Source: Blasia pusilla
Lineage: Eukaryota
Direction: 5' to 3'
Assembly: GCA_050084515.1 (NCBI GenBank)
Contig: CM114271.1
Coordinates: forward strand, 496,001-560,000
DNA: 64,000 nucleotides
Positions 1 to 64,000 of the stretch are shown here, one piece after another. Every line of letters starts with the position of its first letter. The first letter of the stretch is position 1. Under the pieces are notes generated by a model. The model made no database searches. It had not been told where the DNA came from and worked only from the letters and a program-made list of their open reading frames with translations. The position numbers were made by a program, and so were the translations under genes.

Positions 1-1710
1 AAGCCTAGTTTGTTTCCTGGCTTCCCCTCGTTGTGGATCCAACTCTACGGCTGCTCCACGCGTCACAACTGCGGCTGCCTCCATCTGGACAACCCCGCAT
101 ATCCAACCAGGATCCTCCATATCTCTGGCTGCTCCATATGATGTCGATGCCACGGATCCGACATCGGGTTATCTCAATGCCATAGCGGCAATCCGGTCAT
201 GTAGCTGGTGTATCTGAGCAGCCATCCTAGCCTCACGCCCGACATCTCCCTCGACGCGTCTAGGTGGTAGGACTCTACCTCCTCCACTGGCAGCTCCACC
301 ACCGTGTCGGGCAACTCCATCTCCTCGTCCCCCAACAGGACCACCTGGTGTACGATCTCTAGGCCCACCTGGACCGACTACTCGCTCTCGTGCCCTCTCT
401 GGCCCTCTGTCCAGACGTAACTCAAGATGTAAACTGAAACACCTGGCGCGTGTATGACCATTCCTCTGATAATAGTCACACTGATAACCTCTTGGTGCAG
501 CACCATCTCCTCCTCCATGCTGAGGCACACGTCCATGATTTTGACGAGTGCAATCGCGCTGATGATGGGCTCCACCACATGACCAACAAGTAATAGTAGG
601 CGGCTGTTGCTGAGCCGCATATGAAGGCACAGGTGTCTGTGGCACGGCCTCCCGGTATCCTCCCTGAGCTCGTGGTCCCACTATCGACCTATCTCGGAGT
701 CCACGTTGTTGCACAAGTGGTGTAGACAATCGCGACTGCTCTCGCCCAGAACCCATGGTGGCTACGCTCTCCTCCGCCATGTTGCGCTCAATATTCTCGG
801 CAGTCCTAAAAATATTTCTCAATGTAGGGGAGGTGTTCATAAGAAGCACTCCCTCCCGCACCCGTGTCCGCAGGGTCCGGTCCAGCTTTGCGTACCATGA
901 CTGGATAGCCTGAGCCTCTGTCACCCCCTGAGTGACGTTGATCAACCGGCGCAAGCGAGTATAAGCCTCACGCAAACTCTCACTCGGGCGCCTCTGGAAG
1001 TCGTGGATGGTCCGCAACTTCTTCGTCCGTACCCCTAGGTAGCTCACCCTCAACTCAGCAAAGAACTCAACCACAGGGTTGAACCTGGGACGAACCCGAC
1101 TACATGGTGCAACTGCTCCCGTGCGAGTGATCCCTCCTAAAATGTCACTAGTGGAAGAGGAAGTTTCCTCTCGTGACTCCTCCTCCTCATCTGGGAACGG
1201 CTCCGTCCATGACACATAATGTAGGTCATAGTAGAGCCTCCACGCCTCGATCTCACGTACATATCTCTGAGAGAACTCATGGTAATCGTCCATGGGCGCC
1301 CCCTCTAAATGTTAGAACATACCATTCTATGCTGTAAACCGGTTGAACTCTCTAAAGTTCCTAGCCAGTTGGGAGTCGCACCAACTCCTTAACTCTGCTA
1401 TGAAATCGTGCAACTCAATCGTACCTACTGCACCTGAAAACCTACGCGTTCCTCTACCCCCGTCGTCCATCTCGTCCGCCCAACTGGTAGGACCACTCAC
1501 AATGTGTAGCGATATGCTCACAAACTCCTCTACACCCTCCCCCTCGTCTGACGATGACACAAAAGGAGGTCGAGGTGGTCCCTCACGTGGAGACCCTTGG
1601 AACCTCGCGCCACTCCGCGTAAAACCTCTACAGCTACTCTCGGGTTCACCACCTCGCCTCTCAAAGTCCCGAACGGACGCCGTGATGACCCTCGCGCCCC
1701 TCTCACCCAA
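1..1710 (-). mobile_element. Ty3/gypsy LTR-retrotransposon gag (start of gag-pol), pseudogenised
   Basis: ORFs 1327-1710 and 169-1293 are in the same frame, separated by two in-frame stops (TAG 1327-1329 and TAA 1312-1314, restorable to ...FTAWNGMFQHLEGAPMDDY). A retrotransposon-gag-like core (QRRPSESLREAYTRLRRL) and two Zn-knuckle-like motifs (CWSCGGAHHQRDC; degenerate CDYYQRNGHTRARC) are present. The frame stays open past the stop at 169 to the window edge (AAVVTRG). Confidence 0.85.
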
Positions 1711-2584
1711 TTACTCTCTCCTTGCGAATAATCCCTCAATCACTCATCCCAAACATGCAGCACTCGATCTACACTCTCCCTCCCGTAGACGTGTAACGTG
1801 CGGCAACAAGCGGCGTGGTCCGGAAAATCAACCAGGCTATCATCTCATCGACAACCTACCCTCAACTGTGGACATGCCACACATGTCTATGTCCCCTTAA
1901 CCACATACATAAATAATGCTCTCAACATCCACACACCCAATATCCGCAAATAAGCTACCAAAATCCGAGAATCCCTCACACGTGCAGGGTAACAACCTGA
2001 ATGGGTAACCTGAACACATATCAAAGTTGGTCCTCAGCAATTGCAAATTTCGACCCCAACTCGGTCGTGGAGACAACTCCTCCAATCAGCAAGTCATACT
2101 CCTCCCGAACAGACGTTGCTCAAAACTCCTCGATAAATAGTGCTGTTCCAGCAGAACGGTGCGACGTTGTAGGCGGCACCGAAAGGCACGGCCCTCGATG
2201 GTGGGATGCGGCACTTGGCGGCATACCCTCCTCAATCAACAATTAACCCACACTCTGCTCCATAATTACGGAGCGGCTCCGTGATCGAGATGGTGCGGTG
2301 CGGCCATAAGCGGCACGGCACGGCAATCAACGGCGCGTTGCGGCTACGGGCGTCACGACACGGTACTCGATCGTCGTCGAGTGGCTGCCAATCAAAATAT
2401 AGCAGCATGAAATCAAAACTCAAACACCATAACCGGAGGTCATCTGCCATCACTGGTTGATGACGAAACTACGATGACGGTGGCGGCCAAAACAAAGTAC
2501 GTGGTGGCGACGCAAGTCAGAGAATCAACGAACGTCGTGGAAGACCCTCCACTCCGTAACGGCGGCAATGGCAACCAAGGGGTG

Positions 2585-2715
2585 GACAACGGACGGTGGA
2601 CCATTGACGATGATGGTTGACCATTGATGGTGACGGCCGACCGGTGACGGTGATGGTTGACTGTTGACGATGACGGTTGACCATTGACGGTGACTATGAC
2701 GGCGACGGCCATCAC
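2585..2715. repeat. Degenerate short tandem repeat (GACGGT/GATGGTTGACCATTGACG units)
   Basis: About 4 imperfect copies of gacggt(g/t)gaccattgacg-like units are visible directly. Confidence 0.6.
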
Positions 2716-3230
2716 CGGCATGGCGGCTGGTTTAGAATTTGAACAATTTAACCCTAAAAATCGCCTAGCAATGGCAATTTTGCAAGATTGATCATAACTT
2801 TTTGCTCGCAACTCCAAATCGCGCATTGTTTCTTGCATAGCGTGCACACCTTCACGAAAATTTCAGTAAAAACTGATGGGGAATGTTGTAAAGCCCAATG
2901 TCTCTTTCTCCTACACAGAATTCGGCAACGCTTCTGCGTTGATTTCTCCCAAAGAAAATGTAAAACCTATGAAAATTAGCAAGCTACATGGTGCTCTGGA
3001 GAGCACCGGCATGGGAAAACCTGCCCCCATTATCAATCCCTATGAGAAATTAGGCAGCGCTTCCGCGCGCCACTCTTCCACACAAAAAATCGGCAAATGC
3101 AAAGAACAATCAAAGCAACCCTTGCTCCGATGAGCACTCCCATGAGCCGCTGAACGGGGAACACGGTCTCCAACGTGCAAAAACAGCGAGTGACCAGCGA
3201 GCTCCCCCATGAAGCTCTCTCACTCTCTCA

Positions 3231-3592
3231 TTCTCTCTTTGTAAAGTAAGATCCAATCTCTCTCTACCCCCTCTCACACCATAGCTCTCAAAGGTGTGCA
3301 CTCTCTCTCATGTCAAACCAAACCCACTCTCCTAATGAGAGGTTTGGGTTACACTTACTTGGCAAGGGACTACAGATCCGCCGCCTCATGCCAAGAGGTT
3401 CAACAAAGAGAGAATGAGCTCTCAAGCTCTCTCCTTGAAGTATACGCCTCCCCTCTCCCAAGCTCTCTCCATGGTAACCTAATCTCCCAAGTCACCTCCC
3501 TGGCTCTTGACGTGATGTAGGAGGTCAAGGGCCATTTACCAAAAATAGAAAGTCGATCATATACTCAAAATGGTACTTACTTAAAATAGTTA
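3231..3592 (-). mobile_element. Partial copy of the gypsy LTR family ('A' portion only)
   Basis: High identity to the reverse complement of ~31305-31640 (tgtcaaaccaaacccactctcctaatgagagg...ggttcaacaaagagagaatgagctctcaa...ccatggtaacct). Same orientation as the gag at 1-1710. Confidence 0.85.
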
Positions 3593-5039
3593 ATTTTTCA
3601 ATATGATTCCAATAATAATTGGCGACCATATATGCATAATAAGACAAGATAGCAGGACAACAAGACAAAATAGGCAACACTCTTGAATTTTGTTGCCTTA
3701 GCTCCGTTAGATGGGTAGAAATAGAAAAAGGAAACGAATAGGAATTGTATGGAATATATATTAATCAATTAGTAATTAATTTAATATTATAATGGGTGAT
3801 TATAAATATTAATAAAATAGAATTAATATGATAAATAACCAAAATTTTAGAATTTTTACCTCAATTCATATTTGATGGAGAAAGGAATAAATATTTAATG
3901 GAGGAGTAGATTTTGTTTAAATTTTATGGAAAGATAAAATTACTTAGTGTATTGGGATATCATTTAAATTTGAATGGAGGATTATAATTACTAAGAATAG
4001 TGAAATTTTATTACTCTTCTAAGATTTTAGAAAATAGAAATCATATTTAAAATTTGAAATAAATAGTATGATCAGTTTAAGAAATAATTATATTAATTCA
4101 CATGTTAGATTTTGGGAAAGGAAAATAAATTTGAACGGAAGAGGAAAAGTTTGAATTTGTGTACAACATCATTAATCCCTTCGCTAACAAAAGTTCTTTA
4201 AACACTTTTTTATTTTATGTGCATCGCAGGGGTACCTTACTAATAAAAAAATGAGCAAGTTTATATAGGGGAGGATGGAAGGAAGAGAATAAATCTTTCA
4301 TTCTTTTTCCTCATCTACCCTCACTTACTATTTATTCCTTAATCATTTCTACTAATCAACATTAACCAAATCTTATTTTGTTCTCTTAATATTAATCTTC
4401 TCTCAGCCATTCCTACTTCTTTATCGATGCTGATTTGTAACTAACATATTTTCTAAAACAACCACCTTATTCAATCATTTTTTAACGTTCTCCCTTCCTC
4501 TCTCCACCTCTTCTATCCCCACTTTTTTAACCACTTTCATTTGCAACTAACCTATTCTCTAGTACAGTCACCTTATGCAATTATATTTTAATCATCTACT
4601 TTCTTTTTCATCCTCTCAAGTGCCTTCAATAAAAATTAGAATCCTCTCCTATACCTATATACGACCCGCATACTCCAACCGCACTCAAGCCCGTATGGGT
4701 CTCGTGTTTAAGCCCGCACCTGGCTTTGCAAAGCTCGCTATGGGTGTTAAGACTTGCCAGACCCTCTGACAGTGTCTTGAGCCTCAACCTACATTACCCA
4801 CATGCTCCAAACCTAGGCTTGCAAGTAGCCTCCATGATCCGCACTAAAGCCTGCACCTTGCCACGCCTACCTTCAACCCGCCATACCTGCGTGGGGGCTT
4901 ACTAGTCATCCGCATCACGCCCGTAGCCCGTCTTTAGCTCGCACCCTGAACTACACCCTTCATCCTAGCCCACACATGTTCTCGCATCAGCCCACACGGG
5001 GGACCCGGAGTGATGATCGGTTTCGCATGTTTGTGGACA

Positions 5040-5550
5040 TATCCGTCCTATGGACGGACTTGTCTATTTTGGTGCAACTTTGTGAATATGGTGGTTACAT
5101 GATTGGAGAGGGTTATGCCACCATATTTTATGATTGCTCCATTCGATGAGGAAGTTATATATGATGGATGCCTTTTGTGGAGCACTACATGTGTAGCTTG
5201 AAGGGTGTGGTCTATAATTAAGCGTGGGTGGAGGATAGTATTTCAAAAGGGTGCTTGCTTGCTTTCTAATGTGTTGTTCTATACAACAAAGTTGATTGGT
5301 TATCTTCATCTTTAAGCACATATCCTATGGAATGGGGTAAACGAGGTCATTGATAATGATAGTGAGATAGCATATGAATCATGCGCATGATTCAAATTGT
5401 CTAATGTTGTAAAAATCACATACATATGCGCACACTTATTCTTATAAATGAATTTTGTATAATACTTGGTTGAGGCAATACAATACGGAGAGACGCATGA
5501 TGGACATATAAGATTACACGGAAATGGACAAGTCCGTTCATGAGATGGAA
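5040..5550. mobile_element. Putative non-autonomous TIR element (GGACA/TGTCC-rich family)
   Basis: tccgtcctatggacggacttgtc (~5042-5063) and ggacaagtccgttcatgagatgga (~5526-5549) are imperfect inverted repeats. The same motifs occur at 52155-52460, 60452-60753 and ~61005-61250. Confidence 0.45.
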
Positions 5551-6775
5551 GTGCCCAATAGATCCTTAGCTTGTCCCGAAACACATAATGTAGACCCGAG
5601 CTGGTTGAACCCGCGCCCATATCATAACCCGCAAAAGCTCGCGTGAGTTCAACCGTGAGCCTTAGACGGGCATCATGCAACTAATAGATTCATCCTTCCC
5701 GAACGTTTAAATTTTGTTCAAGTACGTACAAACGAGGGGAAGATTATTAATAATATACCCCCGTTTAGTTTGTGTTTCGTTTCTGAGGCAATCATGTTAC
5801 ACGTTTTAGTATGGGCGTCAATACGGTTTCGTGTGGGTGTGTTTATGGAGTCAAAAATTTAAATCCCAAGAACGCAGGAATTAAAAAATGTTCCCCATAA
5901 ATAAAGTCCAGCATAAATATGAAAAAAGAATGCATTTAACACAGGTAAACAGGAAACACATTAAAATTTTGAAGTAGTAAGATTCCAGGGACAGGTTGAA
6001 ATCCGTTAGCATGAGTCCCGAGGAGGATAAGTCGTTTCCGTCCTTGAGAGGCGCCGCCACTCGTGTTAAGACATGAATTAGGCCGCTAAGTGGATTAGTC
6101 GTTCTGTAACGAGGGTCGTACTCGGACGCTGAGGCCTGCGGACCGGATCTACCGATCGTAATGTGTATCCGACTTTGACGTATCCGATCAGATCGCCAAG
6201 GAGGAGACAGCATGCATGATGATGAGAGTACAGGCATCTCGGCCTACCAGTAACTTTACGTCCACTTTTCACATAAGTCTTCCCGGTGGGCAGCTGTTGC
6301 TCAGCGGCGGGACTTTATGGACACGCGTCTCCGCTGTGTTGACTATTTTTCGTTGATCGTGCCGCCGGCGACTGGGACAGCCGTTGTCGACGGACGGACG
6401 GACGGACGGCCGGACGGTCGGTCGGTCTAGGCATACGAACAACGCCGACGTCGTGGTCGCTGGCTGGGTCGACGCGAGCATATCCGAGCCTGCGCGTCCG
6501 ACTCCAACTCCAAGTGGCGCTTGCGACTCCCGACAAACTAGCGCCCGACGACCGGCTAGTGGAAACGGTGACTTGTTTCCACGCCACAACAACTGTCTCG
6601 CTCGCGCCGTAGTCAGACTCACAGAGACTGTCACAGACTGACTGTGTAATGGAAGAGAGTGCACGGTAGGTATCACGTTGACACGTACCGCGGACTAGCG
6701 CTAGACTAGGAGCCGAGTGCGGGCGTCGTTTAGCGGTAGTGACGACAGACATTTTGGCGGCGGGTGCGTGTCCTG

Positions 6776-6845
6776 CTATAAATCCCGCAGATGAACAGCC
6801 TCGGGAAATTTCAGTCTCTCTCTCTCTTTCCTCTCTCTATCCTCC
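6776..6845 (+). promoter_or_regulatory. TATA box plus pyrimidine (CT)-rich initiator region
   Basis: CTATAAAT at 6776-6783, followed ~30 nt later by tcagtctctctctctctttcctctctct. This is the typical plant Pol II core promoter/Y-patch layout. Confidence 0.6.
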
Positions 6846-7840
6846 TCATCCGCTCTCATTCCAGCTCACAAAGGCATCAGGCGAGTGAGCGATTTTCCCG
6901 TGTGTCTTTGCGGGCGAATCTCTAAGACCTACCTGGAGAGTCGGGGCGAGGATCCGAAAGGACAGAGATGCGGGAGTCGATGCGAAGAAGAGAGCGAGCG
7001 GCGGTGCACCAGAGCTTGAAGGGAAGGGAGGAGTCGTGCATTGATACATGAACCCGAAGAGGAAGAGAACCAGCGCACCTGCGAAGGAGGGAGAACCTGG
7101 AAATCTGAGGTCGAGGAGTCTTTGTGAAGGAGAGGAGTGGATAGGACGGGGCGGGACGGGACGAGGAAAGGAGAGGGTGTAGTTGCGCAGGACGAGCAAT
7201 CTCCAATTTCGGAAGTAGTGGATTCGTTTCCAGAGCCTCGTGCGGTGGTGACCGACGGCAGTGGCAGCCGAAGAGAGAGAGAGAGAGAGAGAGTGATAGA
7301 GAGTTTCGGGACGACGAGGAGAAATTTTAGAGCGTCTGATTGCGCGTGTGTCTGGTCTGAATAATCTCCGGAGCCCCTTGCCCATTACAGGGTAATCTGC
7401 TGGAGGATTCATTCCGGCCTCCGACTCCTCAGCAGCGGCACGGCAAGGGTCACTTGGAACGGACCGGATCGACGCTGAGGCGAGCGATCGAGCGCATTCC
7501 GCTGCGCAGACGAGTCTGTCTTCGAATCGCTTACGTCTGTTCTAGAATTGGACTCGAGCGCGCAGCGCCTTGCCGCGGCTGTGCGAACTCACACCGAGGA
7601 CGTGGGATCTCCGGTTGGGTTCGCGAAGCGCAGAGCTGACAGAGTAAAGAAGAGGTTGGGGAGAGCGCTCGGGCTCATGGTGCGGTGTGATGCATTCCCG
7701 ACAGGAGTTGTGGTAGTAGTGTAGTCGGAGTGGACTAATGTCCGACTCTTGCGTTTCTGATCGGTCGCTGCTGAGACGGATCGACTCGATCGCTTGGTGG
7801 GGTCGGCTGCATCCTTGGACAGCTGTTTCGACTCGCACTC

Positions 7841-8560
7841 ATGACGTCTTCTAGCGGTTTCTGGGCTGCCTGTGTTCAGTGTCGCTGGAAAGCCGTGTCA
7901 ACAGCCTGTGCTGTCTCCCAGAGTTCTCGCGGTCCATACCATCGCCATTGCGGGTGCGCTCTCCATTTCCTTCCCCATCATTCCCCGACATTTTCACAGC
8001 CGAGCTGCATCACAATGCGAAGGAGCGGAATGTTCAGATCACTTTCGTTAGAGAATCTGGAAGAGAAGGCTTCGTCTGCTTGCGGCCGTGGTCTGTGCGG
8101 TGCGTGTAACGATAGGGATTTGTCCATCGAGTACACGCACAGCTCTTCGGTGCCACCGGAGGGCGCGGAGTCTCCAGGCGATGACAGAAATCGGATTCTG
8201 GAGTTGATGTGGGAGTTGTTCGCGATTCTGATATGTGAGATCGCGCTCAGAGGTCAGCTCTCGGTCGAAACTCGTCGGCAGGTTGACAACGAGAGTAAAT
8301 TGCTAAATCTGTGGGGAGAAGGAAGGGAAGTCATGCCCTCTCGCAAGCTCGTGAGCAGCAGTCGTGGGATAATTCCTGCCGGCTCATCAAGCCCTAATTC
8401 GGCGGGTCCTCTCCGCCCGGCAGCGTCACCGGTCCGACAATTATCGTCCGTCGTTCCGCAGCGATTGGGTGATGGCGGCCGCGACCGTCTACAGTTGCCG
8501 AGGCTCGTGGCCGGCGCAGGTGGTCGGTCGAAGCTTTCGAGGGCAATACTACGGCAATGA
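7841..8560 (+). CDS. Hypothetical 239-aa ORF of uncertain coding status
   Basis: Longest + strand ORF in the putative transcript. It has an ATG start and is Ser/Arg/Gly-rich, with no recognisable domain. It could be a chance ORF in GC-rich DNA. Confidence 0.25.
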   Translation: MTSSSGFWAACVQCRWKAVSTACAVSQSSRGPYHRHCGCALHFLPHHSPTFSQPSCITMRRSGMFRSLSLENLEEKASSACGRGLCGACNDRDLSIEYTHSSSVPPEGAESPGDDRNRILELMWELFAILICEIALRGQLSVETRRQVDNESKLLNLWGEGREVMPSRKLVSSSRGIIPAGSSSPNSAGPLRPAASPVRQLSSVVPQRLGDGGRDRLQLPRLVAGAGGRSKLSRAILRQ

Positions 8561-8600
8561 TGCATAAGCTATGCAAATAACCATAGAGCTAGCGGCTCAT

Positions 8601-8623
8601 GGAGCTCCAGTCACTCAGTCCAA
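8601..8623 (+). promoter_or_regulatory. miR319/miR159-complementary site with central bulge (candidate target mimic)
   Basis: GGAGCTCC-agtcac-TCAGTCCAA versus the perfect complement of miR319 (UUGGACUGAAGGGAGCUCC), GGAGCTCC-CT-TCAGTCCAA. miRNA nt 1-9 and 12-19 pair perfectly, and 6 nt lie opposite nt 10-11. Confidence 0.6.
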
Positions 8624-10572
8624 AGCTGGTTTACTTCATACCAGGGCAGGAATCGCTGTGAGGGTATACTGTCCAGCACCGAATAGTTAGCCAAGTAGTT
8701 CGAATCGTCAACTTTAGAATTCTGGACTGGAAGTCCTGTCCGTGAATGTTCAGTAGTCGTAGGTATTATTCTCGTCCACCGATTGACTGTCAGCTCCTCC
8801 GCGCGTGCCCATCAGGCTACCGATGTGGATGTACAGCAGAGTAGTAACAGCCTCTCCAGCTCTCGGCTCTCACCGCCACCAGGAATTGAGAATTGATGTT
8901 GGTCTTCGGGGAGGCGTGCAAATCTAGACCTAGGCACATTGAGGACGGCCTGTATTGACGAGAAAATCGGCTCATACAGAGAAGAATCTCTGCCGCGCGT
9001 AGCAGTAGTCCTTTAGGGTGAATGCAATACGATACTACAATGCAGCCACCAGCCCTTCAGATTCCACAGTAGGAAACAGAGTTCCACGTTGCAATCCTGT
9101 TTCAGAGATGCGACACCTTTTTCCTGGGCCCGTTATGGATGGGGCTCGGTGCTCTATGCATCTCACCTGAGAATCTGCAGAGCTCAAAAGATATCATCAC
9201 CATATTCTCACGTCTGTTTTCGGTCCCGAGGTCCCTCCTTTCATAGCCACACACCGTCTGTTTCTTTGCCGTTTGTTGGAATGAAAATCAGGGATACTCT
9301 CAATCCAGGCGATGCCAATTTCGTTCGCTGAAGAGCTACGTGTTTTCCTTGCTCGCACGTTTGTCAAATTTCATCATCCCCAGTCACCCATTCATTCATT
9401 CATTCATATTAGTGATGTTTGCGTGCCAATCTGTATCGTCACTTTCCCATTCGTAAGCATGTTCGTCCACCGTCGAGGATTCAAATTGATTGGTCAAAAA
9501 GCATTTATCGGAAGACCATTCACGAGCGAGTCTGGGGAGACGAGAACTGTAACGCTGTCTCATATGCGATTCCTTTTTGTAAAGAACCTCACTCGGATGG
9601 GGTTGTGTTTCACGCGACTACTCCCGCCTCGCGCTGCCATGCCCGGGTTGGTGACTTTGCATGTGATGGAGAAGGCTCCGTTAATTTCGCGGTAAGGTGG
9701 GGTCCTGGAAGCTGCAGGCGCTGCCTTGCAGCCAACCGGCTAGCTGGGAGCCTGCCTGGCTCGGAAGCGGACGTTGGGCGCGGGGCCGGTTTCTTAACGT
9801 TTCGCCTGCTCCGCTGGCTGTGGGAAAGGGTGCCGCAGCGCCGGCCCAGTCGCCCAGCTGCGGACCGCTCGGCTCGTCTTCCAGCGGCGGCTCTTGAAGT
9901 ACTCGACCTGACCTCGCTGCACGGAACGGGCCCGAGTCCTTAGAAGAAGAAAAAGCCCACGGTGCTGGTCTGGCGCCCTGTCCTGACCTGCCCTGCCCTG
10001 CTCTGCCTGCCGGGCCTCTGCCCGAGACTGTACAGTCGTAGTGCCCAGCTGCCCATCACGCTGTCCTTTGCTGTTCGTCGCCGCGCCAAATTTCAAAGCG
10101 AGCGAGAAGGGGGAACGTCTCGTAAACGCCCATCCCGGAAAGGCGTGTGACTCCGGCTCTCGCTCAAAAGCGAGACTTTTCCTGCTTGCCGCCTGTCGTA
10201 CGATTCTCTCCGGGAGGACGATCGTTGCAACGGGTCCGGATGAATGAATGAATGAATGAATGGCACTCTCCTATGGTCGAATCAAACAAGCGCCGTTGGC
10301 AGCAAACGTCGTTTCTTAGGTACATAGATCCACTCGTGCATCAATAGGGCGTATCGTGTAGACCTAAGGACGTCCTCCCTCTTTCCGATGTCATTGTATT
10401 TTTATGTTTCTCTAAATAACTTTCTACGAAATAATACCTCCACTTTTTGGGACCTTGTCCCTTACGGGGGCCGTGAGATGTTCTGCGTCCAATATTTCTG
10501 GGCACAAAAAATGTTTAAACGATCTGGATAGTTGGGCATTACTACTTGTCATATCTGTATTTTGACTATGGT

Positions 10573-10838
10573 GGAAGGTCAAGTCGAGTTGGGAAGGGAA
10601 GATACATTTACTAGTCAAAAGTCTAAATCTAAAAACTTGTGAATGACTCGGACTTGACTTCCTACTTCCCACTTGTCTTCTCTAGGAAGAAACCTTACAA
10701 TGGGATTAGAAAATCACTAGAAGGTAAAGTCGAGTTGGGAAGGGAAGAGACATTTACTGGTCAAAAGTCTAATTTAAAAACTTGTGAATGACTCGGACTT
10801 GACTTCCTACTTTCCAGTTGTCTTCTCTAGGAAGAAAA
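10573..10838. repeat. Direct duplication of a ~118-bp unit
   Basis: gaaggt(c/a)aagtcgagttgggaagggaaga...ttgtcttctctaggaagaaa occurs at 10573-10691 and 10721-10838, near-identical. Confidence 0.85.
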
Positions 10839-13800
10839 TCGTTAGAGGTGTTCTTAAAGCATTTAAAGTGTGTTTTAGATGAAGGTTGAAATAGGTTGAA
10901 CAAGTAAATTCATATTGCACCGGCGTTCTTTGAAACCATCGCAAGAACAAATATTTCTTGTAATATCATGGCCATTCAAAGCCAAATTATAGAGAAGTTG
11001 CGATTGCCCAAGTAGATGTAAGTCACGACTAGTGGTATCAAGCCACAAGCAATCATGGTAATAGGCATGATTCCTCATGCTTTTTGTTTGGGAGTCCAAG
11101 AGTGATTTGATAATTGCTATTCTCTAATATGTGGGACTAGTTTGGACCCGTGAGGGACCGTGATCGCACTGTCCATGTAACCCTAAACGCCCAGTTACGC
11201 CACCTCGGTTATGCCATGCATCGCACATTATGGCTTCAAAGGACGCTACGTGAACTCTCCAATGTCGCCATTCGAAAACCAATCCTCAAATAATGGTATA
11301 GTATATTGCCATCCCCGGCTTGAGTTCCTATTTATAAGGTCCCTATCACTTGGAAGTGAAGTTTCCCCACTTTGTGAAACAATTTATTGAGAAAAAAAAG
11401 AATTTTTATTTCTTAAAACTGCAAAAAAAGAAACAAGATTCCACAATATTAATTAGAATTTCCATTTTTTATTCATCGAAAAACTCAAACTCAACGTCAC
11501 AACGATGTTTTCAGGTATGAACTCCTCAATTCCCAAAACTTTTGGGCTTAGAGGGTTGACAACTCCTCTTCCGGACTAACTAAGGCCCTAAGTTAGTCCG
11601 GAATTAGTTGTATCAAGTTAAACTCGTGGTCAAGGTGAACTCGAAGGACATTAGCACTTGAGCGTTCGGACCAAACAAGCTCCCTCTTTTGACACCGAAC
11701 GTCGTAACTATCATCATCTGACATGAATCCATTTCTCATGGATCTTACCAGAAGCCGTTTCCCATGCGAAACTTGACGTTGAAAAGGGGAGAGGCCTTTC
11801 ATGCGATAGGGAATGGGAAAAGACTCTCGTGATAAGCACTAAAGACAGATTATTGCTCGCACTTGTAATAAATGGAGTGTTGTGTGGCCAGAAAATGGGA
11901 AAGGACATTCTTTCTCATAAATAAATGGGGAGTTTTGTGCGGAAAGCCAAAAAGGGGTTCACATTCATGTCCAAGGGAGAGAATAAAGTGGTGGAACAAT
12001 TCTCATCAAAGGATCCATAGAATGGATGGGGGAGAAACTCATCCACAAAGGCATAATCTTATGACTCGAATCGAAACTTGGTGATAAAGGTTGGATGAGA
12101 GGACGTTGCAACTAGGATCAAAAGTAGGCCATAAGGTGGTGGGAGAGAAAAGTCACTAGGATTCCAAAGAGGCCCTAGTTGGGTAGTTAACCCAAAAAGT
12201 GTAGATAGGGTTCCACTCTATCTACACTTTTTGGGTAGATGATTCGTAAAGATTTTGCATTTAGGACTAAAGACGCTCCGTTCTTCATGTGGTAATTTCA
12301 TTTCACTTCAGGGGCCAAGGATTCATAACTTCATCGTGTGGACGAATGAGTTTTCGCATGAGGCCAAACATGAGGGAAGAAGAAATGAAAACAAGGAAGG
12401 AATGGTAGGAATTGGATTGGTGAGCACCAAACTAGTTTATTTTTCCACTACAATATATTGGTGCAGTTTTATGGATGTTTCCCCTCCATTTGATTAACAT
12501 GTATCTACTCCAAAGTTTATATTTGGACATCATGTTCAAATTTTCTGAAAATTTGAACGACGGGCATTTTACTAGCAACATTAATTGACACTCTAGAAAA
12601 TTAGTACTCACTCCACGGCAAGGATGGTTTAAAACCGAGCCCAAATTCTTTTGCATGAAAATTCATCTTCTTTCGTGAAATATGAGTAATTGTTTTGGGA
12701 GCCATTGAGAGCATTTGTTGTTCCATAAGGTCTATAAAACAAACATCGTTTAAACAATGCCCTTTTCTTGGACCAATCATGGAATTGTATGATGTATCTA
12801 TGCTAGTGTAGAAGAGTCATCCTTAGGCCCTATGATAAGAGCCAAGAATGAGGATAGTAGAGTTTGTATGATTGACATTCTTTTAATTTCCAACATGACA
12901 CATTTTAGAAAAAATAGTATCATATTAAATATGATACCATTTTACCATTGATTATTCAGCCAGGGCCGCCGGGCACTGGATGAATAATCATATGCCTAAT
13001 CTTTAAAAAAAATAAATTTTCTGCTTGTGCTACCAATATATTTTCTTGCTACCCTTTTCCCGAGTGTCAACGGGAGAGGTGTTTGCGAATCAAAAAGATA
13101 CCCTCTCTTAAGAGTATAGATTTGGAAATATAGGCGGAAGGAGGCATATTGCATGATTTTTTGGAGGGACGAGATGAAGGGAAAGTCCCAATGAGTGGAT
13201 AGGCACATGAATGTTGTGAGAAAAATCAAGTAATGACACAGGCAAGTTCATTAGGATGATGAATAGGACGGAATAGTATGTGGATAGCATTATGACCAAG
13301 TGAGTGATGGAGAATAGGGCTAGTCAAGTAAAGTATGTTGGAAGTGCAACAAGTAGGGGTAAAAAACCATGATGGTTAGTTGTGATGGAGGGATGTATGA
13401 AGATCTACAAAGGTAGGTTGGGAGCAAAGACTATATTGACATCATGTGAGGAATGAAGAATCGGGCTAGCAACTAGCCAAACAAGGTATGTTGGGAGAGT
13501 TTAAGTGTAGATAGAATACAAAAAACCATATATATTAGGTAGATGACATGAAGGAATATATGGAGACCTCGAAAAAAGTAGGTTGGGACCACAACATATA
13601 AGGAAGGAAAGTTTAACACATATATCAAGGCATTTGTGAGGATGGTGAGGTAGATGAATAGAGGTACGTTGAGAAAAAAAACATGAAAAATGGATAGATG
13701 TAAGTTAGGGAAAATTTATGGTAAGAGGAAAACCATGGGTAAATGAGGATTTGTGGAACCCATAAGAAACTAGAAACAAGAGTGATTCAAAGTCGCAAGA

Positions 13801-16800
13801 AAATACATGGTCATTCTAAACCAGACTCTACAGAAAATAAAAAGGGGAAACTCCCACAGACGTGAACCTATTCATGAGAGACAAAATATCATATACAATT
13901 GTAGGTACATGATTTTCTAAAAACAAATATCTAGAAGGGAAATCTATCATGTATAGAGAATCTTTTCTTATAATCATCACAACTTACAAACATGCAAACC
14001 AGATTCAACCGAGACCCACAACCCACACTAATCGTGTATTAAAAGGTCTATAATAAATCAAAAAAGAAAAATCTCACAAGAATATTTCTTTAAGCTTGAA
14101 ACTCCAATCAAAACCCACTCATGTAGGGAGACACTATGCTACCGAGGCATGGCCATATTATATTCTCTAGGTGATAAGGCTCAAGAATGAAAGAAGAACT
14201 CAAAGCTCCTATCTCCTTAGGATTTTTGCAAATTGCTTAGTCTTAGACCTTGGCTAGAACCTAGTAGATGAGTCTTATCACACATCAAAGAAGGATCAAC
14301 CTTGGTGGAAAGATGAACATGGAACCTAAACCAAGACTTTGGGACAAAGTAAGATGGGTGGGAGAGCCTACTTAGGGAAAAGTGGCTTGGGAGTCAAGAA
14401 TTTTCAAGATGGGCAATGATGCCATGAGAGTAATAAAAATGATAAATGGTGGCAAGGCTCCTGTTCCTCGCTTGTTGCCCACAAGATGCTAAAAGCATGA
14501 GTCAAGATGGGTGATTAGCCATGAGATTCATGAAACATAAGTCACTATAAGTTTTGGGAGCACAAACGAGGTGGAAAAAACCATAACATTAAGCATTTGA
14601 TTAGTCAAAAGTGAAGGTTGAAGCCATCATCAATAAAACTTGGGTCAAGGGTCACAAGTACTTCTTTGAGGAGGGTACTTAGGAAGGGGAAGGAATATTG
14701 AGAACCCCATAAGTATGGATAGCAAGGGACAATCTCTCTTCCAACTTGCTTACCTCTTGGAATCAAGAATATCTACATTTTTTTGTGTGTTGAAGGTTGT
14801 GAGCAAAGAGACTAGTCGAGACGTGCCTAGAGGAATTAGCGGTTGCATGTTGACTGGGGTGAGCGATAGGATCGAGGGAGATAGGTCAAGGTTTGAGATA
14901 TGAGTTTTCCCATGGAGATAATATGCATCTCAACTCGGAGGATTTGACACTCAAGACCACAGTTCTTTGACTCTACCTCATTGAACATGCAACTAGTTGG
15001 ATCTCACAGGTCCAACGTACTTCAGTCTTCTACTTGCAAGAGTCGTGGTGGGATACTCTTTGTAAGACTAGTAAGGAGGAGTAGAGAGATAGACTATAGG
15101 ATGAGGATATACTCCTTTTACCTCTTATGGCCTCTCCTAGTGACCTATACACACACATTACGATCTAATCCCTAACTTGCTAGTCCATATCATGAGTACC
15201 ATGTGATTAAGAATAGTCTTCTACCGAAATAGTAAAACCTTGAATTTGGGTCAGATGGGTCCCAAAATAGGTTGAAATATACACAAAGAAGTAATCCATA
15301 TTTCTACTAGAGCAAGGATGACCTATATATTTCCATATTCAAACTTTCACAACACAAAATCCAACCATTGTATCTTTAAGGTTATCGAGTGGTATCTTTA
15401 ATTAGTTCTTTATCTTGAAATTTTTTAAAATATTAGAAAATGATCTTGATTGGAAAATGTAGAAGTTGAGCTCTAAGCCCTTTTAGAGCACCTCTACTCT
15501 AGTAACGAAAATTGAGGTTGAGCTAAAGAAAAAAAATCCACAATTCCCAATCCATATTTTTTGAGTTTTGTAATGGTCAATACATGCCCTATCTCCCCTC
15601 AAGACACAAGAGTGGATTGGAGTTTCCCTTAAATCTCGATGATATAATACTCATAGAAATTTCTTGGAGATTGGATGTATGAAATGAAAATAATTTGTTG
15701 ATGCTAACGACTCTCATTTAGAGGCACAAAAGGGAGGTGTACATAATCAAAAAGAATTTTTTGAATTGACTAAAATTTTCTCTTAAGAAAATTAATATAA
15801 AAGTTCATTTATTTGTCACACTAAAAAATATGTCTAGTCTTAGCCTATGCTTGTTGATCTTTTTAATTTGGAGTAGGAAGATTGATCTCGATGCACAGTT
15901 TTTGTTTGTGCGTCGCTCACAAAAACATGAGAAGTTTCTACTAGTCGTAACTCCTCATATCATTGACAACTTCGTGGAATCGGGTAAAAAATTTATTTGC
16001 AAGTGTGCCATATTAGTGGTACACTAAGCTTGCCAAAACGATTTTTTCTTAGGATTAGATTGCATAAAGTCAATTATTAAGTATTGAAGTTTTTTGGTGT
16101 GACACGAATCGAGTCTACTTTCATTTCAGTACTACACTACACTACACTAGAGCATTAAGTTTGTTAACACTTGTTATGACAGGAGTTCTGTGCCAACTGT
16201 GGTGCACATGGTGGTGCACATGGGATTCGAGGTCTTCGGAAAGTCGTCTTTCTTTCTTTCTTTCTTACATTACACTGTTCGAGTCCACGAATCGAACGTC
16301 GCTTTGAAATCTCCCTCGGAGATGTAACCGGTAGCAGCTTCACGCAAGGAACCCGCATGTGAGGGGAAACGACTGTGACATCGCTATGACACAGCCACGA
16401 ACTTCGTGACTTGCACCTCAGTACCCGCCTGCCAACCGGAGCCCTTGTGTATGTATATCCTCCTCCCCTGTTTGGCACCTGCAGATCATAATCATAAAGA
16501 GCCCCCCAACAACTCCTACCGGGAGCCCGCGCGCCCGCTACTACTACTAATACTACTCCGCTCTGCTCTGCTGTGCTGTGTGCTGTGTTGGGCAACTTGG
16601 GCTGCGACTGTCACCTGCGCTTCAAGCCAAACGGCGCTCACGGATTCCTGCAGGCCCCACCCCACGCGTGACCCCAGGGATCCTTCGGAGTCCTTGAGTT
16701 CTTCGAGTTCTTCGATATTCTCGACGGCGACGGCGACGGCGACGCAGATGGGCAAGTAACGACGCGCTAGACGCCGTCGGCCCTCTGCTGGGGGACGCTT

Positions 16801-18059
16801 CGTCTTCTTCGGTCGCCGGGAGGGGCTCTTCGTCTTCTCTGGTAATCGTAATCCTCACTCTTATCGTTTTCTACGGCCATGGATGCAAGCTGACCGCTGC
16901 TGCCGGGCCTGCCGGTCCTCCGGGACAGACGTAGTCGTTCTCTGAGACCTCGCTGCTACCGCATTGGCGCACCGCCTGCCATTAGTGCTCATGCGCTAGG
17001 TTTGTAGGTGGACCTACTCGCTTCTAGTAAATCGTAAAAGCAGGAGCAGCAGCCACTGCTGTGCTGGGATCCGATCAGACGGATTCAGAATCTCAGAGCT
17101 GAGTAGATGTCAGGATTCTGCGCGGAGTGAAGAGGGTGTGCGTTCGTCCCGATCGACACGGGAGAGCGGACACCCTCATTCTTTCTCTGAGACTACTAGT
17201 CTAATCTAATCCGCGTGTAAACTGCTAAACTCTCCTCTGATTCTTTCGCCCGTCTCCGTCTGCACTCCGAACCGGCCTCGAACAGTAGTACGCTAGTAGA
17301 TTATGTAGTCCGTGCTGCTGATTCTGCGTGCCCTTTGCTTCCCTTACCTTCCTTGACCTAACCTAACTGAACCTGACCTAGTTTCACTCGTTCTTGAACA
17401 CTGCGCAAAGTGTTGTAGGTGCATTTTTCCCCATGAAGTTGCTCCCTCCCTCCCTCCTTCTGATTTGATCTTTTGATCTGTGTTCAACTGGCAACAACAA
17501 GAAGTGCCAGGAGGGGGGAGTAGGGGTCATGGCGATGTCTGCCGAGTTAAGGATTTTTCGTTATCTAGACGGTATGATCGCACGGTGTAGGAAAACTGCG
17601 CAGAATCGCAGAAAGAACGGGACCTACAGGTGATTATTTCCACTTATTGAGGGGGGGGGGGGGGAAACGCTCTCTTTGCGAATCCCCGAGACCGATGCTT
17701 CTACCTTTTGAAGAAGCTTCTGTGTCCCTACAACGTGTAGCTTACGAGGGGATTAGGTTCTTAGGTTCTCTCTCTCTCTCTCTCTCTCTATAATAGTTAC
17801 GTGGTATAGTGCACGAGGATTCAGTACGTTGTCTTGGACCCGGTGCGGCTGAGTGGTCTTCACGTCCACATATTTGCTGTGTAGAGAATAGCGTTACCTC
17901 TGGGCCCCGCTTCTGTTGACCTCTGTCACCAGCTTCTTTTTACTTTTATGTGTTCCCCCCTCTTTTGTGTTTTCTTTTCTTGATGGTTTCTTCCATCTCC
18001 TTTTCATGCATTAGTACATTTGCCCACGAGAGCCGTACTTGTCTAGATTCCGCAAGCTA

Positions 18060-18175
18060 CAAGCTGTCGAGGACCTCTCACTAGAAGAGACGATGGCCTT
18101 GAAAGCTAGGTGGGTCTCAAACATACTAAACCGACGTTGACCATGGAAAGTTGTGGTTAGTTATGGAATTCACAG
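18060..18175 (+). mobile_element. Possible small LINE (L1-like) ORF2 fragment
   Basis: Translates as EETMALKARWVSNILNRR*PWKVVVSYG, resembling the post-RT 'AL..KW.......W..V' segment of plant L1 elements. It is short and contains a stop. Confidence 0.3.
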
Positions 18176-19721
18176 GGACCCGGGTCGCTCAAGAGATTGG
18201 GTCCAGATTCAAGGTGAGGTGAGGATTTGACTACATTCCGTTTGACTTTCAAAGGTTACGCGGCTGAGTAGCTACATCCCATCCCGAGTGAGTAGTCGTA
18301 AGGCGGTGGAATTCTATTAGACTCGCAAACGGAAGCATTCCAGAATCCAAATGCTTTTCTGCGGACATAGCCATGCCATGCCATGCCGTGCCGTGCCGCG
18401 CAGCGCAGCGCAAGCGTGGCGACCACAACCTCTCCAAAGCCTCCGACTTCTCGAGCATCTCAACAGTTTCATTCATGAACGGAAACTTTAAGCGAAGTTG
18501 GAGCCAGAGTAGATGCGTTGCGAGGAGTTCCGGAAAGAAGGAGAAGAAACTCACTCCCACCATCGATTCCTCATCTCGAAGATATCAAATTGTCTCTAGG
18601 GCTCCTGTTCCTCGCTTGTTGCCCTGAATCCCTCGTGGCTAAACCAACTTCGATCACCTCCTTGTCATCACTCGATGTGAGGAAGAGAAGCGCGGGACAA
18701 CTCAATCCAGTAGAAACTCCGTCGGATCACGGAGGAAGCTCTCTGTGTAAATGATCAACTTCAACTATTCCGTGAACCTCCCGTGAAACAAGTTTCATGG
18801 AACTTCGACCGACGGAGACTTTGCGCTGCTCCCTCCCCGGGTAACCCAACGACTATGTACAGACTCGGACAATAATAGTTCTTCCATGGGACGATCGCTT
18901 TACGGCTTCTCGAGAACGTAACGCCGTAGTTTCGAGATTCTGGCGCGCGGAAGGAGAACGGCGCTTCTTTCACAAACAAAGAGACCGTCTCCCAGGAGTG
19001 CCAGAAATGGTAGGGAAAATGGAACCTTCTCCAAATGCGATGCCCCCGCCCACCCCCTAAATCGTATTCCGTGTATTTCGCCAGTCTTGAACGCGCAGGA
19101 TTGATGAATCGCACGAATCAGCGGAGAGATAGATTGCGACATGATTCAAGGCGTCGCGGTTGTACGTGCTCATTGTGCGAGCATATCCTGTCGTGCCAAT
19201 TGGCGTTTCGTTGCCACGTGCATGGTGGCCGGTTCCCCGAAGGGACACAAGAATGGGAGGAGCTTGCGTCGTTCGGTTGCGGGAGTGATTGCGGGAGAAA
19301 CGTAGGAGGGGAGAAGCGGGGCACGTATGATTTCTGATCCCCCTGATTTTTACGAACTCGGTGGTGTTGACGCTGTGAACCAGCTGCACCTTCGATGGTC
19401 GTGAACGTCTCTTCTCCCCTCACGTCACTTGGAGGTGATTCTGGAAACTGTTCCAGCATCTCTGTCGTCTTTGAACCTCGGTTTTGCTCCGCTCTGCTTG
19501 TACGTCCGGCGGATGCACGTGGATGATCTCAAGCGTTCGATGCAATAGGTGCGCGAAAATTTGAGATTCGATCACCGAAGTTTGCTCACCATGTACGCAA
19601 GGAGAAGAGTTGCAAAGTGGGCTTTGAAATGCGACGGAATTCCTCGTGTGTCCAGATTGGTGGAAGGCAGGGCAGAGAGAGCGGATAGGCGTTCCAGATA
19701 TGAGGCTCAAATCCAGAGAAT

Positions 19722-21131
19722 ATGACGGGAAGGGTTACCTCTGTTCCTCTGCCGGATTTCTGGTTCTCCAAGAATCCCGAGCAATACAGACGATCCCACC
19801 GTCGAGCCAATTCCTGCAGGAATCCGCGTTGTGCAGCTAGTAATTCAGATTCCACAGCAACTCACCAGGAGCCTCCAGGCAAGAAGCTCAGGCGTCTGCT
19901 CAGGAGCGGTTCGACATCCAAATCCGTGTCCCTCGGTTCCAGCACAAATCCTTGCACTCCCGACAGGTCCGAACGGTCAGGAAGCAAACGATGTGTGGGC
20001 AGATGTGGGGATTGCAATGCAATTTTGCCAATGACCTCTCGACCTTTATCGACCGCAAGCTTTACACCGCCAACACCTGTTTCAGCACTTATCCCAACAC
20101 CCGGATCATGGACGAGTGTTTGTTGCACGAACAGCTCGGCTCCTTCTTCCTCTACCCAAACCGGGAGCGCTGCCATTGTAAGAGATGCCCCTCTCTACCT
20201 TCAGACCAGGACTGGTTTTAGAAATTCCAAGGCGAGTTCTTATTTATCCAGAAACATAGTGGCCCCTCCCCCTTCTGAATGCGGCGATGGTGATGGTGAA
20301 GGGCTGTTGATTACCTCTCCAAAGCCTCTCATTCCTCCGATGCAATCTGGAGAAAAATACGCGGTAGTGGACAATCAGCCATCCAGGATCCCCCTCTTTT
20401 ATGGATCATCTACGAGTGTCGCAAGTCCAGAATTCACAGACCTGTCTTGCTCTTTCCCCATCATTGAAACAACAGAACCAACGAGCCCTGCCCCGCCTTC
20501 GTCAGATGGGATCCAAGGAATTGGAGAAGCTCGAACCACATGCAGAAGTCGTAGTCTGAGTGGGACGAACACATCGACGTCAGGAGTACAGTCCACAGGG
20601 ACTAGCAATCAAGACACACAGAGTTCATCTATGCAGGGAAATTGCCATCCCTTACCATTGAAAATTGATGTAGTTGGACACAGCAGTGATAGTAGTCCCA
20701 GCCCGCCCCAAAGTGAGAAAGGTTTCGGTCTTTCGAATCATCTGTGCACTGTGTGCGGCAAAGACCCCATCTCGTCGTTCTACAATGTGCTATACACCCC
20801 GGAAACGAGCGATGAACAAGAGGTGGATCTCTACCTGTGTAGCCGTAGTGGTGAACAAGCCATCAAGCTCAAGGCGGCCCTGGAGATCGCTGTGTGGAGT
20901 GCACTGCTGACAATCCTAATCATTGTTTGTTTCCCCACCTTTCTCGGAGGTCTCAGATCCAATGTCTTCGGTTCTTGTTCATGTCCAGCGGCTTCTTCAC
21001 GACTTTACTCAAATGTCAGCCCCCACTTCTGGCACCTCAAGTGGTTTGAGCGTTGGGCTTACAAGGGCACACAGAATTTATTGAAGTGTCCATTGCCGCA
21101 ACAAGCAATAGGATCTACGCTTCTGAAGTGA
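19722..21131 (+). CDS. Uncharacterised 469-aa Ser/Pro/Thr-rich protein with Cys motifs and a single C-terminal transmembrane helix
   Basis: Long intronless ATG-started ORF. Contains CxxC motifs (CGDC, CTVC) and a hydrophobic stretch (IAVWSALLTILIIVCFPTFLGGL). Preceded by ~3 kb of GC/CT-rich leader-like sequence from ~16500. Confidence 0.65.
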   Translation: MTGRVTSVPLPDFWFSKNPEQYRRSHRRANSCRNPRCAASNSDSTATHQEPPGKKLRRLLRSGSTSKSVSLGSSTNPCTPDRSERSGSKRCVGRCGDCNAILPMTSRPLSTASFTPPTPVSALIPTPGSWTSVCCTNSSAPSSSTQTGSAAIVRDAPLYLQTRTGFRNSKASSYLSRNIVAPPPSECGDGDGEGLLITSPKPLIPPMQSGEKYAVVDNQPSRIPLFYGSSTSVASPEFTDLSCSFPIIETTEPTSPAPPSSDGIQGIGEARTTCRSRSLSGTNTSTSGVQSTGTSNQDTQSSSMQGNCHPLPLKIDVVGHSSDSSPSPPQSEKGFGLSNHLCTVCGKDPISSFYNVLYTPETSDEQEVDLYLCSRSGEQAIKLKAALEIAVWSALLTILIIVCFPTFLGGLRSNVFGSCSCPAASSRLYSNVSPHFWHLKWFERWAYKGTQNLLKCPLPQQAIGSTLLK

Positions 21132-22341
21132 AAGAGGGTTCCTCGGCCACCCCTCCCCACAACCTCTCAACTGAAGCGTTTAAGAGAAATACAAATCTTG
21201 CCCGAGTGGGACCTTGTTTTGCATCTCTTCTGAGGGAACGTCAGGTTCCTCTGCTCTTACGCTGTCCATTCTGCCTTGTGGCTCAGGGGTGCTCTAGCAG
21301 CTCTCGTTCGATTCGATCAGGTTTACTGCTGGTCCAAGTTCAGTCACGGAAAAGTTGGACGCAACAGATTAATCATGAAAGCAAGAGCATAGGCTAGGCG
21401 AAGCCTCAGACTGGTTCAGAACTAGCTTCCCGTGCTTTCCAAGCAGAGAAAGTAGGTTGCCTAAGGTGGATTCAAAAGCTATGAGTTGTACTACTCCAGC
21501 CGATAGAAAATTTTTGTAGTTCTTAGCGTGAACGAATAGCTGACCTGTGACTGAAATAGAGGTCATGTGCAGTAACTATGAGATTTCAAATCTATACGAG
21601 GGCTGGGACTTCAAGTTGCGTATGTGACTCTCATGGTGTTTTTTGCCCCCATGGTTTTACTCAAGGGAACATCGAACGTCCTCGCCTCAGCTATCGACAG
21701 CTGATTGTGACCTTATTATCGATAAGGTGTAACTTAACTATCGATATACTCATTATAACTTAACTGTCGAGAAGTTGTGCAGTATCTGTATAACCCTAAA
21801 AGTGGCTAGCGAAAAACTGTTTTAACTGGAGATCTCGACCAGCATCATTCAAACATGAGCGTATCGTCAAGTTTGTGACTTTTCCCCTTCGCATTGGGGG
21901 GAAACTCGGGGCTTGAATTCATTTTGAGATAAGACTTTTGCTACTCCGTTTCGTAGGTCTGTTTGAAGTTACACACATACACAGTGGTTACGGAAAGTGG
22001 AGCTATGCTACACTGGAAGATTGTGATGGTGAACGATTGCACAGAGGACATGAACTTCTGACACAGGGAGAAGCAACACTGAGATATTACAGTTATTTGT
22101 CCAAAGAATGCTTGGGCTCGATTACTGGATAAATGTGAGTCCTGATATAGTCCACTAACCCATAAACTATCCTAAGCGCTGACCAAAGAATTTATACATC
22201 GCAGAGTAGGAGAATCCGTTATGTTGTAGCCGAGAGTAAATAACATATTCCGCGAAGATATCTGTAAGGTAACGTTTCTGTACCATCCTGAAAAGAATGT
22301 GCAGTTGAATTGTGCGAGGTGTATAGTACAGACGGATTCGT

Positions 22342-25300
22342 TCACCCTGTAGTGGGCACAAGCCTACCTGACGTACACCAGTCTTGCTTGTTGAGATTTA
22401 TTGGGCGTACAGGAGTTACATCATCGGTGGCTGGCTTGGAGAAGGTCTTCTTAGGATTGTTTCGTTTCTCGAAGTTGGAATCCAGGGGGCTCGGAGGACT
22501 CGTAGCGGAAGGAAGGTAGTCCTTGGCTTTCCCTGTGTTCAGTAGAAGCTGATGCCGAAGATATCTGAAAAGTGGAAATGCCTGCATGTTCAACGGTGAT
22601 TGTGTCAGGATCCAGGTCACTTATGATCGGGCATAACTCCCCTGAGATTTGAGGCAACGCTCAGAGCCGATTGTTCAAACAGAGTATAATTTCCGCCACT
22701 TTCTGATCTGCGCGTTGTGAAGACCTTGCCGGGAAATGCGTCTGCTTCCACTCTCGAATTTTTTACACTGTTTAAAACATGACTGTCCAAAGAGAGGACA
22801 AACTCACCCTCTTAAGATCATAAAATGTATTGTCCTGCAGCTGTTCAGGCAGTTCATCTCTTAATATGTCCAATGCTCTGTTGGGTAGCCACGGCCACAT
22901 TTTTGAATCAGCGAGTTTACAACGCTAAATTTCCATCTCCACGAAGCTCGACCATAATGATCAAGTCATCGTTATCTAGTTTACATACAAAATAGCTTCT
23001 AACGAGGCCGGAAGTAGCCTGAGTTAAAGAAAGCGTGAATCGGAAACCGGGGAAAACGCTTTCAGTCCTGGTCTTCTAGCATCTACTGGGCATACTAATC
23101 ATCGACGCAATTCGCACGCACGCTCTGAAACTAGGTCAATCGATGAATTCATCGTACCTGCTGTTCTGACACAGTAAAATGTAGCATCGCACAACGAGAA
23201 ATAAAAGGCGGGGTGAGAAGCCTTGTACTATGGCTAGAACTGACACCTGCAAAACGAAGAAGGAAACCAAATCGGTAACAAACGAGAGTAACTCGGTAAC
23301 ATAAGGACTCCAAAAAGATTTTTAATTCTAGGTCCTTCGACATTAGCTCCTGGTAATAGACATTAGCGATCTGGTAATAACTCACCAGATCTGTGCATAT
23401 TTGGATGAACCTTGGAAGAAGGTCACAATGTGGTTCACAGATCGCAGAAAGGCCCTCGTTCACGCGAAGAAGCGATTCCAATATGGTCATTGATATCTAC
23501 GTAAAATTATGAAATTCTTAGTCTTGAAATGTGGCAAGAAGGTATTTGGAGAGTTTCAGATCGTGAAATCTTCTCCAGGTTGGGAGATGCATCTCTCTTG
23601 TCAATAATCCTCGAAAGGTGAATCTGACTTGCAATATTAATCTTCACGATCTCTTGCCTTTCCTCTTAATCATCTCTATGAGGACATCTTCCACATGTCT
23701 TTTGAAATAATCACACGTAAATAAATGAAGTGTCTTCGGAGTTTACATGGAGTTTACTTCGTACTGTGCACTCGAGAAAACACCATGCATAGGATTGCAA
23801 CACCGTGAGACTAGTGTAGAGCCCACGCATCTAATAGTTTAGTCATGCCGAAAAAAAAATGTTTTCCTGCTGCCTTTGTCATAATTTCAACAAAGAATTT
23901 CTTACGAATCAAAAAGCTGTCATCCCTTTATAGTTGAAATGATTCAAAGCACGCCAGATATGCAAACAAATGCTAAAGCATAACGTGAGGTAAGAGAATT
24001 AAGTACCACTTTCGACAGCTCGCTTCCAATTTCCACCGCGTAGAAGCAAACTTCGATAATATCATTTTCGAGCGCCCACTTGATAATTACTTTGTCACGG
24101 GACTATCCATTAGCAAAACATTTAAGTCAAAGACAGGAGGGGCCACGGTCAGTAATGAGTAAAACCTTCATGGAAGACTCCGTCTGCATTTTTTTCCATT
24201 CAGGAAAGGAGGAAGTTCAGAATGGATGATGGCGATTGGTGCGCATAATCATACCTTCACTGGAGCCAGCTCATCTGTCTTGTGAAGAACACATGCGAAG
24301 AAAATCTATTCCAGGTGCAGTTCAAAGGACAATTGAGTGACCGTATTTTAAATACGAAAGAACAGTACCTGACAGATAACACCAATGACGGACAACGATA
24401 TTGACCGTACATTCTCGTAAACTTCTTCTGTATACTCCGATAAGATGAAAGGAACGAGGTAATTGGGGATGCTGGCTGTGGACAAGTCAACAAGAGGGCA
24501 ACGTGTGCGATCAGAACCATGTTGACTTTAAAATACAACCTTGTTTACGAAAGCGTTGGCTGCCGTATACCTATCTCAATACAACACAATGACACGATAC
24601 GCGAACCATTCGGATGGAAAATCGAAATCATCTCAACAGGAAAATTTCTCTACAAAAGCCTGCCAAGAGGATTCCCCAAGAGGTTCCTCTTACAATCGCA
24701 TGAACTGGAGCTAACCGTTGTTCCTACATCGCATTCTGGTGGGAAGCGGGAGATAAAAAGTAATAAATTGCGTGCCGTTAGGTTATTCGATGACTAAGCG
24801 TGACAAGTAGTTCCAATGCTGTGACTCCCAGATCTGACAGAGTTGTGCTCAATCAGTCAGAAAGTGGAAGTCAATACCTCGAACGAATTCGCCACGAGTC
24901 TCGTCATTTGCCGCTATGCTCTGCATACCTCATGAAGAGCACGTCAGTTAGTTCCCGAACGAATTGGAACTCGGAAATATAGAGACGAAAATCCGCCGCG
25001 TGGACAAAGACGTGACTATTTCCGCTCGGAATCTCTTAGCTGGGAAACTTACCTGAAGAAGAGTCAGAACATTGGAGAGCCGTTTCGATCCTCTCACTTT
25101 CAAATCTCCGGCGTATAGTCGTTCATAGACGGCGTGTATTTCCTGACATTTGGATAAATTAGTTCAAAGATAGAATGCTTTGCTCTGGAGTCCTCTTCCT
25201 CGTAATCACGGCTGTCTCGAAATCTAGCACGATCACTGTCTGCTCTATTTTTCTGCTGGACACAAATTAGGGAATCGAAGCTGTCTGCCTTCCGACGAAC

Positions 25301-26450
25301 CTGAAGCAAAACTGCTACGGTGCCGCAGGAGTAGTAGAGGAAGAAACCTGCCTGACGATAGAACTCTGCATCCTGCTCGCGTCTCTGTAACGAAATATAT
25401 TCAGAATTCTAACAATGTTCTTGAAATGCGAAGGATATACTCAGCTCTAAGCTGCAAGAAGTGAAAATAACAGGGAGCATCTTTGCTTTAATTGAATTAT
25501 TGCCAAGGTACAAGTGTCCCCGTGGCTAGATGGCTATCATAGCAGGCACAAGGAATCACAAAAGGTGTAGATCATAGGGCTCTCTCCTGGTCGTGGAGAA
25601 CTTTAACAGTAAAGTTCATCACCTCAATGAGATGGCCACTTAAACATCGTAGAGCATTTTCTCTTAATTCAGCGTGCTGCAATTCCTCGATGACTTCTGA
25701 CATGGCCATCGGGCGCTTCATGAAGTGCCCCTTGTGCCGACGACCTCCACGCTTGCGTGCTTTCACTTGCTGAGCCTCATCTGAAAACGGAATACGTCTT
25801 TCAAGTTAAACTTTATTATTAAACTTGAGGTTGCCAGAAAGGTAGGTAAATATGAGATTTAGCGCAGGCTACGCACATTTGAAGTTGTAGCTCCACCGTT
25901 CTGTGTGAGGCATCGTCTTGAAACTACTGAGTTAAACAAATCAGCATGAGACTTCAGACATATTTAATACGTGGAAAACCACTGGCAAGGCTATCTACGG
26001 TTACTTTCAAAGGTGAACTGCTTTCTGAGCTGCTGTTGTCTTGACAGACGTTCCTATAGCGCCATCCACAGTGTGATTCACATCTCCGTTGGAAACTCAG
26101 AAGCAGTAAAGGATAATGGTAAGAGGCATGCCTGCATCATCGGCGGCTTCTGCACATACAATTTCAGGGCAATCCGTATGTTCCACGTAGGAATCTGGCA
26201 CTTCCCACGAGTCTTTTGGCATCAAATAATCCCGTATCTCCTCTCGAAGGTCAAGGGAGTCTTGCTCATCCGGAGCTTTCTGGTCCGTAAGCCTGTGGCA
26301 ATCGTAGAGTTCCTCCACATCTTCTGGAAGCTCCACTCGTCCGCTGAATATACTCTCAGCACAATCCACAAGTTCAAGAATTCCCGGTAACTCGGCAGCC
26401 GTTCGATCGACTTTGAGCTCCTCTATGCATTCATGTGTCTGAGTAGCCAT
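22342..26450 (-). CDS. Rcd1/CAF40/CNOT9-like (CCR4-NOT subunit family) protein, divergent, 11 exons, ~468 aa
   Basis: In-frame exons: 26450-26132, 25780-25623, 25384-25301, 25142-25053, 24920-24878, 24475-24369, 24102-24007, 23496-23386, 23246-23158, 22877-22808, 22581-22342. All introns are GT-AG except intron 1 (GC-AG). Motifs are collinear with Rcd1: RENALRCLS, YSCGTVAVLLQEI, SKRLSNVLTLLQSIA, IPNYLVPF, YENVRSISLSVIG, GSELSKV, SPRLLFLVVRCY, LPEQLQDNTF. Confidence 0.88.
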
Positions 26451-27220
26451 TTCTGGGTGAAGAGCTTATCGTGTATACGCCTATGCCATCCTACAGTCTA
26501 TCTTCTCAACGTACTATTTAATCCGTTTCTTACGTAACTGTGTTCTAGCATCGAACCAAATTTCAGTTCCACATGTACTTGACGCAGTACGAAGTTCTTC
26601 CAGCGTTCAAGTTTTGCTGTCCGCTCTTACTGACTCAAAAAAGTTTTAGTTCATTCTTGGCAGACACAGAATTTGCCGACGGAATTTACTTCCAAAGACA
26701 TCCTGAAACCATTCACTACATGAGTTATGATTTTGACGAACCTAGTTATGAAGCGCTGGACATATGATGTGTAAGAAGTATCAGTATTAGATGCCTCGCT
26801 CCACAATGAAGATGGTTCACTCTAAAAAACTGTTTCTATTCCCACAGTGTGCGAATTCCTTGACACTACTCATCACGTGAATAGAAATCGTGTGCGCCAC
26901 AAATGTAGTCACCTGCAACGAAAGGTTTTCCCTCACGCAGCTCTACAAGGCAGGGCACGGTATGTCTTAAGTATCCATAGGTGGCGCCTGAGGATCCGAT
27001 AGCGTGCAAGGTTCCGACGATTTTAAAATGGCTACTCCTTCGCTTCAAAATTTTTCAAAAGTGACCGGACTCCTACACAGGTTTCAAATCATGGGCTCCA
27101 TCAGGTCGACCTCACTATTTGAACAGGAGCGTTCACGCTGCAAGCGGCAGCCGGGACTGCAGGGGCGTCTCAAACCCTGTAAGGAGTGACGTCAACTTCC
27201 ATAACTCACCGGAGACAAAA

Positions 27221-27477
27221 AGGCCACTCATTTCCTTCCGACGGGGAACAAATACGGGGAGAGAATAAATTTCAATTTAGTCCATTTATTGAGTAATAAT
27301 AATAATTTCTTAGAAAAAAAACATATTGTCCGAAAGAGGACAAAAATCTCGTTCGGAAGTCCCTAAAATTCGTCGTTTACAGAAACGTCAGCCGTGTGTA
27401 GGTACCCATTTCTTCAAACGGGGATTCGCCATTGCCACAACTCCCGGGGGCCTCCGAACTCCATAAGTGAGTGGGCC
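27221..27477. mobile_element. MITE-like element, copy 1 (TIR GGCCACTCA...TGAGTGGGCC)
   Basis: Short terminal inverted repeats. The body is an inverted, diverged homologue of 27483-27742. Confidence 0.6.
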
Positions 27478-27482
27478 TAATA

Positions 27483-27742
27483 GGGCCACTCAACTCTTGA
27501 GTTCAGAGGCCCCCGAGAGCTTTGGTTACGGCTAATCCCTTCTAAACAAACGGGTACCTAAATACATGTGCCATTTCTCTAAAGGGACGATGCGATTTTA
27601 TAGAGACTTTCAAAAGAGATTCTTGTCTTTGAATGATATGATTTTTTTAATTTTTTATAAATAATAGTAATTATTCAATAAAACCCCCCTGAACAATGTT
27701 TTCCTCCCCGAACTTCTTTCGTGGGGAAGAATTGAGTGGCCC
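27483..27742. mobile_element. MITE-like element, copy 2 (TIR GGGCCACTCA...TGAGTGGCCC), flanked by TAATA on both sides
   Basis: Perfect 10-bp TIR. TAATA lies at 27478-27482 and 27743-27747, giving a TSD of either TA or TAATA. Confidence 0.7.
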
Positions 27743-28379
27743 TAATAGGGGGTGTCAAAGATTAGGCTATGCGGAATTTCCTGGGTGAAGGTTTTAGACC
27801 CGGGACAAGCCTTGGTTTTCTTCCGAAAAAAGAGAGGGCACAATTTTACACTAAGCCGCATTAAAGGATCCGGAAGTACATCAGAACCACGAACCCATGT
27901 ATTTATGATTAGAAACTAGAGAGGAGCCGGAAATTTGTAATCTCTCGAGAATACCAAAATGGGAAGCTCAAAAGCTACCCATTTTCGAGCCGGGGAAAAG
28001 GCCGGTGGGGGAAGTCTGTGTGACAACAACTCCCGGATAGGGAGTTCACTCCTAATACAACCTCACCTCTTTGTTTCATTTGCTCTAGCTGCAATAAATC
28101 ACTTCTGGTTGCTGTTGTGGCCCTACGAAACGATGAGGATTAATAAAGGTAAGAATAATGATAGTGTGAAATCACTTTAAGTGGGTCACACGTACGTATA
28201 CTATGGTGACGTGGTATTCTATGGAAATAATTATTTCCCAAAAATTATTTAAGAATTCCTTGGAAAATGGAATTGAGAACATGGGAGGAATCTAGAATTG
28301 AGTTGATGAAAATATGATAGAAATTCCTTCTTTGAAAGAAGATTCTTCGGAAAATACATCATGGAAGAAAACTCCTCAT

Positions 28380-28905
28380 ATGATCATCAACATGGAGCAA
28401 AAACTTGGCATGAGGTTCAACAAGGAAAGAATAACCCCCAAAGCTCTATCTCCTTGGATATACCCCCTTTCCTTTTCCAAGTTCTTTCCATGGTAACCTA
28501 TGCTCGTAGGTCACCTCCTTGACGCTTGACCTATTGTAAGGGTGTCAATGACCACTTCCCAAAGTGGAAAATCAACTCTACTCATAATGATAACTTATCC
28601 GAAACAGTCAATTTCTCTATATAGCTCCAAATGAGCCAAAACGAAGGGAAAGTCTCCTCTCTCAGATTATATGAGGCCTCAACTGGTCATCCTCGACCTC
28701 TTGAGATTTCCCTCCTATATCCTCCAAGAGGCTATACTATAAACTTGTCGAGATATCCTAAAAGATGTGATAGTTGTCGTGCGCATATACAACACTACAC
28801 AAGATACATCGTAGTCATCAAATACATACACAAGCACACAAGATACCATACCAACTCATAACACCTAAACAATCGAGACAATCGAGCACCAAAATATCTC
28901 CAATT
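28380..28905 (-). mobile_element. Gypsy terminal repeats: LTR-end copy (B, 28775-28905) fused via 2 nt to an LTR start (A, 28772 down to ~28380)
   Basis: The minus strand reads ...gtatatgcgcacgaca-ac-tatcacatcttttagg.... This matches the end (gcacgaca) and the start (tgtcatgtcttttagg) of the solo LTR at 31142-31768. Confidence 0.75.
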
Positions 28906-29399
28906 TCCCCCCTACCTGGTCGTTAGGTCCCTCTAATCCTACCTACCATGACACACATCTCTAGGACACTAAGAGCAAAAAAGCCGGGTGCTTGTGTGGT
29001 CTGATCGTTAGTCACCTTCTTGTCATCCATGTCACGGAAATAAGTCTGAATCTATGACTAGCTAGTCTCTACTCTATGTACATCTTGGGCATATCCATTG
29101 TCCCCAAGGAACCCTAATGATAAAGAGGTGGCGTCAAACATACCATGTGTCACTCCCTTGAATATCCATCATAGACTACCAAAGTGGCTGCACCATGGGC
29201 AAACCCACATAACATACAATATAAGCATATAGGAACCACTACTAAGCTCAGATTAACTCTACTTTCAAAGTTAGGAAGGTGACATAACGCATAATTATAC
29301 ACATGGTTCTTCCAAACCATACCATTGTGTCCCTCCAATAAGAGAACACTAGCTAGATGGCAAGATATCACACACTCTCAAGATGGTGCGCCTTGCAGT

Positions 29400-31830
29400 C
29401 ACATTGAACATTTTAGGTGTCATTTGCTGCAAGTAGACATAGTCTGCTTGATGAAACCTCCAAATCTTTGGTCGATAACCACCTCCCCAAATAGTCGCAT
29501 ATCTCAAAGTATATATCCCGATGCTGCACAATCGCCAAGTTCTCATACGCCATGGGCATAACTCTCCGAAACAACTCTTCCCTCTAAGAATGTGCTAGCA
29601 TATATCCATATATTAGACGGTGAAGAGAGGTTTACTTGTGTAGAGACCGTTAATGTGTGGATATATACGAGCATGTTCAACACCACTCCAAGACCACTCC
29701 ATCCTTGTGAATATCTCAGCCACATGTCGCCTCCTTACCGACCTCTAGATCCAAGGGCTTTCCATTAGACCTCGCCATCAAAGTCTCAGTAGTATGACTC
29801 TCCATAGCCAAAAAGCACAAATAAGCCGACATGTGTCATTCTGACATCATCTCCTCATTGCTCTCTCCATGCCAACGAGCTCCCATCGCATCTCGTTGAC
29901 TTGGGCATGGATTATGGTTCAACCCATCTACATCCTGGTTGAGTATCCCAAATCGATGTACCACTTGGAAATCATATTTGTGCAACAATAAAGCCCACCA
30001 CCCAAACTTCCTTGTAAGCTTGTCGAACTCCATCAACCACTTAGGTGGTTGTTGGTCAGTAATTATTATGGTAAAGGGATTTGAATAAGAAACACTTGAA
30101 ATGTTCAATAGCCCACATTATAGCCAAGGACTCACCCTCGTACAAGCTATACTTTGCCTCTACACCGTTGTTCAAGCAAGTAGTATAAGCCACCACAAAC
30201 TCTCTATCCTCATCGCCATGCTCGATAAGCACTGCTCCAAGCCCCGTTCAGTCTATATGCAACTAGAAAGGATGTCCCCCCGATAGATTCCCTTAATATA
30301 GGAATAGATGTCAACCTCTCCTTAAGCATCTGAAGTGCTCACTCTTGCTCATCCATCCAGTGCCACTCCACCTTGGTCAACAAGGTTAGTGGTTTCGCAA
30401 TCAAACTGAAACCCTTGACATACGATCAATAGAAGTTCGCCAATCTTGGGAATACACAAATTTGACTCACATCTTTAGGGTGTGGAAGTGTAAGATAGCC
30501 TCTACCTTCGTCTATTGAACACCAAAGCCACCTAGGTATGTTGTATGAATCAAGTACTCAATATGCTTGTAGAAGAACTTGCACTTACCCCGATGTAACT
30601 TTAGCCCATGTAACTGTAATCATTGGAACACCTTCTCTAGATGTCGTTCATGATCCTCAATTATAATTAAAGACTACGTTGTCATCAATGTAGTCTTTAA
30701 TTTGCAAAATCTAGACCTTCCAAGATCATATCCAAGACCCTCTGAAACTCTACCGAGGGGTTGTTTAACCCATATGGTAAGAAGCACCATTGGTACAAAA
30801 AAATCCTTCCCGTGAGGATTTATGCCCAAAAATATTTTTTCTTCCTCTCCTCCAATCTGATAGGCAACTAATGGTATCCAACTCAGAGATCTAACAAACT
30901 AAAGAACTTTGGATGCCCAATAGCATTAAAGATCTCCTCAAGAGTGGGCATGGCATACTTATCAGACTTCGTGTGCCGATTGATAGGTTGGTAGTCTCCA
31001 CGCATCCGCCTATCTGTCCAGTTGCCATGCACGTCCTTCTTAGAGAGCATCTTAGTGGTAAATAAACTCTGCATGTGAGATCTCCATTAGTCGTGCTCCA
31101 ACCAAGTCTTTGATCTCACTCTAAATCAGAGCTCGCTCCATTGTCATGTCTTTTAGGATAGATCGGTGAGATCTAGTAGAGCGCCTTTGCGAGCAGTGGA
31201 GGACAGACTCAGGAGGTGGAGGATGACCTACTGAGGCCCAGGGAAACCTGAGAGAGCAAGTTTCCCCTTCGTTTCGGCTCATTTGGAGCCATATAAAGAA
31301 ACTTACTATTTTAGGAAGTGCCATTTTGAGTATATGATCAACTTTATATTTTTGTAAGTGGCCCTTGATCTCCTACATGAGGTCAAGAGCCAAGGAGGTG
31401 ACTTGGGATCATAGGTTACCATGGAGAGAACTTGGGAGAGGGGAGGGGTATACCTCAAGGAGAGAGAGTTTGAGAGCTCATTCTCTCTGTGTTGAACCTC
31501 TTGGCATGAGAAGGCGGAGCTATGGTCTTGCTTGCCTTGTGTGTGTAACCCAAGCCTCTCATTAGGAGAGTGGGTTTGGTTTGACATTGAGAGAGACATG
31601 TGAGAACTATGGTGTTGTGAAAGAGATTGTATCTTATTTGATTGGAGATATTTTGGTACTTCTTGTCTTGTTGTTTGGATGCCATGAGTTAGCATGGGAT
31701 CGTGCGTGTTTGTGTGTGTGTTTGGTGACAGCTATGTATGTTGTGCAGCGATGTGTTTGCGCACGACACCATATCATTGTGTGTGTAAGATGGTAGGAAG
31801 ATAAGCGTGTTGCTAGACAACTCAAACCAG
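29400..31830 (-). mobile_element. Ty3/gypsy pol remnant (RT-RNase H, degraded integrase N-terminus), interrupted by a solo LTR
   Basis: RT motif KKDVHGNWTDRRMRGDYQPINRHTKSDKYAMPTLEEIFNAIGHPKFFSLLDL (30883-31074). RNase H motif PFTIITDQQPPKWL...WALLLHKYDFQVVHR (29836-30108). Gypsy RT-RH order, with many stops and frameshifts. Confidence 0.88.
31142..31768 (+). mobile_element. Solo LTR (627 bp) with TG...CA ends and 4-bp TSD CCAT
   Basis: Termini TGTCATG...CACGACA form an imperfect inverted repeat. CCAT lies at 31138-31141 and 31769-31772. Removing the LTR rejoins the pol reading IFLPSYTHNDMERALI. Confidence 0.85.
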
Positions 31831-32482
31831 ATCCCTAGACCTTTAACGTACCCAAATCATGCATAATACATGCAAAGCAACTCCTATGACTCCTAAGGAG
31901 CTGATGTATCCAAAAAATATCTCATCCTCTCAACCTAGGGTCCACATTGTGATTATTGTAGGACTCTCTGGCTCAAGTATCCATGGTTGCTATGGTACAA
32001 CCCTATCTTGAACTGAAAAACTTGACCGCTCATCGATGTTGGATTCTACCAACTCTTATGTATGGTCATCCCAAACCAAGCCACAACCAGCATCCTTATA
32101 TGGATAGGAAGCGCGAAAACTGACAAATATGGGAAAGACTGCACGTCAATCATGTCGTACGCCTACTCTCTTTGAACGTAAATATTTAGTGTTGCGGAAG
32201 CGTGCGTTCAATATGACACCCTCTCAATGGTAATCTGCTCCCAAACACGTACTCACGTTAGTCGGGTGTGGATCAATTAACGCTCTAACTCTCTTAGTTC
32301 TCGACTCGGCCTCTCATCAAGCTCAACCTTCAACCCTCAATAGTAAAGGAAATGAGAAGGTTAATGACTTCGGTCTAGTTCCATCAGAACTTATCAATAA
32401 CTTTTCAAGACCTAACCATCAAGTTTGAAAATACTACATGGATCCAAGCAATCAATGCATGCAACATTTAACCAACTCAAAT

Positions 32483-33068
32483 ATCTTACGTCTTTTAGAA
32501 TATTTCAACAAGTTTTGGTAGAGCGCCTTAGAAAATATTGAAGGAGAGCCTCAAGAGGTTAAGGATGATCTATTGCGACCTAGGATAACTGGAGAGAGCA
32601 GGTTCCCCCTTTTCTAGCTCATTTGGAGCTATATAGAAAAACTTACTATTCGGGTCTGTTCTTGTTAAGAGTATAATTAACTTTCTACTTTGGTAAGTGG
32701 TCGTTGACTCCCTATACTAGGTCAAAAACCAATAAGGTGACCTACAACCATAGGTTACTATGGAGAGACAAGGGAGTATACCCAAGGGGAGAGAGTTTTA
32801 AAATTCATTCTCTCTTTGTTGAACCTCTTGGCATAAGGCAATGGAATTATGGTCCTCATTGACTTGTAAGTAATCCAAACCTTTCATTAGGAGAATGAGT
32901 TTGATTTGATATGAGAGAGATATGAGTTGTGGAAGAGATATTGCAAGACGTTTGAGATCTTTTGGTATTCGATTCTTTCGATGTTCTGATGATGTGAGTT
33001 AGTATGGTATCTTGTGTGTATTTTCGGATATAGATGTATATTGTGTATCAGTGTGTATGCGTACGACA
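32483..33068 (+). mobile_element. Diverged LTR copy of the same family
   Basis: Starts tcttacgtcttttagaa and ends gcgtacgaca. Collinear with 31142-31768. Confidence 0.8.
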
Positions 33069-35218
33069 AAGAGACACTATGATAGATACTTTTGTTCAAG
33101 TTATTGGAGTTCACATCTTAAATCATCAAATTATTGGAGATTGTTCACGTGCAATGATATAATAACTATTGGATCTAATTATGAAATTATTCACATTGTC
33201 AAATTTCTTTGGAGGAGACTTGAAAAAAAATCGTAATTCAATGATAAATTGTGTGCAAGTTAATAGAAAATTTAAATATCCACTGATGAAATGTATTTTG
33301 GATTGAAAACATATATCCTCCTTCTGGAGTTTTCATTGGTACAAATACCTCTACGAAGCACTATCATCCCATTGACACATATCAAGTTTAGGAGGAAAAA
33401 TACTCCTCTACTTTAACAAAAATCTTTGCTTTTTGAATTCCTTCTATAAATTTTTTTCCTTAAAATATTCCAATTCTGAAAAGGAAATAGGCATTTGATC
33501 ATTCTATTCCAAGGTTTAATTTTCTTTATAGCATACTCTTTAAAGTATGTTAACTCTTTTCCTTCAATTACATCATAAATGAAGTAAATGTTTGAGTCTT
33601 AAATAACCACATGTTACTTAATGATTCATACTATTTTCTTTCCATAAGGTTTAATATAAGATCTAATTTATCTTAGAAATGAGCTTTATTTTTGAAGGTT
33701 TCTCTTACATAGTTATTCCCCCATCCTAAATTGAAAAGAAAATTAGTGACATATCTTACAAAGATTATGCTTCTCCTTTTGGAATATGATTAACTATAAT
33801 CACCTTCTAAAAAATGTGCATATCCCTTTGAATGGATTCAAGAAAACTTATATTGCTTTTAGAATGCACTTCAATAATTTCTAGTATGACTTTGGAATTA
33901 TGTTGAGGTGGTTTTGGATAGCACATAGAAGATATACTTATCTTTATTTGGCCTAGAATATAACATTAATTTTATATATTGTAGTTTTCTTAAATTTTAC
34001 ACTTTGTATATCCTACATTGTTATACTCTCTAAGAGTTGTATCCCTTTCTTTCCTATAGGACTATCACTAAATGAGGGGTACTTTTTCCCTTAAATGGAT
34101 TTTTCCAACTCTAGCTATGATTCTTGAGTTAGACTTTTAAGTAGTATTTCTGATTTTCCCATCTCTCAAATCCATAATTTTTCTACTCACTCACTATGAC
34201 AATGGTGATGTTTGATAAGAGATCTATCTTATTACTCCCAATTACAAAATAACACTATTTTACCTTTCCTCTCTTCTAAGGGTTCAAATTTGAAATTTTC
34301 CTTTTGAGTTTTAGTTATGTTGATAATCACATTGTACCTGTCAAATTTTAATTATTCTCGTGAGTACATAAAATTTGAAAATGGATTTGTAATTACAATC
34401 AAAGTCACATTTTATTTTTACTCGTTCCTTCTATGAATTCCTATGGGAGTTTTCTTGGATTGTGAAAACCCAAGACATATTCTCATTTGATGATATTCTG
34501 ATTTGAATGTATAGCTATATATTCTAATTCCAATCAAAGTAACACAACACACATTTATATGTGTTTTTATAGATAATATAAGGAAAGATGAAGAAAAATA
34601 AATCATAAAGAATTAAATAAAAAGTTGAGGTGAGGTTTGTGACAAATAATTAAACAAATAAAGATTAAAAAAAAGCTGTGCAGGTTGATTGGCCCACAAC
34701 CAATCTTTACTTTTATTAGTGTCACACATCTTGCAGTTCTTACTAGAGACGTCGACACTTGGAAACTTTAATTAACACGAGCTTGCCATGTTTAGGGTCC
34801 ATGCATGCCTTTGGTCGGTCGAGGGTTTGTTTTGGAGGTCGATGCAATCATTGGATTACATATTTTAGAATAATGATGAGTAATTGAAATTATCCATCAT
34901 TACTAACCCATAAACAAGGGGAAGAATTAAATCTCCCACATATTTGCTAAACGATCACCAATAGCAAGGTACCCTTGTACATTATCTAAATGTCACCGAT
35001 GAAAAAATACGACATATCATAAAAGAACTTTAAAACATGCACACCGAAAATTAAAAGGGAGTAATCAAATTTTTGAAAGAATTAACGAAGTGATTGTTAT
35101 CACTAAGCATCTCAATTATACTGTACAGACTAATTGCTCGCCTATTAACAGATCTACTCTAGGTCGATGAACAAGTCAATGGCGCTGGACGGACGGAGCT
35201 CCGCCAAAACTGCCAGTT

Positions 35219-38200
35219 TTACATAGGCATGGCATGTCGGGCCGCCGGAACGTCGAGCAACGGAACGCCGGTGACAGTAATTTCTTGCCTGGGAAGGTGG
35301 AAACCGATGCCCAGATCTTCCAACTGCGTCTTCATATGCAAGATCATATTGCTCCGCCTCTGCCATCGCTCACCAGATTCCTGCGCGACGACACGACACG
35401 GCGCGGAGTTCCAAACAGCTGTGTGAACTCCTGAAGCGTTTGCGAAGTTGGACCGAATGCAGAAAGACGGACATGAGAAACTCTTCCCGAATTCAAAAGG
35501 CGATGACGATTTAGTGTTTGGGATCGGTGTCGGTCAGTTCGAGACCGACACTGATTAGGGCAAGGTTTGGGGTTGTTGTTAAGAGTGCAGGGCTTGCGGC
35601 TATGATCGGCCGATTCCCATGGCCCTCAGGCACTTCCGAAATCGGATTGGTGGCTGTGGAAATTCATGACGATCTTGTACACTTCTACTGAAGAAACTCG
35701 CATGGTCTCTTGAGGTGAGCGGGGAGGGACGCCATCACTGAACTGATTTTGTAGCTTATGAATTAGGGTGAAGTCCATTGGAGTCAATTTACGCCTCCTT
35801 CTTTTCCCATGCAGCAACGTCCACTTTCATCCCCGATTGCAGGTGCTCTGCCCTATTTAGGTTTAGAGATAAATGGCAGCTATGAACCTAATGGTAAAAG
35901 GCAACCATTACCGGCTGCTTTTATTGACTTCGAAATCGCTTGAGAGCTGAATTTCGAATGAGATATTAGCTTCCAAAGGTCTTCGCTGAATTGATGCCCT
36001 AGTTTAAAGGATGTAACTATGAAGAAACTGAAGCTGGGGAAATTGGAGTAAAAACGTTTCTTCTGGATTCTCAAGGTCTCCAAGTTCTATTATTCGCTCC
36101 CACTGCAAAGCCCCAAATGGATTTGGGGTTCTATCCTTGTTCAACCTCTTGACATGCCATCCAAAAGCATGTTACTCCCCTTCATTTTCACCTTTTAGTC
36201 AAAGTCACATTGATTTGACCTCCTTAAACCGAGGATTCAAACTAGTTTGTAAGAGTTTAGAAGATGAGGTCGTAGATAAGACGAGAGACTAACTACATGC
36301 AATTCTTCTTCCACCAATATCCTCTCAACATGTTGTGGAAGCCATGAGGAACGAAACTTGATTTGGTATGTATGCTACAATGGACTGTATAATCCCTTAG
36401 AAGGAGATGAAAAGGGAGAGCAAGTTGGCACAATCCTCTTGCTACTGCCAAATTCCTAAAACCCATCGTTCACTCATTCTCAACCTGATCCTAAGGTCAA
36501 TCAGAAAACCATCCAAAAGCCACATGTCCTTTCAATACACAATATCTTTTTCACCCTGCATTACACGGGTGAAAAAATCGTATGGGAAACAGGCACCCTT
36601 AGTTCTTTTTGTTAGTTATTAATTTTTCTTGTACACATGTAAGTACGCGAAGGCTGTAGAAAGCCCACGTGTCGACACCAGGGGAGGGGTTCCTCAAACC
36701 CATCCTCTTTTAATTAGATAGATGAGCTATGCCCATCTTATGGGCATAGCTCATCTATCTAATTAAAAGCATCTCTATGAATGAGCTATGCCCATAAGAT
36801 GGGCATGACTCATTCGGAGTACAAGGAGGAGTTCTCATAGGAAACATCTCGGCCACACCCGGCTCGGCATCATCCCGTCACCCGGGTGCATGCAACACCA
36901 TCATCGCTTGCGCCCATTCCCCATGACCTCATCTCCCCCTCACGGATGGGAACGGAGAAAAGGGGAGGTTCATCTCCTCTTTCATACGAAAAAAAGAAGA
37001 GAGTGAAATATCAAGTCAAAAAGCAGGTCCTACCTCCTTTCCCCCACAACCAGCATTTTCTCCTATGTCACTTCAACCCCAAACCTGGATCCCTCGGTTT
37101 AGGGCAGACCTGATAGTTGAGATGATGTTGGACCCACAGTGCCATCTTCATCCGCGTGCTGTCTTCGATGTCCTTGCACACAATCCGGAACACTGGGTAC
37201 CAGAACTGCGGCAGACCTTCAATATACTTCGTCATGCGTTCTTTGAGCAGCCCCAGCAGCTCAACGGGAGTGCCCGCGTGGATCTGGAACTCTATCGAGT
37301 CCCATTGGTCCGGACTGCGATAGTAGTTGGAAATCGCCTTCGTCGCCAAAATGGAGTTTGGGTAGTAAATCTTCTCATTGGATCCGCTGCAAAACATCAC
37401 GAATCATGGAGTGCGTGAGTCGTTGCAGTTCAGTGTTGGATCGGACCCTAAACCTCAATCAATAGAACATCATTATATTTTGATTGGAACATGCACCTGT
37501 TTTAGTTGCTCTAGTTTTTGACGAGTACTTTCGGGACACATAGAAGTCGGTGAGGAGAGTGACATTGGGGATCATTGGAACCATCGATTAATAAATAGCA
37601 TCAGAAGAGGCGAATTACCTGGTGACATGGTGAAAAAACTTGGGAGATGACTTTTTTATTTGTTGAGAAATACAAATGGGCTTGTATTTCTAATTCTGCT
37701 TAAGAAATCTCCTCTACCCTCTCTATTACATATGTGAACCCATGGGTTTGTATAAAAATCTCCTAGGAGAAGTCTCTAGTACTATTCTCCATGAAATTAT
37801 ATTCCCACTAATTTACATAATTAAAAGAGCATGGGTTTGAGGAAATCTCACCTATCCTCACGTTAATTAAGGAAAGATAATAAAAAAATTAAAATGTGGA
37901 CAAATACTATTAAAAAATATTCTTGTTTCCTCCTATAAAACATAATAATTATTTACTACGTTTACATGGGTTTTTTTTTTTCGACTGTCTTTATCTAACC
38001 TAACCTATCCAGTTTAATAACTAATTCTTTCTCAACTTCCCCAAGGCCGCACAACTTCCCCCTTCCCAAGGCCGCACACTGGTTTTTTTTTAAAGCTACA
38101 TATGTGACTTCTTATTAATATTCTTCCCCAAACAAAGGATGCTTTGGGCCCGTCCTAGATCTCCCTGACACCGTGGAGAACACGCTATAATCGCAACGGC

Positions 38201-41200
38201 TTTCTAAATTCTATTTGATGGTTCTTCCTTTATTTCTGACCCATAACAAACCTTTCCCCCGTACTCCATCATGCAAACGGTTGGTCAAATGTGCATGCGG
38301 TGAGTTCTTCTAGATAATCTATAATTTAATCGGTCTACGTTAATTGGATCGATTCTTCCTCCTTATTTAGGGTTTCATCTTTGAACGGTGGCCTCACCAA
38401 CAATAAAGTACACACCCTTCAGGGTGGGTGTGATAAGAGGGAGGAAATAGTCCACCTAGTAAAGGATCATGTCTAGAATCATCTTCGCTATATCTTTTCT
38501 TCACAATTACGTTCTGTCTTGTCTCCTTTATTTTTTGCTTGCGATTTACTTCATCTTGTCTTGGAGTCGGTGTTTCCTTGGGAAATGGGGGACGTTTTCT
38601 TAATAGATTTAAAAAAAAGGGTTCTCTCCATAATTCTGTTGAGTCGTAAAGAAATTGAGGGCACAAGGACGAGTGAGAAACCCGAGAAATGACACACCTG
38701 AGAAAAATGGTGTTGAGGATATTCATTTCCTGCATCCATTACCACCAAACCACCGAATCCCAATGAATCATGGCCACTTTGATCCCCTCTTTGAAAACAA
38801 CCACCGAAAAAGAAAATGGCATACACTTGCGCATGATAACCTTCATCACGAGAAGAAATCCCACAACACGTCCTCATACAAATTCAAATTTGATCAAAGC
38901 TTCAGAAATAGGGACGTTAGGAAACGAGTTGAATTAGAAACTCTGATGGCTGGCTGGCTGTCTGCTTTAACAGTTATCCAGTTATTGATCTTCTCTCTTG
39001 AAATCTTCACAATTGCTATCGGTACCGTGTGCAAATGACAGGAAGGACATCAACTGCACCACTTAATTGAAACACAGCAGAAACAGAGTTTGATAGGAAT
39101 TGGAATTCTTTGGAGAGGGGAGGGGAGGGGAGGGTTGGTGTTCGCACAGACCTCGACAATCATGGGCTGGCCATCAACACAAATGCGGTCACCGACATCG
39201 AAAGGGTGCATCACAAAAAGAAAGATGAGCGATTCGAATGTGCTGCGCGCCGCATTACCAAACACAAATACAGATGGAAGCACCACGGAGGAGAAAGCTA
39301 CCAGCAGCTTCTGCGTGTTCACCCCCATTATAAGAAAGCAAATCGTAATAGCAATTCCAACCAGCAACTGTCAAAACCCACGGCGATGGATCTTTGGGTG
39401 AGTTTCAATAAGTAAACCTAAGAATCAACCCTCCTTCTCAACCTCATGACCAATCTCTCTGGCAGCAAATGGATACAGAAATCCTAAACTGGCAAAACCC
39501 ACAGCTATGGATCTTAGGATCTTGGGGTGAGTTTCAATAAGTAAACTAAGAACTTGTGCTATTTCTTGTTTCAGCCAAGAACATGTACTAACCTTCCTTA
39601 GAATCAACTTTCTTTCTCAACCACATGACTAATTTCTCTAGCAGCAATCGGATATCAGAATCCCTATTTGGCAAAACCCACAGTCATGGATCTTGGGGTG
39701 AGTAATAACATGAGCTATTTTCTGTTCAGCTAAAAGCATCTACTAACCCACTTAAAGAATCGGCTCTGATTTTCAACCTCATGACTAATTTCTTACTGTA
39801 TTGCAGCGAATGGTCACTGCAGATGGATGACGAAAACCCTGAACTCTCATGGATTTTGGGGTTGAGTTTCAAAGAGTAACGTAAGCACTAGTGGCTATTT
39901 TCAGTTGCAGCTGAAAACAACGTTCTAAACTACATCAGAATCAAGTCGAATTCTCAACCTCATGACTCATCTCCTACTCTATGGCAGCAAACGGCCGCTG
40001 CAGACGCATGACAAAAGCCCAAAACTCCCATGGATCTCGGGGTGAGTTTCAATGGGTAACGTAAGCACGATTTTCTGTTGCACCTGAAAACATGTAGTTA
40101 CTTAATTACTTAAGAATCACCTCTATCCTTCCACTTCTTATTCCGAATAGAATAAGAGATTGAAATCGGTCACCGCAATGGATACTAACAAGGAGCTGAA
40201 TGTGGAACTATCTCAGGAATGCAGGCGCTTTCGAAGGATCGTGATCCAGCCATACATACCACGTCAAGGACGCGATGAAGCTTAGCGACAACAGTGCGAT
40301 TGTCACTGAGAGTGAGCGCAAGAGCTCGACGCTCCTTGTAAATATTCACAACCCATTTCATCAAAGCCTTCTTGGTGATATGTCCTGCGTCGTTCACTTC
40401 GAACAGCCCAAACGCTCGCGTCGCTTGGTCCTCCGGCAGAAAATAGAGGAAATCATTCAACGTCAAAAATTTCTCCCCTGGCCTTGCGATGTTATAAAAT
40501 ATCTGCACATCCAATTCCAAGTAATGCGCTTTTATCAGCTGTTCTATCAATTCCATCCCCACATGGATGTTTATCAGCTGCTCTTTCAACTCCTTTCCCA
40601 CTTTGCATTCCTCAGCTGCTAATTTCGTTGCTTTCATTCCCTGCATACATTTTTATCAGCTGCTCTTTCAACTTGTCATTTCTCAGCTGCATTTCAAACT
40701 TTGCATTTTTATCAGCTGCTCCATTCCCACTTTGCATTTCTCAGCTGCAAATTTCGTTGCTGAGAAATGGATAATCATACAATGCGTGCGTTGCGTTTCG
40801 AAAGAATTTCGAAGTCCTCTATTAAATTTCCAATTAAGAAACTTTTTCTTCATTGTTCAAGAAGCGGAAAAAAAAATTAGAAAAAGGAGAATTGAATTTA
40901 GGAACTTGGGAATAATTAATTAATTTACAAACTTTAAAAGATAGAAGTTGTCATTAAGGTAATTTGTAAGAAAGCTTTCATGAAAAAACTAACATGACAG
41001 ATCTTTAAAATAGACATTGAGCATCCAAAAGCATTGCATTCCTTAATACCTAACAAAAACAATAATATAGATGAGTGTCCTACAAGGAACAACCACTATT
41101 CATAGAATCTTGTTTACCCATCATTATGTGAACCCAACCACACTAAAGGAGACATGGTCCAAAATTCTAATTGGACTTCTATCTAACTCTTCACCTTCTA

Positions 41201-44200
41201 GACTTTCGTGAAGGAGCAAGCGTTAGAGGGATTTTTAGAATGGAATTATGAAATTCCATAAAATATCACTCCGACACCAATGATGGCTTGTTATTACTTT
41301 TGTTGTAAAAATTGATCCTGAAAGTAGTGATATGTTTTAAAAGAAACGTTCCAATAAAATAAATTTTCACAGGGAAAAAAGAGAAATTTTTCCAAAAGAA
41401 CCTTTCAAGGAGAAACTCAATATCACCAACTCATAATTACACCATAATAAAATGTGCACATGCCCAAAATAAGTGGAGGTTTGTAGCTTTAGAATGCCCT
41501 AAATGCAAAGAATTCTAGATTTTGAACTCTTGAAAAGGCGATCCAAAGCAAACATTAATCATTTAGGAGGAACCAACCTGCTTGGCTGCAGATTTCGCTT
41601 GGGCCTCGCTGTCGATCATTTCTCCTGCTTCTCGGTCTAACATTGATGAGAAAGTTGCGATATTTGTTTTCCGAATGAGCTTCATCAACCTCTTCAGCGT
41701 CCATGCTGAAACGGTCTGAAACGGCAATGTTCAGGAGTAACATTCTCATTCCATTCTTGAGAGTGAAACACAAAGTCGGGACAAAAGATGATGGGAGCAA
41801 TTTTGCTCGCATTTCTTGAAAGAATTTGCTACTCACGTCTTTATGCCATCACCGTTCCTTTCATTATTGTGCACACTTTTTTTACTTACCTTTCAACTTT
41901 GTTCTTCATAGTAAGCTCTATGTCATTCCTAAGCTTTTCTTGCAATCTTTCTTAAAACCACTTATATCTGCCAGCCTTAAAGTCGGAAGGAATTTGAGTG
42001 CTGGAATCTTTCCATTGAGCTCTCAAGAAGTGATATCTAATTTTATTATTCTTTCTTTCTTTCAGTGTAGAATTATATGTTTCTTTGAGCTCTTGCCTTT
42101 TGTTTCCTTTCACTATATACTTTTTCCGTGTAAAAGCTGGTTCATAAAGGCGAGTCCGAAAGGATGTTGGGTGGAGTCTACCATGTGAGTCCATAACAAG
42201 TGATCTAGAGTTCTATTATTCTTTTTCATTTATTTCTATTATTCTTAAACCACTTCATTTGTTTTCCTTTCACTGTCTGCTTTTCCCATGTTAGAGCAGT
42301 TTAAGAAAGGAGTCGAAAGGGCGTCCAAGGAAGTTGTTAGTCCGTTCACAAGAATGAATAAAAATTCTTCTGGAAGACGACTAGAAGACATGAATTGGGG
42401 GGCTATGGGAAAACCCTACACTTTGAGGAGGGGAGCATTGGAGGAAATATAATGAAGGCGAATGGGATGGACGTTCGAACGTAATCTAATTGGGTTGGGA
42501 CTTTCCTGGCAAGACAAGTTAAAACTATCCTTAAAATTTTCCCTTTTGGGTAGGTTAGTTTATGCCTTCCCCAAAGCCCCTTTGCCTCTCCCACCTAGGT
42601 GCAGATTGTTCCCACTCTAAAGCTAAAGCTAAGTGCCATAAATCCCAGAGGCCAAAGGAAACAATGGTTGTGTAAGTAGTAAGATAGTTGAAATAGGAGA
42701 ATCTGATTCTCAACAAGTCCATGTCCCAAATCTAAAGATGAAAGACACATGATAAGATGCACTTCATGTCATAAATCCAAACAAAAGATAAGAGCGCGTA
42801 CTTTTATTTGGGGATATGGTGAGAATGACAACGCTCTCGTCCACTATGGAGCTGAATTCCCGAATGTGCGACTCTGAAAAGTGGAACAGAAAGAGTGAGG
42901 GATGAGGGATGAGGGAGGGAGGGAGGGTGATAGAGCAGCTCTCCGCACCTCTGAAGTCAACTCCTGCAGCTTCTCCTGCTCGATCGGCGATGAGCTCCTC
43001 GCGATCATGGGGACGGGCTCGCCGTAGGCCTGCACACTACAGCGCCTGAGCCTGGGTGATACCAGAGATGAAGCTTGGGCGTGAGGCGCTCCGTGATGGA
43101 CCCCCAAATTGGTCCTACTCGCCGAAGCACCCGCTGCCTGTCTCTGCATGAGATTGCTTCGACTAGGCGACGCGATCCCCAGGTTGCTTCTGCTTGGGGT
43201 AGATGGCAGGTTTGGATTCGTGATGTGAGCTGAGGTGGTGGTGGTGGTGGTGGTGGTGGTTTGATTGCTTTCTCCAGGTGGTCCTCTTTTCTCGATGCGG
43301 TCTGCTGGCTGCTGTTCGGGAGATCGCTGGGGATCCGAGATGGGAACTGGGAGAGAGGAGGGCTGCGCTCCTGCGGGTTTCGCCGAGGGCAATTGGTGCA
43401 CATCCGGAGAGGAGTTGGGAGGCTGCGAGCGTCCGGAGTCGGACTGGAAATCGAAAGCGTCTGAGCGCGGCGCGGAGAGTGTTTCCAAAACGTATTGATG
43501 AAAGAGGCAGTCCTGTACCCTATCGAAGTATGCGGCACGGTGGAAGCTGTTGGCTGCCACCTTCACGGCAAGAATCTTCAGCATCCACAAACAGGACGAG
43601 GTGAAGAGGCACCATAACACCTGAGCCAAGCAAGCCAAGATAGTAGACTCAATTGAGATGTGGTTGCGGCAAAGATTTGATAGATATAGTTCTGCTTTCA
43701 ACGTTGTGAGCGGATTCGAGGCTCATGAACTGGCAGATAAGTTTGCTCTCTTGATGAAGTTTAAACATTGAGGCTAATGAACAATGGAAGAATCTGCACA
43801 CATGACGAGACCCGGAGCAACCCATTCTTCAAGGTGGAGAGAGGAGGGAGTGTGTTCCTACTTTGGTGACGATTGGAACGTTATTTTTTTCTTCAATATT
43901 TCTGAATACCAGCTTCCACACACCTATGACGAGCGCCAACCATATGCAGTTCTTCACCGCATGTCTCAGCCCGTACACGAAGTAAAGCACGCGTTTCTTC
44001 AGAATGTAGTGACGCTCTATTAAGGCCACCAGGATCTTCAACAAAATAGCACAATTTTCGTTCAGCAAACCTCCTCTTCGATCGATTCTCATTGCCTGCG
44101 TTTGATCGTACTGATCTACAGTAAACCCTCCCTCACTTCCACGCTCACGCTCCTTTATGACGACGTCACATGAAAGACACATCTACAATTTCCGTGACGG

Positions 44201-46086
44201 TTGTTGCCATTCTGAAAAGGGAGAGACAGAGTCCTATCAATCTGACCACAACATCTTATCATGAGGAACGAGGAGGACAGAAAGGAAAAGGAGGCCATCT
44301 CCGAGTTCGTAAAGGTGCTCATCCGCCGGACATTGGGAACGTGCAAACCCTTTGATAGCTGCACAAGATGCAAGAAGGGAATATGGGAGTGGTGGATCGA
44401 TTCAATTGTGGGGAAAGGGCACTGCAGGAGAGTGGAGAGCCTGTGGAATTCGTTTGAGGGAGAGGTGAGAGTGTTGAGTGACTCGTGACTCCTTACCATG
44501 ACGCACCAACTAGCAATGAGACGGCCGGAGACGATGACGATCCCCAGAGCTAGCCATTGCCACAGCGCGATCTCTTTCCAAACTACCATGTGCAGAGCGT
44601 GCAATTTGACCGCAAGAATGAGGATGATGATCAAGACGAAGAGGCCGATCCACTGAATCAGTTGGAGCCACCTGCGCGGCTTCTTCTTGGACCTTTTGTA
44701 CTTCGGTATCGAGTCGTCGTCCAGAGGATCGACCTCCTCCTCAGCGGCGTGCGGCTGAGCCAGGTTCGCTTTTGATTTGGACAGCAATCCCAACCTCGAG
44801 GGCGAAAACATCCCCAAATTCGATGGCGAGAACATGGCCAAGCGTGACGTGACCGCCGCCGGAGCAGCACCTGCGGCCGTGCTGGCGGGAGCATCTGTGG
44901 CGCTGAGGCTCACGGATTTGCGACTCGGCAGCGGGCCTAATCTGGGAATCTGCGCCTGATCTGGGTCATCCTTGATAGTGATGGAGAACCTGCGGCCGGT
45001 CACTGGCCCAAATCTTGCGTACTGTTGCCCATCATCATCACCCACAGGTTGATGCACCAGGGAGTTTCGCCTGCTGCGACTTCCGGGCTCGGACCAGATG
45101 CTGGCGAGCTGATCGGATACTGCGGGCGTCATGGGCGGAGGATCTTGCAGACGAGTTTTGAGGCGGCCGAATGTTGGCCGCGGGGGTTTTCTTCTAGAGG
45201 TCAGGAGCGGAAGCTCACCCACTACGCTGTCTAGAGGGGAAGCTTCTTGATCGTCCTCCGGTGGGCCTGGGGGTTCGGGTATGTCATCCGGTGAAGGTGG
45301 CAAAGTCAGATCGCTGAGGTGCGCAAGTCTAGACCTGACATCATTCATGTGAGGTACAAAAGGTGCGGAGGGGGAAGTCGGGCCCGTCGGGAGATCGTTT
45401 ACTACTCTTATCGGATGCGGATCAGGTGCGCTTGTGCTCTCCGGCTCCGCTTCAGGAATTGAAACCAGCGTATCGAACTTGAAGCTGTCATCCGCTTCGT
45501 ACTCCCAACTGCTGCGATGCGGTTTAGGGTCGAGGGATTGAGATTGAGATTCCGCCATAGAAGATTCAAGATCTTCTGTGGAAGACGACGGTAATGGTAG
45601 AAAATCATCCGCCTTGTAATCCCAGCTGTCGCGGGCCCCGGATGGGTGTCTGGCTGCGTCCGGAGGCTCCATGGGAACCTCAGGATCTGCAGACGACGAT
45701 GGCGGGCTGGTGTAGTCGGGTGCTGCTGTAGTGGACGGGCCTGCCTCGATGTCTGGCTTTCCCTCCGGAGACGGACGAGATTTGAGTTCGGCGTTAGATT
45801 GAGCCTCAATGTCCGCTTCCAAGCCACCCTGCCCTTCCTCTTCCTCCGGTACTTCTTTCGTCGATGAAAGAACGGGCTTGTAGGATTCTTGTGCGCTCGT
45901 GGATGCGATGGCGCCACTCGTTGCACGCTGGCTCTCGATATCATCCTCCGATGTCCGGGCGGCTTCCTGCTTCCGCGATGAAGTAAACTGCTCTGAACCT
46001 TCCCCATGGTGGTCCTCATCGTCGAGGATGGGATCCGTCAACGCATCTGAAATCATCCCACGTCCTTGCGAGTTCAATTTCTCCAT
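35219..46086 (-). CDS. MSL: MscS-like mechanosensitive ion channel (MSL, group II / MSL4-10-like), 9 exons, ~1167 aa
   Basis: GT-AG exons in frame: 46086-44497, 44035-43862, 43620-42949, 41715-41578, 40502-40260, 39367-39152, 38729-38698, 37386-37110, 35380-35219. Hallmark motifs: KRVLYFVYGL, FHRAAYFDRVQDCLFHQYVLETLS, VSAWTLKRLM, ERRALALTLSD, FVFGN...IFLFVMHPFDVGDR, VEEMNILNTIFL, YPNSILATKAISNYYRSP. Confidence 0.95.
36707..36815. repeat. Perfect 30-bp palindrome (3-nt loop) plus adjacent inverted partial copy, in MSL intron 8
   Basis: cttttaattagatagatgagctatgcccat-ctt-atgggcatagctcatctatctaattaaaag (36707-36769), then gaatgagctatgcccat-aag-atgggcatgactcattc (36779-36815). Confidence 0.9.
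39368..40130. repeat. Tandem array (~5 units, 120-185 bp) in MSL intron 5
   Basis: Recurring caaaaccc...atggat...gggtgagtttcaa...agaatca...ctcaacctcatgac units start near 39372, 39493, 39672, 39833 and 40012. Confidence 0.8.
40528..40762. repeat. Short tandem repeats (ttttatcagctgc / ctttgcatt) at the 3' end of MSL intron 4
   Basis: About 4 copies of tttatcagctg(c/t)tc and several tcagctgc units. These explain the spurious N-terminal extension of ORF 40185-40646. Confidence 0.75.
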
Positions 46087-46120
46087 AGCATTTGCTGGTC
46101 ATTTGTGAGACCTGAACGCA

Positions 46121-46161
<41 letters not shown>
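46121..46161. repeat. (TC)n microsatellite just upstream of the MSL ATG
   Basis: About 20 TC units, read directly. Confidence 0.9.
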
Positions 46162-46163
<2 letters not shown>

Positions 46164-47414
46164 GTGATGTCTGTGTGTGTGTTTGTGCACGCGAGCGGTG
46201 AAAGGCATACGGAGAATTTCCAAAGCCGTGGAGGTGGCAAAGCGGTCTAATAGACCTCCAGGAGAAAAAGAAAGTTCTCGTTCATTCATTGATTCGCCTC
46301 TCCTCGACTCTCTAAAACCTCTGAAGTAATTTGTAGCATGGCCCTTAGGATTCCCTTGACATGAAAACGATCCTACGTAAATCCATATGTGAGTATGACG
46401 CGGAACACATGACTTCGAGATCTGCTCATTCGTCCTTCATAGACACTAAACGACACTTCCTTCAAGCCTTCCTAATGCAATATCGAATGGAAGATTGGGA
46501 TACGAGTCACACCATCACTCTGGACCTAAGCAAGCAGGCGGTCATGCTCATCGGCAACCAAACAGAACATCTTAGCTTTTTGTAGTTCTTGATGGGGCAC
46601 CTGGATTCTTACTCATCTCTCACGTCCTTCAAAGTAGAGCACAAGTTTTACGTCCACGGGGAGATCGCCTTGCGCACCCATGTCGCAAGTTGAAACCTTG
46701 CAACACTAAGGAGAAAATACTTGAGATGCCGGCTTCGAAGGTAGGGAAATAGATTTCTGGGCGGGGCAGATCATCCTCATCATTTCCAAATTCGCCTTTC
46801 TCAGTCAGGAGAGACGAAAATCGGCATTGCCTGATAGGACAAGAGAATTTGCAGAGAAGAGCTTCGCACCGTAGTGGAAGAAGAAGATTTTTTCTACGAC
46901 GTTGGCTTTATTGCTCTGCGTGCTGAACAGCGGGTTTGCGCCATCAATTCTTAGATGAAAGACGATAGTGTCTGGATTTCTGTTGCAGATACCGATGCGT
47001 CAGGTCCAGTCAAATTCACGTCCACATTTGAGAAGAGGAACAAATCAAAATTCGGAAAAGAACTATATCTGCATTAGTGGTTATCACCCTTTCCAGTAAA
47101 GGCGAACATCAGGACGTGCACTAGGTCGTTCAAGGGCTTCTGAGAGGATGGTGGAGCGTCGCGACCTAATGGCGGAGCGAGAGGGAGACAATGTGATCTG
47201 TGATCGTCACAAAGACTACACGAAATCAGGACATAAAGAATTTGAGAGGATAGTGGAACGCAAACGGAGCTGATTCGCTTGTTATTGACTTGTCCAAGAA
47301 ACAAGGCAAACTTCCGCGGACGGAGCAGCACGGCAACTAATTGCGCGAAGGAGGCTCAGGCAGTCGGTCAAGCAAATTACCGTATCCTTGCTTTATGACC
47401 TCTCCCTCTCTCCA

Positions 47415-47452
<38 letters not shown>

Positions 47453-50014
47453 ACCAGAAGCCTTGAATAGTCAGTCAGCGAAACAGTAGATAGAGGAATG
47501 GCTGAAGGTGGAATGAGCACCTGCGATATCCCGCAGAATGCCCAACATATTTCAGCGCCTACAATGAATCACTTCTTTCCCACCTTTCATCCTCTTGGAA
47601 CATCGCCCTGCGCAAACCGCCGCTGACCCCGCACCGAGCCCCAGCATTTTTTCGTCGTGGTCCCCCAAGCGCCACATATTCACCAATTCACCACCCCATC
47701 ACTAACATTCTTCCCCTTCCGCATTCCCAATTCTTCCTCTCCGCTGATCATCCCCTTCCGCACTCCCAATTTCTCCCCTTCGCTCATCCCATCTCCTCCC
47801 GTTTCTTCCTCTCCAGGCCTCCCCAGGAGCTGCTTCTGCGCGATCTCTCTCTCTCCCCTCCATGATATTCGTCTACCACTTCAACCGAATCCCGATTCGT
47901 ACACCGACTGCTCTTCGATCTTCCCCTCCTTCCTCTCTCGCGCTTCTCAAGCGACGACTAGTCGCCATCTTCCCTGGCTTTTCCGAGTTCCGACCCGTCA
48001 AGGACCGTTAAGCGATTGTTTCGCTCTCCGTCCACTTCTTCCCTTCCTTCTGCCCTTCCGCGTCCCCTTACGGCGTTTTCCGTACAAGAGCGTACAACAA
48101 CTCCGGATTCCGTATGAGAGCGCATGCTCGCACTTGTATCTAAGGACCCAGTCCCATGGGGTCCTTAGGAACCCATAGTTATTTTCTTCTCTCGGGTTCT
48201 CGATGGGTCGTACATATTTACGTCCTATTTATATATTTACATATTTATGTTTTAAAGGCGTGAATTCTATTGAAGTCTCATGAATTTCATCAGTCGGATC
48301 AACCAAGATCCGAAATAGTGAGGTTGGGATCTTGCGACGTTATGACGATCTCGATCGTATGAGATCGGGTCCTAAGATCTCTGAATTCCCTACGAGAGGG
48401 AATGTTCTTCCATCTCGAATCTTTGAATGGCCATAATTCTTTGGTGGCATCTTTGTCTTGAATAGGTTGATGAGAGATAATGTGTGTTTCCTAAAGCACG
48501 ATTTTAGAGAAGTATATGAGATTATATTGCGACCATTAGGGATTTTTTGCAGTGTTGGTTTTGGAGGTCATGACCGTAAATTGTCTTGAAGGTGATCATG
48601 TATTTTGGGAGTCTCATGCTATGAAAGGGCAGCTTTCATATGTATCAAATGTCATATAAAGATAAATGAGTCGTCGGTGAAACCACTTCTTTTACTAATC
48701 CCAAGTGAGATATGTCACTTCAAAAAGTGTCTTCTTTTGAAAGGCCTTTTATTATTGTTCTTACTTTGGTTTCTATCGAGAATATCATGTGCGATATTCT
48801 AGTGATAGAGTACATTATGTATTCCACATTATCTTGCTCTTAGTAGATAACTTGTGCATACATGTTACCATGGAATTGCCTAAAGGAAGGAGAGGGAGGA
48901 GATGGAAAGTATGTGTACATTCCTTGATATATTGCAACCATCCTATCCTAGAATGTTGAGCCTAGATTCTCTTAAGTTTGGGTAGGATTGATATTTAGAT
49001 CACACATTCTATGTTTGCAATGTCGTGGCTCGATCTCTTTACTATAAGAACTATATGTTTGTATGAATCTATGTGAGCCACATTACAAATGAATGTAGTG
49101 TTACATCATTGGAAGGAATAGACCTTCTCATGAATTATAGAAAATATGGACTATTTTCAATTATGTCCAATCATTTTTATATAGATGTTTTAGGAATAAG
49201 AGAATAGCTATATTTTAGATATGTGTTGATGATAGCACATGTATATGATTAACAATATGTAACCACACGACATAAAAAAATCTCCCTATTTTTGTATTTT
49301 GGATGATGTGGTGACTCATTGAGTTGGTTGACTATCACATAACCTTTATTCATAGGTTGTCTTTTGGGGTTATCTTTGGAGGTGCTCTTTTGGCTAAAAA
49401 AAAAGTAAATTTTCTTATTTCCTTCACTTTTATAGGTGATCAGTCAAATGTGCCATAATTTTCACATGGAAGACTTTGTCAAACCAACTAGAGGAAGTCA
49501 CCTAGAGGCCCCCCCACGGTTCAAAATTATTTGAGTTCATCTCAAGGATGGTCATGTTTTGGTTTCATAAGATTTCCTCTCCCTTTGCTTTTTACTCTCG
49601 ATAGGAACCATTTTTTTCCCAAGAACTTCAAAGCGCACATTTTGGATGAGATCATAAGTGAAATTATCCAACCAAAGATAGAAATTTTCAAATTGTGGCA
49701 TCTAAGACCATATTCAAATGGTCACTATAGGATATATGGCTTGCCCACAAAAACTTGTACCTTTATTTTAGAAGGTCATGACCCCATGGTACTCTGAGTT
49801 CCACACATATCATCCCCACTTCTATAGACCTAGCATCTACTCCCAAGTTTGAAGTTTGAGACAATGTGTGCTAAGAAAAATGATGTTGTTGATATCATCA
49901 ATGAGACAGTATCTACTAGAAACAAATCCCTGACAACAACATCTATGTATGCATTCTTACTTCAAGTTTTTTGTAATAGCTTGCTCTCTTCTCTTCCCGT
50001 GAAATCATTTAAGT

Positions 50015-51475
50015 ACCTTATTGTCAATAAGTTGCCAAAGAATTATGATGGGGACTTCATCTTTGAACTAGCTGCCTCCTCTAGCCAAACCTACTCCAGA
50101 GAAAGACGAACACCATTTGAAGGGTATGGATAGGAATTCAAACTATCGTCAATGGTGTAGGCTCCAATGGATTAGTGCTTCCATCTCGTGTGGTCCATGG
50201 ATTGTATCTCGATGCCAATTTTTTGGAGCTTTAGGTTCGGGTCCCATGGCCCATCTTTCGGTTAGAACCATCCGCCGGCCTTACGCCGGTGATGGCTTCC
50301 AACCAGTTTCCACCCAAGTCTTGTCAGACCTTCAAAAGAAAAGGACGAAAATCTAACAATTATTTGAAATAATTATGGATCCCAACAAGTTGCATAGGGC
50401 GCGAGGATGCAGGTCCTTTCTTGCGCCCAAAAACTCTGGGCATGAGAAATGCAAAGACCCCGTGCACAACCCAAAAACTTCGGCCACATATTGTTAACGC
50501 CGACCTTTTGAAATGATTATAAACCGTTCAATGTGGCCCATCTATTACAACGGCCAGCGTCGGGCACCAACGCTGGCCCATAGAACCTAGCCCTTAAAAT
50601 GCAAAAGTCCATAATGCCCCTTTAAGGATCGCAATAGGGAAGCCAATACCTCCCAATCCTTACCTTGTTTTCAATAATTTTCCAACAACTTATGATGGGG
50701 ATTGCCAGTTTTTAGTTGTCTCCTCTAGCCGCACCTGCTCAAGAGAAGGATGGAGACAACTTGGAGGTTATTGATAGGAATTCCAAATATCATCAATAAT
50801 GTAGCTTTAATGGATCAATGCTCCATCCCATGCAGTCCATGGAATGTATGTTGCTACCATTTTGTTAGAGCTTTAGAGTGCAAAAGTCCACAATGCCTCT
50901 TCTAGGATCACAATGGGGAAGCCAATATCTCCCGATCTATATTTTCAGTAAGTTTCCAACAACTTACGATGGGGATTGCATTTTTTTGCGCCTCCTTTTT
51001 CCATACATGCTCAAGAGATGAAGACCGCTTAAAGGGTGGATAGGAATTTCGACTATCATCAAAGGTGTAGGCTTCAATGGATCAGTGTTGCCATCCCATA
51101 TGGCCCATGGATCTTATGTTGATGCGAGCTTGTTTGGAGCTCTAGAGTGCAAAAGTCCATAGTGTCCCTTCTAGGATCGTAATTAGGAAGCCAATACCTC
51201 GATCCCAATCCTTATTGTCAATAAGTTTCTAACAATTTATGATGGGGATTGAATTTTTGAGTTTCCTTCTCTAGCCGGACAACTTGAAGAGAAAGATGGA
51301 GATTGCTTGAAGGATATGGATAGGAATTCTGACTTTCATTGATGGTGTAGGCTTCAATGGATCAGTGCTTCTATCCCGTGCGGTCCATGGAGTGTATGTT
51401 GATGCAAGCTTTAGAGTGCAGTTGTCCACAATGCCCCTTCTAGGATTGCAATGGGCAAGCCAAACCTTCCAATTC
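50015..51475 (+). repeat. Tandem array of ~4 decayed ~280-bp coding-derived units
   Basis: The unit (aataagtttccaacaacttatgatgggga...gataggaattc...tgtaggcttcaatggatcagtg...gagctttagagtgcaaaagtcc...gggaagccaatacc) recurs at ~50015, ~50665, ~50945 and ~51215. Confidence 0.85.
50234..50593. mobile_element. Tourist/PIF-Harbinger-like MITE (360 bp) with TTA TSD
   Basis: TTA at 50231-50233 and 50594-50596, with degenerate ~19-bp TIRs. Sister repeat units show the empty site gagctTTAgagtgcaaaagtcc. Confidence 0.75.
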
Positions 51476-51514
51476 CTCCCCCTCCCACAATGGTTGCACA
51501 AACACGGACAAGTT

Positions 51515-52153
51515 GTTGTGGGCATACACATCGTGTTATACAGCATACACCGATATCATCAAACACAAAAAAATACATAAGATAACATACCAACTTATGG
51601 CATCTAAACATCGAGACGACCGAGTACCAATATATCCCCAATTAGTGCTAATGGCATGCTCGAGTACCAAATTCTCTCTTTGTAAGTCAATGATCATTCA
51701 ACAAGTGCACAAAAATCCATTTTGCTCTCATGTCAAACCAAATTCATTATCCTAATGAGAGGCTTGGGTTATTCACTAGACAAGAAGGACCATAGTTCTT
51801 CCGCCTCATGCCAAGAGATTCAACAAAGAGAGAATGAGCTTCAAAGCTCTCTCTCCTTGGGTATACCACCTTCCCTCTCCCAAGCTCTTGCAGGTCACCC
51901 TCTTGGCTCTTGGCCGGTTGTAGGGGGTCAACGGCCACTTCCCAAATAAGATATTCAACTCTACTCCTAATGGTAACTTACCCAAAATAGTAAGTTTCTC
52001 TATATAACTTCAAATAAACTAAACCCAAGTGGAAACCTACTCTCTCATATTACCCGATGCCACAACGAATCATCCTTGACCTCCTAAGGTTGTCCTCCAA
52101 TGTCCTTGAAGATGCTCTAATATAAACTCGTCGATAAATTCTAAAAGACATGA
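51515..52153 (-). mobile_element. LTR copy of the same gypsy family
   Basis: The reverse complement is collinear with 31142-31768: ctaaaagacatga at ~52141-52153 is the LTR start, and tgttgtgggcatac at ~51515 is the LTR end. Confidence 0.8.
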
Positions 52154-52154
52154 T

Positions 52155-52460
52155 GAAGTCCGTTCCTAAGACGGACATGGACAGAAAAGTTTGGACATAT
52201 CCATGGACATGGATTATAAGAGGTAGGGCCCATACTTATAGTTCATGGTGGAAAGTAGGTTAGGGACGGGCGGGGTAATAATATGGGAGGGTTGAAGGTA
52301 GGGGCAAGATGAAATGGAAAAGTGTGGAACACATAGGGAACTTCAAGCAAGTGGGGGGAAATGAGAAAGATATGGGAGGTGGGCCCCGCATGAAAAAGTT
52401 CTTCCATAAGACACAGGTAAGTTCATAGATATGGATATGTCAGCATAAACAAACTTTTTC
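52155..52460 (-). mobile_element. ~300-bp non-autonomous element (GGACA-rich family)
   Basis: Reverse-complement homologue of 60452-60753 (aagtttggacatatccatggacatggattataagaggtagggccc). Confidence 0.6.
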
Positions 52461-53011
52461 CACATCTTACCTTTCTCTCCCCCCTCTCTCGGGAAACAAT
52501 TTTGACATACCTTATATTTTTGGATCCGCTAGAGCGTGTGACGGCCATAGATGTCCATATTGTCAAACTCTTCCCTTTCGTTTTGTGCCATATCCAGTTT
52601 ATATTTTCTTCATAGTACACAACACAACTTCTATGTTGGCTTACATAATGATACATGTTCACGTTGGCACTAACACCCACCTTGTTAGTGGAACTATTCC
52701 TTCACACATCAATTATAAGGAGAAAATGACGAAAGTATATAGTAATAGTCCATGAGTTATTAAACTTGTTGCGGGTTCATGAATTTTTGATCAACTGCTT
52801 AGAATACCCGGCCAAGGGCAGACCAAAATATATAAGGAGAAACAACTTTGGGAGAATCTTGTATTTACTGTTGATCCAAAATATTTCTTGCTCTAGCAAA
52901 AATATATGCATGTACCAGATGGAAAGCCCGTTAAATTGGACAACATATCCAAAATGAAAGCAAACTCTAGGTTTCCATTCATTCAAAGATGGAAATTCAT
53001 GGGATAAAGAG

Positions 53012-55780
53012 TGTTGGATTCTCAACATCCGATTCTCTCACCACCATTAATATGATCGGCCCCCTTATATGAGGAGAAGCCTAAATTGATGGTTCCGACT
53101 TAGACGTCAAAGGAGTGATAGTAATATGATAAAGGTGGTTTGTGGAGTAGCATTAGTAGGATTATCTAACCCTATATTGCATCAAGGTGTGGGGCACTCT
53201 GATGCAAAATTTTCTATAAATAGAAATGCAAAAAAATACGTTAAAAATCCTAGTTTCCCAAATAGTCGAGAGCCGTGGTGATAGCCATTCTCGTACATCG
53301 AGTTATCTCCATGTTCACGTTCCATCGAAGCTCTTCTGTGAGCACATAGACAAACTAGGCCCCTTTATATCTCCAAGATTTGTAACATACTTCAATGATT
53401 TCATCACATGTTTATTTTCTCACATGGTATTAGAGCTATAGATTTTCCATGTATTTGGTGATCTAGTGTGTTTGCACAAATTCTTGAGAGATGTCTACTT
53501 CTTTGTGTATCTATTCTCAGCCTCCTCCGCTAAGTGAAGGGAAGTTAGATGGGTCTAACTATACATTATGGAAGTTCAAAATGAGAACTTTCCTCGAATC
53601 ATTTGAGATCTGGAAGGCACGTCGAATACACAAGTTACTTTGAGTTTTGCATGTTCATCTTCATCTGGTGATATCCATCTCGTTGTATCAATCTCGTCAT
53701 ATTGCTCGCATGAAAACGTAGAAACGCTCATGCTCTATATGTTATTGTCACGAATGTAACTGATTCTTTCATGACTACCAGACCATTATTGTTGAGGCGT
53801 GGAACATTCTGAAGAGCCAGTACAATACCAAGAATGAGACTCAGATTCAGAATCTGGAGAATCAGCTTACATCGGAGAAAAATTCAAAAGAAGAAAGCGC
53901 GGAGCAATTTTTGACAAGGATCAAGAATCTTCAAGATCGAATGGAGTTCGTAGGAATTTCAAAATCTATCGAAGATTTGGCACGTCGATGCATAAGGATT
54001 TTTCCTCCGAGGTATGATAGTTTAATCACTGCATTGAATAGTGAAGTAAGACCCACACCGATTACTTTTGAACCGTTCAGCGCAATGTTGGTAGAAGAGG
54101 AAATGCGCTTCAAAGCAAGAGAGGAAAGTGATGTAGCCTTTACTGCCAATATACAGAGGGGCAAAAATCAAGATTACAGATCAAATGTCAAGAAGAAATT
54201 TCCAAAGAAAGCCTTCAAATACTTTTATTGTGGTAAGCCAAGTCATCTTATCAAAGATTGTAGAAAGAGGAGTCAAGATGAGAAGAATGGATATTTGAGA
54301 CCTAGGAAAGAGTCTGGAAATTATGTAAAAATAAAAGAACATGAGATAGATGTTTGGGTAGCAATCGAAGAGTTTTGCACACATGTAGAACATTCCACTA
54401 AGTCAAATAGTGAAGATGCGTGGGTGTTCAATATTGGAGCATCTACGCATATGACCAATCATAAGGATTGGTATAGCTCCTTACAAGCTCTATAGGAGCC
54501 CATCATTGTTAACGTTGGGAATAACACAAAGTGTCATGGAAAAGGGAAAGGAAAAACCATACAATGGTGGAGATGGCAAGATGTATGATGAAACCAAAAG
54601 ATTTGACATAAGGTTTTTGGGCTCAAGTTGTTAATACTGCCGTTTACATTCTAAATAGAAGTGCTACCAAGTCAATGCAAGGCATGACTCCTCATCAAGC
54701 ATACTCAGGTAAGGTACCATCAATCCAACACTTCAAGACTTTTGGTAGCGAGTGTTTTGTACATATTCCTGATGCATGGAGGACCAAGCTCGAGTCCAAG
54801 AGCAAGAAGTGCATCTTTATGGGATATAGTGATGAGTCTATAGCCTATTGACTATGGTGACCTAAGGCAAAGAATATGCTTGTGAGTGGTGATATGGTAT
54901 TCCGAGATCAACCTTGTCAAGTGGCAAATATGAATGGTCCATCTTTATTATCCTCAAATGAAGAGATAACCCAGCAAAGCACATCATCAATGTTTACACC
55001 AGATCATCAAGAAGAAGAATTTTGTGATGATTACAAAGAGCAGCCTGCTCTTCCACTACGGTCGTCATACCCCTAGTGGATAAAGAAGCTCTTGGATGGT
55101 AAGGATCCACCAACAACTAATGAAGTAGCTACACATTCAAGGAGATCCAAGATATTAGAGGACTAGAATAGAGCTTCCACACAGCTCGTCAATATGGCCT
55201 TAATGACAGAGGTCTTGAAGGTGGAAGAGCCATCATGCTTGGATGAGGACCTTGCTTATCCTCAATGGAAAGAGGCCATGCAGATGGAGATGGACGCTAT
55301 TGAAAGAAATCAAACTTCAACTTTGGTTGAGAAGCCAAAGAACGTTAAGATAATACGCACCAAGTGGATGTACAAGACCAAGTACAAGTCGGACAGTACA
55401 TTGGATAAACTCAAAGCGAGGTTGGTTGCACAAGGTTGTTCATAGATTGAAGGTATTGATTACTATGAGACTTTGGCTCCTACTGCAAGGATAATAACCA
55501 TTCGCATTGTTCTAGTGGTGGCGGGAACAAGACGTTGGCATGTATACCAATACGATGTGAAGTATGCATTTCTGAATGGAAGTCTCAAGAAGGAGGTGTC
55601 TGTATCTCAGCCACCAGGCTTTGAGACACCTGGATCAGAAGAGAAGGTGTGTTTGCTTCATCGAGCATTGTATGGGTTGAAGCAAGCCCTCAGGGTATGG
55701 TATCAAGCAAGCCCCCAGGGTATGGTATCAATAAATAGACACATTCTTCCAAGAGAAGGAAGTTCATATTGGTAGGTTCA
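53012..55780 (+). mobile_element. Ty1/copia retrotransposon remnant: 5' LTR (53012-53424), PBS, gag-protease, partial integrase, RT
   Basis: LTR TGTTGG...CACA with TATAAATAG at ~53215. tRNA-iMet-type PBS TGGTATTAGAGC at 53425-53436. gag KLDGSNYTLWKFKM, Zn knuckle YFYCGKPSHLIKDC, protease-like WVFNIGASTHM, RT motifs WKEAMQMEMDAI, KARLVAQG, YDVKYAFLNG, ALYGLKQA. Order is copia-type. The integrase core is largely deleted and no 3' LTR was seen. Confidence 0.92.
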
Positions 55781-58638
55781 TTTGTAGGCGCATGTCAAGA
55801 AATGGTTATGAAACAGTCAAAGAGAGACTCATGTGGACTTAAATTCACTCAATAAGCACCTTGACTTTTGACAAGTCAAGTGTCAATATCAAGGACGAAA
55901 GGTAATTATTGATTCGGATGATGATATCACACCTCGTAGATACTTGAAAATCCCAAATACCTCCTCCCAAGTTTGACGCGGAGGTTTTTCTTCAAAGTCC
56001 CTACTTGTCTTATTTCAACACGCGTTGATTATTAACAATGCACCTTTGATTCATCATAGCCCATGACTTATTCAAAAATATTCCCATCATAGAGGCAAAT
56101 TGCAATCTCAAAAGATGTCATATATTTTGGAGCAATCCGAATATAGACCCACTATTCTCTAATTCATAACACCAATTCATCTATAGCCCATGATCATGAC
56201 GGAATCAAGTAGAATGATTCATTCATGGATACCAACACACTATTGGGTCTTCAACGGGAAGCCCTCTCTTTTAAGAGTAGTTCTATCTTCACTTATGTTT
56301 TTCAAAACTATTATAATATAAGCACATGTGTGTGCTTATCTTATAATTTATATTGAATTTGAAGCGGGAGATGACTCACAATATATAATATAATTTTGCC
56401 TTGTTGTGAGTCATCTCCTGTTTCAAGTTATCCTACAAGTTGTATTCTACAATCTTTTCGTTGGAACAACTTACGTGTCATTTCTAGCATTACTTGGTTA
56501 GATTTTTATGTATCAATCTTTGCCATTCGGAGTGCTAATTGATACTCTTCGATTAGTTTACTTCCTACTACCTCTTCTAAATACACTTTCCTATGGATCA
56601 GAACCCCTCCAAATTCGATGGCATTTGACACCTCCAAATCTTGCATCACTTTGAAAACTCCGGATCTTGGTACCTCTGAATCTCGTATCACTTTAACACA
56701 TCTAGATCTTGGCCATTCAGATTTTGTGTCCTTTGACACATATGGGTTTCATCCTTTCATGGGATCCTAAAATAGTCCTTACACCCACCTACATGCCAAG
56801 CTAGATTTGATGCAATAAGCAAAGCATGTGCCACATTTATGAATAAGAATTGTGCAAGGACAATAGGCCCTTGCAAAGATTTTTTAGACAAAAAAATATT
56901 CATTGTTTCACCAGGATAGGAGATCAATGGGAATAATTCTTCTATCCAAATAAATCCTGTGCTTTTAGAAAACCATATGCAAGTGCCATTGTGGAGCTTC
57001 GCAGAATACCCTCAAGATTTGGCCGATTTTTGTAGGTACCAATTTCATCCAAGAAGAAGTCAAATCCCTTACAAGTGTGGGGTTTAAGTTGGTGGATAGA
57101 GTACAAAGTCTTTTGCATTTCAAATCCAACTAGGATTGACATGAACTTGTATCCTAAAAAGATGGACGATCCAAATCAGTTATTTCTTATTGAATCTAGA
57201 AATGGAGTGAAAAACAAAATTTGTAGACTTGTAGAGGAGAGGGCAAAGCGGATTGCATCAACTCAAAAAGCTAACATGGAGGTGATAGCCACAAAGAATA
57301 GGGAAAATACATTGGATTAGCAACAACCTCACAAATTCCAATGTTTCTTGGGTGTATGTTGTGCACATATATTGCTTTCCCACATGTTTATGTGATGACT
57401 TTATGCCAAGAGGGACAATGGGAAAAAGCTACCTTCTTTGTAAGCATATGTATTATGTGCTTTAACTCGTATATAAACATCATCAATAGATTTAATCATT
57501 TTCCTGAAAATACATTCATGGATATAAGTCCACTTGATTGCAGTTGAGGACAATATACTACTTTCAAAATGGGACGAAACACTGGAAAAAATTATCCTTA
57601 CCTAGGGAAGGTAAGTTTCTTCCGAGATATTGAAAATCTTGCAACAACTACTAGAACATCAGTCTTGTTCCCCAATATATATTCTAGAGGAACGTCTTAT
57701 TTTTTGGTGACATTTGCCCACAAGTAGTGATGAATATGTTGCAGGCTTGTGCATGGATTGAATCAAAAATCTTTTTGGATGCAAGAAGTGTGGATTTAGG
57801 AGCAGATTTTCTATCATTTTATGGAAAAATTTACTTCCATATAAGATATTAAGGAGAGCATATGCAAGAGTGCAGCAACCTTCCCAATTATTGGTGATTT
57901 TATTTTGAATTTTGAATGTCAATCATAAGAAGTAAGACACAATTATTGACCTCCATTGATAGTGGTCAACATGCTAGGCATACTACCGGTAGCACTTCCT
58001 ACATTGGTGACTTTTCCTACCTCCTATATATGCTTACAAGGAGGGCGGCTTGGTGTAACCATCCTTTGTTAGTCATGGTTAAGTTCAAGTCTATACCATG
58101 TAGTGCATAAATGGGAAAGAACCAACCCAAAAAAAAATATAAAGAACATGTGGGCCCATAGGTTGGTGAAATTAAGATAAGGATGAGATCGTGGGTAGAT
58201 GTGATAAGATGAGATAAGGGCATTAGAATCCAAAGAAGATGCTCTCATGTTAGGAGAAGAAGCCAAGTGGGATAAGGATGGATAGAGCTCATTTTTCTTC
58301 ATTATACATATCTCTAAATATATAAAATAAAAGAAGAGACCTTAGACGGCATTATACCTTTGTGCAATTCTAGAGTAGCTTTATAAGCTTAAAAGTTACA
58401 ATAGTATCAGAACAAGATTTTTTTTCTCCAATGAGATAGGATCCTCCCTCTTGGAAGAATAACCAAATAATGATCCAACATTGTGAGTTTGGAGAGGCTT
58501 GTTAGAGGTTTTCAATGGCTATTAAGATACAAGTAAAATAAGCGGAAAGGGTTGTTACGCAGATAATGGATAGAGGAGGAGCTAGAGCGATTCCTAATTT
58601 TTCATTTCTAAATGTTTTTACCATTGAACTTCTGATTT

Positions 58639-58758
<120 letters not shown>

Positions 58759-59299
58759 GTGTGTGGGGATGGATTTGATTAGGCTCCCACGATTATTTTT
58801 TAACACTTAATGAATAGTCCATGTGGTTTTTTGACCTAATGTGGCCAAGAAAGTTTGGCCAAGAGTATAATCATGAGATCATTGCATCACCATTGCCTTT
58901 TGTAATCCAAATTGTGCAAATTTGGCAAGTATATCTTAAATTTATATTAAAGTGGTAGTAAAGGATCAAGGGAAAGATGGAGTGATAATAGAAGAAACTT
59001 TGAGGGATATGATTCACGAATTGAGAGAGTTGAGAGTTATATTTCACTAAAGTCAAAACCAATTCCAAGAATTAGCGCAAGAAGTTGCTTTAGTAAAAAA
59101 TGTGAAGAAAGAGAGACAGAGAGAAAGGGAGAGTTCTTTCGACATGTGAGATGAAGATGCAGACCACGAGTGTCTTGACTAATGGAGAGAATGAGAAAAC
59201 AAAGATAGTACTATATAAAGGAACTCTTGTCGTCAAGATATTAGAGGGTTGGATCAACTCATACAAAAATCTACTTATCTCTTTTCAACATCAATGATC

Positions 59300-62085
59300 A
59301 TATTGTAGGGATGTTTGTAAGATTTTCGTTAATAGATCAAGCATTGATATGGCATCAAGGAGGGAAGAAATCCTTGATTGAAATGGGTCAACAAATCATA
59401 TGGAGCGGGATGAAGCAAGGGCTACTCTAAAATTTCCAAGGTATGGATCCCATTCTCACTGTTAGAATGAAACTGTAGAGATTAGAGTAGAAAGGTAGTG
59501 TTGAGGACTACATTGAGGAGTTTCATCACTTATAGACACAAATCCGCGATATGAATGGGGTAAATTAAAGCCCTTGATCTCTTCAAACGAGGCTAAAAGA
59601 GGAAGATGCATGAAGAAGTGATTCAAGATAACACAAGGAATTTCAATGAAGCTATCGCATGTGCCCAATGCATGGAAACTATGTATGAAAGAGGAGAAGA
59701 AATAGTTACTTCTATGGACAACCACCATGGACCAACACCTATGGACTTGGGTAATCTTTGAGCACAAGGTGGTCATGCACCATAAAGATTTAATGGAAGA
59801 GTGTAAATGGAGAGAACTCGAAATTCCAACTTATAAGGGGTTACTCCTCAAACCGACAGGTTTCCTAAAGGAGGGAGAGAATTATAAGTTCGACAAGAAA
59901 CATATGCGCTAATGTTTTAAGTGTGGTAGATATGGTGACATAATATTGAATTATTGCTTTTGTAAGATGAGAAACATGCCATATCGTCGCCATGTCAATC
60001 ATCTAAAAAGAGGGACACTTGTATGAAGATGATGAAGGTGTTAACCTTTGATAACCCTAATACGTGGATATGAACATGTTCTCAATGAACATACATATTC
60101 TCAAGATTCATGCCCATGGCACCTGAGAACTTCACCATTACATAGCATCGTGACACATCAAGGTATATAACTCTTTAGGGAGAAGAATCCCAATTGACAA
60201 TTTGTGGGTTTCATCAGAGAGACTATGTCTACTTATAGTAGACAAAACCGATGATATTCGATATTATAGCATGACACATTATTTTGAGAGTATCTGAGCT
60301 TCTACCGTTTGATGTTCTTTTGTCAGAGGAATGTGATGGTATGGTTTGGAAAAACCATGTGTGCAATTATGCACTATGTCATATTTCTAACGTTAATAGG
60401 ATAATTGAACCAAGTTTGAAAATGGTACTTACATGCTTGCAAGGTTGTACATGGACAAAGTTCGTGTTCGCGGACATATCCATGTCCGTGGATTTACGTC
60501 AGTCCTATGGAAGGACTTGTTCATATGGGCCCCACCTTCCTCTTCTTTCTTATTTCCCCCCACTCGCCTACATGTTTCATACTTTCCCATTTCTTCCTTC
60601 CTTCCCCCATTTCCTCCTCTCTTATTGCTCCACTTGTCCTTGTGCCCTACCTTCCATCATGAACTATAATTGTGGGCCCCACCTCTTACAATCCATATCC
60701 GTGGACATGTCCAAACTTGTCCGCCCATGTTCATCTTAGAGACACACTTGTCCAATTTTGTGCAAGCATACATGTTTGCATTGTATCTTGTATGGATTTT
60801 CTAGAGGTACATGCACTATGCTAGTATTTGATGGATGCTCAAGAGTGTGGCTCTAGCATGTTTGAAGCCACCTATTATTAGGATTTCTCAAGGAAGGCGG
60901 ATGTGTCCCACGTGTGTATGGGATAAGTAGTTATAGATCTAAACTTGCTTGAGTGACATTAACAATAGAAAGGTGATTAACGTTGGGGCCATATCCAGAT
61001 TGCATATGGACAAATTTTCGTATCCGCGGATATGTCCATCTTATGGAAGGACTTGTCTATATGGGCTACTCCCTACCTATCTTGTCCCCCATCCCATTTA
61101 CCTCTATTCTTTGTGCTAACTCATTGCTTCCTCCCTTCCCCTTTACTGCCCCACCGGCCCTCATCCTACCTCCCACCCTGAGCCATAAGTATGGGTCCCA
61201 TCTCTTGTACTCCGTGTATGCGAACATATCCAAACTTGTTCTTTTTTATCCAACTATAGGCCATATGAACACCTTGATTTTTTTTCTTTTAACATCACAA
61301 AGATGTATGTCATAGTAGGAATGGATAGATGGCTATTTGGAGTTGGAGGGACCTAACCACTAGTTAGAGGAGCAATTAGAAACCTTTTGGTTCATTTTTT
61401 TTCGTACAATCCATGGTTGACTATGGTATCTTATGTTTAGGAGTTTATGGATAGTAATAACGATCAATATGGATGCACATAAAAATTATCATATCTTTTC
61501 TAACATAATATTAATAGAGAGTATTAATGTTATACTTTTGGGAAGATCAAACATCATTCTTAGAAGATTGAGGATACTATGCTAAGGAATAGGGTAATAT
61601 GAGTGTCCTCAAAATAAGTTGGAGCTATTTTGAGTGACTTACCATTTTCGGATAAGTTCCTTATTTTGAGGAAAGTTGGGTTTCTATTTGAAGAAAGTTC
61701 CTCACAACCAACTATCTTAGATTAGGTTTTATGAATTTAGTTGTATGCGTATGTCATCGGGGAGAGAACTTGGGAAGGTTAGAGTTAATTCCCTCTTTGT
61801 TGAGCCTCATTTTATGAGATAGAAAAGTTACGGTCCTCCTTGCCTTATGTGTGTATAACCTAAGTCTCTCACTATTACATTGGATTTAATTTGACAATGA
61901 GAGGAATAGAGTATTATGTAAGTGCGTGCTTGTTGGGTTTTGGCTCTTTTAATTGGAGATCTTTTGGTAAATTATCGTAAGTGTGCATGGACTCCATGAT
62001 TGAGTGTCTTATCTTTTGTTTAGGAATGTATGGATGGTGACAACAATATATATTATGTAGCGATGTTCATACTCACATCATAACA
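59300..62085 (+). mobile_element. Highly decayed gypsy element (gag Zn-knuckle remnant, 3' region, B-A-B terminal repeats)
   Basis: CFKCGRYGD knuckle-like remnant at ~59913. 60050-60440 and 60760-61000 match the reverse complement of ~29000-29700. LTR-end-like copy at ~61375-61485, then a diverged LTR at ~61487-62085. Confidence 0.6.
60452..60753 (+). mobile_element. ~300-bp non-autonomous element with short TIR TGGACAA...TTGTCCA, nested in the gypsy remnant
   Basis: Short terminal inverted repeat. Homologous to 52155-52460 and to a partial copy at ~61005-61250. Confidence 0.6.
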
Positions 62086-62701
62086 TATACCACATTTGAA
62101 TCCTTTCATACTTGATTTTATTTAATATTGACCTTAGCTTAAGGGAAAATGGAAAAAAGATTTAAGTTATCTTTCAATTTCTTTTTGATGTTTTTTCACT
62201 TTTTTTTGGGTAGTTCCCAATGTTTGGCATTTTTTATACAAATTAAGTGCTTGGATTTTTCCTTTTCTCCCTCCTATTTTATTATTTAACTTAAAATATA
62301 CTCTCTCTTTTTAAATCCCATGTCTTCCTCCTATTCATTAAGATTTATCTTAAATTTTATTTTTAATATTTTTTTGAAAATCCCAAGTCTCCTTAATATT
62401 CAAATTTTTTCTCATCTTCTAAAAAATTTGAGGAAATTTTTTTTTGAACTTTCAAGCGTGATTGGGAGGATAATTTAAACTTTATTTTGGAAGTAAAAAT
62501 TTGGGTCAAAAGAATACATTTTCAAAATGATGAGAGGTAAGAAGGTTTTCTACTTTTAAATAAAGGGTTTTCAAATTAGATTTTCAATCGTCATAATTAT
62601 TAAGTCAAAAATTATAGATATGATTATTTATATCAGATTATTGCATGTGAAACTCCTTCTTGGGACATGTTTCCAAGGGTTTCAAATTTGTTTCCCTAAC
62701 T

Positions 62702-62760
62702 TATTTAATACCTAACAAACAAAGAACTACATTTGTTCTTTGTTTGTTAGGTATTAAATA
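62702..62760. repeat. Perfect 26-bp palindrome, 7-nt loop
   Basis: tatttaatacctaacaaacaaagaac-tacattt-gttctttgtttgttaggtattaaata. Confidence 0.9.
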
Positions 62761-64000
62761 TCCAACTAAAAAAGTTTCAAGTCAAAATTCAGGATGTTAG
62801 AAACATATTTATGAAAGTCCTTATCCAACCGAGAAAGTTTCATGTGACACTTACATTGCCAAAAATATTTCATAAAAGTAGACAATGAAATGTTTCTCCC
62901 ATTGTAAGAACTTCATTGGATACTTTGAACTTTTTCATTTCCATCCACTCAATTGTATGGGCTCCAAATTACTAGTGTTATTTACTGATTCGTCTGATTT
63001 TCTTTCGAAATAAGACAACACTAGTATAGAAACCATGCTATGCAAGAAGACAAATAATCAGGTTGCCATATAAATTTTAAACAAAATTTTTGTAGCTCAT
63101 GTTACTGAAATATTCTTTTCCCATTGGCATATACTATATTAGAAAATAAAAAATCACCATCCCCTAATGATATAGATGACGCTCCATGTTTTTTCTTTTT
63201 TAAATGGCCTTATTTACCAGGTTCTTTCCGTACATAGTAATACTCCTTCGAATGAGAATACAAATTTCTGAAACACATGCTACGGATACGGATCATGTAA
63301 TTCCATTTGTTTAGACAAAACGAGTACTAAACAATCACTTTCGTTTGTATTTATTAGAGTAATAAAATAAATAAAACACTCACAATTTAAAAAATATTAT
63401 AAAATTTTGTCTCGAACATACGTGGCATAAGACGTTCACCTCCACTAAGTTTACGCAATGCACGTGAGCAGTGAGTAGTCCATCACAGATTCTGGGCTGT
63501 ATCGGGGTGGGGATACACAAGCCTTGCGCGTAGGGGCGTGCCTAAACATCCGCCCTAGCTTCTCGCAGATTTCTAAGGGCAGTTGTCGATTCCAGGCGGG
63601 GGATGGTATCATGGTAATAGAGGGAATAGGAAGCCATAGTGGCGGGACTCTACCGGATCTGAAAGCCACGGAATACGAGCCGGAGCACAGAGAGGGAGCG
63701 GGCCACGGTCAGTGGAAACGAATCTGGTCGCACACAGGACGATCACGCGTGAGCCGCAGCATTCGGGTCGACGGTTGGCGATGGGAGGAACAAAAGGCCG
63801 ATGTATTCGTGTACGCAGATTTGGCTCGAAAATATGCCGCACATGAAGTGTTCTATGATTGGGGTAGACTAACCCGAACGCTCTAGTGGAAACGAATCCG
63901 GTGCAGGTTTGGAGGAACATGGTGGGCTCGAAAGTGGTCGGGTTCTACAGGGTGGAAAGTTTATCCGAGCGCGGTGTGGAGACGAATCGGGAGGAGGTTA

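What the first reader, a model, noticed from the sequence alone, without database searches (positions are those of the whole stretch)
8599..8625. Candidate endogenous target mimic (IPS1-like sponge) of miR319/miR159
Seen: the + strand reads TGGAGCTCC-AGTCAC-TCAGTCCAAA. It lies ~1.8 kb downstream of a TATA/CT-rich core promoter (6776-6845), in TE-free sequence with no recognisable protein, and 41 nt past the stop of a doubtful ORF. Established: miR319 (UUGGACUGAAGGGAGCUCC) is conserved across land plants, including bryophytes. AGO1 slices opposite nt 10-11, and the IPS1/miR399 mimic works through a bulge at that position. Here nt 1-9 and 12-19 pair perfectly, 6 nt sit opposite nt 10-11 (a net 4-nt bulge), and the orientation is correct for binding on the predicted transcript. 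With a UUUGG-type 5' end, nt 1-10 pair. My rough estimate is that a 9+8-nt split match to one given miRNA has a chance of order 1e-4 in this window, before allowing for the several miRNAs I scanned. Inference: a non-cleavable decoy that de-represses miR319 targets (GAMYB/MYB33-type factors; RKD in Marchantia).
Basis: partly seen in the sequence, partly recalled or inferred. Interest (0 to 1): 0.78.

Follow-up and report, generated by a model that had tools for sequence, protein, structure and literature searches.

The report
Split miR319 match in liverwort 3'UTR
A real, transcribed sequence in a liverwort gene's 3' untranslated region pairs with microRNA miR319 in two blocks around a six-base loop, but its shape, its modest expression and chance statistics make it more likely an accidental match than a working microRNA sponge.

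Summary
The sequence is there. GGAGCTCC (8601-8608) and TCAGTCCAA (8615-8623) on the + strand are perfect complements of two parts of miR319, separated by AGTCAC. The match is unique in the window. Three stranded RNA-seq runs show one unspliced + strand transcript of about 2.5 kb (~6790-9360). It starts just after the TATAAAT/CT-rich promoter and covers the site.

The host is not an IPS1-like non-coding RNA. The "doubtful" ORF (7841-8560, 239 aa) has Marchantia homologues with the same start and a GPYHRHCGCALH motif. The site therefore lies in an mRNA 3'UTR, 40 nt after the stop.

Against the 21-nt liverwort miR319, nt 2-10 and 13-20 pair and a 6x2 internal loop faces nt 11-12. Duplex energy is 64% of a perfect site. 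The site fails the 3-nt-bulge mimic rule and only just passes the loosest decoy rule. Published tests found 6-nt central bulges weak as decoys and inactive as targets. Expression is about 5-6 RPKM.

Conservation could not be tested. Most likely this is a non-functional chance match; a weak decoy remains possible (~12%).

The parts
6777..6783 (+). TATAAAT box of the core promoter
   Evidence: Read directly. RNA-seq coverage begins in the next bin, 6788-6971.
6814..6862 (+). CT-rich (pyrimidine) tract around or just downstream of the transcription start
   Evidence: Read directly. The CT/GA repeats are also seen (I3, I6-I8). That such tracts mark the sense strand of plant core promoters is my own knowledge.
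6790..9360 (+). Unspliced transcript of about 2.5 kb (mRNA). The ends are known only to the 184-nt bins.
   Evidence: continuous depth in all 3 raw RNA-seq runs from bin 6788-6971 to bin 9180-9363, with no joints. Nearly all reads have the first mate on the - strand, which means + strand RNA in most stranded libraries. A run contig covers 7307-9200. The + orientation is independently supported by the conserved + strand ORF.
6815..7840 (+). Long 5'UTR (about 1 kb) with 6 upstream ATGs and 5 short uORFs
   Evidence: ATG-ORF list. The start point is inferred.
7841..8560 (+). Coding sequence of 239 aa plus TGA stop, for a small Marchantia-type protein of unknown function (motifs GPYHRHCGCALH and RxGMFR)
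   Evidence: phmmer hits P0007 (E 1.3e-15, 57% identity over residues 2-80) and P0008 (E 5.6e-12, 36% over 1-146). One search names them as M. polymorpha Mp1g14690 and M. paleacea Mapa_014969 / M. polymorpha Mp1g07210; the alignment shares the start Met. No Pfam family.
8561..9330 (+). 3'UTR (about 0.75 kb). A possible AATGAA poly(A) signal lies at 9280-9285.
   Evidence: Coverage ends in bin 9180-9363. The sequence was read. The poly(A) signal assignment is inference.
8601..8608 (+).
   Evidence: Predicted to be mostly base-paired within the mRNA (unpaired probability 0.0003).
8609..8614 (+). Loop AGTCAC, 6 target nt facing miR319 nt 11-12 (A, G). No pairs are predicted.
   Evidence: Duplex structure.
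8615..8623 (+). 3' block of the site: TCAGTCCAA, perfect complement of miR319 nt 2-10 (the seed region)
   Evidence: Comparatively accessible: 9-nt unpaired probability 0.17, the 94th percentile along the transcript.

Best explanation
The site is a real stretch of the 3'UTR of an expressed, unspliced liverwort mRNA that encodes a small Marchantia-type protein of unknown function. It can pair with miR319 through two perfect helices (nt 2-10 and nt 13-20) around a 6x2 internal loop, so AGO1-miR319 could bind it transiently but should not slice it. Most likely the match arose by chance in fast-evolving UTR sequence. On this reading it has no measurable regulatory effect, either as a sponge for miR319 or as a control on its own mRNA. 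Shown: the sequence, transcription, strand, coding host and duplex geometry. Inferred: lack of function, from architecture, stoichiometry and chance statistics.
For: (1) Architecture. The duplex energy is -29.1 kcal/mol, against -45.2 for a perfect site and -40.1 for a canonical 3-nt-bulge mimic, a ratio of 0.64. Under the rule scan, the only alignments found need a 4-nt insertion plus the maximum allowed 3 mismatches, and none fits a 3-nt bulge. The standard eTM rule requires a 3-nt bulge (PeTMbase passages).
(2) Experiments on analogous designs. In Ivashuta et al. 2011, 1-4-nt insertions were the best decoys, 5 nt was weaker, 6-7 nt had low activity, and mismatch decoys were intermediate or low (passages). 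In Brousse et al. [quoted passage not shown] Of 77 Arabidopsis large-bulge alignments with MFE ratio >=0.8, only one showed function (sections 17-18).
(3) Chance. 104 of 4,000 shuffled miR319 sequences find an equally stable seed-anchored duplex in this window. 141 of 20,000 find a site passing the permissive decoy rule, and 3,459 of 20,000 do so if G:U pairs are allowed.
(4) Stoichiometry. There is a single site: only one seed match on the + strand within the transcript. Expression is about 5-6 reads per kb per million: 140, 146 and 179 reads laid out of 10.1, 12.0 and 11.1 million records read.
(5) Host. The protein's C-terminal half and its length vary among homologues (123, 210 and 239 aa). 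This suggests weak constraint around the stop codon and the proximal 3'UTR.
(6) Degradome work in M. polymorpha lists only RKD- and MYB33-like targets for miR319 (passages and Table 3). Neither homologue's gene ID appears in any main text searched.
Against: At the level of this one window the exact match is rare: 0 of 100 shuffles and about 2e-5 per strand. It sits in the correct orientation on a real transcript, in a 3'UTR close to the stop codon. The validated MpRKD miR319 site is placed in much the same way, starting 4 nt after the stop. All 17 pairs are Watson-Crick and contiguous. The seed-binding half is among the most accessible 6% of 9-mers in the transcript. The published bulge-size tests used other miRNAs and pure bulges, not this 6x2 loop. 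Decoys in 3'UTRs of coding transcripts do work experimentally. The tissue of the RNA runs is unknown, so local expression could be much higher. Conservation, the most telling test, was not possible.
Confidence: 0.62

Rival explanations
1. Functional non-cleavable decoy, as the first reader proposed but embedded in an mRNA 3'UTR. AGO1-miR319 binds through nt 2-10 and 13-20 and cannot slice because nt 11-12 are unpaired. It is held there, which raises expression of miR319 targets (RKD- and MYB-type) in the cells where this mRNA is abundant.
For: The site is transcribed in the right orientation. It has perfect seed and 3' helices, and the central loop covers the position next to the scissile bond. 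It passes the Ivashuta-type rule of a 1-5-nt insertion and <=3 mismatches. Decoys work in 3'UTRs, and better with a spacer after the stop; here the spacer is 40 nt. The seed-binding half is accessible. The match is rare at window level. miR319 is functionally important in Marchantia development.
Against: It fails the 3-nt-bulge rule met by known eTMs. It has a 6-nt loop plus two lost pairs, and an energy ratio of 0.64. Bulges of 6-7 nt gave low decoy activity. There is a single site at about 5-6 RPKM. The host is a coding mRNA, and the Ivashuta authors knew of no natural functional decoy in a plant coding transcript. No endogenous mimic is reported for Marchantia in the papers listed by searches (listings only). 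Conservation is untested.
Confidence: 0.12
2. Cis-acting, non-slicing target site. miR319 binding in the proximal 3'UTR represses translation, or mildly destabilises this mRNA, so that the small protein is a lineage-specific miR319 target.
For: The 3'UTR position close to the stop codon resembles the MpRKD site. In M. polymorpha, loss of miR319 did not change RKD or MYB21 mRNA levels, and the authors raise translational control. From memory (paper not seen), plant AGO1 can repress translation through centrally mismatched sites in vitro (Iwakawa and Tomari 2013).
Against: Central 6-nt bulges fully abolished regulation of a 3'UTR luciferase sensor. The 3'UTR bulge decoy did not reduce GUS output in cis. 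The duplex is weak, with a ratio of 0.64. No degradome or proteomic data were available here.
Confidence: 0.08
3. Relic of a once canonical, cleavable miR319 site. An insertion and substitutions in the centre disrupted it, leaving the two flanks intact. It is now non-functional or decaying.
For: Both flanks are perfect while only the centre is disrupted. CAGTC occurs twice 8 nt apart (8608-8612 and 8616-20, read), which could reflect a small slippage or duplication event.
Against: No simple single event converts the canonical centre into AGTCAC (my inspection). The positions facing miRNA nt 1 and nt 21 are also mismatched. No orthologue sequence was available to show an ancestral intact site. 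The Marchantia homologues are not listed as miR319 targets in the main-text Table 3.
Confidence: 0.1
4. Part of a MIR319/159-type hairpin or another structured RNA, so that the complementarity reflects a miRNA* arm.
For: A TGGACTG heptamer resembling the miR319 5' end lies about 110 nt downstream on the same strand (8722-8730).
Against: There is no miR319-like sequence within 3 mismatches anywhere in the window. Rfam gives no hit at gathering threshold over the whole window and only noise at E<=10 over 6500-9600. The local folds are no better than shuffles (z = 0.15 and 0.16).
Confidence: 0.01

Closest known systems
IPS1/At4-miR399 endogenous target mimic, and eTMs predicted by the Wu et al. 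rules as quoted in PeTMbase
   Same: A transcript carries one site that pairs with a conserved miRNA on both sides of the slicing position. The centre is unpaired, so it should bind without being cut.
   Different: IPS1-type mimics have a 3-nt bulge with nt 10 and 11 otherwise paired, and sit in short non-coding RNAs with a conserved motif. Here 6 nt face 2 unpaired miRNA nt, the host is a coding mRNA, conservation is unknown, and there is no sequence relationship to IPS1.
Engineered miRNA decoys of Ivashuta et al. 2011 (PMC3121747; passages read)
   Same: This class allows 1-5-nt insertions and/or mismatches at the centre and a location in a 3'UTR behind a spacer. The site passes that rule set.
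   Different: It passes only at the limit, with a 4-nt insertion plus 3 mismatches. Their data show that activity falls at 5 nt and is low at 6-7 nt. Their decoys were strongly overexpressed.
MpRKD 3'UTR miR319 target site in Marchantia polymorpha (Futagami et al. 2025, PMC12369473; passages read)
   Same: The same miRNA, a related liverwort, and a site in the 3'UTR shortly after the stop codon.
   Different: The MpRKD site is a contiguous 21-nt complementary sequence starting 4 nt after the stop, with degradome-supported cleavage and a mutant phenotype. The site here is split, and the host protein is unrelated (no RWP-RK domain).
BCBP-miR398 bulged target site (Brousse et al. 2014, PMC4005643; abstract and sections 17-18 read)
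   Same: A natural plant site with a 6-nt target-side bulge in a UTR.
   Different: The BCBP bulge lies between nt 6 and 7, the centre is paired, the site is sliced, and its MFE ratio is 84%. Here the loop is central, slicing is not expected, and the ratio is 64%. In that study central 6-nt bulges abolished regulation.

Membership tests
IPS1-type endogenous target mimic (Wu et al. rules as quoted in PeTMbase) | Perfect pairing of miRNA nt 2-8 | tested here: met
   nt 2-10 pair perfectly with 8615-8623.
IPS1-type endogenous target mimic (Wu et al. rules as quoted in PeTMbase) | A three-nucleotide bulge between miRNA nt 9-12 | tested here: not met
   6 target nt face 2 unpaired miRNA nt. The rule scan finds the site only with a 4-nt insertion, never with 3.
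IPS1-type endogenous target mimic (Wu et al. rules as quoted in PeTMbase) | At most 3 mismatches outside the bulge | tested here: inconclusive
   Exactly 3 (nt 11, 12 and 21) when the loop is read as a 4-nt insertion. The rule presupposes a 3-nt bulge.
IPS1-type endogenous target mimic (Wu et al. rules as quoted in PeTMbase) | Host is a long non-coding RNA without a conserved ORF | tested here: not met
   The 239-aa ORF has Marchantia homologues with a shared start and shared motifs.
IPS1-type endogenous target mimic (Wu et al. rules as quoted in PeTMbase) | The site motif is conserved among related species while the rest of the transcript diverges | not testable with these tools
   No plant genome collection is available. 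Metagenome scans found nothing. No whole genome is held.
IPS1-type endogenous target mimic (Wu et al. rules as quoted in PeTMbase) | Sequesters the miRNA and raises target levels | not testable with these tools
   Needs bench work (AGO1 RIP, deletion or overexpression).
Ivashuta-type miRNA decoy | 1-5 inserted nt or mismatches at the centre, no other bulge, <=3 mismatches, <=2 in a row, nt 1 exempt | tested here: met
   It passes with a 4-nt insertion and 3 mismatches (rule text). 141 of 20,000 shuffled miRNAs also find such a site in the window.
Canonical cleavable miR319/159 target (MpRKD, MYB33-type) | Near-perfect contiguous complementarity including nt 10-11 | tested here: not met
   No match to the miR319 core within 3 mismatches on either strand. 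The site is split.
MIR319/159 precursor hairpin | A long fold-back with miR319 on the 3' arm, and an Rfam family match | tested here: not met
   no family; no miR319-like sequence; z about 0.15.
BCBP-type bulged, sliced target | A large bulge between nt 6-7 with a paired centre | tested here: not met
   The loop faces nt 11-12.

The most novel reading that the evidence does not exclude
The site is a natural, lineage-specific miR319 decoy built into the 3'UTR of a protein-coding mRNA of a liverwort. It would work through an unusually large 6x2 central loop and tune the miR319-RKD/MYB module that controls gemma-cup and gametangiophore development. It would be the first endogenous target mimic shown in a bryophyte and the first natural decoy inside a plant coding transcript.
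Probability: 0.1. Interest if true: 0.6.

Novelty: not a real feature. Interest (0 to 1): 0.22.

Why it matters
If the site worked, miRNA target mimicry would reach back to bryophytes. It would also show that a coding mRNA's 3'UTR can buffer miR319, a regulator of vegetative and sexual reproduction in Marchantia. As the evidence stands, the case mainly shows how an impressive split match can arise by chance. The match is rare per window but expected at roughly the order of one per genome once several miRNAs and loose rules are allowed. Bulge size, host transcript type, abundance and conservation must all be checked before calling a mimic. A useful by-product is the annotation of an expressed, intronless gene for a small Marchantia-type protein with a GPYHRHCGCALH motif.

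Tried and rejected
- Whole-genome search for MIR319 loci and canonical targets: no genome is held for this window.
- Rfam: nothing at gathering threshold over the window, and only noise at E<=10 over 6500-9600.
- Hairpin or miRNA* idea: rejected.
- The look-up of sequencing runs: no RNA holder listed in the index. The raw-read RNA runs were laid instead.
- First protein search of the 261-aa stop-to-stop ORF: no hit. This negative was overturned by the exhaustive phmmer search. A profile search of the family found only Marchantia proteins, 3 hits.
- Pfam on the ORF and its homologues: no family.
- ESM Atlas: best score 0.82, below the useful range.
- Orthologous DNA: the exact 23-mer gave 0 matches in metagenome contigs. 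Conservation is therefore untested.
- Literature: no main text names Mp1g14690, Mapoly0153s0021, Mp1g07210 or Mapoly0043s0114. Searches listed no paper that reports an endogenous mimic in Marchantia (listings only). Tsuzuki et al. 2016 is not held. Supplementary files were not consulted; they may list further predicted miR319 targets (Lin et al. 2016) or show the bulge series (Ivashuta Fig. S2).
- Coding tests on the ORF were weak. GC by codon position is flat (0.569/0.565/0.582). The 6 strain differences in the ORF split 3 synonymous to 3 non-synonymous. These did not help either way; homology settled the question.
- Two-hit or phasiRNA-trigger idea: rejected, because only one miR319 seed match lies on the transcript's + strand.
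- A control lay on a gene of known strand was not possible.
Full report
**1. Observation**

The + strand reads T-GGAGCTCC-AGTCAC-TCAGTCCAA-A at 8600-8624. The pattern GGAGCTCC-N(0-8)-TCAGTCCAA occurs once in the 64-kb window, at 8601-8623 (+), and in 0 of 100 dinucleotide-preserving shuffles. There is no contiguous miR319-like or anti-miR319 sequence within 3 mismatches anywhere in the window.

**2. Organism and its miR319**

No whole genome is held for the window.
- A long ORF at 44158-46098 (-) is the first exon of an MscS-like channel gene. Its best hits are Marchantia paleacea and M. polymorpha proteins at 55% identity, then Riccia fluitans at 39%.
- A copia-type gag fragment lies at 53764-54492.
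- The window therefore comes from a complex thalloid liverwort related to Marchantia, but not from the two sequenced species.
- M. polymorpha has two MIR319 loci that give one identical 21-nt mature miRNA, printed in Futagami et al. 2025 (passages). The distant liverwort Pellia endiviifolia yields reads with the same 21-nt core (Table 1).
- I infer that this species has the same miR319.

In that 21-nt numbering the pairing is as follows:
- nt 2-10 pair with 8615-8623;
- nt 13-20 pair with 8601-8608;
- nt 11-12 face the 6-nt loop 8609-8614;
- nt 1 and nt 21 are mismatched.

**3. Transcription**

Three raw-read RNA-seq runs of the same species label were laid on 5500-11000.
- All three cover about 6790-9360 continuously.
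- No splice joints are seen.
- Depth in the bin holding the site (8444-8627) is 8-12.
- Nearly all reads have the first mate on the - strand. In most stranded libraries that means RNA from the + strand.
- Coverage starts right after TATAAAT (6777-6783) and a CT-rich tract. It ends in bin 9180-9363, near an AATGAA at 9280.
- A run contig spans 7307-9200.
- No sequence difference falls in 8601-8623. Fifteen substitutions and one 2-nt insertion separate the RNA strain from the window elsewhere. With about 0.6% divergence, an unchanged 23-mer carries no information.
- From 140, 146 and 179 laid reads out of 10.1, 12.0 and 11.1 million records read, expression is roughly 5-6 reads per kb per million.

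The conserved + strand ORF described next fixes the orientation independently.

**4. The host is an mRNA, not an IPS1-like lncRNA**

A word-indexed search of the stop-to-stop ORF found nothing, and Pfam has no family for it. The exhaustive phmmer search of the 239-aa ATG-ORF (7841-8560) found 4 proteins at E<=0.001:
- P0007: E 1.3e-15, 57% identity over residues 2-80;
- P0008: E 5.6e-12, 36% identity over residues 1-146;
- two weak hits.

One search names the first two. P0007 is M. polymorpha Mp1g14690. P0008 is M. paleacea Mapa_014969, which clusters with M. polymorpha Mp1g07210. The alignment shares the initiator Met, an FW motif, GPYHRHCGC(A/S)LH, RxGMFR, and a second block with the 210-aa homologues. 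A profile search returned only Marchantia proteins (3 hits).

The gene layout is therefore:
- a 5'UTR of about 1 kb, with 6 upstream ATGs;
- a 239-aa coding sequence;
- a 3'UTR of about 0.75 kb, with the site 40 nt after the TGA stop (8558-8560).

Codon-position GC is flat, and the 6 strain differences in the ORF split 3 synonymous to 3 non-synonymous. Those tests are uninformative. The case for coding rests on homology.

**5. Not a structured RNA**

Rfam gives nothing at gathering threshold and only noise at E<=10. Folds of 8540-8800 and 8580-8650 are no better than shuffles (z = 0.15 and 0.16). In a local-folding model the seed-binding 9-mer is relatively open (unpaired probability 0.17, 94th percentile). 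The GGAGCUCC block is predicted to be paired (0.0003).

**6. How good is the site as a mimic?**

- Duplex energy is -29.1 kcal/mol. A perfect site gives -45.2 and a canonical 3-nt-bulge mimic gives -40.1, so the ratio to perfect is 0.64.
- The standard eTM rules quoted in PeTMbase ask for perfect nt 2-8, a three-nucleotide bulge at nt 9-12, and <=3 other mismatches. The site fails the bulge rule.
- The more permissive Ivashuta rule allows a 1-5-nt insertion or mismatches at the centre and <=3 mismatches elsewhere. The site passes only as a 4-nt insertion plus the maximum 3 mismatches.
- In Ivashuta et al. 2011, 1-4-nt insertions were the best decoys, 5 nt was weaker, 6-7 nt had low activity, and mismatch decoys were intermediate to low. 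Decoys worked in 3'UTRs, and better behind a 75-nt spacer (passages).
- In Brousse et al. [quoted passage not shown] Among 7,794 large-bulge alignments in Arabidopsis, 77 had MFE ratio >=0.8, and only BCBP showed slicing (sections 17-18).

By these data the site here should be at best a weak binder. It has a 6x2 central loop and a ratio of 0.64.

**7. Chance**

- Exact 8+9 architecture with a 0-8-nt gap: 1.9e-5 expected per strand per window. That becomes 0.15, 0.30 and 0.61 per 250 Mb, 500 Mb and 1 Gb of genome, counting both strands.
- Class of sites that includes this one under the permissive rule: 141 of 20,000 shuffled miR319 sequences have at least one in the window. With G:U pairs allowed the count is 3,459 of 20,000. 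With a 3-nt bulge only it is 27 of 20,000.
- By stability: 104 of 4,000 shuffled miRNAs find a seed-anchored duplex of <=-29.1 kcal/mol in the window.

The match is striking for one window, but it is not beyond chance for a genome-wide or scan-wide search.

**8. Known biology of miR319 in liverworts**

In M. polymorpha, degradome-supported miR319 targets are an RKD gene and a MYB33-like gene (Table 3). The RKD site is a contiguous 21-nt complement starting 4 nt after the stop codon, and it is needed for gemma-cup formation. The parallel in position is noteworthy. However, the host protein here has no RWP-RK or MYB domain.

No paper found in searches reports an endogenous mimic in Marchantia (listings only). 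None names the two M. polymorpha homologues. Supplementary tables were not consulted.

**9. Conclusion**

The interpretation needs two corrections:
- the host is a coding mRNA, and the site is a 3'UTR element;
- the geometry is not IPS1-like.

Weighing architecture, published bulge-size experiments, the single site, modest abundance and chance expectation, I put the odds as follows:
- about 0.62 on a fortuitous match with no regulatory function;
- 0.10 on a decayed former target site;
- 0.12 on a weak but real decoy;
- 0.08 on cis translational control;
- 0.01 on a hairpin origin.

The decisive missing test is conservation of the split site in the orthologous 3'UTRs of Marchantia and other Marchantiales. 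No tool here could reach that DNA.

Noticed in passing
window 7841-8560 (+): An expressed, intronless gene for a 239-aa protein of an uncharacterised family, so far seen only in Marchantia (Mp1g14690, Mp1g07210, Mapa_014969). It carries a His/Cys-rich motif GPYHRHCGCALH that could bind metal. A similar PYHRNCGCALH motif occurs twice in a Syzygium hypothetical protein (P0010, E 2.5e-4).
   Followed up: partly
window 6815-7840 (+): A very long 5'UTR (about 1 kb) with 6 upstream ATGs and 5 short uORFs ahead of the conserved ORF. This suggests translational control of the gene.
   Followed up: no
window 44158-46098 (-): First exon of an MscS-like (MSL-type) mechanosensitive channel gene, 55% identical to Marchantia proteins. 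The M. polymorpha hit and both homologues of the small protein come from a contig of the same length (31,851,985 bases), which is compatible with synteny on one chromosome.
   Followed up: no
window 8601-8613 and 8785-8798 (+): GGAGCUCCAGUCA can pair with UGACUG-UC-AGCUCC about 180 nt downstream. This helix appears in the centroid fold and would occlude the 5' half of the miR319 site. The fold is not better than shuffles overall.
   Followed up: partly
window 6980-9277: Fifteen substitutions and a 2-nt insertion (behind 9197) separate the window from the strain of the three RNA runs. This is about 0.6% divergence within the transcript.
   Followed up: no
window 10574-10837: A tandem duplication of about 146 bp, with two copies 90-96% identical (D1/D2).
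   Followed up: no
window 9388-9407 and 10240-10263: (CATT)n and (ATGA)n microsatellites form a perfect 20-nt inverted repeat 836 nt apart, flanking a GC-rich block with almost no RNA coverage.
   Followed up: no
window 53764-54492 (+): A copia-type LTR retrotransposon gag fragment (Pfam Retrotran_gag_2, E 1.2e-10).
   Followed up: no
window 7156-8627 (-): A few reads of opposite orientation appear in two of the three RNA runs (depth up to about 3 in X19 and 1.5 in X17). This is either low-level antisense transcription or library leakage.
   Followed up: no
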